Origin: Enoplolaimus lenunculus
Lineage: Eukaryota
Reading direction: 5' to 3'
Assembly (NCBI GenBank): GCA_030248215.1
Contig: JASANG010000753.1
Span: 434,001 to 498,000, forward strand
Length of the DNA: 64,000 bases
In this document: positions 1-64,000 of the stretch, one piece after another
Numbering within the stretch: the first letter of the stretch is position 1
Layout: each line of letters begins with the position of its first letter
Translations under genes and position numbers: made by a program
Notes under the pieces: generated by a model
Told to the model about the DNA's origin: nothing
The model's database searches: none
What the model saw: the letters and a program-made list of their open reading frames with translations, nothing else

Positions 1-1566
1 TGCACAGTAGCATTGGCGTGCCGAGCAGGGGTTCGGGTGTGGGGCACCCGCAGCGCGGTCCGGCCAGTCTGTAATTTGTTAAGTAAAGGTACGACTCCAA
101 CAATATGCCAATTTTAGGTTAACAATCAATATTTTTAGTCGTTTTGTTTCAGCACCGGTTGCTCCACCAATCTAAATTTTCGCCGCCTACGCTACTCGTA
201 AGTTGTGTGTGCCACCTATGTTCACGGGTGATTTACGTACCCACACCAGGGTCGTCTACGATGGGGGGAGCGGAGTGGATATACATTCCCCACGATATTG
301 ATATAGAAAAGAGTAAAATGCTCTCGTACATGCTTTAACAAATCTGCTCGATTGTCGAGTTAAAAAAACAACGTTAAATAATACCCTCCGGAAATGAAAT
401 TGCTGCAACGCCCATGCGTGAGCCCATGTTAGCTTAAGGGGCGTCCAGGTCTCTGATGGTTCTATAAAAGAGCAGGTTTACATTCTAGATTACATTTTTT
501 TTGCTTAGGCGTAGGCTTGTGCTTAGGATAAGAACTCGTTTTTGCACGCTTAGGCATAGACTTAAGAATACGCTTAATCTACTGTTGCGCCCCTTAAAGT
601 AACATTGGCCCCATTCAATTGTGCCCCCACGTTTTGCCGACAACCTTTCCGCTTAATCCTTTGAGCTCTGGTTCGTTTTGCCAAACTAAATTGAGTTTGA
701 AGTTTTCATGGCTAAAGTTTATTTTTTTGAAACCTATTTTGCCAAGTGTTTTGAAAGTTTGTAAACACTTTATGTGGGTAGCCAGGAGCGCTATGCTCAC
801 GAGGTGTGTAGATCACCACTTATCGGTGCCAATTTGAATTGAATAATAAATTATTCGCCGTTTCAAGCCACAATTCAACCGAGTTAGGCAAAAATATTTT
901 AGATCGAACCTAAAATGCCAGGCTGAGCCTAAACCTAAGCCTGTTTTTAGGAAAACGTAAAAGATGCGATTTTTTTAACAGTTGACGTGCGTGTTTTTAA
1001 AAAAAGACATACATTTATGTCATTTGCTAAGGCTAAATTTATACTTTTATTTGTCAGCTTGTAAGAGTGTCCAGTGCTCGCCGTAAGGCGATCCTTAAGG
1101 TTTACAGCTTCTACACGATTCGCTAGTTGTGACACTGGCATATCTAAAAATCTCAAGCGTGGGTTGAACACGCGATATAGCGAAAAAAGCCTTGCGAGCG
1201 AAAAGTCAAACGCAATTTTAGTGCTTAATCTTTAACACAAAGCTTTAGCTTTGATTCGTATTGCGGACGACATGATCCGAATGACTCTCGTTTTAGGATT
1301 CGCTACTGAACTCTCTGTAAGGCTTTCGACTCACATAATGCTTACAAGATTAGCTAACCTGTAAACAAGGGTTTGTCGTGACGTAAATGTTATAAAAATA
1401 CGGCAATTTCCGCTTTAACAATTAATTTAAGAATAAATGAAAAAAGAAGAAATTAATACACAACTTTATCGCCAGCATCGAAATTATGATGTCAGAAAAA
1501 GTGTGTGATTTATAAGGATTCTTAGACGTAAAGATATGCGCCCACGCCAGATGGTTTGTAAACATT

Positions 1567-1898
1567 GGCCCATGTTAAGATCAGGGGCGGAACGTTTTTC
1601 TGTGGGACTAGAAAAGAGTAACCTTAAGCTTTAGACTAATTGTTTTTTGTTTGGCTTAGAGCTTAAGGCCTTAACGCTTTAGACTAATTGTTTTTTGTTT
1701 CGGCTTAGGCTTAGGCTTTAGCGGGACGAACCCAGGACGGAGGGAAGGTCCCACCACCAGCAAGGAGCACCGCCCCAAAACCCCCAAAAGGCTTAATAGG
1801 AATATGCTCATTTTTACGATTAGGCTTAAGATTAGGCTTAGGCTTACGCTTAGGAATATGCTTATAATACTGCTCCGCCCCTGTTCTTTACATTGGCC
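1567..1898. mobile_element. Merlin-like MITE family B (TIR GGCCCATGTWAAGATCAGGGGCGG) with internal TTAGGC repeats
   Basis: Termini GGCCCATGTTAAGATCAGGGGCGG ... CCGCCCCTGTTCTTTACATTGGCC; near-TSD gtaaacatt/gtaacatt. Related copies at ~3800-4000, ~10310-10480, 11795-11993, ~22089-22193, 25259-25442, ~45710-45889, ~48367-48481 and ~57890-58040. Confidence 0.75.
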
Positions 1899-1999
1899 GT
1901 AACATTTATACCGGTGAAGTGCAGGGTATGATAATATTTTGGCCAATGTTACTTTAGCGAACGCTTCGCTGTTTATACGAGACTGCAATAGAGTCCGCT

Positions 2000-2490
2000 T
2001 ATGGTTGCGCTATACTCGCCGTGTGTCGGCAGACGCCGCTGCGCAACGCGATAAACTTTAGTCAAAAATTGTCGCACGCCACCAAATAGATTTTGCCTAT
2101 ATTTTTGTTAGCAACGCTAAGCCATTGCGGCGCTGCGCGGCGTCGGGCGATGGCGTGCGGCAACGTGCGGTACCGCCCTAAGACGCACATAGTCGTCCGG
2201 TGCAGTAAAGTATAGCGTAACCCTAACACTTATAACGTCGCTGACTACCTTGTTTGATGACTTTATAAGCGTTCACAAATAACTATATTTTTGTTAGCAA
2301 CGCTAAGCCATTGCGGCGCTGCGCGGCGGCGGGCGATGGCGTGCGTCGACGGGCGATGGCGTGCGGCAACGAGCGGTGCCGCCCGACGGCCCACATCGGC
2401 GTCCGGCGCAGTAAAGTATAGCGTAACCCTAACACTTATAACGTCGCTGACTACCTTGTTTGATGACTTTATAAGCGTTCACAAATAAAT
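2000..2490. mobile_element. PIF/Harbinger-like MITE remnant with ~190-bp tandem duplication
   Basis: GGTTGCGCTATACT (~2002) is inverted to AGTATAGCGTAACCC-TAA (~2209 and ~2415). Segment ~2097-2283 is repeated at ~2284-2490. A related copy lies at ~23333-23485. Confidence 0.45.
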
Positions 2491-2751
2491 TTCTTTGCTA
2501 AATAAATTTGCATATTTTTTACTGAACAATTTTAGCTCAAACTGTGGTGACTATAATTTTTGTACCTTTTTCTCTGCATTCAAAATTAAGGGTTTAGGCT
2601 TAAGCGCAGTGGTTGATTCAGAAACTTCTAAATGGGTGGCGTGGTGTAATAGTGAAAAAAACTCGCGAGCTAAGTGAGCCAGAAGTTGAACGCTAATTTA
2701 GTGCTAAACATTAATACATAATATTGGTTGTGATCTCTGTTACGGGGCCTA

Positions 2752-3460
2752 CACACAAAATAAATTGTCTCAAAATTTCAAGACTCCTACTTTCTTTAAA
2801 TTCTCAAGGCATAAATGTCTTGTATTTCAGACATTAATAGCCAGAAACAACTCAGAAATTCGTTTCTTAAATGGTTTAAAACATAAAACAACTCAGAAAA
2901 TCGTTTCTTAAATGGTTTAAAACATACATGTCTTATATTTAAGAAATTGCTATTGCCAATTTATAAGACACAAGTTTCTTTTATTCAAGAAATAGTTGTC
3001 TTATATTCAAGAAATGATTTTCTGATTTTGATGTATGTAAAACAAGTTACTTCATTTATATTCTTAAGGGAGTATATAAATGATCGAGCTTCAAAGATAT
3101 TGTGGATTGAGGTCAGAATCCTCCCAACCTAAGTTTACATCTTGGACCTATCTTAGGTTGTAAAATTGGGGTACTGTGTTAAGCTTAGCCCCCAATTTTG
3201 TAGTCGGTTTCCATGGCAAATTTCTGTGTTTTGTTTCAGACATATTTTCTTATATTTCAGAAATATTTGTCATATTTCAGAAACATTTTTCTAACATTTT
3301 TCTTAATCGTTCACTACAGTCTATGAAAAACTTTAGACCAATATTTCTGACCATTTTAAGAATAAAAATCTTGAATTCAAGACATATATCTGGAGTCTGT
3401 ATCAAGACACCTTAAATTTCAGACAATACTTCTTGAATACAAGACAATTTATTTTGTGTG
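2752..3460. mobile_element. Non-autonomous EnSpm/CACTA-like DNA transposon
   Basis: TIR CACACAAAATAAATTGTCT / AGACAATTTATTTTGTGTG, flanked by TA on both sides; many internal TCTTGAA/TTCAAGA-type motifs. Confidence 0.7.
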
Positions 3461-5194
3461 TACGCCAGGCCAGGAGTATGCAGACGCCCACCTTGACTCT
3501 GCCAGTGTTTTATTAAGTAGACATTTCCGAAGCCTAAGATTAGTATGCGTAAATTATGGACCGGGCGTAGTACAGGTGCCCACTAAAAGGGTAATTGAAA
3601 ATACTATAAATGGCAACGATCAAACCTTTTTCGATATGGCTTTTAAGTACGGGTTCTAGATATTGTATATGGTTTATAGGTACATATTGACAATCTTCAT
3701 AACAGGTTTCCTTTGTAATTTACCTATCGTTGGCCATATTTCTTTGAATAAATTGTTTTTTGCCGTTCAACGATTCGCCTTAAAAATTGTTGACGTTTAA
3801 CCCAATGTGTAGAACAGAGCCTAAACAGCAGTATAAGCATATTCTTTTAAGCCTAAACCGAAACCAAAGCCTAGACGTAACAATGAGTATATGCCTAAGC
3901 CTAAGCCTAACTTGCAGCAAAACGTTAGTCTAAAGCTTAAGCTTACCCTATTGCAGTCTCGCAAAAAAAAACGTTCTGCCGCTAATCTTTACATGAACCG
4001 ACGTTTAAAAGCTTTTTTCGTGAAATATAATTGTGAAACTATGATATAACACATATGAAACGGCTAAAAACTATTTTGAAAAGAGGCAGTTGAACTAAAC
4101 TTTCGGCTTTTTTGACTTTTAAAGCATACAAATAAAACTTAATTCTAAATTTATTCGAAAAAATCATTTTAAGCGAAAAGTAATTTTTCCCTAATATTTA
4201 AAACAACTTTTTTCACAAAAATAACTCCAAGCCGTTAATTTCTTTCCGTTATTCAATGATTTTGAGGTTTTAAATTTCAAAACTTTCGAAAAATTATATA
4301 TTATAGCATAAAAATCGGGGTGCGAAACCGGATATTCGTTCCCGTTTCCGTTATAGAAATACCGGACATTCGTTTATTTTTACGTTCAGAGATTGTTAAG
4401 TTACGTAAATTTCTCGCAATGTTTCATTACAGATATGCTGCAATTGTCCGTGCTGAAACGAAAATTACGATATTCATCCATACACTTAAAAATTTCGGTG
4501 CGTCAGCCGTTTTTTGTTCAAAATTTTCGGAAAAGACCGGTGAACATTTGCAGGTCTCAAATTGTGTTGGCAGAAAAATGAAATGAAATTTATATCCGTT
4601 TTCCGTTTTCGATTCCGTTTCCATTGTTTTAACTTTTGCAAAAAACTAAAAGTTTTCAATTCTCAATTTATCCGTTCACCAAATGCAATATATATATAAA
4701 TATATATATACATATACATATACATATATATATATATTTAACCAACTTAATCTTTGTTTCATATACTCGTCTAGTTGATGTTAAATTTTAGTTGCTTATT
4801 CGTCTCGTTTGGCTGAGGTCTCGACAACCTTGACAACTGTGCCGCCCCCGTCAATGAGCCGCAGTCCTTTCAAATTAGCAAGACCCTACGGTACCAAAGG
4901 TTTGCTGCTTAAATTTGCAATTAAACTAAATGCATGATTGCATTTGTTACTAAAATACCACCTTGTTTATTATACTTTTAGTGCTGAAATTAATTTTGTT
5001 TGCCTTTGGGTACGTTTTTGCGTTGGAGATTAGGTTAACAAAAAATGGTTTAGGAAAATGCTACCGGCTTTCAATTGAAACATTGATTATTTCACGATTT
5101 TTAAAATTGAAATTCAAAAGTATACGTTGTTTGATGTGTGGTTATGTTATTTTCAACAATAAAGTTTGCTAAGATTTGCGTTCGTGTTTGTTTA

Positions 5195-5465
5195 TTAGCC
5201 CTCTCACTCATAGAGTATACTGTGAGCAACTAAATACAATAATATCCGAGCAATATAGACACTGTGAGCAGTGTTTAACATTTATAAGATATGTGCGCAG
5301 TGCAAAATCTTCATTAGAGGTGTGAGACCCCTCGGGCTCGAGCGTCAAGCTCCTATAGCTCAGCGGTCATCGTAAACGCCTCCCACCCGTGAGACTGGGA
5401 GTCGAAACTTACATTGAAATTACATCTCATGTGAAATTGAAAATATTCATGTGACAAAGGGTTAA
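5195..5465 (+). mobile_element. piggyBac-like MITE carrying tRNA-like A/B boxes
   Basis: TTAG-CCC ... GGG-TTAA ends; internal TAGCTCAGCGG (A box) and GTCGAAAC (degenerate B box). Copies at 8325-8595, 42143-42420, ~46290-46480, ~46992-47068 (internally deleted) and ~60240-60580. Confidence 0.65.
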
Positions 5466-5607
5466 AGAATGCATCATTCAAAACTCAAAAAAATAATATT
5501 ATAACCAGTTGTGAGATAAAATGTACAGTAGTCTTCTCGCATCACATGCAGGTAAATATGTTTTCAGTTAAATTTCGCTCTAATGCAAAATTACAGTTTT
5601 AGAAATC

Positions 5608-8600
5608 ATGAATTGTAAAAGGTTAATAGCACTAAATATATTATTAGTGATTTTGTTCTATAACCAAACTTCTGCATCAGAAGGCACCCACGTTAGAGCA
5701 GGTAAGTTGCACTAAATTGCCTGATTTTTTGGCCCATGTTACTTTAAGGGGCGTCCAGGTTTCTGGTGGTTCTACTAAAAAGTAGGTTTAGATTTTAGAT
5801 TACATTTTTTGCTTAGGCTTATACTTAGGAACTCATTTTGCAACGCTTAGGCTTAGGCTTAGGCTTAGGAATACGCTTAATCTACTCTTACGCCCTCAAA
5901 GTAACATCGGTGGATTTTTTCATAATTGATCCGCCTGTGATAGAAGTTGTTGCCAGAGGGTCGCCTGGGTCACCTCCCCTTCTGCGGGCCTTTTCTGTCA
6001 TAAAGTCAATTGTTTGGCAAGGATATCCGAGACTGGGGCAGGCTGGGCCTCTCCTTAGCTGAGTAAGCTCTGCGACCAACTTTTTAAGCTTTCTTGAAGA
6101 CCGCATGATTTTGTAGACCAAAGAAACGAACCAGTTCAAATGGTCAGTGTCATGTAGGCGCTATGGTTGAAGGAAATTTTGCGAACAAAGCTAGCTGGAA
6201 GCTAGAAACGCTATTACTTGAACACATGTACCAAACCATAATTTGAAGTGTGTCTTGGGTAATCGAATGCAAAAATAACTAGCAAAGGTCTTTTCAACCG
6301 ATTGAAACCAGCCGCAATTTTTGACCCTTGAAAAAATATCTGGCCAGTTTGGCTCCATAGAAAACTCTTGAGCGAAGCGAACGTGAAGCCAGAGGCATGT
6401 GTTTGTATTCAAAAACATTAAAAATTTTATTTGTTCTTCAGCGCTCGACCCTGTTTAAGCCGGGTGGACCCCACCCAATCTGGGTAGGGCCATCCCGATC
6501 TCTGGTGGAACTGCAAACCAGTTAGGTTACATTTTGGACTATATTTTTTGCTTTAGGCTAAAGGCTTATGTTTAGATTTTGGTTTACAACTTTTTCAGCG
6601 CTTATGCTTAGACTGAGGGCTAGGAATATACTTTAAGCCACAATTACTGCCGAAGGGTAACATTGACCAACTCTGCTAACAATTCCTGGTTTACAAGGCT
6701 GTTTCGGCATAAACCTTCTGTCCTGATGTAGATATAAAGATATATAAATGGCAAACATACATGTAAAATAATCGTTTCAAAATTTTGCTTCTCTTGAATT
6801 AGTTCTATTGAACTATTTGAACAGAAAAATATTGTGTCATATTTGGCTCGTTTCGATGTTTCAGGAACGTCAGATGATTTAATGAGTGAACATTCGCCAT
6901 CAATGGTAAGTTTAGACTAATATCCTTTGACAGATTCTGAATTTAGCTGATTTAAATACCAGCTGCACAAAACATTTTCAAGTATTCTTGATCATTCTGT
7001 TTTGTCAAATAGTGTTGTAAAGTTGATTTTTCCACAACCAATGCTTAGATCCGTCGCTGCCACGGTATTTCCAACCGGATGTCTGCCGCCAGCTCCGGTA
7101 TTATCGACCTCCGGCTCCGGCTGCAACTCCGCTAAAAATTTTGCTCGAGGTTCGTTGCAACTGCGGTAGTATTGTATCGTTCAGTGCGTTTGACTTGTGC
7201 GAAAAATGTGCTGAATGTGCTGAATCTTAAGCCTCAGCATTCGTTGGCTTAAAAGTTACAAGACCTATTACCAACTGGTGATAGCTGCTGCTCACTTTTG
7301 ACAATACGAGCCGTTGAATAAAGGATTCATTTTAGAATTGCGATAAAGCTCATATGGATTGAAATAAAAAGTATCACATAAAATTTTTGTTATTGCTGAA
7401 TGCTGTTAAAGTTAAGGTTGCATTACAGTACTCCTGTCTATTTAAAGAAACATACACTGCAAAAAATGGTGAGTCAAATTGTCTCACTACGAAACAGACT
7501 ATACGGGACAACACAAACTGAGCCAAATTCGGCTCCGCAAGACTCAAACGTGCGGCTTAGTGAGTCGAATTTTGACTCTGGCGGAGTCGAATTTTACTCA
7601 GTTTGTGTAGTTCCATAGAGCCTATTTCGGAGAGAGTCAATTTGACTCACCATTCTTTTGCCGTGTAGTTTCGGAATGTGGGGATAAATGAGTAGCATAG
7701 CCCCTTTTTTTAGCTGAATTTTATGTAGTCAACTATGTTTCAGGCTTTAATTCCGGTCTACGCTAGTGCTTCCTCAGGTAAGTCTAAAAAATTCTATTGA
7801 TTACATATTTCCCGTAGGTACGTGCTATTTGTTTATTTTTCTCAAACTGAACCGTTGTTTGAATATAGTTCTTGGCTATTAATGCAATTTCCACAATATC
7901 ATGCGTACACCAGGTCACTTTTGAAAGGGGAAGGGGGTAGCGTGATGAGCACTGAAACGTTTTTGGCTTTAGTGTTCATCACGCTACACCCGTCAAAAGT
8001 CACCCGACGTACGCATGATATTGTGTAAATTGCGTTACTATTACATTTTTAATGACGACTGTATACAATGAATGGCGATAAACGGGTAGTAAAAATAACG
8101 GAAACAAAAACGGATATCCATGGATACCCACTGTTGGGTGTACGCGAGCAAGCTTTGATACATGAGGATTAGACCAGTATGAGTAAACCGCATAAAGTTT
8201 CACAATCACTACGGAATTTAAAGACGGGACGAGTACAACAGTTGTTGGCTTTTGTATACTTTCCACTACACATTTAAAGTTTAGGATTAGGCTTAGTCTT
8301 ATAGTCAATGTCTTATGGTTTTGCTTAACCCTTTCTCGCATAGAGTTGACTGTGGGTAACTAAGCGTAGTGTACATACGTTAAATAGTATATATCGCGCA
8401 GTGTTTAACAATTGCAACACGTATACATAGTACTAAATCACCACAAGACGTCAGAGCCCCCGCGGGCTCGAGCGTCAAGCTCCTATAGCTGAGTGGTGAT
8501 GGCATACGCCTCTCACTGCAGTCACTGGAGTTCGAATCCTAGCATAAAAGTAGGTCTCAGGAGAAATAGAAAATATTCATGTGATAAAGTGTTAAGTAAA

Positions 8601-9635
8601 CCTTTTGCTAAAACTAATCCGAACCTCAAATGCGGGGATACTGTACAAGTGCCATACCTACATTTCGGTATATCTTGTATGGTGCTGACAAACGATTTGT
8701 TTCAGGCAACGCCGAACACGGATTATCCCGTCGTAAACGAAGCACAAGCGGATTTTTAGTATCGTCTGGTGATATAACATCGCCCGCAACTGTCCTGGAT
8801 CCCGATATAGAATCAGAACTTGACCCACTGTCAGACCCCGAAGCAATGTCGTTGCTGGTCGATGAAATCAAAAAATCCCACAGCCTTCGATCTGCCGATT
8901 ATCCCTTAGACGTGGACGCCGGCGAAAACGGATATCTTATTTGGTCTCCTGATAGTTCTGAAATTTTACGCCGTAGTACTCGCGCCACACGATCAAGAAT
9001 GGGACTGTTGTTTTTAGGAGCGAATCCACTTGCCGGATACCAAGATGCAAGCGATGTGCCCGTTCACGTACCCGAGAAGCGAAGAACTGTCAAACTGTTG
9101 AACAGTATGAATTATAATCGATTCTACCAACCGTCTCCTTATTCGACGTCTGCTCGCTATGGATACGGTAAACGTGTGAATGGTTATTATAATTATTGTA
9201 AGTACTTAGCTAGTTTAAATAAATTAGGTTCGTAGCTAAAAGGTTCATTCGTTGACGGTACAATATCACCCGTATCAGAAACTTAACCAGGATTTCAATT
9301 CGGGATGGTGTAACGTCAAGAAATTTTTAGACGAAAAGATTCCTGCGACGCAATTCTAAACCTGTAATACTGCCGTTGGACCTCCAGCAATTTTGAAATG
9401 GCATAACTATATTACCCTATTCGCTCTTTATATACGCCCTTTTAGTGCTTTTCTACTTGGACGCGTAGCGAGCGAAAAGAAATAAGGGACCTTAATAATT
9501 CAACGTTTATTGAAACCTTTAGGACTTACCTTCATCCCGTCTCTGTAAAATTTTGATACCTGTACGTATGTCTTATCCCATACGCCTATAGTACTAATTT
9601 ACTTAGTATTTTAAGTTATTTTAGCTAATGAATAA
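5608..9635 (+). CDS. Secreted neuropeptide/prohormone-like precursor (~223 aa, 5 coding exons)
   Basis: Exons 5608-5701, 6865-6905, 7744-7777, 8706-9197 and 9625-9635 join in frame via GT...AG (TTTCAG acceptors, GTAAG donors). N-terminal signal peptide MNCKRLIALNILLVILFYNQTSA; RRKR and KRR cleavage sites; amidation motif YGYGKR; AATAAA overlaps the stop. The last exon is less certain (unspliced stop at 9235). Confidence 0.7.
7455..7665. mobile_element. Foldback EnSpm-like MITE (CACTGCAAAAAATGGTGAGTC termini)
   Basis: Long inverted arms, CAC...GTG ends, TA flanks; lies in an intron of the neuropeptide-like gene. Confidence 0.75.
8325..8595 (+). mobile_element. piggyBac-like MITE with tRNA-like A/B boxes
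   Basis: TTAA-CCCTTTCTCGCAT ... ATGTGATAAAGTG-TTAA; A box TAGCTGAGTGG, B box GTTCGAATCC. Confidence 0.7.
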
Positions 9636-10032
9636 AATTTTTTAAGAAATAATTGTTCATTTATGTTTTTATTAATGTTTATCTCAAACTGAGTCCCGAG
9701 GACAGATTTTATACGAGATAAGGAATGCATTCGTGCTTGTAAAATTTCAACCCAACCCGTGTCGAGTTAGAATTTTTGAGATGCAATTTTAACTACGATC
9801 GTAAGGAGTTTCTGTTTTTAATAGCTAAGTAATTTGCGGTCAAGTAGTGTGAAATGCTACCTGCCGCAAGTGCTAATATTTGGTTTATCGCCAGAAAAAT
9901 GTTACGGGTACTTTAGTCCCCACCCTGGAATATTTTTCTGCCCAGAAAGTTTAAGCAAGTCATGTGAAATCTAGTACGGCTCTCCTGGAATGTTTTGTCT
10001 CTATGGCATGATAAGAGCTGGCTACAGGCTTG

Positions 10033-10240
10033 CACTGCAAAAAATGGTGAGTCAAATTGACTCTCTCCGAAATAGGCTCTACGGGACTACACAATCTGAG
10101 CCAAATTCGACTTCAATAGAATCAAATTTGAGTCAAAATCGCACGTTTGACTCTGGCGGAGTCGAATTTTGACTCAGTTTGTGTAGTCCCGTAGAGCCTA
10201 TTTCGGAGGGAGTCAATTTGACTCACCATTTTTTGCAGTG
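10033..10240. mobile_element. Foldback EnSpm-like MITE (same family as 7455-7665)
   Basis: Near-perfect long inverted arms CACTGCAAAAAATGGTGAGTCAAATTGACTC... / ...GAGTCAATTTGACTCACCATTTTTTGCAGTG; 2-bp TG duplication. Confidence 0.8.
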
Positions 10241-10837
10241 TGGACAGACTGTTCAAATTAATGTTAGGTTTAGCATCAGTAAATTTTCAACGATACTTTC
10301 AATGTAAGATTTGTTTAAGAGAACAGGGTCGTAACAGTAGTTTAAACCTTTGCCATAGCGCCAGATTGAGTTAATCCTAAGCCCAAGCTTGAGCCTGAAC
10401 ATAGGTGAAAAATAGCTTAAAGCTGAAGCTTATCCTTTTGCAGTCCCGCAGAAATACGTTCCGACCCTGATCTTTACAATTGCCACGAAAACAAATTCAG
10501 TGAACAAAAGTATATTAATTTATATATTTGTTAGTAGGAGAAGACACTGACTATTACTATCTACGCAAATGATGTGTCAAACGAACCAAACAAACCGAAT
10601 GAAAAATGCCAAAAGGAAAATGAAACTTAGAAACCTTAAAAATTTGATTGAAATTTCTTCACAATCTGCAAAGGATTTTGAAACGTGAAATATTTGAAAT
10701 GGCCTTTTTTGAAGTGAAAGCTCTTGTTACCAAGGCAGTGACAAACAACGTCCGAATCAAATAATACCCTTCATTTAACAATTATTCTGAAATTTAAACC
10801 ATATGGTCAACACGGTTGCAATATTTACAACCGAAGT

Positions 10838-11176
10838 GGCCCATGTTACTTTTAGGGCCGTCCCGGTTTCTGGTGGGTCAGTAAAAAAGTAGGCTTACAT
10901 GCTAGACTACATATTTTTGCTTAGGCTTAGACTTAGGGTTAGGAATACGCTTTTGCAACGCTTAGGCTTAGGCTTAGACTTAGGCTTAGGCTTAGGCTTA
11001 GGCTTTTAGGCCTAGGAATACGCTTTTGCAACGCTTAGACTAGACTTAGACTTAGACTTAGGATTAGGCTTAGGCGTAGGTTTAGGGTTAAGAATACACT
11101 TTTGCAACGCTTAGGCTTTAACGCTTAGGCTTAGCAATACGCTTAATCAACTACGGGCCTAAAAGTAACATAGGCC
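10838..11176. mobile_element. Merlin-like MITE family A (TIR GGCCCATGTTACTTT) with expanded TTAGGC array
   Basis: GGCCCATGTTACTTTTAGGGCCG ... CGGGCCTAAAAGTAACATAGGCC; imperfect 8-bp TSD accgaagt/gccgaagc. Copies at ~421-611, ~5731-5909, 47177-47343, ~47456-47615 and 48142-48312. Confidence 0.75.
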
Positions 11177-11794
11177 GCCGAAGCCAACATCTTTCTGGCA
11201 AAGCAGTCACAACGCAACTAAAAGTTTCTATTATCTCATTCACCCCCCTACGGTATATTTCAAATCCTATTCTGGAAAATACTTTATAACCAGTTGAACA
11301 CAGTGTAAACGGGGTATGTAAAAATATGCAATCACAATTCAATGTGTATTCAGGTGAAGCGTAGCATGACTGCTAGCCAGGTTTACGATTTGGTGGACTA
11401 TAGTTACCAGAATAAGAGGGGGGACTAATATTTATTTGGCCTCTCCAGATGGTATCTTCCCTGTTATTCGGTTAGGGACTGTTATTTCGTTCTAACCCGT
11501 CCACCGCCGCCGTTCGTTACTGATATCCGGTATTGCAAATATCCGTTAAATTAAACGTTTATTTGTGTTGTATTAAAAATATTAAGCCATAATGCAATGT
11601 TTTATAGTTGTGAATGTACTTTCAAAAGTTAAGTACTTATGCTTTAAAGTTTAGAACTCAACTTTATTTGGTACTGAAGTCATTAATGCACTACAAAGGA
11701 ATAATTGATATCCATGGACTCTAATTAGGGTTTAGGGACTCTATCCAGTTACGGACTCCCCTGTTTTTCAGGAGGCTACAGTATCTGAAATTGG

Positions 11795-11993
11795 GGCCCA
11801 TGGAAAGATCAATGGCGGAACGTTTTTCTATGGGACTGCATTAGAGTAAGCTTCAGCTTTAGACTAATTTTTTTTGGCTTGGATTAGGCTTAGGATTAAC
11901 AATATGCTCATTCTTACGCTTAGGCTTAAGGTTTAGGCTTGGGCTTAGGAACATGCTTATCATACTGTTCCGCCCCTGTTCTTTACATTGGCC
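11795..11993. mobile_element. Merlin-like MITE family B
   Basis: GGCC termini with a perfect 8-bp TSD GAAATTGG (11787-11794 / 11994-12001); internal TTAGGC-like repeats. Confidence 0.8.
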
Positions 11994-12004
11994 GAAATTG
12001 GGAA

Positions 12005-12990
12005 CTTATGCGTGGTTCACGTTATAACTGGGGCCGTCGGGTCACGTTTTGTCACATGTTGATTCGACATGAACATAAATTTTTGCTACCATCATATAAT
12101 ACGGACAGACAAAAGTCGAATATCATGTGATATTTCTATACAAAGCGCGGGTACACAGGTGATGTCAACATACAAAGGTTCGTATGTCACGTGACACTAT
12201 CAGACATATTGATGAATATTATATGATATTCCAAATTAACAACATATATGATATGATATTCAGCAAGACGGATTTGGAGTATCATATGATGCTTTACTAT
12301 ACAATTTAAGTGCATTATATGATATTTTATTATGTAATTTTTGACATATCATAAGACAATCCGCCAAAATTTGAATGTATTCACCAAAATTTGAATTTTC
12401 CTACCAAAATTGGAATTTTCCCGCCAAATTTTGTTTCCCGCCAAATTTTGTATTTTCCCGCCAAAATTTCAAATTTCCCGCCAAAATTTGAATTTTCCGC
12501 CAAAAATATCATTTGCCCGCCAAATTTTGAATTTTCCCGCCAAAATTTAAATTTCCCGCCAAAATTTGAATTTCCCGCCAAAATTTGAATTTTCCGCCAA
12601 AAATACCATTTTTCCCGACAAATTTTGAATTTTCCCGCCAAGATTAAATTTCCCGCTATAGATGTTATTAGTATGTTATATACATTGTCTCATTATATCA
12701 TATGATACTAAAACGGCACATTTCTGTTAGTACCTATCATATTCCGCCATACGCAATCCTACTTGACTGACTCAGTAGACATATTCAAAATGATCATAAG
12801 ATAATGACAGACGATGTTGGGAATATCATATGATATTGAAAGACACAAGGTGACCGATACATGATGTTAGCAGACAACGAGTGTTTTTGGAATATTGGGT
12901 ACATCGCAGACAAAATGTTACCCAACATATATATAGGGCGTGACAAAACGTGACCCAGTTGCACCATTTATAACGTGAACTCCGCATTAG
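12005..12990. mobile_element. ~985-bp TIR element containing a TTTCCCGCCAAAA tandem array (12361-12656)
   Basis: CTTATGCGTGGTTCACGTTATAA is inverted to TTATAACGTGAACTCCGCATTAG; second inverted block GGGTCACGTTTTGTCAC / GTGACAAAACGTGACCC; central ~19-20-bp repeat units. Confidence 0.65.
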
Positions 12991-14132
12991 GCATAGTTAA
13001 GAAATTTTTGCTTTTCTTATTTCAAACAGCATTTTTCAAAACGATTTTTGCAATCGAAAAGCCCTTTGGATTTTTGACACGAGTCCTTGCATGTGCTCGC
13101 GTATTATTCTTGTTCTTTATAAATATTTGTGTTGAAAAGTAAAATTGGGTCATATTTAAAAACAATTCGATTTTGTATTAAAATAAACTCTTAAGCAGCT
13201 TATAAACTTTTACAGAAAACGAAAACTTACAATAGCGTGCGGCCAAATTGTATACAAAGCATCTATGCCTATGCTTTGTAACTGTTGCGGCCCTGTTTTA
13301 TACACTGGCCATTATTTTATGAATATGCTAGAGCAACTGTCCATGTTCTGGGTAACAGGGAAACATATACGTTGTCCATCAGGGTGCAACCGGAGGTGAA
13401 GAAATCGGAAGTCGGAGCTGGAGCCGAAGGTCAAACCATTTTCCCGAAGCCTTTAAATTTGTCAAAAGACATCAACTCTCAACTAGGGCCCAACTTTCAT
13501 GAACATAAGAAAAATTTCATTTATGCCAAAATTGCCGGAGTTTGGGCAGATATTCTACCGGAACCGGAGTTGAAGGTCTATTTTGCAGAAACCGGAGGCA
13601 GACTACTTATTTTATATTAACGCCGTCCATGAATAGGACTCAAGGGAAGGGTCTGTTTTATCCTATAATTTTTATAAAGCAAGCGATATATCTTTTCTCA
13701 TGCAAAACTATATAGCTTTGTTGCATCTTATGGAGTGCGATTTTATCCTTTTTCCATACGAAAATGTATAACTATCTTACTTCCTTGCTTTTCTAGTAAC
13801 ACCAGAAAGCTATCCAGTTTACTCGTTTGAACGAAACACGGTTGTCTCTTTTTTCATAAAGTTAAGCTATTTTGCCCAAACGCCTTAACAGATGCGTTTC
13901 ATATTAATACATAGCTAGGAGGTTCGTGCCTATCGCATAACCGTTTTTCGGACTAGCAATCCTTCCAATTATATCAAATAGTGAAATGGATTTGAATCAG
14001 GATCAAGCAGAATTTCGATTCTGGTGTGGGAAGCCGATACTTTTGCTATCCGGTTTCGGTTTGTTATCACCGTGTTGTTGGTGTCAGTCTAGGTATGAAC
14101 CAAGGACATCAGACCTTTTACTAAGCAGCTGG

Positions 14133-14214
14133 AAAAGCGGGCTAGAGCGGGGATCGAACTCTCAACCTACGGATCCTTAAGCGAATACTCTACCACTGCA
14201 ATACGCAGCCCGCC
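14133..14214 (-). ncRNA. tRNA-like Pol III cassette within outer TRIM LTR (second copy 14494-14575)
   Basis: Minus strand GGCGGGCT..., A box (TAGCGCAGTGG in copy 2), B box GTTCGATCC, ...AGCCCGC-TTTT. Flanks extend the terminal stem to ~20 bp. Anticodon and T stems are imperfect, so it is not a canonical tRNA. Confidence 0.6.
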
Positions 14215-14607
14215 TGTCCAACTGCATTTTTCGTCGACTATATGTCGACCGTATGATGCCAGAAAGCATACAACACTATTTGCATTGCATTTATTGCATA
14301 TGCACTAGGACAAGCATGTCTCACATACTTACATGCCCTTATTTTCAACAAGGTCGTCCCTTGACCGTCCATCCTATTTTCGACTGGACACCGTATTCAT
14401 AGCGCGGCAATTGACCTTTGCGTCCACGGAGTAGCCCCCATGTCAATCTAGGCAGGAACCGAGGGACATCAGACCTTTCAACTAAGCAGGTGGAAAAGCG
14501 GGCTAGAGCGGGGATCAAACTCTTAGCCTACGGATCCTTAAGTGAGCACTCTACCACTGCGCTACGTAGCCCGCCTTTCCAACTGCATTTTTCGTCGACT
14601 GTATGTC

Positions 14608-15126
14608 TGTCGGTATATGTGTACGTAAGCGTATGTAAAGCAAATGTTGCCATGCCTGTGCACATATACCGGTATAAGAAGTTGTTGCAACGGCCGCGTG
14701 GTGTAATGGGTAGCGCGCTTGACTCGCGAGCGAGAGGTCCGAGGTTCGATTCCCGGCGTGGTCACTAACTTTGGGCAAAACTTCAAACGGGGGTCGTGCA
14801 GACCGTATAGTACCAACATGGAGGTCCCACCGAGACGGGCACTGCAAACAGATAGCCCATGAATTCGGGTAGTTGGATTCGCGGTCCGGGACGACCGCCT
14901 GTAAAAAAAGAGGGATGTCGGTATATGTGTACGTAAGCGTATGTAAAGCAAATGTTGCCATGCCTGTGCACATATACCGGTATAAGAAGTTGTTGCAACG
15001 GCCGCGTGGTGTAATGGGTAGCGCGCTTGAGTCGCGAGCGAGAGGTCCGAGGTTCGATTCCCGGCGTGGTCACTAACTTTGGGCAAAACTTCAAACGGGG
15101 GTCGTGCAGACCGTATAGTACCAACA
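14608..15126 (+). mobile_element. Inner TRIM (519 bp) with tRNA-like cassette in its LTRs
   Basis: Two 211-bp LTRs (14608-14818, 14916-15126; TGTCGGTA...TACCAACA; one mismatch seen). PBS TGGAGGTCCCACCGAGA (14819-14835) is complementary to the conserved eukaryotic tRNA-Gln 3' end. PPT AAAAAAAGAGGGA (14903-14915). 5-bp TSD ATGTC; the empty site is visible in the other outer LTR (~14242). Confidence 0.92.
14692..14764 (+). ncRNA. tRNA-like cassette within inner TRIM LTR (second copy 15000-15072)
   Basis: Acceptor-like GGCCGCG/CGTGGTC-A, A box TGGTGTAATGG, B box GGTTCGATTCC; mismatched anticodon and T stems. Confidence 0.65.
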
Positions 15127-15637
15127 ATGTCGACCGTATGCTGCCAGAAAGCATACAACACAATGTGCATTGCATTTATTGCATATGCACTATGACAAGC
15201 ATGTCTCACATGCTTACAGTTGGTATATGTGGTGTAGCATATGTATGTATGTGCATAGTGTGTGTCAGTGGCATGAGCTGATTAAGTTAGAAAAATAGAC
15301 GATGATATTTTCCTTTGAACAGTGCCAAAAGCAAAATTTTTTGAAAATTGAATAATTAACAACCTCGCAAGCAATAAGCTAAGCGTAATTTTTGTATCTA
15401 ATGTAAATTATGACGCACGAACTGATTCCGATTGGTGGGGCGTGGTCCCCTGCCACCCCTCTCGGTACGTCCCTGGTGTGTGTAATGTGAAACACACTTA
15501 ACGTGCCGAATGTTTTTATATTAGAGTAAAAATTTAAGTACAATTCATATTTGAGCTTTGGAGTGTCTGAACTGTTCTCTCAATTTTTGCAGAGTTATGC
15601 ATTCATTTGGCAGCAATAAAATTGTATTTGCAATGCT

Positions 15638-16600
15638 ATGGCTGATGATTTCGAAGATGAAACCCTTGATGTTATTGACGTTGGTGTTAAGGACTCCGTG
15701 ATTGAAAATTTTAAAATTTTTAAAAGTGCGTATCGTAACGGAGCAATAGAAGCCGAAGAAAAATGTCTTCAAGATGGTTTCGAATGTGGATTCAATGATT
15801 TTCGACAGTTGAGTCGACTCATAGGGCGTTTGGAAGGAAAGATTATTGTTGCGCAGAAGCAGTTCAAAGTAATCTTGTCACATCTTCGTATACAGTTATA
15901 CCAGTTGTTAATGATTTTATTGCTTCGACGCCTCATCCCAATTATAACATTTAGCCGTTAACTGAGTAAGAATAAGTGCCGTTTCCAACTGCGCGCGTAT
16001 AGGCTCTTCTATGGTATTAATTAAAGTGTTTTATTTCAGATGGTAAATTAATTTACACATTCCTCGATTACTTTTACTGTCCGGTTGCTTGCAGTTTAGT
16101 TAAGCTAAAGAGTGCGTAGTATTTTACAACGTTGCCGAGAGTGGTTATCATGTATACACATGTATTGTATATTTCAGTCAATATCCAATGATACAGACAA
16201 AATTCAGTTTTGTAGTGTTGAACTTTAGGATAGGAGCAGTTTTGGCAAATTGGATGAACTATCAAAGCAACTTAAACATATTAAAGCTGATTTAACGAGT
16301 CTAACTGTGATGCAAGAATCACATGGAACTGTCCTCGCAAGTGATTTGACCGACGAGTTTTCAATCGAAAATACGAGCACTGTGATCGATATGCCAAATA
16401 CGGATGATATGGATGCATTTATGCTCGAAGAACAAACATCTAACTCGAAAGAAGCAGGGTATAAAATTTCGGATAATAGATTAGAAGATGATATCTGCTT
16501 CAGATTTAGAGCTAAAGTTAGCGAGCAATTGGAGATCATTTCTACGAAGTTAAATGATTTGGAATTGTCAGTGCAGAATGTGGTAGCTGCTGAGGTGTAG
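15638..16600 (+). CDS. YAE1: YAE1-like protein (Yae1_N domain), ~200 aa, 2 exons
   Basis: Exons 15638-15868 and 16229-16600 join in phase 0. AYRNGAIEAEEKCLQDGFECGF fits the Yae1/Lto1 motif GYRDG-x9-QxGFxxG. Confidence 0.7.
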
Positions 16601-17797
16601 CTTAAATCCATTTCTCAGGTTATTTATGAATAAATCTGTCATGGGTTTAAATTTACTGCCATATTTCGAAGTTGGGGTATTCCGTTTCCCCGCTAGACCG
16701 CTGTAATGTACGTACGCTGGGGCTTTTGACTAATTTTTTCTTTAGGATTTTGCCTTATGAATATGTTTGCGTTATGCCTCAAAAATCAATTTTGACGAAT
16801 CAGCCGGCTTATACTAAAAAGCGTGTTTTGAACGTTATGTGCCTTTATATTGACAAGACCGTCGGAGGCCCCGTTATAGCGCCTGTGCTATATTTTGCAT
16901 AGAACTGCAGTCGAATATAGTAAATTTAACGCATTGATATTTTCTGCGTTTGTATGTAATGATCAACTTCAAACTATTTTTAACAGTTCACTTACGACGA
17001 TTTTGCATTGAACATTGTTAAGCATGCTGCTAATAAAGTTATTTTGAGTTGATTTGTGCATGTTTTTGTTTTTTAATAAATTTATTATAGTTTTTGTGTT
17101 TAATGCAATATTTTTTTGCGAATTGAGCTATTAAGCAGTGTTGGAATCAAGTAATAATGCGGCTTTTAATTGTTAAGTGGAATGTGTCATACAGAGCGGG
17201 CCCGTTTCGCGGATTGCTACCTTTATATTTATGGAAAAGACAAGCATTTTAAGATCAAATCTCGTCTAGCCTTACCTGGTTATTGATCGTGTATAATTAA
17301 ACGCATTTACAATTGGGAAAGACATCCTAAAACTACTTAATGGGTATACACAATATTTTGCGGAATAACAATGTTCAGTTTCGTGGGTGTACAATACCGG
17401 GTGAAACTTAACTGGTGCAAAGGGAGCAGGGCACTTTCAGCCAGTGGCAAGAGATCCCGCCTTCCGTTGATATGCCTATAATTTGAGCTTTTTATATAGT
17501 TCTGTTCAGAGTGAAAAAAATGTTTTTACAGGCAGCGTCTTTTGCCATTAAATTTTGTTTTTTTTTCATGTGACAAGTATAGCGTATCCTAAGCAAAATT
17601 ATTGATCAGCCAATCGAAACTAAATTTTAGACGCGCCGCGCTGTATTGCGTGTTCGTTAAATATTAATTTTAATCTGATAAATTCGGTGATTCTAGAGCA
17701 ACCCTAAACCTTTTTTACAGTTTGGGTTATAATGATCGCGTATCATAAATTTTGACTGTGTTTCAGTGCGAACTAGTTTTTGTAGCAGAAACTAAAT

Positions 17798-20700
17798 ATG
17801 ACAAATCCAAAGGGAATCCGGCGCGGTACGCGTTACATGTTCTCGCGTCAATTTCGTAAACATGGAGTACAACATTTGTCAACGTATTTGAGAGTTTATC
17901 GCAAAGGCGATATTGTTGATATAAAGGTACGTACACTGATTTTGCGTTCTGTTATGAACCAGTTGTATTTGTTTTTCTAATGAAATTTCATCGATGTTAA
18001 TTTTAGTTTCGAAACATGATATTAATGTATTGATGTCATCGTGAGCGCACAAAGGGACGCGGGATCCATTACCTCTGAGCAGTGTGCAACCGGAATTCGG
18101 TTGTGCAAATTTTGACCTTCCGGTTCCGATAAATTTTTACCGAAATTAAAAATTCTGGTATAAATTTTGGTCGGCGGAAATTAAGATATTTTACTAAAAA
18201 ATGACGATAAAAATTAAGTAATTTCAATTTTATACTATATAAATCTTGACAATCGCCCAAAATAAACCAGCGACGGTAGATTGCGCTTCCGTGGATTGTG
18301 AAAATCTAAATCCAGAAGATAAAGTAAATACCTATCTCCCACTGAATGTTAATTTACTAATGATATTAAAAAAGAAAATGTATTTTTCATTTTCCGGTTT
18401 CGTCTCCGGTAATTTTTTCATATTCCGGTTCCGGTTGTGACACCAGGGAACTACCGTATAGCAGGTTCCAGTGTTAGTTTACACCGGATATTTGCGGTTG
18501 TCACGAATATTGCAAAACTGCTTTGTGCATCTAAAAATATATACCAGATATCTCGCTGATACTGCATTTTCGGGCAGGTCAACTCTAAACATAGTTTTGC
18601 ACGAGTCAAACTATCAAAAGTGATATAATTTAGATGTTATATCCGGTTAACATTCCGTTCCGTTTCCGATAAAAATTCACTATCCAGTTCTGGTGTCCGG
18701 AAAAATTTATATCCAGTCGATGCATAAGCGTCACCCAAGACACCCCTGTTTCCGCATGCACTTTTGCTGTATACTATGAATTTTGTGTTTCAGGGCAATG
18801 GTGCCATTCAAAAAGGCATGCCACATAAGGTTTATCATGGCAAAACTGGACGCGTGTTTAACGTAACACAGCACGGTGTTGGTGTGATAGTGAACAAGAA
18901 GCACAGGTAAATGCACGAATTTTGTCAAAACGTTTTGTGAAACCATCTTTTTGAGCAGAAAATTTGCAGTGTTTATGGCTGATACTAATTGACGCCATAT
19001 TCTGTGCCCGTATTCTGAAAATGTGTGTAGCAGGTATCGCCAGCCCGTAATAGATTCTTTAACTTTATAAAGACTGGTTAGCTTGGAAATTTAGCAAGTT
19101 TCTTGAATTAAACTAATTCTGCTGTTCAAAGTTTATGATAGAGGTGTGTCCTTGGCGTGTTCTTTGCGTGTTTGGAAACTGATTGATAACTGATGATAAG
19201 AGCTACAGACAGTTAAGAATACGGCTTCCGGCTACATCCTAGCCTTTAGTAATTTCATTTTGCATTATGGCTTATATAGTATATATTAGCACAGCTATTG
19301 TTTGAAGAAGGATGGTGTTCTTAATTATTGTATGTACCACCTATGGATAGTTCTAGTAACACGTCTTCCAACAAGTGAATTACGAGAGCCGCGGAATTGA
19401 ATTTCTGCGCAGGGGCTGGGCTGGGTAAGTTTATTCAAAACACTTGTTCAAGGATCGTATCATTCGTTCGTTGGAAACTTACACGATTTACCACCAACTC
19501 AATGATAGGCGCTATACACATCTGATGATACCGGTAAGTTTATAATAATTGGATTTGCTTTTTGTTCTAGAGGCCGTATTATTCCAAAACGTATCAATGT
19601 CCGTGTTGAACACATTAAGCCGTCAACGTGTCGGATTGATTTTTTGAAACGCGTCAAAGAAAACGATCGAGTTAAACGCGAAGCTAAGGAGCGGAATGAA
19701 ATTGTCCACGTCAAAAGAAAGGTAAGATATGTAGCTGTTTGGTTTTAGTTTATTAATATAATAAGTAGGGTCCAACCGGATATGCGGCTCCGGCGAAAGG
19801 TCGACGTCCGGTTTGGTATTCTACATTGCCGGATATCTACATCTGAAAAGTGTAATATAACTCTATATTCTATTGTTTATGCCCAAAATCACAATATTTT
19901 GCTATGAACTTTGTTCGAAATAGCTTTTTCCGCCGAAAAACGTTTTATTTCAAAATGGAAAATTAGCCATGGCGGTGATTTGCTGAGCGTAAGGAAAGGC
20001 CGCAGTCATTCACTTTGTCAATAGGTGCGGCAGGCAATGCGCTTTTGCCATGGACATTACATTTGTGAAACAAATGAAACGTCATAGCGTTTTTTGAATG
20101 ATTTTTAGTCCCATCCCATGATATAATTATTTCTGTGAATATTGCACATTTTTTGTTTTTCAACATTGTGACAAGCTTTTATCAATTTCAAATCCGGAAA
20201 CTGAACTCAGATTGTAAAACCAGTACAAGCAGCTCGTAAACCGCACGTATTTGGGTTACAGTTACAGTACACGGAAAGTCTGATAAGGGTCAGCAACTTG
20301 AGGTTTGAATGGTGCTGCATAACTGACAACAAATTGTGGGAAAATACTAAAATGTCCGACCAATGTTTATTTTTTAATTTCCCAAACAGGAATCACAAAA
20401 GATCCCAGGTCGGTTCAGTCTTGTTTGTAAGAATGCGATTGAGAATTTATAAACAAGTGGTTGTTGTTTAGCCATTGAATCGACTAATGCACTGTCGGTT
20501 CTCTTCCCCTCCCCTTTCACTTTGTTAAATTGTACCGCGACCTAAGCCTAAGCCTAACGCATTGTCCTATATAAACAAAATGTGTTAAAACACAATAGAC
20601 TTGTTTTTTACTTATGAAGCTTGCAGAAATGTGATATAAAAGACTTGTTCCTACCTTAACACATTTCACAATCCCGTCCAGGGGAATTTTATATTGTGAA

Positions 20701-21060
20701 CGGTGTATTAGCGTGGATAAGGTTAACTTTTTGCTGAAATATGTACATGAATATGCGGATCAGATGAATTGCGTTTAATTCCAATATTGAAAATGAAACA
20801 CGAGATAAATTGCAACTGCAGTATCGAATGTACCACGGTAATTGCGAGCAGTTTAAACCGCGTTTGCAAAGAATTATGTTGAAGTAAATGTGCAATTGTT
20901 TGGCCACTAACCGCACGATACTGTTTTCAGTTTTACGTTTTAGTGTTCAACATCGATATGAATATTTTAGCCGCAAGAACCAAGAAAAGCTCATTTCGTA
21001 CGCACCAGATTCAACAAACCAGTGTTATTGGAACCGATCAGATATGAAGAAATTGTTTAA
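17798..21060 (+). CDS. RPL21: 60S ribosomal protein L21 (eL21), 160 aa, 4 coding exons
   Basis: Exons 17798-17926, 18794-18906, 19571-19721 and 20971-21060. Sequence includes [53 protein letters not shown] and [10 protein letters not shown]. Confidence 0.97.
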
Positions 21061-24000
21061 GATGATTTTAGATAAAGCGACGTGCAAGTTAGCACCCGGA
21101 TATGTGTTGTAAAGGGAACGTTAGTAATCTTGGGAGCACTAGCGGAACGAAACCAAATCGGCATTTTATTGTAGCTTCATAGGAAAGAACCACTTATGCA
21201 ATGGTAGAAAGTGTCGGTTTTGAGGGCCCGTGTTAAGTTGTATCGGGCCTGATTCTGTAAAACGTAGCGACTGGCGTGTTTTAGCTTAGTGCATAGGCCC
21301 CTATAGTTGACATGGACCGTTTAATCGATGATTCGACTTTTGCGTTGTGTCGCAAGCTTACGTATTAATTTTGACCGTTTTACGTTTAAAGGATGCTGAT
21401 GCAAAATTTACGGAAAGCAATGATTGCACAAGACGTACCGAGTTCTTGTCTCGAATTGGCAGTTTTCCTATTGTTGTGATGTCCGAATGTTATGCATAAC
21501 GCGTTATTAAATGTATTTTTTGTTGCTATTGTTTTAAATTTGCATTTGCAAGTAAAGTTATTTCTGAGCGCGTATATTATTTCGCTGAGCAGGTTTTTCC
21601 GGGGGTTTACTTGATGTCTGCTTTTTATTACAAGATATTAATGAGCGTCATTCTTCGTTTTGAAAACGCGGTCTGCTAGTCAACGTTTGTGCTTCCGGGA
21701 CAAGGGTAGCCAGTAGATGCCAGCGGTCTGTACCTCAATGTTTCATACACAATATTCAGGGTGCAGCCGACGGTCTGCTCTGGTTACACAGAAAATCGGC
21801 GATAGAATTTCTGTGGGACGTTCCTCATTTCTGACTCCGACAATTTTTGTTGACTTCCGTCTCCGGTTGCACCTTTATTCTTTATATACTGTCGATCGTA
21901 CGATGATCACTTGGTTTGGTACAAATTTGCGTTTTGATGTTTTTTACCGGTTACTGAATATTTTTGTAAATTTTACACACTTAATTAGCGGTACCTTTGG
22001 TGCTGTTTTTTAAAGTTAATATATGTGCGGACTCTCGTGAGAATTTCGTGGATCTGTTGCTGTGATCACTCCGTCCTTTAGATTTTCGGTCCATGTAAAG
22101 ATCATGGGCGTAACGGTATAAGCTTATTCGTACGCTTAGACATCGGGATTATATGCTTATACTTGTGTTACGACCCTATTCTTTACATTGGCCAAATTTT
22201 CACAGCCACCCATCTTTTTAAAATCGGGCCCGCCAAGCCGGCAGACGAGGCTGGGAGATTTTTAGAACGGCTGTAATTTTCTTAGTATACCATGCATTTA
22301 ATGGTGTCTATATTTTTTGCCCCTGAGGGCTAAAGAATGAGTTCAAAGAGTTTTTGCCGTAAATTCCGGCAATTTTGTTTCTACTCCGGTTGCTGGAAAA
22401 TTTTATGACCTCTGGCTTCTATTTTTACGCCTCCAGTTGCACCATGGTGCCGGCATATATTTTTCAGTTCAGTGTTGAAGATGCCAAAAGGAAGGGTGGC
22501 GGTCCTGTCCCCTCGTAGTTGCGATCTAGTCTATTTATCCGTCCGGTGACTCATACTACTGTGCACACTAGATGACGTTATAGTGATTACCACGATTGCT
22601 GAGTGTTGTGTCTGGGAATAAATGACGTCATTGATGTCACAGTATTGTGCAATATGTTGTTTATGTTCAATATATATGTGTATTTGTATTTATTACAATA
22701 TGTGTGTATTTATAGTATGCAGACTACATACGATCTTACACAACAATACAGGCAGCTTGCATCAGATGTAGAAATAGTATAGCTGTAATGTAGTATATAT
22801 ATATAGATAATCTGTGTATGTGTATTATTTTGTGAGATATATAGGAAGGTTTGACGTGGATCATTTTGGTATTGTTTCAACGTTCATTTCACTTGTTTTA
22901 TTAATATCTTTGAAACGACAATTTGACATAGTCGGAAGACAGTTTGTTTGATTTTGATAAGCATTTTATTAATTTCACGTTTTAGGAGTCAGGCAGTTGT
23001 AACTCATTCAAAAACAGAAACAAATGTTGCTGACGTTGACTGGATTTTGCTATTTCAAAACTAAATTGGCTTCCGAATCCGAGCCTTTAAATTTGTGTCT
23101 GTTTGAAATCAAATCTGAACTTATGCTGCCACCCTGTTGTTTAGATATAAATTGCGTTAATGCATTCGTTTTATTTGCCATTCTCATCTCAATTGAACGA
23201 ACGTAAAGAAGTCAATTTTATGGCAATAGTTCGTGGTTTGTCTGTGGGTCAAAAATAAGTTTATTACCTGCGAAATTTTGGCATCCCCACCCCTATTTTG
23301 AGATCCTGGATCCGCCACTGCTCGTTTCGTGTAAAGGGTTGCGTTGCGCTAAGCTTTTGACGACGTCCGGCCGACGGCGTCGTCCGTCACCGTGTGTCAG
23401 CCGACCGGCATCGTCAGTCACACGGTACCGTTATGGTGGTGACGGGCGGTGCCGGATGGCGCCGCACAATAAGTATAGCGCAACCAACGCTTCCATTTAA
23501 AATTCGCAAAATCATATTGTAACATATGTCTTGCGACCCTATTTCGGTCCGTCGTATGTGACCGTTGTTGTTTGAATCAATTTGCGCATCCTGTAAAGGA
23601 TGCCATTGCTTAAATTCGGTGGCGTAGAATAGATTTCATTTCGAGAGGGGATACAACCTCATGTGTAAATAGTTTTTTTTACCTCCGGAATCGATATATA
23701 ACCGTTTTTTTACAGTCTTACATCCGGTTAAAGGTCTTTATTGTCTCCCGGCAGATTCCGGGAGTGGTATATACCAGGGTACGAACAGGAACTAAATTTT
23801 GCTGAAGCACAAATTGGAATTGGATTTCTTTGCAGGAACCGGAACCGAAACCGGAACCGGAATTTGGAAATAATTTTCATCACAGAATTGCTGTTGGATT
23901 TGTCAGAAGGCTTTGCCACAAAAAATGGCTCAAGCGAATTTTGAACAATAACATCATCAAGTGTTGCGAAAACCCATCAAAAACTGTTTACCAATAATAA

Positions 24001-26448
24001 AAACGCTGAATTCGAAATGTTAATTTTTCAAAGACAAAGTTTCCAGTATTTAAAAATGATTATGAATAATTGGCTACAAAACCAGTAAAAAATCCGATTC
24101 CTGTATCTTTGAATGCAGGAAGAGGAACAGAAATTGAATTTTTGCTGATATTGCGGCCGGAACAGGAATTGTGGTTGAACCTTGATACATACCCTCTATT
24201 TCTTCCCTTGTATACACCCCTGCCAGGGCGCGACCGGATATGTGGATCCGGTTTAATATATCCGGCAAAAGACCAATATCACTATCCAGTATCAGGGTAT
24301 AATCCTACGTGATATATACTTTGGTGGTTCCGAATTTGGTGAAATTGTTGTTTAAATCTGGGCGTCTCTTTGAGATTATTCTGAGAAAGCCAAAACGTTC
24401 GCGTTTTGATCCGCTGAAGTAAAAATGAAAAATTCAAGCTAACAGATAATTCTAATTCAGTAAACATCGGTTCTGCGCGACTCAAACACTTGAGCCCTGC
24501 ACAGGTTCGAGCACGGATAGCGGCTCGGATACAGATATCATTCTAGCGGCAGCAGCAGCAGCGGATTTATGGACCTTAGGCTCTTGTAAAAAGTCAATTA
24601 TGTATGTATTTGTTGTACTTTGTGGTGAAATATTAGGTCTTAAAATGCCGGTAACACGTTGTAGTATCGGACACCATGTATATTTGTCAAATGCGGTTGT
24701 GGTATTTTAGCTTCACGAATATTTGTATACTCCAGCCCCACACATAACGAACGTGGTTCTTCCGGGGGCGGGGGTCAAGGGGCGCATCCTGTGGGCACAG
24801 CCAGGATTTTGGATTGGAGGGAGTCACATCAACTGTACAAGCTTTAATAGTTTGTTTGTAGTCAATTGGTTTTTCTAACGTATATTCATTAACCGAAATA
24901 AATTATTTCCAAACCATTGGAGGGGTCCATGGCCCTTTTGCCCGCCGCCTGGCTACGCCCCCTCGGCCACCCTCCATCCTGCGGACACATTGGCTCTGTG
25001 GCTTATTCGAGTTTGAGAGTCTGATTTTCTGTGTAGTTATTTTTCAGTTGTTTTTTGTTTGATTTGGCTTGTCGTCTAGACGCTGTTTCAGTTGGGGAAT
25101 TAAAGCAGTCTGTCGGTGTTCCTTTGTACTCAATGCATATAGAGTTGGTTGAAGGTTGAGATGTTAGCTAAGTTAAGTATATAGGACTTACTATAGTACA
25201 TGTATGTTTATGAGCCTGTAGCTTGTCTCGTATGCAATCTGTTGTTTATCGCGGCTGTGGCCCATGTATAGAACAGAACCCGAACGTTTTCCGGCGTGAC
25301 TGTAATATAGTACGCTTAAGCTTTAGACTAATTTTTTGCTTAGGCTTAGGCTTAGGTATAAGCTCATTCTTACGCTTAGGCTTAGGCTTAGGCTTAGAAA
25401 TACGCTTATACTACTGTTGCGGTCCTGTTCTATACATTGGTCGTGGCTGATGTACAGCGGTGTTGGTTTTTTTTCAAAATTGTAGTCACGTCTCAGTGCG
25501 TTTTGTTAAATTTTGAGCAATTTTGATAGAGTTGCTTCCGGATTCCGGTTCGATTGTTCCGGTTTATTCCGGGTATTTTCACGGAACATTTCATGTCCGG
25601 GTTTTGGACTTGAACACATCCGGCTACGGGTTTATTAGTTTTAAGCGTTACAACTGGTTTTGAGAAATGCGTTATTTTAACGCCTGTGTGCGGTGTCCCC
25701 GTCTGAATAATCAAATCTGATTGGTGGTTCAGTTTAATAGCAGTGCCCAGGTCAAACAGCTATTACGTAAACTAGCAGGTTGGCTTACGTAGGCCAATTG
25801 GTATTTAGTCGGCATAGCAGATTGGCCTACGACATATATATTTTGAGAAGCAAACGGGTTTATAAAGTACTTGCACAGTGTGCTTTTTGGTTTGGAACAA
25901 TGGAAGTAATTTTGGCGCAAGCTGAATAATGACGAAGATTCGTGATCTATTTTTCTATCCGGCTCCCTTGTATGCATTCCTGGCGGTATCCACGACAATT
26001 CGTTGACCGACAGACAACTTGTAATTCGGTATTTCATAGACTCGACAGTTAGGCTGAGGCTTAGGTTTAGGATTACGCTTAAGATTGTAATTAGATTTGT
26101 TCATAGGCTTTAGGACACCGTTAGGCGACAAGTTGTCGGGCGACGAATTGTCGCAGATTCATTTCTGGCTGCGGCTTTGCTGGATCAGTATCCAGCTTGC
26201 CAACCTGTTGTTCCGTATCAGAAATTCGAATTTTACAATCGTTTTTTTTGATTTTTTTGCAGCTTTATTTGTGTTTTGGTTATGTTTGTTTTTGTGTAAT
26301 AAAACGTGTTATATAATGTTAACAAAGCAATTATATACGTATATAATACATTGTGTGTAGTTTGTGAGTCATTCATGCAATGTTGTCTTTGAAAGAATTG
26401 TTATAATATTAGTTTATGGTACTCCATATACGTATACATCTGTATATA

Positions 26449-26742
26449 TGTCGTAGGCCAATCTGCTATTCAGGCCAGTTACCTATTAGCGTAGTACAAT
26501 CTGCTTTTTTGCGTAATCGCAGTTTCGCGTATGTTAAACTGCTATTAAACCTATTAAACGTATAGACCAATCAGATTTGACTATTTGGACACACGCAATA
26601 CCGATAACCAATCAGCGTTGGTTTTGCATGACTGTTGTTTTGCTACATATTACAATCGATATTTGGAATATGCTAATCTGCAATTCGCTCAGAATAGCAG
26701 ATTGGCTGATAAATAGTTTGAATAGCAGATTGGCCTACGACA
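26449..26742. mobile_element. Unclassified MITE with TGTCGTAGGCCAATCTGCTATTC TIRs, inserted in (TA)n
   Basis: Perfect ~23-bp TIR; second copy 34690-34941; partial copy ending ~25834. Confidence 0.7.
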
Positions 26743-27417
26743 TATATACGGAAAATAGATACACGGATCGCTTCGGTAAAGCTACTTGAAAATTTTTTTA
26801 CAAGGTTTCATGGCATCACCAAATAAATTTCTGCCTGGGGCCTGTCTGATGGCAAATGTCATCAAATTAATAACTTTAAAATCTTTTGTTGTAATTAGTA
26901 GGTGTTTACTTTTTTTCACATATTCTGGGTAATAAAATATTGGATAATTTTGACATGTAATGTTTGATGAATGGGTTTGAAATCGAAAAACATCGGCGCC
27001 TGTGTTTTTAATTGCGTTTTTTAATCAGTTTTTTAGATAAGGGCTACAGTTTCAAAAAGTTGGGGCACCACCACCGGTCTTTGTAAAAAGTTAAAGATAG
27101 CAGGTGTAGTTTGTATATATGTATAAATAATATATATAAATAATATATAGGTATATATACACGTATTTCTAATTCATATGTGTTAGGAGTCTGTATGTTG
27201 TGTATACATATACCGGTGCAGATTAGCGTTATTGTTTATTCAGCTGTGTTTTAGTGTCAGGATTGTTTGAATTGTAGTTAAAGTTTTGTCGGGTTTGGGT
27301 TGGTAGGAAGTTGGTGTTGTAGGATGGGATAAGATGGCAACGAAGGATCACTGTGGATTAGGCTCCATCTCCATCCCCTCATCAACAGCGATCACAACCA
27401 AAATTTTGTATTTAGAT

Positions 27418-27765
27418 CAGGGTGCAACCGGAATTACAATTTACCGGAACCGGAATTTGAAAATTTTACCGGAACCGGAAAGTGAAAAATGCATTTCACC
27501 AAAAATTTCATTTTAATCTTATTTTTTGCTCTATTATTTGTGAAATAACCTTAGTCGAACATAGGTATTTATTTTATTTGTTGTATTTTAGATTTTCATC
27601 ATAGACTGAAGTGACATCCACCATCAGTGGCTTATATTCGGAGTACAGCAAAGTTAAGAAAACGGCCAAATTATAATACCGGAATTTTTAAATCCAGTAA
27701 AAATTTACCGGAACCGGAAGGTGAAAAAATGCCGGAACCGGAACCGGGATTCCCGTTGCACCCTG
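27418..27765. mobile_element. hAT-like MITE (CAGGGTGCAAC TIR, CCGGAA subterminal motifs)
   Basis: CAGGGTGCAAC ... GTTGCACCCTG with perfect 8-bp TSD ATTTAGAT. Near-identical inverted copy at 31568-31945; relatives at ~13380-13600, ~18080-18443, ~28235-28703, ~56849-57211 and ~58629-59007. Confidence 0.85.
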
Positions 27766-30700
27766 ATTTAGATGTAGTATTACAAGTGCGTTTGGCAGTT
27801 TAGTTTGGCTTTGCTTGCGAGTTTTTTTTAATGTTTTTTAATTTTATATCGTTGTGTTAAAAATGTCGGGATTCGCTGTTGGTTGAGGTTTAAGTCGAGT
27901 TGAATGATGGGTAGCAGTAGGAGTAGCGTGGAGTCGCACAACGGTGGGGTTCAGGAGTGCTGTGGGCGTTACTTACGATACTTTTTTAATATGAGCTTGG
28001 TCTTAATGCGGAGTGCGGAGCGGATATTTACGTATCCGATCGCAGTGTCTTGTGTATTAATTGTTGCGTCTTGTGTATTACGTAATTGTTGCATTGTGAA
28101 CAATACGTTTGAGTTAGGTCGATTTAAAAGTTGAAATTTTTAAGTTGTCTCCAGGGTTTGATGTGATTTTTGGAATAAATACGAGCGTAAAATCCATAAG
28201 CATTCACCGGGTGGGTAGGCAGGTGTAACACGGTGGCACCGAATCCGCGATATGAAGTTTGTTGGATTCGTCAGGTTTTTTACATACCGAATCCGAACTT
28301 TTTGACGTCCGTATGGGTCGTATTCCGGTTCAGGTAAATTTTAACCATAATTCAAAATTCCCCTATTAAAATTTGGTCGGTGAAAATTAAGATATCTTAG
28401 TAGAAAATGACGATAAAAAATTAAATTGGTTACATAGTATAGACTGCAAAACTGGACAGTCGCCGAAAATTAACCATCGAAGGGTAGATTTCGCTTTCGT
28501 GGATTATGAAAACCTAAAATATATACAGCAGACAAACTGAATACCTATCCGCAACTAAGGAGTATTTCACCAATAACACTGCATAACAGAAAATTAAAAT
28601 GTGTTTTTTTTGGTTTCACTTATTTTTCATTTTCCGGTTCCGTTTCCGGTAATTTTTTTTTCAAATTCCGGTTTCGGTAAATTGTAATTCCGGTTGCATC
28701 CTGCTGAATATCGATGCCGATTTATCGATGTAATCCCTTGTTATTAATAAAAAAGATTATTTTCGTTACAGTGAGATTTAACAACACGCCGTAATTTTGA
28801 AGTCCTGTGTCTCGGGAATGACGGACGCCTGTCGTCTGCTGTACTACTGTCGAAATGTCATACAGAAGTTTTTTTTGTGTGTCCCTGTCATCGTCGCTTT
28901 GCCAGTCTTGGAGTGTACAAGGAAGTCTTATGCGCTGCAGATATCAATCATTTGTAAAAAAATTTTTAATTATTAAACATCAGATATTAGAATGTAATTT
29001 GAGAACTTTAAAAAAAATAAGTTGGAGTTGAACGTGGGAATTGTTGGTGGGTATCCCCTCGCCTGTCCCCGCCCCCAAATGAATTCCTTGCTACGTCTCT
29101 GCAAGGCGGCCGGGCGCAGTGGGGAGATGGCATCGACCCCTTTTACTTTTTGGATCCAAATAATGGAAATTTGATTAGTGTTGGGTGCTAGAATTGTTTT
29201 GGAGGAATTAGGTTTGCGAATTGAAAGATCGGGTATAATTGGGTAAATATTTTACAAACTTGGAAGTAAATCACCCAGCAGCACACAGGAGCGAACACAA
29301 GAGGGAAGAAAGAGGGAATATATCTCTCATCGAATTTTCTCGAAAAACGGTAAAAAGGTAACTGTATAGGCTTTAGAATAGCAAGTTGAATTCTTGTACC
29401 CTCGCGAAATGTAATCCTGGTGACGTCATCGGGCATTCGAAAACCAGAAAACCAGTTTACCGACAAGTAATAACTTTTTTGTTTGAAACCTCGCGGTTTG
29501 GCTTGCGTGGACTGTGAAAATCTAAAATATATACAGTAGATAAAGTGAATGAATACCTATCTTCAATTAAAGGTTATTTCACCAATAATACGTATTGAAA
29601 AAAGAGCTGAAACTTTGTTTAAGCCATTTTTTGGCAACTTTTCTAAAAACTCAGTTATAATTTTTGGCGATGAAAATTATCCCAAGTTTCGGTTCGTGTT
29701 CCTGTTGCGGCAAAATTTAGTTCCTATTGGAAACTTGTTATGCTGTTAAAAACTCGAAATATATATTCTTTGCAGTAACGGGATTACGTTGGCTTTTAAT
29801 GCTTCATGAAATTTTTAACGCATATATATGTATATATATATCTATATGTATATATCTATATCTATATATAAAATATGTATAATATTTATATATCCTCATA
29901 TTGAACGTTACAGTTTTATTGTTGAAGTCACACCGTAGCTGTGGGGAGTTGATGTTTATCCAGTTTTTTTACCATTGCGTTATTTTATATCCTTTGCCCA
30001 GCCTGCAACGCTGGGATAACGTGGATTGACGAGAAAGAGAAATTTTTTATAACGGCAGCAGAAGCGTTGCCGGGGGGGTCCAGAAGTCAGAACCCCGCTG
30101 GGACTTTGGGATTTTTTGCGCCGGGGCTTTTTAGACGTGGTTTCAGTTTGTAACACAAGAACCCCGTTTTCGAATGTTTTACAGCACGTAACGCCGCTTG
30201 TCTCTGTCCAAAATCTGTGACCACGCCTCGAAACGGCAAGTTGTTCCGTTCAAGGACGTCGTCCGTAGTAAATTTAAACTGGGAGTAGCGAAATTTTGTG
30301 GGATTCCGTGAAGTTTCAGCCGGGAGGACAGCGTTGGAAATTGGAGCAGATCGGGGTTTAGGGGATATTCGGGAAACCTTGTCTGAGAGGGCGGCATGGT
30401 ACCTTAGTGCTCCTCAAGCAAAGACTTATGACTATTAAGAGCGTATTTCTTGAAGGGATAATACAGAGACACTTTTGCAGGATATTTTGCTCGATGTGCT
30501 TGGTCGCAAAAACGTTTTCACTTGAAGGTTTTTTTGCCGTTACGAGATGAAGTCTTTGTTGCTTGCCATTCCACCCCCCCCCCCCCCGCCACCCCACAGA
30601 TGACGGTATTTTAGTATTTTTGTTTTTATGTGTTTATGTTTATGTTGGAGTGGGATTGGATATATATATTGAAATGAGCGATAGATGGGGGTGGTGAGTT

Positions 30701-30809
30701 CTTGTTTTATGTGGTTATAACTCATGTTAGTTGTTTTTTAAAATTATGATGTGGGTTAAATTTTAATTTGTTTTTTTTTCATGCTGAATGTTAAATTTTT
30801 GGCAGGCTG

Positions 30810-31236
30810 TAACCGGGAACTATTTTTAGCTGGGGAGGGGTAGTAATTTTTTTCGGGTTAACCAGGAACTGTTTTTAGCTGAGGGGGCTAGTAATTTTTT
30901 CGGATTAAGCAGGAACTGTTTTTAGCTGAGGGGGCTAGTAATTTTTTTTCGGGTTAACGAGCAACTGTTTTTAGCTGAGAGGGCTAGTAATTTTTTTCGG
31001 CTTAACCAGGAACTATTTTTAGCTGAGGGGGCTAGTAATTTCTTTTCGGGTAAACCAGGAAGTATTTTTAGCTGAGGGGGCTAGTAATTTCTTTTCGGGT
31101 TAACCAGGAACTATTTTTAGCTGAGTGGGCTAGTAATTTTTTTCGGGTTAACCAGGAACTATTTTTAGCTGAGGGGGCTAGTAATTTCTTTTCGGGTTAA
31201 CCATGAACTTTTTTTAGCTGAGGGGGGCTAGTAATA
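30810..31236. repeat. Tandem repeat, ~48-bp unit x ~9
   Basis: Unit TAACCAGGAACTATTTTTAGCTGAGGGGGCTAGTAATTTTTTTCGGGT. Confidence 0.9.
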
Positions 31237-31567
31237 AATCGCTGTATAACCAGTTAGCGGTGCTTAAAGCTGCAATGCAAGAAACTTTTTGTGATTGCTT
31301 TGCTTACCGCTTTTTCAACTCTTTAATCACAGTTTGCAAACCATCGAGACTGAAACAAAGCGGCGAAACCGAAACCGAGACCAGCCAAATCCCGAGACTT
31401 GCCGAGACCGAGACCCAGACCGAGTCCGTCCATACCTGTCTTCGGACAAAAATAGGCATTGAAGAATGGTATTTTTATATTTTGTATAGAAATATAACAT
31501 TAACGTTGTATATATATTAATATATATATTAATATATGTATATTAATATATATACATATTAATATAT

Positions 31568-31945
31568 CAGGGTGCCACCGGAATTCCGATTCCGGCATTT
31601 TTTCACCTTCCGGTTCCGGTTCCGGTAAATTTTTACCGGATTTAAAAATTCCGGTTTATAATTTGGCCGCTTTCTTAACCTTGCTAATTTTTAAGAATCT
31701 CTTTTGAAAGCCACTTGTACTCCGAATATATGCCAGTGATGGTGGATTTCACAGCAGTCGACGACGAAAATCTAAAATACAACAAATAAAGTAAATACCT
31801 ATGTTCGACTAAGGTTATTTCACAAATAATAGAGCAAAAAATAAGATTAAAATCAAATTTTTGGTGAAATGCATTTTTCACTTTCCGGTTCCGGTAAAAT
31901 TTTCAAATTCCGGTTCCGGTAAATTGTAATTCCGGTTGCACCCTG
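31568..31945. mobile_element. hAT-like MITE, inverted copy of 27418-27765
   Basis: CAGGGTGC...GCACCCTG termini in an AT-microsatellite context; the interior is the reverse complement of the 27418 copy. Confidence 0.85.
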
Positions 31946-32479
31946 ATATATATATTTATTTCTATTCGTATATATCCTTCCGAAATGTAATCCTGACTGC
32001 ACCTTTGAGCAACGGTACCGTTTTAGTCACAAATTTACCCGGTGGATAATGCTGGTAATGTTCACTGCCTTGACAACCAGTTTAACTGTTACCTGTCTCA
32101 GTTTTATGTTGATGTGAATTGGTCGGAAGCTAATAATTTATACCCTGAGGTGTACTTATACTGTGCTATATAGGTAATATACACATATATATACATATCA
32201 TATATATGTGTGTACGCAGGCTCATGCCAGCTTGTTTTTTCAGGGGGGGGCACCTCTGGCTACGGACCCACATGTATAGTTGATATGCAATATATGTTTA
32301 TATGTATATATAGCAACTTTGTACTATTTTGGAAAAAACCTAATTTTACGAGGCGAATGTTTTAAGCATAGTGAAACTTTGGTACTGAGGACGAGAATAA
32401 GCCTCAGAGACTACTGCGTAGTTTTGCTAGGGTTGCTTCTGGGTCCGCGTATTCAGGGTGTTTATTTTCAATCAAAATG

Positions 32480-33420
32480 TCCGGGTCCGGATATGATTGG
32501 CTTTATGAAATTCCTCATCCGCGATTTTGTCTTTATTTCCGGGTCCGGATATCATTGGTGGTATGTAATTCCGAATCCGGATTTTGACTTTTTAGAAATT
32601 TCTGGGTCCGGATATTATTGGTTGTATGAAATTCCGAATCCGGATTTTGACTTTTTAGAAATTTCTGGGTCCGGATATTATTGGTTGTATGAAATTCCGA
32701 ATCCGGATTTTGACTTTTTAGAAATTTCTGGGTCCGGATATTATTGGTTGTATGAAATTCCGAATCCGGATTTTGACTTTTTAGAAATTTCTGGGTCCGG
32801 ATATTATTGGTTGTATGAAATTCCGAATCCGGATTTTGACTTTTTAGAAATTTCTGGGTCCGGATATTATTGGTTGTATGAAATTCCGAATCCGGATTTT
32901 GACTGTTTAGAAATTTCTGGGTCCGGATATTATTGGTTGTATGAAATTCCGAATCCGGATTTTGACTTTTTAGAAATTTCTGGGTCCGGATATTATTGGT
33001 TGTATGAAATTCCGAATCCGGATTTTGACTTTTTAGAAATTTCTGGGTCCGGATATTATTGGTTGTATGAAATTCCGAATCCGGACTTTGACTTTATTTC
33101 CGGGTCCGGATATTATTAGTTTTATGATATTTCGAATCGGGATTTTGACTTTTTAGAAATTTCTGGGTCCGGATATTATTGGTTGTATGAAATTCCGAAT
33201 CCGGACTTTGACTTTATTTCCGGGTCCGGATATTATTAGTTTTATGATATTTCGAATCGGGATTTTGACTTTTTAAAAATTTCTGGGTGCGGATATTAAT
33301 GGGTTTTATGAAATTTCCGAACACGGATTTTGACTTTATTTCCGGGTCCGGATATTATTGGTTTTGTGATATTCCGAATCCCGGATTTTGACTGTATGAA
33401 GATTTCCGGGTGCGGATGTT
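32480..33420. repeat. Minisatellite, 63-bp unit x ~15
   Basis: Unit CCGGATATTATTGGTTGTATGAAATTCCGAATCCGGATTTTGACTTTTTAGAAATTTCTGGGT; homogeneous centre, diverged edges. Confidence 0.95.
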
Positions 33421-33924
33421 GCATAAAGGCTACGTTTTTACCTGCCGAAATCACAGGTTATGCGAATGTGTTTAGTTGCACCAGTTTCTATGTTTTTGTT
33501 TCTTTGCGTCAGTTTTCTGACTCTGTCTGTTATTTGGTGCGGTTGAGTATTATGCATAGTTGATTGATTTATTGTTTACTACTGTGTGTTTGAGCTTGAA
33601 GGTGAGCGTTGTCGGGCAGAACCGGAACTTAGTGACGTATGTTTGCCGTTTTGGGTGGGGTTTAATTTTTCGGGGTGAAACGTCATTGGCCAAGTGGTGG
33701 TTAGTTAGCTATGTTTGGGTATAGATGATATTTAATGCGGTTGAAACGGTTGTTTGCAGCAGCATTGTGTAAAATTGAAATAGTTTTGTTCGGTGGTTTT
33801 AGTATTTGTAATACCTACCTATCCAGTATCACCCAGGGTACGACCGGATATCCGGCTAAAGCCAATATCTGTATCCGGTTCCGGTATACGATATAAACCA
33901 ACTGATTACCGGATATTTACTAGT

Positions 33925-34115
33925 GTGGTTCTGCACTTTAAACGCGTAAACTGTTTTAGTATGGAACCATTCTTGAGTAACACTCAGGTCTGTGGACGGC
34001 GGATACGGAAAGTTCTATTTATTGACCATACTGCGACTACGTATATACGTGTTAGAGGTGTCCCGGAGCCGGTGTCAGAGGATGCCGTGACCGCGGTCAT
34101 ACGGTACCATGGACG
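33925..34115 (+). pseudogene. Possible fragment of a Tx1/L1-type LINE ORF1
   Basis: Peptide TTYIRVRGVPEPVSEDAVTAVIRYHG resembles the VxxVPxExxDxxVxxxLxxYG stretch of Tx1-type ORF1/ZCCHC3-like proteins. Short and unverified. Confidence 0.3.
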
Positions 34116-35643
34116 AAACCAGAAAAAGATCTACGTATATGTGCTTGAATGCTGACTGAAAAAAAAATTGCTCAAACGGTTTCACAAGCACTTCTAAAAT
34201 TTATTCAATAAACGCATTAACAGTAACTGCATAACGTGGGAGTATCAACAAAATGTTGCCTGACGCGATATGATCAAAACGGCACATACCGTATTCCCAG
34301 GTACATGCTTACGCAAAACGTACATAAAATTTGAAGTTTAGTGTATTTTGCTGTCCGCGACCCCGGTACCGGATCCCCGGACCGCGGCCCCGGGTCACAT
34401 CCTGGCCCCGGGACACCTCTAATACGTATAGTGCGAGTTCCGCATTTGCTAGGATACAATTGTTTTTTGCGTTACCAGGCTGTAATAATTATTGTATTAC
34501 TTATTGCGTATATTGTTTTGCACAGTATATATATTTCGTGTGTATTGGACGTGTGCAAGATTTCATTCGTTTCAATTGATCGGCATTTTCAATTGATTTA
34601 ACAGGTAAATATTATTTGAGGCTTTATGTAGGCCGAAATTTAAGCCAAAATTTTTTGAGGTATCCGGTTATAAGATTGCGCGATATATATGTCGTAGGCT
34701 AATCTGCTATTTTATGCAATAGCTAGGCTAAGCTACTATTTTAACTTTTACACCAATCAGATTTGATTATTTGGACAGACACAATACCGGTAGTAACCAA
34801 TCAGCGTTGGTCTTGCATCACGTTTTTTGAAATCACGCTATCGCTGTTTGGCCTAGGCTAACCTGCTATTTGCTTTGAATAGCAGATTGGCCAAGGCCAA
34901 TTATCTACAAGTTGGTCTGAATAGCAGATTGGTCTACGACATATGCATATATGGATGTTGTGGTAAAATTCTATCAGACTAAACGGTGAACGCTTGTTGC
35001 TCTGCTACTAGCTATGTATTTATTTTGTCGTTTTCAAGATTTTGTAATATAACTCAAATTTAGTAAGAAAATACGCATATTAGAATTAGTTTTGCGCCGC
35101 AACACAATGCATAAGCAACAACAACAACAACGTCAAAAGTCGCGAATCGGTGGTTTGCAAAAACGCAAAGCTGTTGCCGCTACAGCCAATACAAATTTGG
35201 CAATTTATCCAGTTGAAGCCAGCAATAACGACAATAGCGATGATAACTTTGGCGGCAGTGGTGTGGTACAGGCTACTGCGGCTGATAACCAGTACCACGA
35301 CAATTGTCGTCCAGTTGTGGGTAAGCCCGGACCTTAGTGTAGGACTTGTATACACGCAGGTCTGGACTTACCGTTGATAAAGGTTGCGCTATAAACTAAT
35401 AGTTTGGTCTAAATGAGATAAAAAAATCGTGTATTGTTTTGAAGTTCATTTATTGTCGCTTAACCTACCCTGCCGTTATATGGTTCATTTTAAAAAGTAT
35501 CGAATTAAAATTTCATTTATTGTTAAGCCAAAACATGACCCTAATTAAATTTCTAACAACTTTTTTCAATACGTGTAATATAGTATGTGTGTACTGTATA
35601 TATATAATAAATTATTTATTTACTACTTATAGAATATCACACA

Positions 35644-38600
35644 ATGTCGAAACAACAACGCCTGATGTCTGAACATCCGCCACAGGATTCGGATGTGATT
35701 TTTCGGCTGCCTCCGTTCTGGTATATGCACGTCCTCGATCTCAATTCAAATGTGACACGCGTTGAAGTTGGCCCAAAGACTTATATTCGAAGTGATAATG
35801 AACGGTGAGTTCGATGATGATGATGATGATGATGATGATGACTGGGGCCAGTCGTACAGGGACTGCTCGTATTGAGCGAAGCTCAGATTCACTTACGTAC
35901 TGACAACATGCTCAAATGCAATTATGGGAATAGCTAATAAAATTCTAAATTAATAAAACACATGTAAATTTTGTGTGTATTAAATATAAATATATATTGG
36001 GGTCAAAACTGTGGTAACCCCGGTTTAACGCTTGTCACAAAAATCGTAGTGACTACGACTAGAGTGGGGTTGTAACAATATTTTGTTCTAAGGTGGCGCT
36101 AAAGAGTGGCAATTTTAAAAATTGCCAGTCGTTAACGCCAGGATATTTCGTTTCCGGTGTCCTCATAAAATGTATTAATGTGAACCCTGCATAATTAGCA
36201 AGGTATTAAACAGTGTGCAAAACAGGAAATTTTGAACGACATATTTATGTGCCTCTTATCCAAAAACCGTACGGAACCGCTCGTCGGACGGATAAACGGG
36301 CGGACATCCATCTTTCGACCCCCTAGTACAAAAACTTTTTGGCCGAAGTATAAAGCCTTCATTTAATTGTGGATGGAATGTATGCAAGAACAGCCGTGAG
36401 TTATGAGTATTAATAAGACCACTCCTTGTGCAATCGTTTTATTTTGGTCAATGTTTTTCGGGGTGGTATTCAATCTGAACAAATCATTTTGTAGGCCTAA
36501 GCTTAATTCTTGATCTTAAATCGTGGAAAACAGTGTACGAGAGCCGTGTCTGATTAATTGTAGATCATCATCAGCATATTATCTGACTTCGGATAGATGG
36601 TGGATTACGCTGATTAAAACTTTTGAAGGTGATTTTTTCATAAGCCCAAGCTTAAGATTTGATCTTAAATGTAGGGGGGATTGTCTAAGAATCGTATATA
36701 TCTGTATTATTATATTACTCTCCCATTGCTATCGTTTCATGTTGGTGAATTTGTTTCAGGGTGGTATTCAATCCAGATCGTATGATTACAATCCCGCCGC
36801 GACACTATTGTGTCGTTGAGAATCCAGTTGTACGCGACGCGGACGGTGTTATATCGACGTATCCGTCCGGCCAAGTGAAGCTGTCACACGCGGATTCAGA
36901 AGTCCGTCAACCGCAAGAACCATTCCCGTTGTATCCTGGTGAAATACTCAAGCAGGTACGTTTGTATATTTGATTGATCGATTGATGGTGGCAAGTAGAC
37001 ATGTGGGACAGGGAACTATGGGTAGGACTGGATATGGCTAGTATTTCTAGTTCGAAAAGCAATGAATGGTTGGGTTTTGCCTGAACAGGCGTTAATGGAG
37101 TTAGGTAGAATTGAAGGAAAGGGTTAATTGATCAATTTCTGTTTAAGGATGTGAATTTTAAAAAATACGATGAATATTTTAGCCAGTGACACCATTAAAA
37201 GTTGTATCGGCGAATTCTGCGCTTCGACTGAAAGCGATATTGGATGTTGTTGGTGACGATGGTGTTGCTCGCAATGCGGGTGATGAATGGCTGTTTGAAG
37301 GACCGGGTGAGTGTGTAGAAGCGTAGGCAATTGATGAAATGATTTCAATTTTCCCATAATTTTTTAATTTTTGAAAAGTAATGATTCGTTTTTGTAAGAA
37401 TTTCCTGATTTTGTTGGAAAATTATAACAGCATGTTGTGCCCCCCGACGCTTTTTGATGAAAGCCCTTAAATTTAACCGAGCGGCAGATGCCGTGTAAAC
37501 ATAAAAATTCAGTGACGGTGGGTGCCGGTCAGAAGTAATACAACGAGTACATATTGAAAACGATATAACGTTTGGGATTGAAGTGTTTTTGTATATCACA
37601 CTGTAGCGCGGCGCTTCCATTAATTTTTTTATGTGAAGTGATTTCTGTTTTTGTAACTCGAGTATGAATTTTGATTGTATTTTTCTTTCTAAAACTTACC
37701 TGAATACAAAACAATTCGTTGGATTGGACTGCTGCCCCTTCACTGTACGTAATAGATTTCACTGCGTGCTCTGTGGGAGGGTAAAATGTTAAAAAATAAT
37801 CCCAATCATAAGCATAGTTTTAAACTACATATAGATGTACTTAATAATCGAGGAAATAGTTTGGCGTGAGCGAAGTTCGTTGGTGTCAGTAAAAATAAAA
37901 ATATCTTAAAGTCTGGATCTTTACAACCATAGAATTATTGCGACATGGTATATCCAACTGATTGTAGAAAACGCATGATCTTTAACGTGTTTAATTCTTT
38001 ATTTAATTTGTTCGCTTCAGGTACTTACATTCCACGCAAAGAAGTGAACGTTGAAGAAACCGTTCGTGCGACAATTATTCGACCAAATCAAGGATTGAAG
38101 TTACGGGCGAGACGCGAAACAACTGACCGCGATGGACATCCGCGAGTAACCGGCGAGGAATGGATGGTGGTCAAGGTTGGTGCGTATCTGCCAGGCGCAT
38201 ATGAAGAAGTTGTTGACGTTGTTAATGCGCACGTTTTGACTGAAAAGGTAGGTTGAAACGCGGTAATGACATAATGTTTGAAATAACCAATTATACCGGC
38301 GCTAATCCAGAATTTTATTTCGGGAGGATAACAACGTTTGAAAATCTTTTTGCAAGTGTGCGTATTGCACGCGAAAAGCTATTGACCTTTGCAGATTTTA
38401 CAGTCTGATTAAGGGTTTTTTCGAGCTTTTCAGAAATTTGTAAGGGAATATTTTCCACGTATCTCCATCTTTTTACACGGCCCTAAGTAATGTACGGAGG
38501 GCACCGGACGGCGCCGCGCGACAAACGTACAATAATGGTCGGCGCCGGACGGTGACGTACAGCGCCGAACGTCATCATCAAAACTATAGTTACCCATAAT

Positions 38601-41600
38601 CGGTATCGGCACATCACTAATTTTGTATAAGATATTCGGTTCGACGTCTCAAAGAGGCTCATATCCACCAAATTACGGAAACAGAGCTATTCAAAATTCG
38701 TATTATAAACGCCACATTTTCGCTGTGTTTTAAATTAAAAAGTTATTAGGCTCGACGTCTCAACAACACTGATATCAACTAAATTAGGTTTAAAGAGTAT
38801 TCAAAATGCGTATAAAAATACGACATTTTGGCTATGTTTCTATTTAATGTTCAAATTTCAATATTTTTTAATTTAAAATATTATAGAAAGCACTTCACGT
38901 CCGCGCGACACGAACGTTCAAAGATCAATTTGGAATTGTGCGCAAGAACGGCGAAGAATGGCTGGTGAAAATGAGCGACGCTGAAGCGTACATTCCGTCC
39001 GTGTATGAACAGGTACGTAAGAGTTGAGTCTAATTGTTTTGTTATAGTGCTGGTGGCGTAGACAGGATAATTATTTTGACCTTAAAGAGTCGGAAGGTTT
39101 TTTAGAGCCTGTATAAATTGAAATTGTGAAGCCTGTTGTGTCTTTCTCTTGTCTCTATAATACTTCGGGGGGTTATTTCCTTGTATTCAATGTTGTATAG
39201 AATCATTAGTCGTGCCTGTGTTCTGACAATGTCTGTAGCACCTATCGCCAGTTTGATTGGTTGTGTAACTTTTAAACTGAAGAATGGTGGGATGAAAAAT
39301 TAACACATTTTTCGTCCAAGAGGCAGCTAAAAATTAATGTAATAATTTAACAAGGATATTAACACAGTACTGTATTTCAGGTGATTGAAGTGGTTGATAT
39401 TCAAACACTTAGCAATCGTCAATACTGTGTTATACTTAATCCGATTGGACCAGATGGCAAGCCGCAATTGGGTAAAAAGAGACTGGTTAAGGTTAGTGTT
39501 TGTTTTATTGTACACTTTACGTAGTAAAAATTGTATTTATTGTATTATCTATACTCCAGAATTAGTGTGACGCTATAGTTTTTGAGCATTTGAATGTCGA
39601 CTGGCACTGTAAGGTAACGCACGTTAATTGCCGCATTCCATCACGTAAAAATGTGTAAATGAAAAATTTTACGATCACCGGATGGCGTCGGACGACACGT
39701 ATAGCGTCACTTTTAGGCGCCGTTCACTGTAATAAGGCAAACCTGAATTAAATTTGGGTGACTGTTACGCCCAGTTTTATAGCAGCATCAGCGAGGGTGC
39801 AGCTTTGCAAGATATTTGAATTTGCTAAAATTTAAGTACTTTTGGGAGAGTGTAGTGGAAATACCTAACTTTTAATTTTTGCCGAATGTGAAACAGAATT
39901 CGAAATTTTGTTGCTACTCTAGAAATGCATGGTTTGCTTTCTATCAGTTCAGAAAGGGACCATGTCTTTTTAAAACTAATGAAAATGTACTTAAAAAGTT
40001 GCTTGAGTCGAAATAGGTAGAAAGTCTATGGTTTTTATTACAGCAGACGCTTAACCAAAGACTAAAGCGGAATTGCGACTTATTTGTGTTTAGCAGTAAT
40101 GAATTTTACTTAAATAGTATCACTTGTCTAATTTATTACAGGGTGAAAAAAGTTTTTTCTTGTTGCCTGGTGAAAGTCTTGCCGCAGGCATTCAAGATAT
40201 GTTTATTTTGGGGGAAGACGAAGGCCTAATCCTTAAAGCACGTGAAGCATTTATCGATACTGAAAATGGAGAGGTAAGTTGATTGTTAATTATTGGTTGT
40301 TAGACGTCTTGTAAATTTCCTGCAACAGCGGGAATCACTTTTCCTGTGCCAAGTCTGGCTAGTAGCTAATACTTATTTCTGTTTTAGTTTCTTAATAGTT
40401 CGCTCAGCATGGTTAGTTTTGGGGGTTCTGTTGTAGGTATTTACGTGGACATAGGAATGTTTTGCCTGTTAGAATTGAACTATAATGTTATTCTGCGGCG
40501 AGTCAGGGACTGGGAGGCATCGCACGTCAAATAATATAGACCGTCACCTTTATGGATTTTATTGAAGGAAATCCAACGAATGCCTGGTGACAAGTGGATG
40601 ATTCGTGGCCCTATGGAGTATGTCCCTCCGGTTGAGCTTGACGTTGTCACTAAACGGGTTGCAATTCCAATGGACGAAAACGAAGGCATTTATGTTCGCG
40701 ACGTGAAATCGGGCAAAGTTCGCGCAGTTATCGGCCAAACTTATATGTTGACCCAGGTAAGTGCTGAATTGAATTGTTTTGTTTCGGTCGGAGTGAAGTT
40801 TTTTTAGATTTTCTAGGTTTTCTTGTGGTTCTAAAAATGATATTATGTTGCCATATATATTTTGACAGAGATTGCGCGTTGCTGTTTTGCGTGCCCTGAT
40901 TTAATATAAATTTATTTGTAGGACGAAGAGTTGTGGTCGAAAGAACTTCCTGCTCCCGTTGAAGCTTTAGTAATGTCTGGACGTGATCCGCTTGCCGATA
41001 GGTAAGTATTACAATGCTGATCAGTTTAAATCGTGTAATAATGCTAAGTTTACTCACTGTAGAAAATTGAAAATACCCTGCAGAGTCAGTGACTGCCCTA
41101 GGCTGCTGGCGAACTGGAGGTGGGCAAACGCATTCTGTTGGGGAAGGGAGAATCAAAGTATTCTGTTCCCTAAAATTCATGTTTTAGTGCTTTGCATCCT
41201 CGCTAAGCACTTATTGTAAATAATTTTTGTTTTGTAATTGGAGCAAAACAGTCGGAGAGGTTAACTACGGAAGGCTTGGATGGCATGGGCTCTTCTAAGA
41301 AATCTAATGTAGTTTAAGACGAAAATAAAACGGACTTTAGCCAGCTTGATTTGAAATAGAAGTTTTCTTGATATGTCTGTGTTTGATTTCTTTGTTTAAG
41401 TTGACAATAAACTAGGGATGCGCCGATTAATCAGCATCGGTAATAATCGGCACTTTTCGCTAGTATCAGTATCGGTACTGCAAAAAATGCCGATTCTTTG
41501 TCTATACTTTTTACACACAATATTGAGTTGGAATGTTATCAATTTCACTTCTTGTCGCACATTAGTGTGTCTGATCAGGGAAACAAACTGTTATCGCTCT

Positions 41601-43237
41601 TGTATTTGTGTTTGAAAAAATTAATTGAAATAAACCGTTCTGGTCAGGATTTAAGTCCTCACACAATGGAGTAATGTAGTATACTATCCTAGATGTTCTT
41701 TAGAAATGGTGTACTGAAATTGGAATCATCATCGGTATCGGCATCAGTTCGGCATCGACACAGCCTTACAATAAACATAGTAACATAATTAAGAATGTTC
41801 TGAGACATTTCATTAAACATTTCTGTTCATTAAGGTCTCGTCATGTAGTGCACAATGATTCACCACATACTCAAGATTTAGTTAATATAAGGTTAGAATG
41901 GGAAAGCATCCGTGTGTAATGCGCTTATTTGCTTGAAATACTAGTCGAAGTCACAACTTTTCTTGCCAATCGCTAACAGTATAATAATTTGTGTGTGTGG
42001 TTTGACTAATGGCCTAAGATTTTGACTAAACTTTTTGTAGCTGCAGTTTTCTAACTCTTTAATGTAACATAATTTAAATTCGAGCAGGGTTTCTAAGTAT
42101 TGGATACTTGGTTGAGCTGAAGACAATAATCATTTTGAATGTTTAACCCTTGCCTGCTTAGAGTGTACTGTGAGCAACTAGTTGCAAACTGTGTATGCGC
42201 AATAAATACACAATGGATAGTGTTTAAAAATTATATAACATGTACGTATTCACGGTATAAAATTTTCACAAGACGTGGGAGACTCATCGTTTTCAGACTT
42301 CAAGCTCTTTATAGCTGAATGATGGTAAACGTCACCAAACCAAGAAGTTGCTAGTTCGAATTTAGTTCTAAATCAGCTCTGAGGTGAAATAGAAAATATT
42401 TCTTATATGAAAAGGGTTATTTACGCGTAATTATACTTTTATTTTGTTTGTATTTAGGTCTGATCGTTCGGAAAAAGACAGCCGTCCTGCAAAACGAAAC
42501 AAAACGCAAGTGGTAACGTTTCGTGTTCCGCATAATGCTGCTGTTCAAATATACGATTATAAAGAGAAAAGAGCACGGTAAGTTCCGTTTTGGTTGCTTT
42601 GGTTAAGACGTTTGTGGACGGCAACATTAAATCCAGGACCTGTATTCTGCTAATGGTTTCTTGTAAAGTGCGTACATGTAAACCTAATTGCGTATTAAAT
42701 AGCGGCTATGATCACGATTCATTGTTTATTGACAATTGCTCGAATACGCGATTTGCACCGCTCGCGGTTACTTCGGCCATAAAGCGACTGCAGTCACGAT
42801 CGCCTAATGGTAAACCTTCAGTTTGTAAATGCAAAACTTGCATTTGCAATTTGAAGAGCGACTGTAACCGTGTCTGTAAAGGCGACTAAATCGCGAGCAA
42901 AGAAAAGTTCAAACGTGAATATAGAATCGCTAACATAATCGTGATTTATCTATGTAATTATGTTTCGGTATTGTTTCAGCGTTGTTTTCGGTCCCGATTT
43001 GGTGATGCTTGGACCGGACGAACATTTCACCCAGTTATCGTTGTCTGGTGGAAAACCAAAACGCCCAAACGTTATCAAATCGTTGTGTTTGCTGTTGGGA
43101 CCGGACTTTTGTACCGATATTTTGACCGTTGAGACGGCGGATCATGCGCGATTGCAGTTGCAGTTGTCGTATAATTGGTATGTTAATGGATGCGTTGTAG
43201 AAACATGATTAAAGTTCTATCTTGACTTCATTCGGTA

Positions 43238-43298
<61 letters not shown>

Positions 43299-46200
43299 TA
43301 ATTTTGGTACTACAAGATACGTATATGAATACGTCTCGAAACCGCAAAAACTGCAGAAACATGATCTATATGTTATTTCGAAGTTTTTGTTAATTGTCTC
43401 TGATTTGCTATAGGCATTTTGATTCTGGTTCGCGTACGCAAGACGATGCTGCGAAACTGTTCAGTGTTCCTGATTTTGTTGGTGATGCATGTAAAGCGAT
43501 TGCGTCTCGTGTTCGAGGATCTGTCGCACAAGTTCAATTTGATGATTTTCATAAGGTAAATAATGGCCTACGCGTGCTTTAGAATATTTACGTTTTTGGT
43601 GAAATTTATTTATCAGAGAGCAGTGCCATATTTTCGAATGTGTGAAGCAGCTGTAATCAGTTAGTTGCGGCTCATGTAGTTTTGGCACCAGTGAATGGTG
43701 GTTTGAAATTCCGCACAGTTTTCTCACATGATTTTCACCCATAAGTGCAGGGTTTCATCAGTTTGAAGACCTATCACTACCTGGTTATAGGTGCTTTTGA
43801 GAATATGGGCGTTGAATATAGTTTGATAGCGCGCACGGTTACTGCAGCAGTTCGCTTGTTTGAAAACCTATAAACCTGGCAATAAGTGCTACTTAGCAGG
43901 CTTGAACCAGGGGACTTTACTTTCGTCTGCAGGAGTAACTTCGGCGAGGATTCGAATACCAACCTTTTTTAGTTATTATTAAATTACTTTTACAGAATTC
44001 AGCACGAATTATTCGTTCGGCAGTGTTTGGGTTTGACGACAATCAACGCGTACGTGACCGATTTGTATTCGCACAGAATAATTTGGTCATAACAAGTATC
44101 GATGTACAGTCTGTTGAACCGGTAGACCAGCGAACACGTGATTCGTTGATGAAATCAGTCCAGTTGGCGATTGAAATTACAACGAATTCCCAAGAAGCAA
44201 CTGCAAGGTAAACGAAATTTACACAGCTAGCATGGTGCAGCCGGATTTCTGGCTCTGGCAAAAAAATCGACATCCGACTCCGGTATTTTACATTGCCGGA
44301 TATTCACTGTTGAAAAGTATGACATTATTCTGCATAATACTATTGTTTACACGACTAAAATTACAATATTTCGCTGTTGATTTATTTTGTTCGAAATCTT
44401 AAAAGTTCTACAGACATGGACCCTGTTAATATTTTGGCTCATGCAAACAAAAGTGTAACATTGCAGCAAGTATTTTGCAGGAGCCGGATATTGAAGTAAC
44501 TTGCTTCGGTTTTTTTGTTATCCGGTTGAACCTTGATTCCTGGGTATGTAGCTGGATTATTATGAGCGCTAGAATGGGCGTTGCGAAAAGTTCTGGGCGG
44601 AGTCTGGTCAAACCGATTGTATATGTGTCTATGTAGTGTGTATGCGAATCAGATCACTCGCGAGACACGAGTATATTATATTTATTGCTGGAATCTTGTA
44701 TTGCTAGAGTTGTTTGTAATCGCAGTAATACTAAAATTAGACGCAAGAACTTAAGTTTTCATAATTTTCTTTCAATGTTGTTTAAGACATGAAGCAGAAC
44801 GTTTGGAACAAGAAGCACGCGGTCGTCTTGAGCGACAAAAGATCGCAGACGAAGCTGGAGCAGAACGATCCCGCAAAGATTTGTTGGAATTACAGGTTAA
44901 CTAGATTTAAGCTTGGTATAAGTTACTAAATTGGTGACTGTGGTGCTTTGTGGGTTAAGTTGTTGGGCTTGCAGAAAAGTGTTTCGTTATCAAAGGATAT
45001 ATTATGTAGATTTCTGGCGGGTAAATTTAATGAAATTAATGTAAAATTCTGTTATGAACGGAATTAATATTGGGTAATAGTGTTATGCAGTTCATTATAG
45101 CGTTAATTCTGCTGTCATATATCTCTCTATTGCTAACACTGCAACGATACGCTAATTGTATATAGCTCGTAACTGATTTTTGTGCCTATAGTTTTGTGTA
45201 TATAAAAGATAAAGCAGAAACGAAACGTAAGAAGAAACTAAATTGCAACGACGTTGACTAGAATGTTTAATTATTTGCATGGCTGTTTTTTTGTTGATCT
45301 GTAGGCTGCGTCGGCTGCAGTTGAAAGCACTGGTCAAGCGAAAGCAGAAGCACAAAGTCGCGCAGAAGCCGCGAAAATTGAAGGCGAAGCCGCTGTCGAT
45401 CAAGCGAAACTTAAAGCTGAAGCTTCGTCAATTGAAACGGTAATTATTTTTAAAGAATTTTATTTAAATATTGTTTCTCGAGTGGATCCGGTGCGGAGAT
45501 TGTGGGCTGACAGCCGCAAGCAAAAATGTTGATACGATCCGGAAGTTACTTTAAAGCCTGTTTGAAAGAAGTTGTGTCCAAGAATACCGGAAGAAGCTAT
45601 GTCCCTTGTTTTCTTCCCTTTGTATACGTCCCTGTTTCCTGTCTCTGATTTTAAAAGCAATGTGAGTTTTATCTAGCCAGAACGGTTTACTGGGTATAGA
45701 TCACGAGGCAAAGGTAAATAACAGGGGCGGAACAGTATTATTAAGTTTATTCCTAAGCCTAAGCCTAAGTATAAGAATGAGTTTATTCCTAAGTCTAACC
45801 TAAGCGAAACAAAAAATTAGTCTAAAGCTTAAGCTTATTCTATATTTGTTCGACGGAAAAACGCTCCGAACCTGATCTTTACATGGGCCGATCACGATAA
45901 TGACCATATATGCTGATAGAAATTCACGCTGGTGTTATTCGTTTTCACTGATCTGCATTTTTAAGACTACAGTGCATTAAAACAAAGGCTTGCCAGTAAG
46001 AAAATGAATAAAAATTTGCACTTCTTAATATTGACATTTTTAAAATTAAATTGTTTTTTTCAGACGTCCGAACTAACGCGGCTACAACAAGCGCGTGTCG
46101 CCGAGCTGAACTATTTGAAAGAGAAGAATCAGTTGGAAATTAACAAATTGCGCGAAACAGCAGGAATCGAAGCTGACAAATTCCGAAATATGGTGGAAAT

Positions 46201-46729
46201 TTTGGGTCCACAAACCATACAAGCGATTGCGACCGCTGGGCCAGAGATGCAGGTACCGATTTAGCGGCAAAGAGCATACTGATAGCCTTATCCCACTGAG
46301 AATACAATGAGCAACTTAGCGCAAACTGTGTGTGCGAGCTTAACTACACACATAATGTGTGCGAGCTTAACTACACACATAATATCTCCACACGATGTGT
46401 CTGGATGAGAGCACGTCCGGCTCGAGTGTTGGATTGTAATGGTAAACGCCTTTCACCCTAAAGATCGGGTGTTCAAGTATTCTGAGTTTTAGTTGACGGT
46501 ATGAATTAACTTGACCCTAGTACCGTTTGTACGTTTGTTTGTTCTTTAGGTCAAACTGCTTAAATCGTTGGGTCTGAAATCAACATTGATCACTGATGGC
46601 TCGACGCCAATTAATTTGTTTCAAACGGCACAAGGATTGATTGGAACTTCGTTTGCGACTGCGCCCGGTCCAAGTCAGCCAATTACAGGACGACCGTTGG
46701 AATCAGTTGATTCAGAAGATGAAACATAA
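35644..46729 (+). CDS. MVP: Major vault protein, ~876 aa, 17 coding exons
   Basis: Exons 35644-35804, 36760-36955, 37183-37306, 38021-38247, 38887-39012, 39381-39491, 40142-40273, 40568-40756, 40922-41001, 42458-42577, 42980-43177, 43414-43555, 43996-44207, 44787-44895, 45305-45439, 46064-46252 and 46550-46729 sum to 2631 nt in frame. Hallmarks: [104 protein letters not shown]. Confidence 0.97.
42143..42420 (+). mobile_element. piggyBac-like MITE (family of 5195/8325) in MVP intron 9
   Basis: TTAA-CCCTT ... AAGGG-TTAT; shares AGAGTGTACTGTGAGCAACT and GAAATAGAAAATATT blocks with the other copies. Confidence 0.65.
43222..43296. repeat. (TA)n microsatellite in MVP intron 11
   Basis: Uninterrupted TA run ~43242-43296. 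Confidence 0.9.
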
Positions 46730-48141
46730 ACATAAGGATTTTGAATGAAATTTTACTTAATGAAAATGAATAATTGTTCTGTTTTGGATAAGTTGTTTAA
46801 TTTTGAAAAAGTTTTTTGTTTAGATGTGTTTTAGAATATTATAGTGTAGTGAATTGCACCTGTGCACCTGGTGAATGCGGTATGTATTAAGTTACAGCGA
46901 TAGATCCATGTATGGAACAAATGAGCGGAAATTAGGGCTTTTGTGCGATTCTTTCCACGGGCTTAAGTTTCGGCAAAGACTTGCCTTAGCCTTAACCCCT
47001 TCTCACACAGACTGTGAGGAAAGTAACTCTTGAACATAATAGTAAACATTTATGTGAGAAAGGATTAATGTTAGATTAGCTGTGGGGTAAGTTTACAACA
47101 ACTGAATTTTTAAGGTTACGCTTTTAGTCGCAGCTACGTCGAAGCTAAACGAATGCTTAAGACTTACTAATTATTTGGCCCATATTACTTTAAGGGGCGT
47201 CCAGGTTTCTTGTGGGTCTATAAAAGAGTAGGTTTAGATTCTAGATAACATTTTGTGATTAGGCTTAGGAACTCATTTTTGCAAGGCGTAGGCTTAGGAA
47301 TACGCTTAATCTACTGTTACGCCCCTTAAAGTAACATTGGTCATAATTATTTTATTGGACCTGTTTTGTACATGTACAACTTTGTAGATCGGTGTGCACC
47401 AATATTGTGGTTGTTGAAATATATTTAAATTTCCGTTTTCGGATATGAAATTTTTCGTCCATGTTACTTTAAGGGCGTCCAGGTTTCTGGTGGGTCTATA
47501 AAAGCAAGTTTAGATTCTAGACCACATTTTTGCTTAGGCTTTAGGAACACATTTTTGCAACGCTTAGGCTTAGGAATACGCTTATCAACTGTTAAGCCCC
47601 TAAAAGTAACTGGCCAAATTATTTAACGTTTATTTGCTGTTTTGAGTTGGGATGGAATACCAGCAGGGTAAAATTGGAGATCTGTCTTCAGCCCAGGTGA
47701 AAAGCGACCTCCGGATAAGGTTGCATTCTTTTGCGGCCTATGAAATGGTTGAAAATTCGCTTAAGACATTTTTTGGCAACTTTTCTAAACAGTCCACCAG
47801 TAATAAAACTATTTCAAATTCCGGTTCTTTCGGTTACTGCAAAGAAATTCAATTCCTGTTCCGGCATAATTTAATATTAGACATTGTACTAATTCTTTAC
47901 CTCCAGCTCCGGTATCTTTCACGAGCAGCTTCATCTGGATGCTAAAGAGGTACAAAAACGAAACTCAGCATTTTGTCTTAAGCTAAAACAAAACCATTTG
48001 CAGCGGCACAGGGTCATCGTATTGTTTCGCACGACTGTAATAGAGTACGGATTAACATTTATTTTCAAGCTTATATATATACAGCATTGGTTATATTTCT
48101 GAATTTACCACTGACTGTTCAGCCGTGTGCGTTCTTTTGTT

Positions 48142-48312
48142 GGCCCATAAGGTGCGTCCAGGTTTCTGATGGGTCTATTAAACAGTAGGTTATATTCTAG
48201 ATTACATTTTTTGCTTAGGCGTAGGCTTAGGCTTAAGAACGCATTTTTGCAATGCGCTTAGGCTTAGGAATACGCTTAATCTACTGTTACGCCCCTAAAA
48301 GTAACATTGGCC
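48142..48312. mobile_element. Merlin-like MITE family A
   Basis: GGCC termini with a perfect 8-bp TSD CTTTTGTT (48134-48141 / 48313-48320). Confidence 0.8.
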
Positions 48313-49810
48313 CTTTTGTTATTAAGGATTTGAACATGGCAATGAATGCTAATGGTCATTATTGCTCCGTCCTATGTGAACATCAGGGGCGGGAAGTTTA
48401 GGCTTAGGAATAAGCGCATTCTTGGCTTAAACATAGGAATGTGCTTATACTACTTCTACAGCCCTGTTTTACACATTGGCCATTGCTTCTAGAGGAGTTC
48501 GATTGCAAAGAAAATAATGACGTTTAGAATCAAATAACTAAAAACACATGACAATGACGAGAAATAGAATTCTTATCTCCCTCGTCTGCTAAGCGGAGCC
48601 AACATAGCTTTAGTAAAGTACCGTTGTATTTTCACCGTTGCCTTACACCTACTTGTAAGCTAACGATTGCCTCTAACACCTGCAGAGGGCCTCGCGTTTG
48701 AGCATGACGGGCCCTGTCAGAGCAAGAAACATTCCTTTAATAAAAACACAAGGGATTTAGCTAGGATTTCATTTACGGAGGACATGAGAATCAAGCTGGG
48801 CATTCTAAAAGCCTTTAAGAATTTGGTAGTCTTTGCAAAATTTAAGAGAGGGGTGTCCCCTATTTCTTCCACTGGCGGATCCAAAAGGGGCACTGCGGCC
48901 TAGGGTCCCCAAACAGGAATCAAAACCAAGATTTGGTATTAAGGTTTTGCACTAAAATGGCGGTTGGCTTATCGCCCGCGAGGCGTCCATTATAATTCTG
49001 GATCGTTCTCCTTTACGATGATACGAGCAAGAGAAAAACCAATTTCTTGTCACGGTTTTTCGTGCTGTTCAATTTACACCACATATACGATGGAAATGGG
49101 TCTTTACGGTTGTTCCCCGCCCCAACCCGGCGTTTGCTCAATAATGGTTGGATTTTGAAAATTTTTTGCACATTTGAGCTTCTGATATATATCCAACAAA
49201 AATTTGTCAAAAAGTTACATACCATCCGTCGCAATAACTCATTCAGGCATTATTTTGCCCAAAAATGCAACGTCGAAAATTAAAGTATTTAGATACTTCC
49301 ACTTGGATAAAACCGCACCCCCACTGGCGTAAAACCGGGCCTCCCATTGGTTAAAAGCGCACCCCCACATTGCCCCCACTGGGGTAAAACCGGACCCTCA
49401 TACGTCCCCCACTGGAGTAAAAGCGCACCCCCCTACTCCCCCCACGTGGGGGTTGGGGACGGGGGGTAAAACCGGCATTTTTCATTCTACTTATGCCCTT
49501 CCGAAATTAAACTCTGTTTTCGCGCTTCATGAACGGCTATCGAATTATGGCTGATGTCTGATAATTTTTTTTGAAACATACTCAAAATGATGTGTATACA
49601 AGTGACCCTTCCAAATGTTCGTTGTTATATGTAGAAACATGTAACGTCCCATGTTAACAAAACAGAGCTTGCCACTACGCCTAACTAAAGTCTAAGTCTG
49701 AAGATAAGCCGAGTCATACGCTTCCCGGTAGCTAAGTCTTGCAGTCTACAAAAATAGGCATGCCTCAATGATTAATAACAAGGGTCCAGACAGTGAACAT
49801 GAAATAATAA

Positions 49811-52800
49811 TTAAGGCACTTGATATGGCTCTCTAACGATTTTGATTTCACGCAGAGTTTCATTACGCACAACTTTGAAGTTTAGCAGTGACGCGTAACT
49901 GGTTAGCAGCTTATGCCAGTAGCAAAACACATCGTCCATCTTTAAATGGTCCCAAATAAATTGGAATCCCCTGAAATCAATATTAGATATTTAGAAGCAA
50001 AGTGTAAGATTAACAGCGACTACACCCGCGTTTTCCGGGTGATAAAATTCAATTGCTTATGAACGCAGTTACAAGTGTTACTTTAAACGCGGGCAAAGAA
50101 AATTCAGATGTAATTATAATAAAACCGCGACCGCTAACCCAAACGCGATTACTGCACAATTAGTCCGGTTCCGTGACTGCAGTTTAATCGTTTTTAATAT
50201 CCATTGTTTTCAAATATATAATATTAAAGTGTTCGCAAAAATTAGTTTTCAAGCACACAATAAACTGCCTGTTATTAGTAAAAGCATGTACGGTGGCAAA
50301 CAACAGCAAAAAAATTTACACCAAAACATACTTTTCTAAAACACATTAATGAAACTAATTTTCACTTTACCTGACTGAAATCTCGTGAGCAACACTATCA
50401 TTTTCTCTAGCAAACGCCAACAAATCCCTTAAACATGTTGAAGATGAATTAATACCGTCCCAACCAACAACAATTAATTGCGTATTCCGTTCGCTGTTTG
50501 AATTTATATCCAAACCACAATCTAAAACGTTTACAGCATCTGTACTATTCCGTCAACAACAGATCTGGCAAACCCACTGCCAGACCGTCATTTTAATGAA
50601 ACATGGCCCTTACAACATGGCGGATTATTTAAAAAACCCTTGTTGCCCTCATGTGTCCCGACAAAGTGTAAAAACCTTAAGGGTTACGTTATACATTACT
50701 GTGGCGAGCGCTGTCTAACTCCACAGATAAGGTAACTTTTACGACGCGCGGCAACGAAGCACGACAGCACATGTCATATTAAACTAATTTTTAACATGAC
50801 ACACAGTACCGCTCACAACGCTGGATAGAGCATCCTAACGCGTACTGATAGTACCTGTGGTGATCTACAGTACAAAAGAATTATTGCATTAGCTTGATTC
50901 GTGCTTTCAAGGTTTTAAATTTGCACTATATTAAGTTCAAAGCTATGCTTGTATTTTGTACGTAATTTGAGCTAGCTCTACGAAAAGTGTGGGTTTCGCA
51001 GCTACCGTGGTTCGCTTATTTGAAAACATATCAATAAATCGCTATAAGTGCTACACGCTGTTGACAAAACGGAATCTGACGAAAACACAGAACTTACTCA
51101 ACGTCACTGAGATCAGATTTGACCGGAATGTAATGAACCCACGGTTTCATGGCCGGATAGAAAAATTCGTTCCATTCAGAGTCGACGTGAAATACCAACG
51201 ATTTACACAGGAACAAATGTTTGAAACGAAAACTTGCCGCAACACCTCGAAAGTTGAATAAATATCTGAAAATAAATTTTTTGCAAACAGTAGCAAAAAT
51301 ACAGTTTAGCTAATCACTATCCGCTTGTTACGGTTTTTTCAGATTAAGGCTGGAACCTGCTAACTGACTACACCTCACAGTACATCCTGGTAACCGAATA
51401 CAACTCACCGAATTCTGTTTGTAGTTGGTGGCAGTAAACATAGTTTCCGTTTCTTATCCCCTCAATATGCACAAGTATAGTCGGATAATTTACATACTTT
51501 CTAAGTAATGTACTCTAGCTTTCTTCGAAAAGTACCCATACTAGAGATTCTGCAGTTTAAAATCGCTCGACTACAATTTATTACTACACATACTTGTACT
51601 TGCAGTGATCTTCAAACGAAACTAACTCAGCTGGCTGCGCTCCAAGGGTGTCCTGAAACGAAAAAGACATATATGAAATCACTAACATAACTAATGACGT
51701 AAAAAATACAATACCAAAAAGACATGCAATAGACAGTATTTGAATTTCATTTTTTCAGTGTTTTCATCCCAAAACTGTGTACTTGTATGCATATTATAAC
51801 AGCCGCAAATAACTGCACACAAGGCAAATCCAATGCGCTTTTCATAATATGTTCCGAAGTCCAATTCAAAACGACACAACCTCAAGCTAGCATATGGCGT
51901 ATGCAAGTGACACGTGTTAATTCAAGTTTGCCAGTGACACATGTTAATTCAACAATACATTTGCGACGATATAAACAGAAAACCTATGTATAATGCACAT
52001 TATTTTTATGTATAACTCTGTAACCGGCATTTAAATGTGAAAGCCCCCTGTTAACCAGAGGTTACGTCGGTTTGGGTTGAACTTCGGTACATTATAATTA
52101 TCGTGACACCAACATAAGTCAAAAATAATGTTTAGTATAAAACCTATACAAAAGTGACCAACTCATAGCACTTAATAACTAACAATATTTGTCAGTGAAA
52201 AATTGCCAGCCAAATTGTTACTTTTTCTGATTTAAATGCTTGATTTTTGGTATATTGAGCGTCTACTAATTCCGGGTTGCTTCGTGACAACAGAACAAGC
52301 GGGTCGCGTTGGCTTGACGTTCTCGAACCACGAAAAAATCCTTTTGGAATCTTTTCAGACCATGGAAACTGTGCAGCTGCTCTGAAACACATAATATAAA
52401 ACCTTACAATATAACGAATAATGGTTTCCTACATGCATATTTCGCTAACCACAATAAACCTGCTACATATAACAGGTGACACGCACCACTGCAAACATAA
52501 TCGTAGCAATAGAAATGAGAAATGAAAGTTTTCCATTAAGACATTTTATATCATCGGATGACAATAACAATAATACTGAGCGTCTCGCTTTCGGAATAGA
52601 GTCATTATTAGCAGGTGCAAAGCGGAACTGGATTATACCGGAATCGGAACAGCAACTTTATACCGAGGTCGGAATCGGAATCGGAACTACAAATTTTGCG
52701 ACTATACCTATAATTTGTATTAACAAGTATAATACTGATTTCGGGTGTCTGTTGGCTGGCAACAATCCTCAAAAACGTCGCATAAACAAATTGGCAATCA

Positions 52801-55800
52801 TTTTAGTTCTGTAAAGCTAAACTACAATGAATTATTGGTAACTTAACTCGTCAAAAACAAATTAATAGGTGAATGAATGATGAATAATTTTTATGCAACA
52901 TTTAACAACAAGTAGGCCTAAAGTTAAAATGTCAAAGTTCCGATTACGATCGATTGTGCAATCAGAATCGCAACTGGTTTTGAATCGGAATTCGAATCGC
53001 AATCGATATTCTGGTTGCACCATGATGATTAGGCTCGACAAACTCTTAAAAAATAACCAGCCATGATTGAGCACTGCTGTCCAAACTGACTTCAATATTT
53101 TATCCCGATGTTGATCCCATCGTCCAATCCCTGTTGGATACAGCATGATTGCAGGTCCACCTTCCCAAAACGACCACGCAGGATACATTATATCCAGATG
53201 CGTCGAGTCCTTTACTAGAAGTATCAACAAAACATTAAATACTGTTCCATTAAACAAACCAGTCAAAAGCCTTAACCAACGGTTTTGAGTTTTCGATTGC
53301 TGACTTAAATTTTAGTTATGTCAAAAGTAAATCAAATATATACGTATACCACGATAATTAGCTGTGTTTAAATTAAGCTATCAAAAATATTTCTTTATGC
53401 CTTACACTTGGAACCTTGACTACTATAATAGAGAAAAATAATTGAGAATTATGCAGCATCCACAATAAAATGTCACGAGCTCCCACAGAAAATGTTATAA
53501 CCTCAGGTCAACACTCGAAAATTTTTTATTCCAAAGTTTCTACGTTTAACCTCGAAAATTTAAAAAATTTCCGAGTGTTGTCCTTAGGTCAACACGTTTT
53601 CATCGATTTATATATTTACATACAATACACATAAAATTGTTATGTGTGTTACTATCGGTTGATTAGTATTAACCTAATGTTAATAACAATTTTGTGTGCG
53701 AAATTTTTAAAATCTCTCCTTTTTGTTTTTAGGTACAGAGGTCCAAAACAAAAAAACATTGTTAAACATGCGGTTCCTCACATTTGAAGTCGATAAAGTC
53801 ATGGCTTATGTAGATAATTAACTTTTACAAAGAATTAGCCGTTTTAAAATGTGCGTAAAAGCTACTAAAATTGGTGTTTTCGCCGGACTGCAATGGATTA
53901 GATTAATAAACTTTAGAATAAAATTTGTTTTTGCTGAAACTTAAGGTATAGCTCGGTCTTACGCGCAGGCATAGGAAAACGCTTAATATTGTTACGGCCG
54001 TCTCCTATACATTGGCCCAACACTCTCAACAGGTAATGCGAAATGGCTAGTTTTCACACACATAAAAGAAAGGCATAGTAAAACAACAAAACTTTTATCT
54101 TAGTTCCGGCAGATGCATTTCCATGTTTCAAAAAATTTTATGATAGATTTTAGCCTACATTTTTTGCTTAGGCGTAGGCTTACGTTACAATCTTTTCAAC
54201 GCTTAGGCTTTAGGCTTTATGCTCCAGCTCAATCTACTGCTACGGCCTAGTTACTTTGTATTTATAATAATAAGACAAGGTGTGATGCACACTTGTGTAT
54301 TAATTTAAGCATATACTCATTTTTTCATTCAATAGTAACGTGCTGTTGGCCGAGTGACCGTGAAATTCGTTAAATATCGCCCACGAAGTTGTCATTTTTA
54401 TACAACAAAACAGCCCATGTAAAGATCAGGGGCGGAAAGTGTTTCGGCGGGCGGATTGCGGATTAGCTTAAATAAACTTTCGATTAAAACTTATTTTTGG
54501 TTAGAATTAGGCGCTTAATTTACTACCACGATCTTCCCAAAAATTTCGCATGTCAGAAAACCTTGCTCTTATACACTTAAGAGTGTACTTCACTATGTGG
54601 ACTGCTCGGATTGTTGCCCATAATACCTGAAAACGTAAAAAAGTAAATACCTATTTACGAAACTTACGGAAAATGTGAAATTTCTCACCCATATTTCTTG
54701 CCTTAACCTCAGGTTAACGCTCATCAACAAATTGTGCATGTGCTGTGTGTATGTGGCTGTATTTGAAAGTGTTAACCTAGGATTAATGCAAAATCTTCGA
54801 TAACCACAGGTTAACACTCGAAAATTTTAAAAATTTTCGAGTGTTAACTTAAGATTATGGCATTTTCTGAGAGAGCTCGTGTTATGTTACAGCGGATGCT
54901 ACATTACAGCACTAGTTGCATTAACAAAAAATGGAGACTTACCTTGCTAAATGAAAACAGTGGCGGTTTGGGTTCTGGCCAAAAATGCTTTATCTGTGGC
55001 CAGTCACGAGTATTGAGCATCAACTCTAAATCCGGAAGTTTATGAGCTAGACGTTGAAGAAAATATTCCACGCCACTACATCTGAAATAAACGTTGAAAT
55101 TCATCATGTTCAGTTCCCTAAACTATAAACAACAACTAAAGGCTTATATTGCATAAAACTGTCTTAACATACTCCAATGTTTGCAAAATGTTTCGATCTA
55201 CGGGAGAAGTATCTCGTGTCTAGAAACTGACCTTGCCGGAAACATACAGTCTGCTTCTCTATAGATTGCATGATTGATAATTTGATAGCGCGCTCCGCGT
55301 TCTGATATTGAATCTAAAGTTCCTTTTTCTATGCCGGAACGTTTCCATGGTGCAAGATCTTTGTCAATTTGGCTGAACATTTAAAACGTGTATTGAATCA
55401 TATGATGTTAAAGTAACACAAAAAATTTACAAGCTTTTTAAGTTTACTCATTGCTGCGTCCGCTACAGGATATATATTCCATTTAAAAAATGAATACATG
55501 CAATTAAGTGTGCATAACGCGTACTGTGTACGTATGTAATACGATTTGCCAAACGTAGGCATTACGTAAACAAGCTGCAAACAAAAACTGAATAACAAAA
55601 ATAGCAGCAACAAAATGTCTACTTTTTATCGTTACCATAAATTTATAATTTTCAACGGATACTAAAAAGTCTAACCTCTACAAAATCTTTTAGTTACCTA
55701 GCATAACAGCTGCAGTTGTCCGAAGTACAGTCACTAAACTGCTTCAAACTTTCAGTGATCAACGATAAATATCGTTCCCATTTATTGATTTCTATAAACA

Positions 55801-56223
55801 TTAAATTCAAATTTGAGTATGCAAGGCACTTGAACATTCAATATAACTCACTCGTCTTTGCTATTGGATGATGACTGAATAAATAGCAGCCAAATCACTC
55901 TGTCTGTATACCAAACGCTAAAAATAATTTTTTTGGTTTCTGCTTCTAATTTTTTAAAAATATATGCTAAACAAATACCGATATCGTGATAGCTGCCGCT
56001 CTATTTTACAAAATTTGATGTATCTAATAACTGAGCAGCTATTTTACGTTGTCTTACACTTTGCGATTTGCTTGCTGACTATACCTTTAGTGTACTTTGC
56101 AGCTTTTTTGTCACTAGATTCATCGCACGTTTCTCCAGAATCCAGATCACAGTGCAACTCGTTTGCGATGCAGATAACTATAAGATTAACCGCAAGTAGC
56201 TTGATTAATAATGATTTTTGCAT
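49811..56223 (-). CDS. POGLUT1: Protein O-glucosyltransferase 1 (Rumi; CAP10/GT90 family), ~411 aa, 10 exons
   Basis: Exons (minus) 56223-56085, 55791-55698, 55372-55232, 55081-54943, 53209-53091, 52381-52222, 51652-51594, 51265-51098, 50427-50371 and 49970-49811 sum to 1236 nt in frame. Signal peptide; motifs [77 protein letters not shown]. Confidence 0.95.
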
Positions 56224-57337
56224 CTAAAACTATACACAGGTTTCATTTCCACCTTTAACGCTCAAAATCATCACTAGCTAAGTATTTACATAGCTAAAAT
56301 TTGATTTTAAATCAATTCGACTTAATCTGTAACTAACGCACCTAAAACTTTTAGATATCCGATTTAAGTACTAATGGCTAAAACTTCAGTCAGCATAAAC
56401 GGTATGTATTGTATTAACGTCGAATTCTATCATTTATAAAACACAAAACTTAAAAAAGGTTTAATGTGTCTAAACGTTAAACATACGTGTTAAAAGATTG
56501 CAAAGACAGGACTTAAAGTAGATCGTATACCAAAGTATAATTCGACCTTAAAGTCGGGCAACACACAAGGTTTATAAAGTCAAAGATGTTGAACTTGAGC
56601 ATAGCTCCCAATGGAGTATTTTTCTCATTACAAAATCAGCTATTGAAAAAATTCTGTCATTTAGAGTTTACTCCTTTAAAATCTTGTTTTAAATTAAAAG
56701 CAGCAGTTTTATTGTTTGTTAATAATGAAGTTATCAAGTTATACATCAATTTTGGCAAGTAAGTCAAGCGCGAGACTACCGTGAAAATTGTGCGACAGTA
56801 AGAACACGGTAGATTCTGTTGGTTTCAAACGGTTTGTGGGCAAAAAACAGGGTGCAACCGGAGGTGAAAATACCGGAGCCAGAGCCGGAGGTCAACGAAA
56901 CTTGCCGGAGCCGGAGGTGAGGCGAAATTATGTAGTAAAAATGATGTTAATTAGTTAATCTTAGCCAATATCTGCAATATGTTGTTAATAATTTGTTCGG
57001 TTTTACGTTAATTTTCTGGGAATTTTCGAAAATTCTCTTCTGAAAATTGTGACAAAAGTAAAGCGAAACACACTAAACAGATAAATTTTGCTAAATTGTG
57101 TAAAAATTTTACTACCGAAATTGCCGAAACCTCCGGCAAAAATTCTATTGGAGCCGGAGCCCGATTTTCTGCCGAAGCCGGAGCCGAAAGTAGACCTCCG
57201 GTTGTACCCTGCCAAAAAGTAAAAAACATCTTTAATTTGGTATCGCATATATGGGGTTTGTCACGAATCTAAAAAAATGTCGCCAACAGTTCAAGTTTGG
57301 TGATAACGACTTGACGTAAATTTGTTCAACAGCATTT

Positions 57338-60052
57338 ATGATGATCTCCTTATCTTTAGCAACAGTGTTTATTGTTACAATATCAAAAGGATTATCAATT
57401 CACTGGTCGGTTAATAATTTTCCGTCGCCTCAGAAAAACCCAACCCACTGTGGTATTCAAAAACGAGGTTGGATTTGCGACCCTGACAGCGTTCTCGCTG
57501 GCGAAGACCGTGAAGCGCTGAACGAAAAAGCTGAAGTAAGCTGCCAAAGCAAGTTTAGGAAAATAATGTACTTTAAATAAAAAATTTTGAAATGTTTTTA
57601 AATAAAGTTTGATGTCTGAAACTTTTCCATTCCGAATCACTTTTTTGGTTGTTTGTCACAATTTAATTCTGATGCAAGCGACTTCAGGTATGCACACAAA
57701 TTTGTATTGCTCATTGAAAACGACATTTTGCTAATTGCAGGAATTTCATACCGCTGTAATTGGAAAATGTGTTGCTCGTTGCGGAAATTGTACAGATAGA
57801 CCTGGTGTATTCATTGGGATTGCAGTTGCGTATACCATTGAAACAAAACACATGTCCAGGTATTTTGAATACTGTGTATTTGCCTTTATATACGTGGAAT
57901 ATAACAAGAGTGCAACCGAAGAAAATAGCCTAAGCGTAAAATACCTATTTAAGCCTAAGCAGAAAACAGTGTAAAGTTTGAGCTTATACGATTGCAGTTT
58001 TATATAGAGAAACGTTTTGCTCCGGATCTTTACATGGGTCCAAAATTTAAAAATATATAAATGCTGCCTATAAAAATGATTTTAATACGAATTACAGTCG
58101 AACAACTATTAAGTTCTATTCACACGTGCAAGTTTTTGCTGCGAGAACTTGCAGCTGCAAATTGCACGCAAACTTGCATTTTTCATAAGCCAATAAAGAA
58201 AGCGGCGGCAATATTAAATTCAATGAATTTGCGTGCTTGTTCATGTGAACTATATTCGCAGCTATGATTTTAATGAATTACTTTCCAGCTGCAAGGTTTT
58301 GGAATGGTATTTTGGACAAAACTTGCAACTGTAAAGTTGCAGCTGCTAGTTCTCGTAGCAAAAACTTGCACGCGTGAATAGGGCGTTAAGTGCTTTCCAC
58401 TGGCTTTTTGCAGCTTTCATTCCGATGCGAAACAATTTGCAGCAAACTTGGCAGAAAAGAGTTGGCTTTTTAGTCGTGATTTCAATTATTCATCGCCATG
58501 CGATAATACATTGATCATTCTTCTAGTCGGTGAGCTCATATTCAGTTCTCAGATACGATTAAAAACACAACATATACTGAACCTTTGGCCCATGCAGGTA
58601 AACAAAGACGCGTGCCTAAAAGGCAAAGCAGGGAGCAACCGGAAGTTTGGTTCTGTCTCCGGCGAAAAACCAACTTCTGTCTCCGGTAGAATTTCAGTCG
58701 TACATTCCGTTTTTATTTCCATAGTAAAAATTTTCAATAGTTGTACAAAAACATTTCATCGTTCAGTGGATTGGGTTTTTGATGGAACAGTTTTTAGAAG
58801 ATATTAAATTTCAAGATTTCTAAAATACAAAAATAAAAACAAATTTTTGACAATTGTTTTCTGATTTTATACTTCCTTAATATTAACAAATTACATATCA
58901 CTTAAGTGTTTGCTAACAACAACTCCGCTTCACCTCCGGCTCTGGCAAAACTTGTTGATCTCTGTCTGCAGCTTGTGTATTTTTCAGTCCTATATAGTTG
59001 CATCCTGCTAAGCATAAGTCTTAACATTTATAAGCCGAATCCTAAAAATAACCTTAAACCTAAACCTAAAGCGGCACATTGAAATACGCTTCTACATTGC
59101 TACACGGCTGTCATTTATACATTGACCGCCTTAAATCTAACCCTAACCATAAAACATAAGCCTACTCTTAAAACTATGGCCTACACCCAAGCGTAAATCG
59201 TCGTAGTCCTTACGTTGCCAAGTCCCCGTATCAACGTGGACAGGGCCAAATAGGGCCTAAATTTTCACACGAGATAAACACCGTGTATTTAATAATTTGA
59301 AATCAGGTAGTCTAATTTTAACAGCGTCACAGCTTAAAACGCTACCTATACCAAAATTTTCATTTTAAACGGAGTGTATATATTCAGATCGGGGTATCCG
59401 CGTTTTCACTTAAAGTTCACATAAAAAAGTATTTCTGAATTTATTCAGAAAAGTATTTTTGTGGCAAATCTGAAAAGTTTTTCTGATATTTGAGACAATT
59501 TTTCTAAAAATAACCGGAAAACGTTTGTTTTCAGACTTTATTTAAAAGCTTTTTTGAAAACATTTCTATTATAACAGAAATACTTTTCAAGTGCATCTTG
59601 CTAATTATATTTCTTAAATATAAGAAATTTTTTCTTAAATATCAGAAATATTATTTTGAGTGTTGAATTGGAAACGAAACATCTGAACATTTATTTTACT
59701 TTATTTGCCTCGTTATTTGCTTCAATTCTCAAACGGATATCAAATCTCTTTTTTAGGCCAGAACGGAATAATCGAAATGTATGGCGGCAAAGACGTGCGC
59801 TACTACTACGAGCTTGATGATGTTGTTCAACAAAATGCTAGACACTTTCAGCATCGAAACCAACCTCAACGCTCGAGTTATGCTCGTGGCCTACACGCTT
59901 GTTTAGAGTCTTACTGGGCGAGATTGAGAGCGCATCGTTACGAAGGAGGCGAGTCTGCTCCAAACAGCTGGACTTGGATTGTTGTAGGAGTATTTGTTGG
60001 TATTGGTAGCGTTGGATTATTATGCGTTTTTGTCAATGTGATGTGTAAATAA
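57338..60052 (+). CDS. TPM-domain single-pass membrane protein (MOLO-1-like)
   Basis: Exons 57338-57535, 57741-57859, 58414-58529 and 59757-~60044/60052 join in frame. Signal peptide; FPSPQKNPTHCGIQKRGWICDPDSVL is typical of metazoan TPM/MOLO-1 proteins; FAANLAEKSW...CDNTLIILL; C-terminal TM helix WIVVGVFVGIGSVGLLCVFV. The 3' end is uncertain. Confidence 0.75.
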
Positions 60053-61418
60053 CACATAGCTCTAAGCCACGGCCAAAGCCACGATACAGCCGTAGGCCTG
60101 AAAACGGTAGAAAATCGACCTCCGGCTCCGGTAGAATGTTTATGCTGGTGATTTCGGCAATTGTGAGCAACTGAATATAGAAGTTGCACACGAGCAATAC
60201 ATAAATTTTTCGCCGTGTTGAACAACTTTATTATATCCGAGGTATAAAATCACTGGAAGACGTAAAAGCCCCTCACGCTCGAGCGTTCAGCTCCTATAGC
60301 AGAGTGCTCATCGTATTAACCCCTTCTCACATTGAGTTGCCTATAGGCAACTAATCGCAGTATATATACGTTAAATAATGTAATATCGCACCGTGTTTAA
60401 CAATTGCAACACGTCTTACAAATACCAAACCACCACCAGACGGGCGGCCCCCCGGGGGCGGGCGCCCCGCCCCTATCGGGGGGGGGTGGGGGTACACCCC
60501 CCCCCCCCCAGTCTCCGGAGCTCGAACCCCAGAACACAAGTAGGCCTCAGGGGAAAAAAAAAATATACAAAGGAGAAAGGGAAAAACGAAAAATTTTCTT
60601 TTTTTATCTTCAAACCCCCCCCCCCCCCCAGTCTGGGGTTCCACTCACCCCCAAAAAAAAAAATAAAAAAAAAAAAGACAGCAAAGAAAAGGAGAGGAAC
60701 TGAAAAACAAAAACATTACCCACACACTAAAAACTAACCCAAACCAAAAACAACATCCACCCCCCCCCCCTCCCCCACCCATGACTAGGAAGAACAAAAA
60801 AAAAAGAATAAGGAAGTAGAAAAAGAGAAAGAAAAAAGAAGAAAAAGAGCAGCGGAGAGGAAGAAGAAAGGGGCGGGCCGCCGGCCAAGAATAAGTGCAG
60901 CAGAAGGAAGAGAAGAGAGAAGAAAAAAAAAAAAATAAAAAAAAAGAAATCAAAAAAAAGGACGGGGGGGGAACGAACTTCTGGGACCGGAAAAAAATAA
61001 ACTTAAAACTAAATTTATTCTTTGCTTTGGATTTGGCATTGGTACAATAAAATTCAATTCAACTTACTCTTACTCACAATAAAATAAATTTATTTTTTAT
61101 GCAAATGAAAAAAAAATTATTAACACAACGCTCCATTTCACTACCCCTCCCAAAAACAACAACAAAACAAAAAAAAAATTAAAAAAAAATAAGTCCGAAG
61201 CGCTCGTTTGCCGAACACCCCGGGTTTTATTAAAAGGATAAACCACATTTACATCAACGAAAGCAATTATATAAACCAAAGAAGGCAACAACATATTATC
61301 ATAACATAACAAAGGTCCTTGAAAATTACCCATTATTCTACTCTGCTTGCAAGGATATTATTCAGAGCAAATATGTTAAAAAGCACACAAGAAACCTAGT
61401 TTCAGAACAAACTACAAA

Positions 61419-64000
61419 TCAGGTACGCTGAGAAAAAGACATTCGAAAACCCAGCATGCTATCATTCTGTCGGGTTATTGTTCCAAAAACCTTAAAAAAA
61501 CATTCTTCTTTTAGATACAGCTTAAGTTTGCACAAATTTCTATAAACATTTTCCTGAAAAACATCAACAACACAGACATTTTCATTGTTAAACTCGAGTT
61601 TACATCGAGCACTCCATATTGCCAATTGTGCATGTTGGACGATGAAATTAAAAGCTATTCTCTTTAATGGGTCGTGAATATTTCGTCCCAAAATTAAATC
61701 CGAAATCGTTATTTCATTTACTCCAGCTACCTGTTGCAAAACGGGAGTAATGAAAAAACTAATTTCTTGCGCCCGCAAACAATAAATAAACACATGAACA
61801 TTATCCTCCCGCACTTCAATTCCATCCAAATAACAAAACGAACATATATTTGTCCCATCTGTAAAATGACTAGTGCGGTGATTAGTATACAATGACTTGT
61901 GTCTTAACCTAAAATGGACGTCTCGCGCAGAGCCGTCAACATATTTCGCTTTTGCCCATATCCATGATCGCTCGACAAAAATAGGTTCAACTCCTAGCTC
62001 GTCTCGCCAAAAAACATGTTTAGGATGCATGAGTCCCTTATACACAGCGTGTATCCACATTTTATACAATTTATTTGCCGACACTGTTTTTAAGGATAAC
62101 TTTTCGCCAAAAAACCAACAAAAATTTCCATCCATTTTAAAAGATGACTCAATCATTGCAATCCGTATCTCTTTATATAACTCCGGTACATCAATGCGTC
62201 TCAGTTGACGTTTAGTCGAAAACTGAACTTGCCGAAAGAAATGTTCAAAACATCTCTTCCAACTCACAACTTCGGTACCTCTTAATATTCGAATATAAAA
62301 CATTAAACGATTCACTTTCAGTCTGACAAAAATATTTGGGAAATTTATCCCGCCGTGTCTAGGTTGTAAAAACAGGATATCCCTTCTAATAATACTAGCG
62401 GTGGACGGGTACCACAACCACTTATAAACCACATTGATAGTTTCCTTCACTAGTTGCTCAGGGGGTGTTACTAATTTTATCAAATAATTAAACATACACA
62501 AAAAATAAATGTGAACAAGATGTATTTTTCCAAAAACAGAGATACCTCGGGGCGGTATTCGCTGTTCAAGACTTGCAATTGCTTCATAGCACTTTATCCA
62601 ATTTTCAGGAACATCGAGTCCCTTTGAATCAAACCAAAGGCCATAAATTTTCACTCTTTCAACAATAAAGCGTGCATATTGATGGGGTACAAGTGCGTTC
62701 CTTAGATCGCCCATTAATAGTATCTGTGTTTTAGTTTCCTTTAGTCGGCTGCCAGAGGCCTTTTGAAATTTTTCAAAAACATCAAAAACCACACTTATAT
62801 CTGAAATCCTACTTAGAAAAATATTAGTGTCGTCGGCAAACTTAGTCACTCGGGTGTTAATGCCGTATAGTGGTATCCCCGAAATTCTTGAAGTTATTCG
62901 AAGATAATGAGCTACCACTTCCGCTGTTATGACATATAATGACGGCGATAAGGGACACCCTTGTCGAATTCCACGGAAAACATGAAAAAATTCTGACTTA
63001 AAACCATTAACTATAACAGATGATCTTGTACATCCGGGTTTATAAATACATTTGATCATGTTTAAAAAGTTTTCGCCAAAATTCATGACCCTAAGTGTCT
63101 CAAAAATAAATGACCACTCCACCAAATCAAAAGCGGCTTTGTGATCAACTGATAGCAGCAACGCCTTTGCGTTGCTTTCATTGGCATAATGAATAACAGA
63201 CATGACATGTGCAACACTGTCTTGGATAATTCTGTCGGGAACCGAGCTTGTCTGATCCGGGTGGACTAAAGATTTCATGACCGATTCTAATCTTTTTGCC
63301 AAAACTTTCGTAAAAATCTTATAATCTATATTCAGCAACGTAATTGGCCGCCAATTATCGCGACACGTTTTCCTTCCATTCCCTTTATATAATAGGGTAA
63401 TAACACCATCATATGCGGAGGAATTGAGCTTAAGATCATCCAAGAACGCGTTATACATTTTACACAAAAATTCAGATAATATTCCACAAAACAGCCAATA
63501 GAATTCAACAGAAATACCATCGTATCCCGGCGTCTTTTTACCCTGCATAGATTTAATAGCGCTCGCTATTTCAACTGACGTAATGGGTCCCTCTAAAGTA
63601 TTTTTTTCCACCTCACTCAACTTGGAAAGACCATTTTGTGCCAGAAAAAAAGTGAGATCTTCTCCGCTTATCCCTTCCGATCTGAATACGTTGGAATACT
63701 GCTCAGTAATTTCACCTAGAACTGCATCTGAGTCTGTTACTAACGTGCCATCAGACCTTTCGATCGAGCTTATATGCCTGGCTTCCCAGTTCTTACGTTG
63801 AAGAGACTTGACTGTTGCTAAAGAGGCGTTGTCATTTACCTCACTACCGTAGTACGTATTATGCCTGCAAGAAGCAATATAAAATGCATTCAATAATTCG
63901 ATTTCATTTTTTAGCTTTTTAAGACCCGATCTGAGATTCGGATTGTTTGGATACTGTCCTATCAGCATTTGTACATTAATAACTTGGCTCTCTAATGATT
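61419..64000 (-). mobile_element. Non-LTR retrotransposon (Tx1/L1 clade) ORF2, 5' part beyond the window
   Basis: Uninterrupted frame of >849 aa open to the window edge. RT motifs KTPGYDG, NWRPITLLNIDYKIFTK, DHKAAFD, GIRQGCPLSP, FADD; C-terminal C-x2-C...EDNVHVFIYC zinc-binding motif. Confidence 0.93.

Follow-up and report, generated by a model that had tools for sequence, protein, structure and literature searches.

Helenus elements (TRIMp3) are defined as TRIMs of less than 1000 bp with tRNA-derived sequence in their LTRs (Kojima 2024, PMC10886601). The animal hosts given there are bivalves, chalcid wasps, fishes, Lingula, nemerteans and Mnemiopsis. Table S1 of that paper lists a target-site duplication of 4 bp for 113 of 115 animal families, an undetermined length for two and 5 bp for none, and the catalogued animal lineages are described as Gypsy-mobilised with a 4-bp duplication. 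Fungal and Selaginella Helenus, in the published descriptions, resemble the elements reported below in their 5-bp duplications, similar lengths (311-724 bp) and, in some sequences, a T run behind the core; their primers are mostly tRNA anticodon loops and they are associated with Copia, whereas the elements here are primed at tRNA 3′ ends and have an animal host. Ajax (a nemertean TRIMp3) and Cassandra (a plant TRIM) are likewise described with a Pol III-type cassette in the LTR, and Ajax also comes from an animal and leaves duplications of 5 bp, all as here; their cassette is derived from 5S rRNA, however, and an Rfam search for 5S rRNA gave no match in either of our elements. The element class is already published, with 5-bp duplications known for fungal and plant Helenus and animal Ajax. 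Helenus receives no more than a brief mention in the available text of two later papers (PMC12859917, PMC13570524), and title-level literature listings contained neither nematode TRIMs nor later TRIMp3 reports.

The stretch of DNA analysed here (64 kb, the window) contains two short LTR elements on opposite strands, one within the other. The inner element comprises the following features.

14608-15126, + strand: inner element, 519 bp, LTR-PBS-PPT-LTR, with TGT...ACA LTR ends
14608-14818, + strand: 5′ LTR, 211 nt
14608-14691, + strand: U3 of the 5′ LTR, hairpin-forming
14692-14764, + strand: tRNA-like core of the 5′ LTR, A box 14699-14710, B box 14744-14752
14819-14915, + strand: internal domain, 97 nt, starting TGGAGGTCCCACCGAGA and ending in the PPT
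14819-14835, + strand: PBS, 17/17 to a published tRNA-Gln PBS
14903-14915, + strand: polypurine tract (PPT), a 13-nt purine run
14916-15126, + strand: 3′ LTR, 211 nt, core 15000-15072
14603-14607 and 15127-15131: left and right target-site copies, ATGTC, read from the sequence

The inner PBS is identical at every position to the tRNA-Gln3 PBS given in PMC1592299. The two LTRs are identical at 210 of 211 positions (single mismatch 14723 C / 15031 G), which supports the proposal of the first-pass annotation that this copy is very young. At 14765/15073 and 14789/15097 the two LTRs agree with each other but not with the majority letter of the family in the contigs of the sequencing runs described below, as expected if they were copied from one RNA in one round of reverse transcription. 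Both cores (A box TGGTGTAATGGG, B box GGTTCGATTC) match the Rfam tRNA model RF00005 at 44.7 and 39.4 bits against a cut-off of 29, and ARAGORN called the 5′ core a tRNA gene; the T stem is nevertheless broken, with three of five pairs, despite passing the Rfam cut-off. Calling inner-type cores as tRNA genes would inflate tRNA annotation in this genome. The inner element has no T4 run, only a weak T3 run behind the core.

The outer element lies on the opposite strand and comprises the following.

14082-15218, − strand: outer element, 613 bp without the inner insert
14082-14333, − strand: 3′ LTR, 252 nt
14210-14139, − strand: core of the 3′ LTR, 72 nt in tRNA register, A box damaged, B box 14159-14151 intact
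14136-14133, − strand: T4 run behind the 3′ LTR core
14334-14440, − strand: internal domain, 107 nt, starting TGGGGGCTAC, homologous to the inner internal domain
14334-14346, − strand: polypurine tract, 11/13 purines, directly before the 3′ LTR
14423-14440, − strand: tRNA-Pro-like PBS, 8 contiguous and 13/18 matches to the Aplysia tRNA-Pro end
14441-14607, − strand: downstream part of the 5′ LTR, containing core 14571-14500
14564-14554 and 14520-14512, − strand: A box (intact) and B box (one change) of the 5′ LTR core
14497-14494, − strand: T4 run behind the 5′ LTR core
15132-15218, − strand: first 87 nt of the 5′ LTR (U3)
14077-14081 and from 15219: left and right target-site copies, GTTGG, read from the sequence

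The outer 5′ LTR (14441-14607 plus 15132-15218, 254 nt) is split by the inner element. Its alignment with the 3′ LTR has 230 identities, 22 mismatches and 2 gap positions (K2P 0.093), so that the pair is about 9 % diverged. Each outer LTR at the locus has one damaged box: the B box of the 5′ LTR reads GTTTGATCC and the A box of the 3′ LTR is lost, against outer boxes of TAGCGCAGTGG (A) and AGTTCGATCC (B). In the majority of mapped contigs the box letters at 14517, 14200 and 14201 are intact, and each LTR departs from this majority independently of the other, which is what decay since insertion would produce. The Aplysia tRNA-Pro end used for the PBS comparison was taken from Kojima 2024 (PMC10886601), and the match is an imperfect one to the few published tRNA-Pro ends compared.

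The two elements form a genuine nest. When the insert and one ATGTC are removed the outer LTRs become collinear, and the outer 3′ LTR, a paralogous copy, holds a single ATGTC across the site; the inner duplication is therefore exactly 5 bp. The outer duplication is also exactly 5 bp, since one contig of run X3 carries the uninterrupted form of its insertion site. Both lengths are based on one insertion per family. The positions, the LTRs, the inner PBS and PPT, the two 5-bp duplications and the opposite-strand nesting proposed in the first-pass annotation are thus all present in the sequence, and the contrast it drew with the 4-bp duplications of animal Helenus is borne out by the available part of Kojima's table.

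A further layer lies beneath the outer element.

14076-14081, + strand: first 6 bases of a third-family LTR stub, including the left GTTGG, from sequence and contig joints
15219-15265, + strand: remainder of the stub with the right GTTGG, truncated near 15265, without a tRNA-like core at the locus

Counted from the T at 14076, 13 of the stub's first 14 bases agree with the beginning of the inner LTR; when the whole U3 is compared with that of the inner element, 20 of 1000 shuffles reach the score. Contigs join the stub end to an inner-type core (15265->14691; six in X1, four in X2 and one in X3), and a single X3 contig connects the end of an inner-type internal domain to the stub by way of a purine linker (14906->15219). 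Together, these joints and the likeness to the inner LTR start indicate that the outer element interrupts an LTR stub, and we read its flank as the truncated LTR start of a third, sister TRIM family. The order of insertion is the third-family stub, then the outer element, then the inner one. A three-level nest of related families is new relative to published Helenus.

Three sequencing runs (X1, X2 and X3; two samples of one study, of a kind guessed to be DNA and possibly the source of the assembly itself) were used to examine dispersal, with contigs mapped at 85 % likeness. In X1, summed depth in 150-nt bins was 60,256-182,491 over the elements and 32-44 in six unique flank bins, and the same contrast was seen in X2 and X3. 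Summed contig depth overstates, and does not equal, copy number; even so, the lowest in-element depths among the X1 rows listed (7,885 and 14,667) imply at least hundreds of copies. From the outer end at 15218, 112 X2 contigs exit into sequences agreeing only 0.36. With depths that exceed those of the flanks by factors of hundreds to thousands, and with varied neighbours, both elements are dispersed families, which supports the earlier reading of them as two TRIM families carrying tRNA-like cassettes, of Helenus type. Target-site duplications were examined at the locus copies, the other copies being seen through depth and loose contig ends. The same data bear on whether the structure could be a local tandem duplication or an assembly artefact around a tRNA pseudogene or SINE. 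The window holds no second copy of either element, and none of the contigs among the rows listed spans the two inner junctions, as such an origin would allow; against it stand the PBS and PPT, LTR ends of the TG...CA type and, at both levels of the nest, duplications of exactly 5 bp, together with the very high depth and varied flanks, and X1 contigs of single-copy depth, specific to the locus, that span both outer junctions. We give this explanation next to no credence. Tandem arrays were considered separately and rejected, the joint 15218->14341 being no more than an ordinary boundary between PPT and 3′ LTR that mapping placed on the other LTR.

The first-pass annotation had regarded the inner and outer elements as unrelated, which the internal domains contradict. 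These align with a score of 37.5, compared with 18.4 +/- 3.4 in dinucleotide shuffles, none of 1000 of which scored as high, and the homology persists when the primer sites are left out. The LTRs of the two elements, by contrast, have no significant likeness (86, 327 and 663 of 1000 shuffles as high), and homology between them was rejected. On this sequence evidence, the elements are related through homologous internal domains. Domains of common origin combined with different cores and primers offer a small model for primer switching. Roughly 100 X2 contigs contain the inner core with other sequence on both sides (loose ends at 14691-14692 and 14761), which suggests a further abundant family, either a sister TRIM or a SINE.

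Neither element encodes protein, as had been claimed: the internal domains, at 97 and 107 nt, are too short to hold gag or pol. Four stop-to-stop frames of at least 100 aa overlap the elements, crossing LTR and tRNA-like sequence. Judged by the length of their internal domains, both elements are non-coding TRIMs.

The description of all four LTRs as carrying an A-box/B-box tRNA-like core held in part. The inner cores are Rfam tRNA matches, but the outer cores gave no tRNA match at E<=1, E<=5 or E<=10 and have one damaged box each. What the outer cores retain is the A box, the B box, the 72-nt register and six of seven acceptor pairs (wobble counted), with the T and anticodon arms unpaired. A strict A+B box pattern occurs four times in the window, three of them in these LTRs, compared with 0-1 in 30 shuffles. 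The boxes are near the published Helenus box A (TRGCY, YGG) and box B (GGTTC), not letter-for-letter. Boxes, spacing and register have been kept while the tRNA arms decayed, which suggests that a promoter was retained and a fold lost, as is also reported for Helenus (PMC10886601).

We regard it as very probable that the inner and outer elements are dispersed non-coding TRIMs with an A-box/B-box cassette in each LTR, which likely move through Pol III transcription from that cassette and through the enzymes of an autonomous LTR retrotransposon, leaving 5-bp duplications, that would copy them. By analogy with the Cassandra/Helenus model (PMC10886601), which is unvalidated for Helenus itself, RNA polymerase III would initiate close to the 5′ LTR core. 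The transcript would have to extend past a weak T run (T3 in the inner element, T4 in the outer) and over the PBS and PPT before ending behind the 3′ LTR core, giving about 380 nt for the inner element, with the core as R region; the cores would act as promoters and not as working tRNAs. Host tRNA-Gln (inner) and probably host tRNA-Pro (outer) would serve as primers for reverse transcription in the particle of a candidate Gypsy or BEL/Pao helper. Several points count against this explanation: the T4 run is expected to stop most Pol III transcripts of the outer element before the PBS, Rfam misses the outer cores, the outer PBS matches tRNA-Pro imperfectly, and each duplication length comes from a single insertion. 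With a T4 run behind each outer core, only read-through RNA could be copied.

An alternative is ordinary TRIMs driven by Pol II, in which U3 is the promoter, the core is an inert tRNA or SINE remnant carried as a passenger, and mobility is unchanged. The damaged box in each outer LTR at the locus and the T4 run right after the core favour such passengers, and the U3 of each element folds into hairpins (z -3.0 each) that could hold signals. A passenger would not be expected to keep boxes and spacing while its tRNA arms decay, however; the family majority is intact at the damaged box positions, and a core is kept in both families though their LTRs are dissimilar. On balance we think Pol II-driven transcription unlikely, and prefer transcription from the Pol III-type cassette. 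The inner family, with its high copy number and near-identical LTR pair, would be a practical target for this transcription claim. As a separate matter, 26 X3 contigs carry an adaptor-like end at 14706, presumably a template-switch oligo, which we considered as a transcription start; it was rejected since the A-box sequence at that position is the same as the final five letters of this end, the pattern expected of mispriming. The higher depth of X3 over the inner core was set aside, depth being a poor measure of expression.

Priming of the outer family could in principle be internal, the LTR core being trimmed, provided with CCA and paired with the element's own PBS. Pairing of the core end plus CCA with the PBS is slightly longer (9 contiguous, 14/18) than that of Aplysia tRNA-Pro (8 contiguous, 13/18), at positions where tRNA-Pro acceptor stems themselves vary in the published sequences compared, yet the duplex is weaker, at -22.3 compared with -27.1 kcal/mol for tRNA-Pro. 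The inner core already reaches 12/18 and -20.2 on the same outer PBS, the outer core has no pairing in the T arm, which tRNA-type processing would require, and the inner family is clearly not self-priming (3 contiguous matches). Kojima did not find such complementarity in Helenus (PMC10886601), in the text available. Tested by pairing and duplex energy, self-priming was not supported and seems to us highly improbable; a host tRNA-Pro is the preferred primer.

For the helper, we looked at 86 metagenome loci with the Gln PBS. Their likeness to our elements is confined to the surroundings of the PBS, with four matches longer than 26 nt, and Rfam found no tRNA in the 20 of them searched. Seven of the 86 had an ORF that was scanned by Pfam: four gave BEL, one Gypsy-order pol, one a zinc knuckle only and one nothing. 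In these unrelated contigs the Gln PBS thus precedes BEL gag in four of seven scanned ORFs and Gypsy-order pol in one. Insertions of Cer elements are flanked by duplications of 5 bp, and Cer7 carries the gene for a primer tRNA. The Gypsy element Cer1 of C. elegans has a tRNA-Pro PBS (PMC3315495).

The inner element inserted at a distance of 31 nt from the core of the outer element, on its upstream side. This distance falls within the window of 13-33 bp upstream of tRNA genes described for DGLT-A (PMC5911963); DGLT-A, Ty3 and Tca8 are, in that source, autonomous Gypsy elements of amoebae and yeasts, whereas here there is one insertion, and the outer flanks are varied. A random insertion into the outer element would fall in such a window with a chance of about 7 % (2 x 21 of 613 nt), and we treat the position as a targeting lead only. 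Taken with the location of the outer element in a third-family LTR, it allows a bolder reading, in which three or more related TRIM families driven by Pol III radiated in nematodes, moved by a helper from a class so far unconnected with Helenus (BEL/Pao or a 5-bp Gypsy). The integrase of this helper would favour Pol III promoters as targets, and the cassettes would serve as mutual landing pads. We consider that scenario improbable.

The host lineage was assessed from a gene in the window.

35644-46726, + strand: major vault protein gene, intron-rich, about 15 exons

The predicted protein groups with Plectus sambesii and two further proteins (FastTree 1.0 with 66 rows; UFBoot 100 with 29 of these 66), in a single-gene tree whose rows came from a one-exon search and in which Plectus is the only named nematode or ecdysozoan. 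The host is accordingly placed as probably a nematode. The TTTTCAG splice acceptor is typical of C. elegans; as a uniform motif it was not seen at the splice acceptors here and adds nothing to host placement.

Returning to the published systems, both elements resemble Helenus in being shorter than 1000 bp and non-coding, with an A/B-box core in two LTRs, a PBS and a PPT, and the presence of several families with different primers in one genome is likewise described for Helenus. The outer element shares its tRNA-Pro PBS with Helenus-1_TeGr, the sole Pro-site family in the accessible part of PMC10886601. They differ from animal Helenus in the 5-bp duplication of both elements (one insertion each) and, for the inner element, in the tRNA-Gln PBS, which is absent among the Helenus primers given and from all internal-sequence starts in Data S1 as available. 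Nematodes are absent from Table S1 and from the text of that paper as available, which makes no mention of nesting. All five element motifs were absent from the Helenus/Ajax data file, in a short-motif search by which matches split by line ends could be missed, in agreement with the expectation that the families are uncatalogued as far as that file goes. By its sequence the inner element falls fully within the Helenus definition, and the outer one on boxes and register (plus acceptor stem) only. Both lie outside the catalogued 4-bp animal lineages and are filed under Helenus by structure only. The novelty consists in the host phylum, which is a probable one, in a duplication of 5 bp for tRNA-type TRIMs of animals and in the Gln primer. 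Helenus-type elements would thereby be extended to a further phylum, probably nematodes, and a primer and duplication length unrecorded for animal Helenus would point to an independent origin or another helper.

Several other features of the window were recorded. A dispersed repeat of 255-280 bp with TTAA-CCC...GG-TTAA-like inverted ends, which we take to be a piggyBac-type MITE, is present at 8325-8579, 60316-60569, about 5211-5465 and 42140-42420; at least one copy contains an A-box/B-box pair (8486-8538), and the repeat is possibly a DNA-transposon MITE with a tRNA-type cassette. A Yae1-like ORF at 15637-15961 (+ strand; Pfam E 0.018, below the cut-off) starts about 420 nt to the right of the nest. 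An open frame of 205 aa at 8618-9235 (+ strand) has dibasic sites and a G-K-R motif with no Pfam match, and to our eye resembles a neuropeptide precursor. Tandem minisatellite arrays occupy 32475-33420, 30810-31235 and 12361-12656, and run depth is likewise very high over the array near 12500-12650. Among the metagenome loci, L056, L028, L016, L022 and L008 are BEL/Pao (four) or Gypsy-order (one) elements with a tRNA-Gln primer site. L063:1-1310 has a Gln primer site and, about 930 nt further on, a 100 % copy of 123 nt of upstream sequence; with no long ORF and no Rfam tRNA, it is a short non-autonomous LTR element of another organism.
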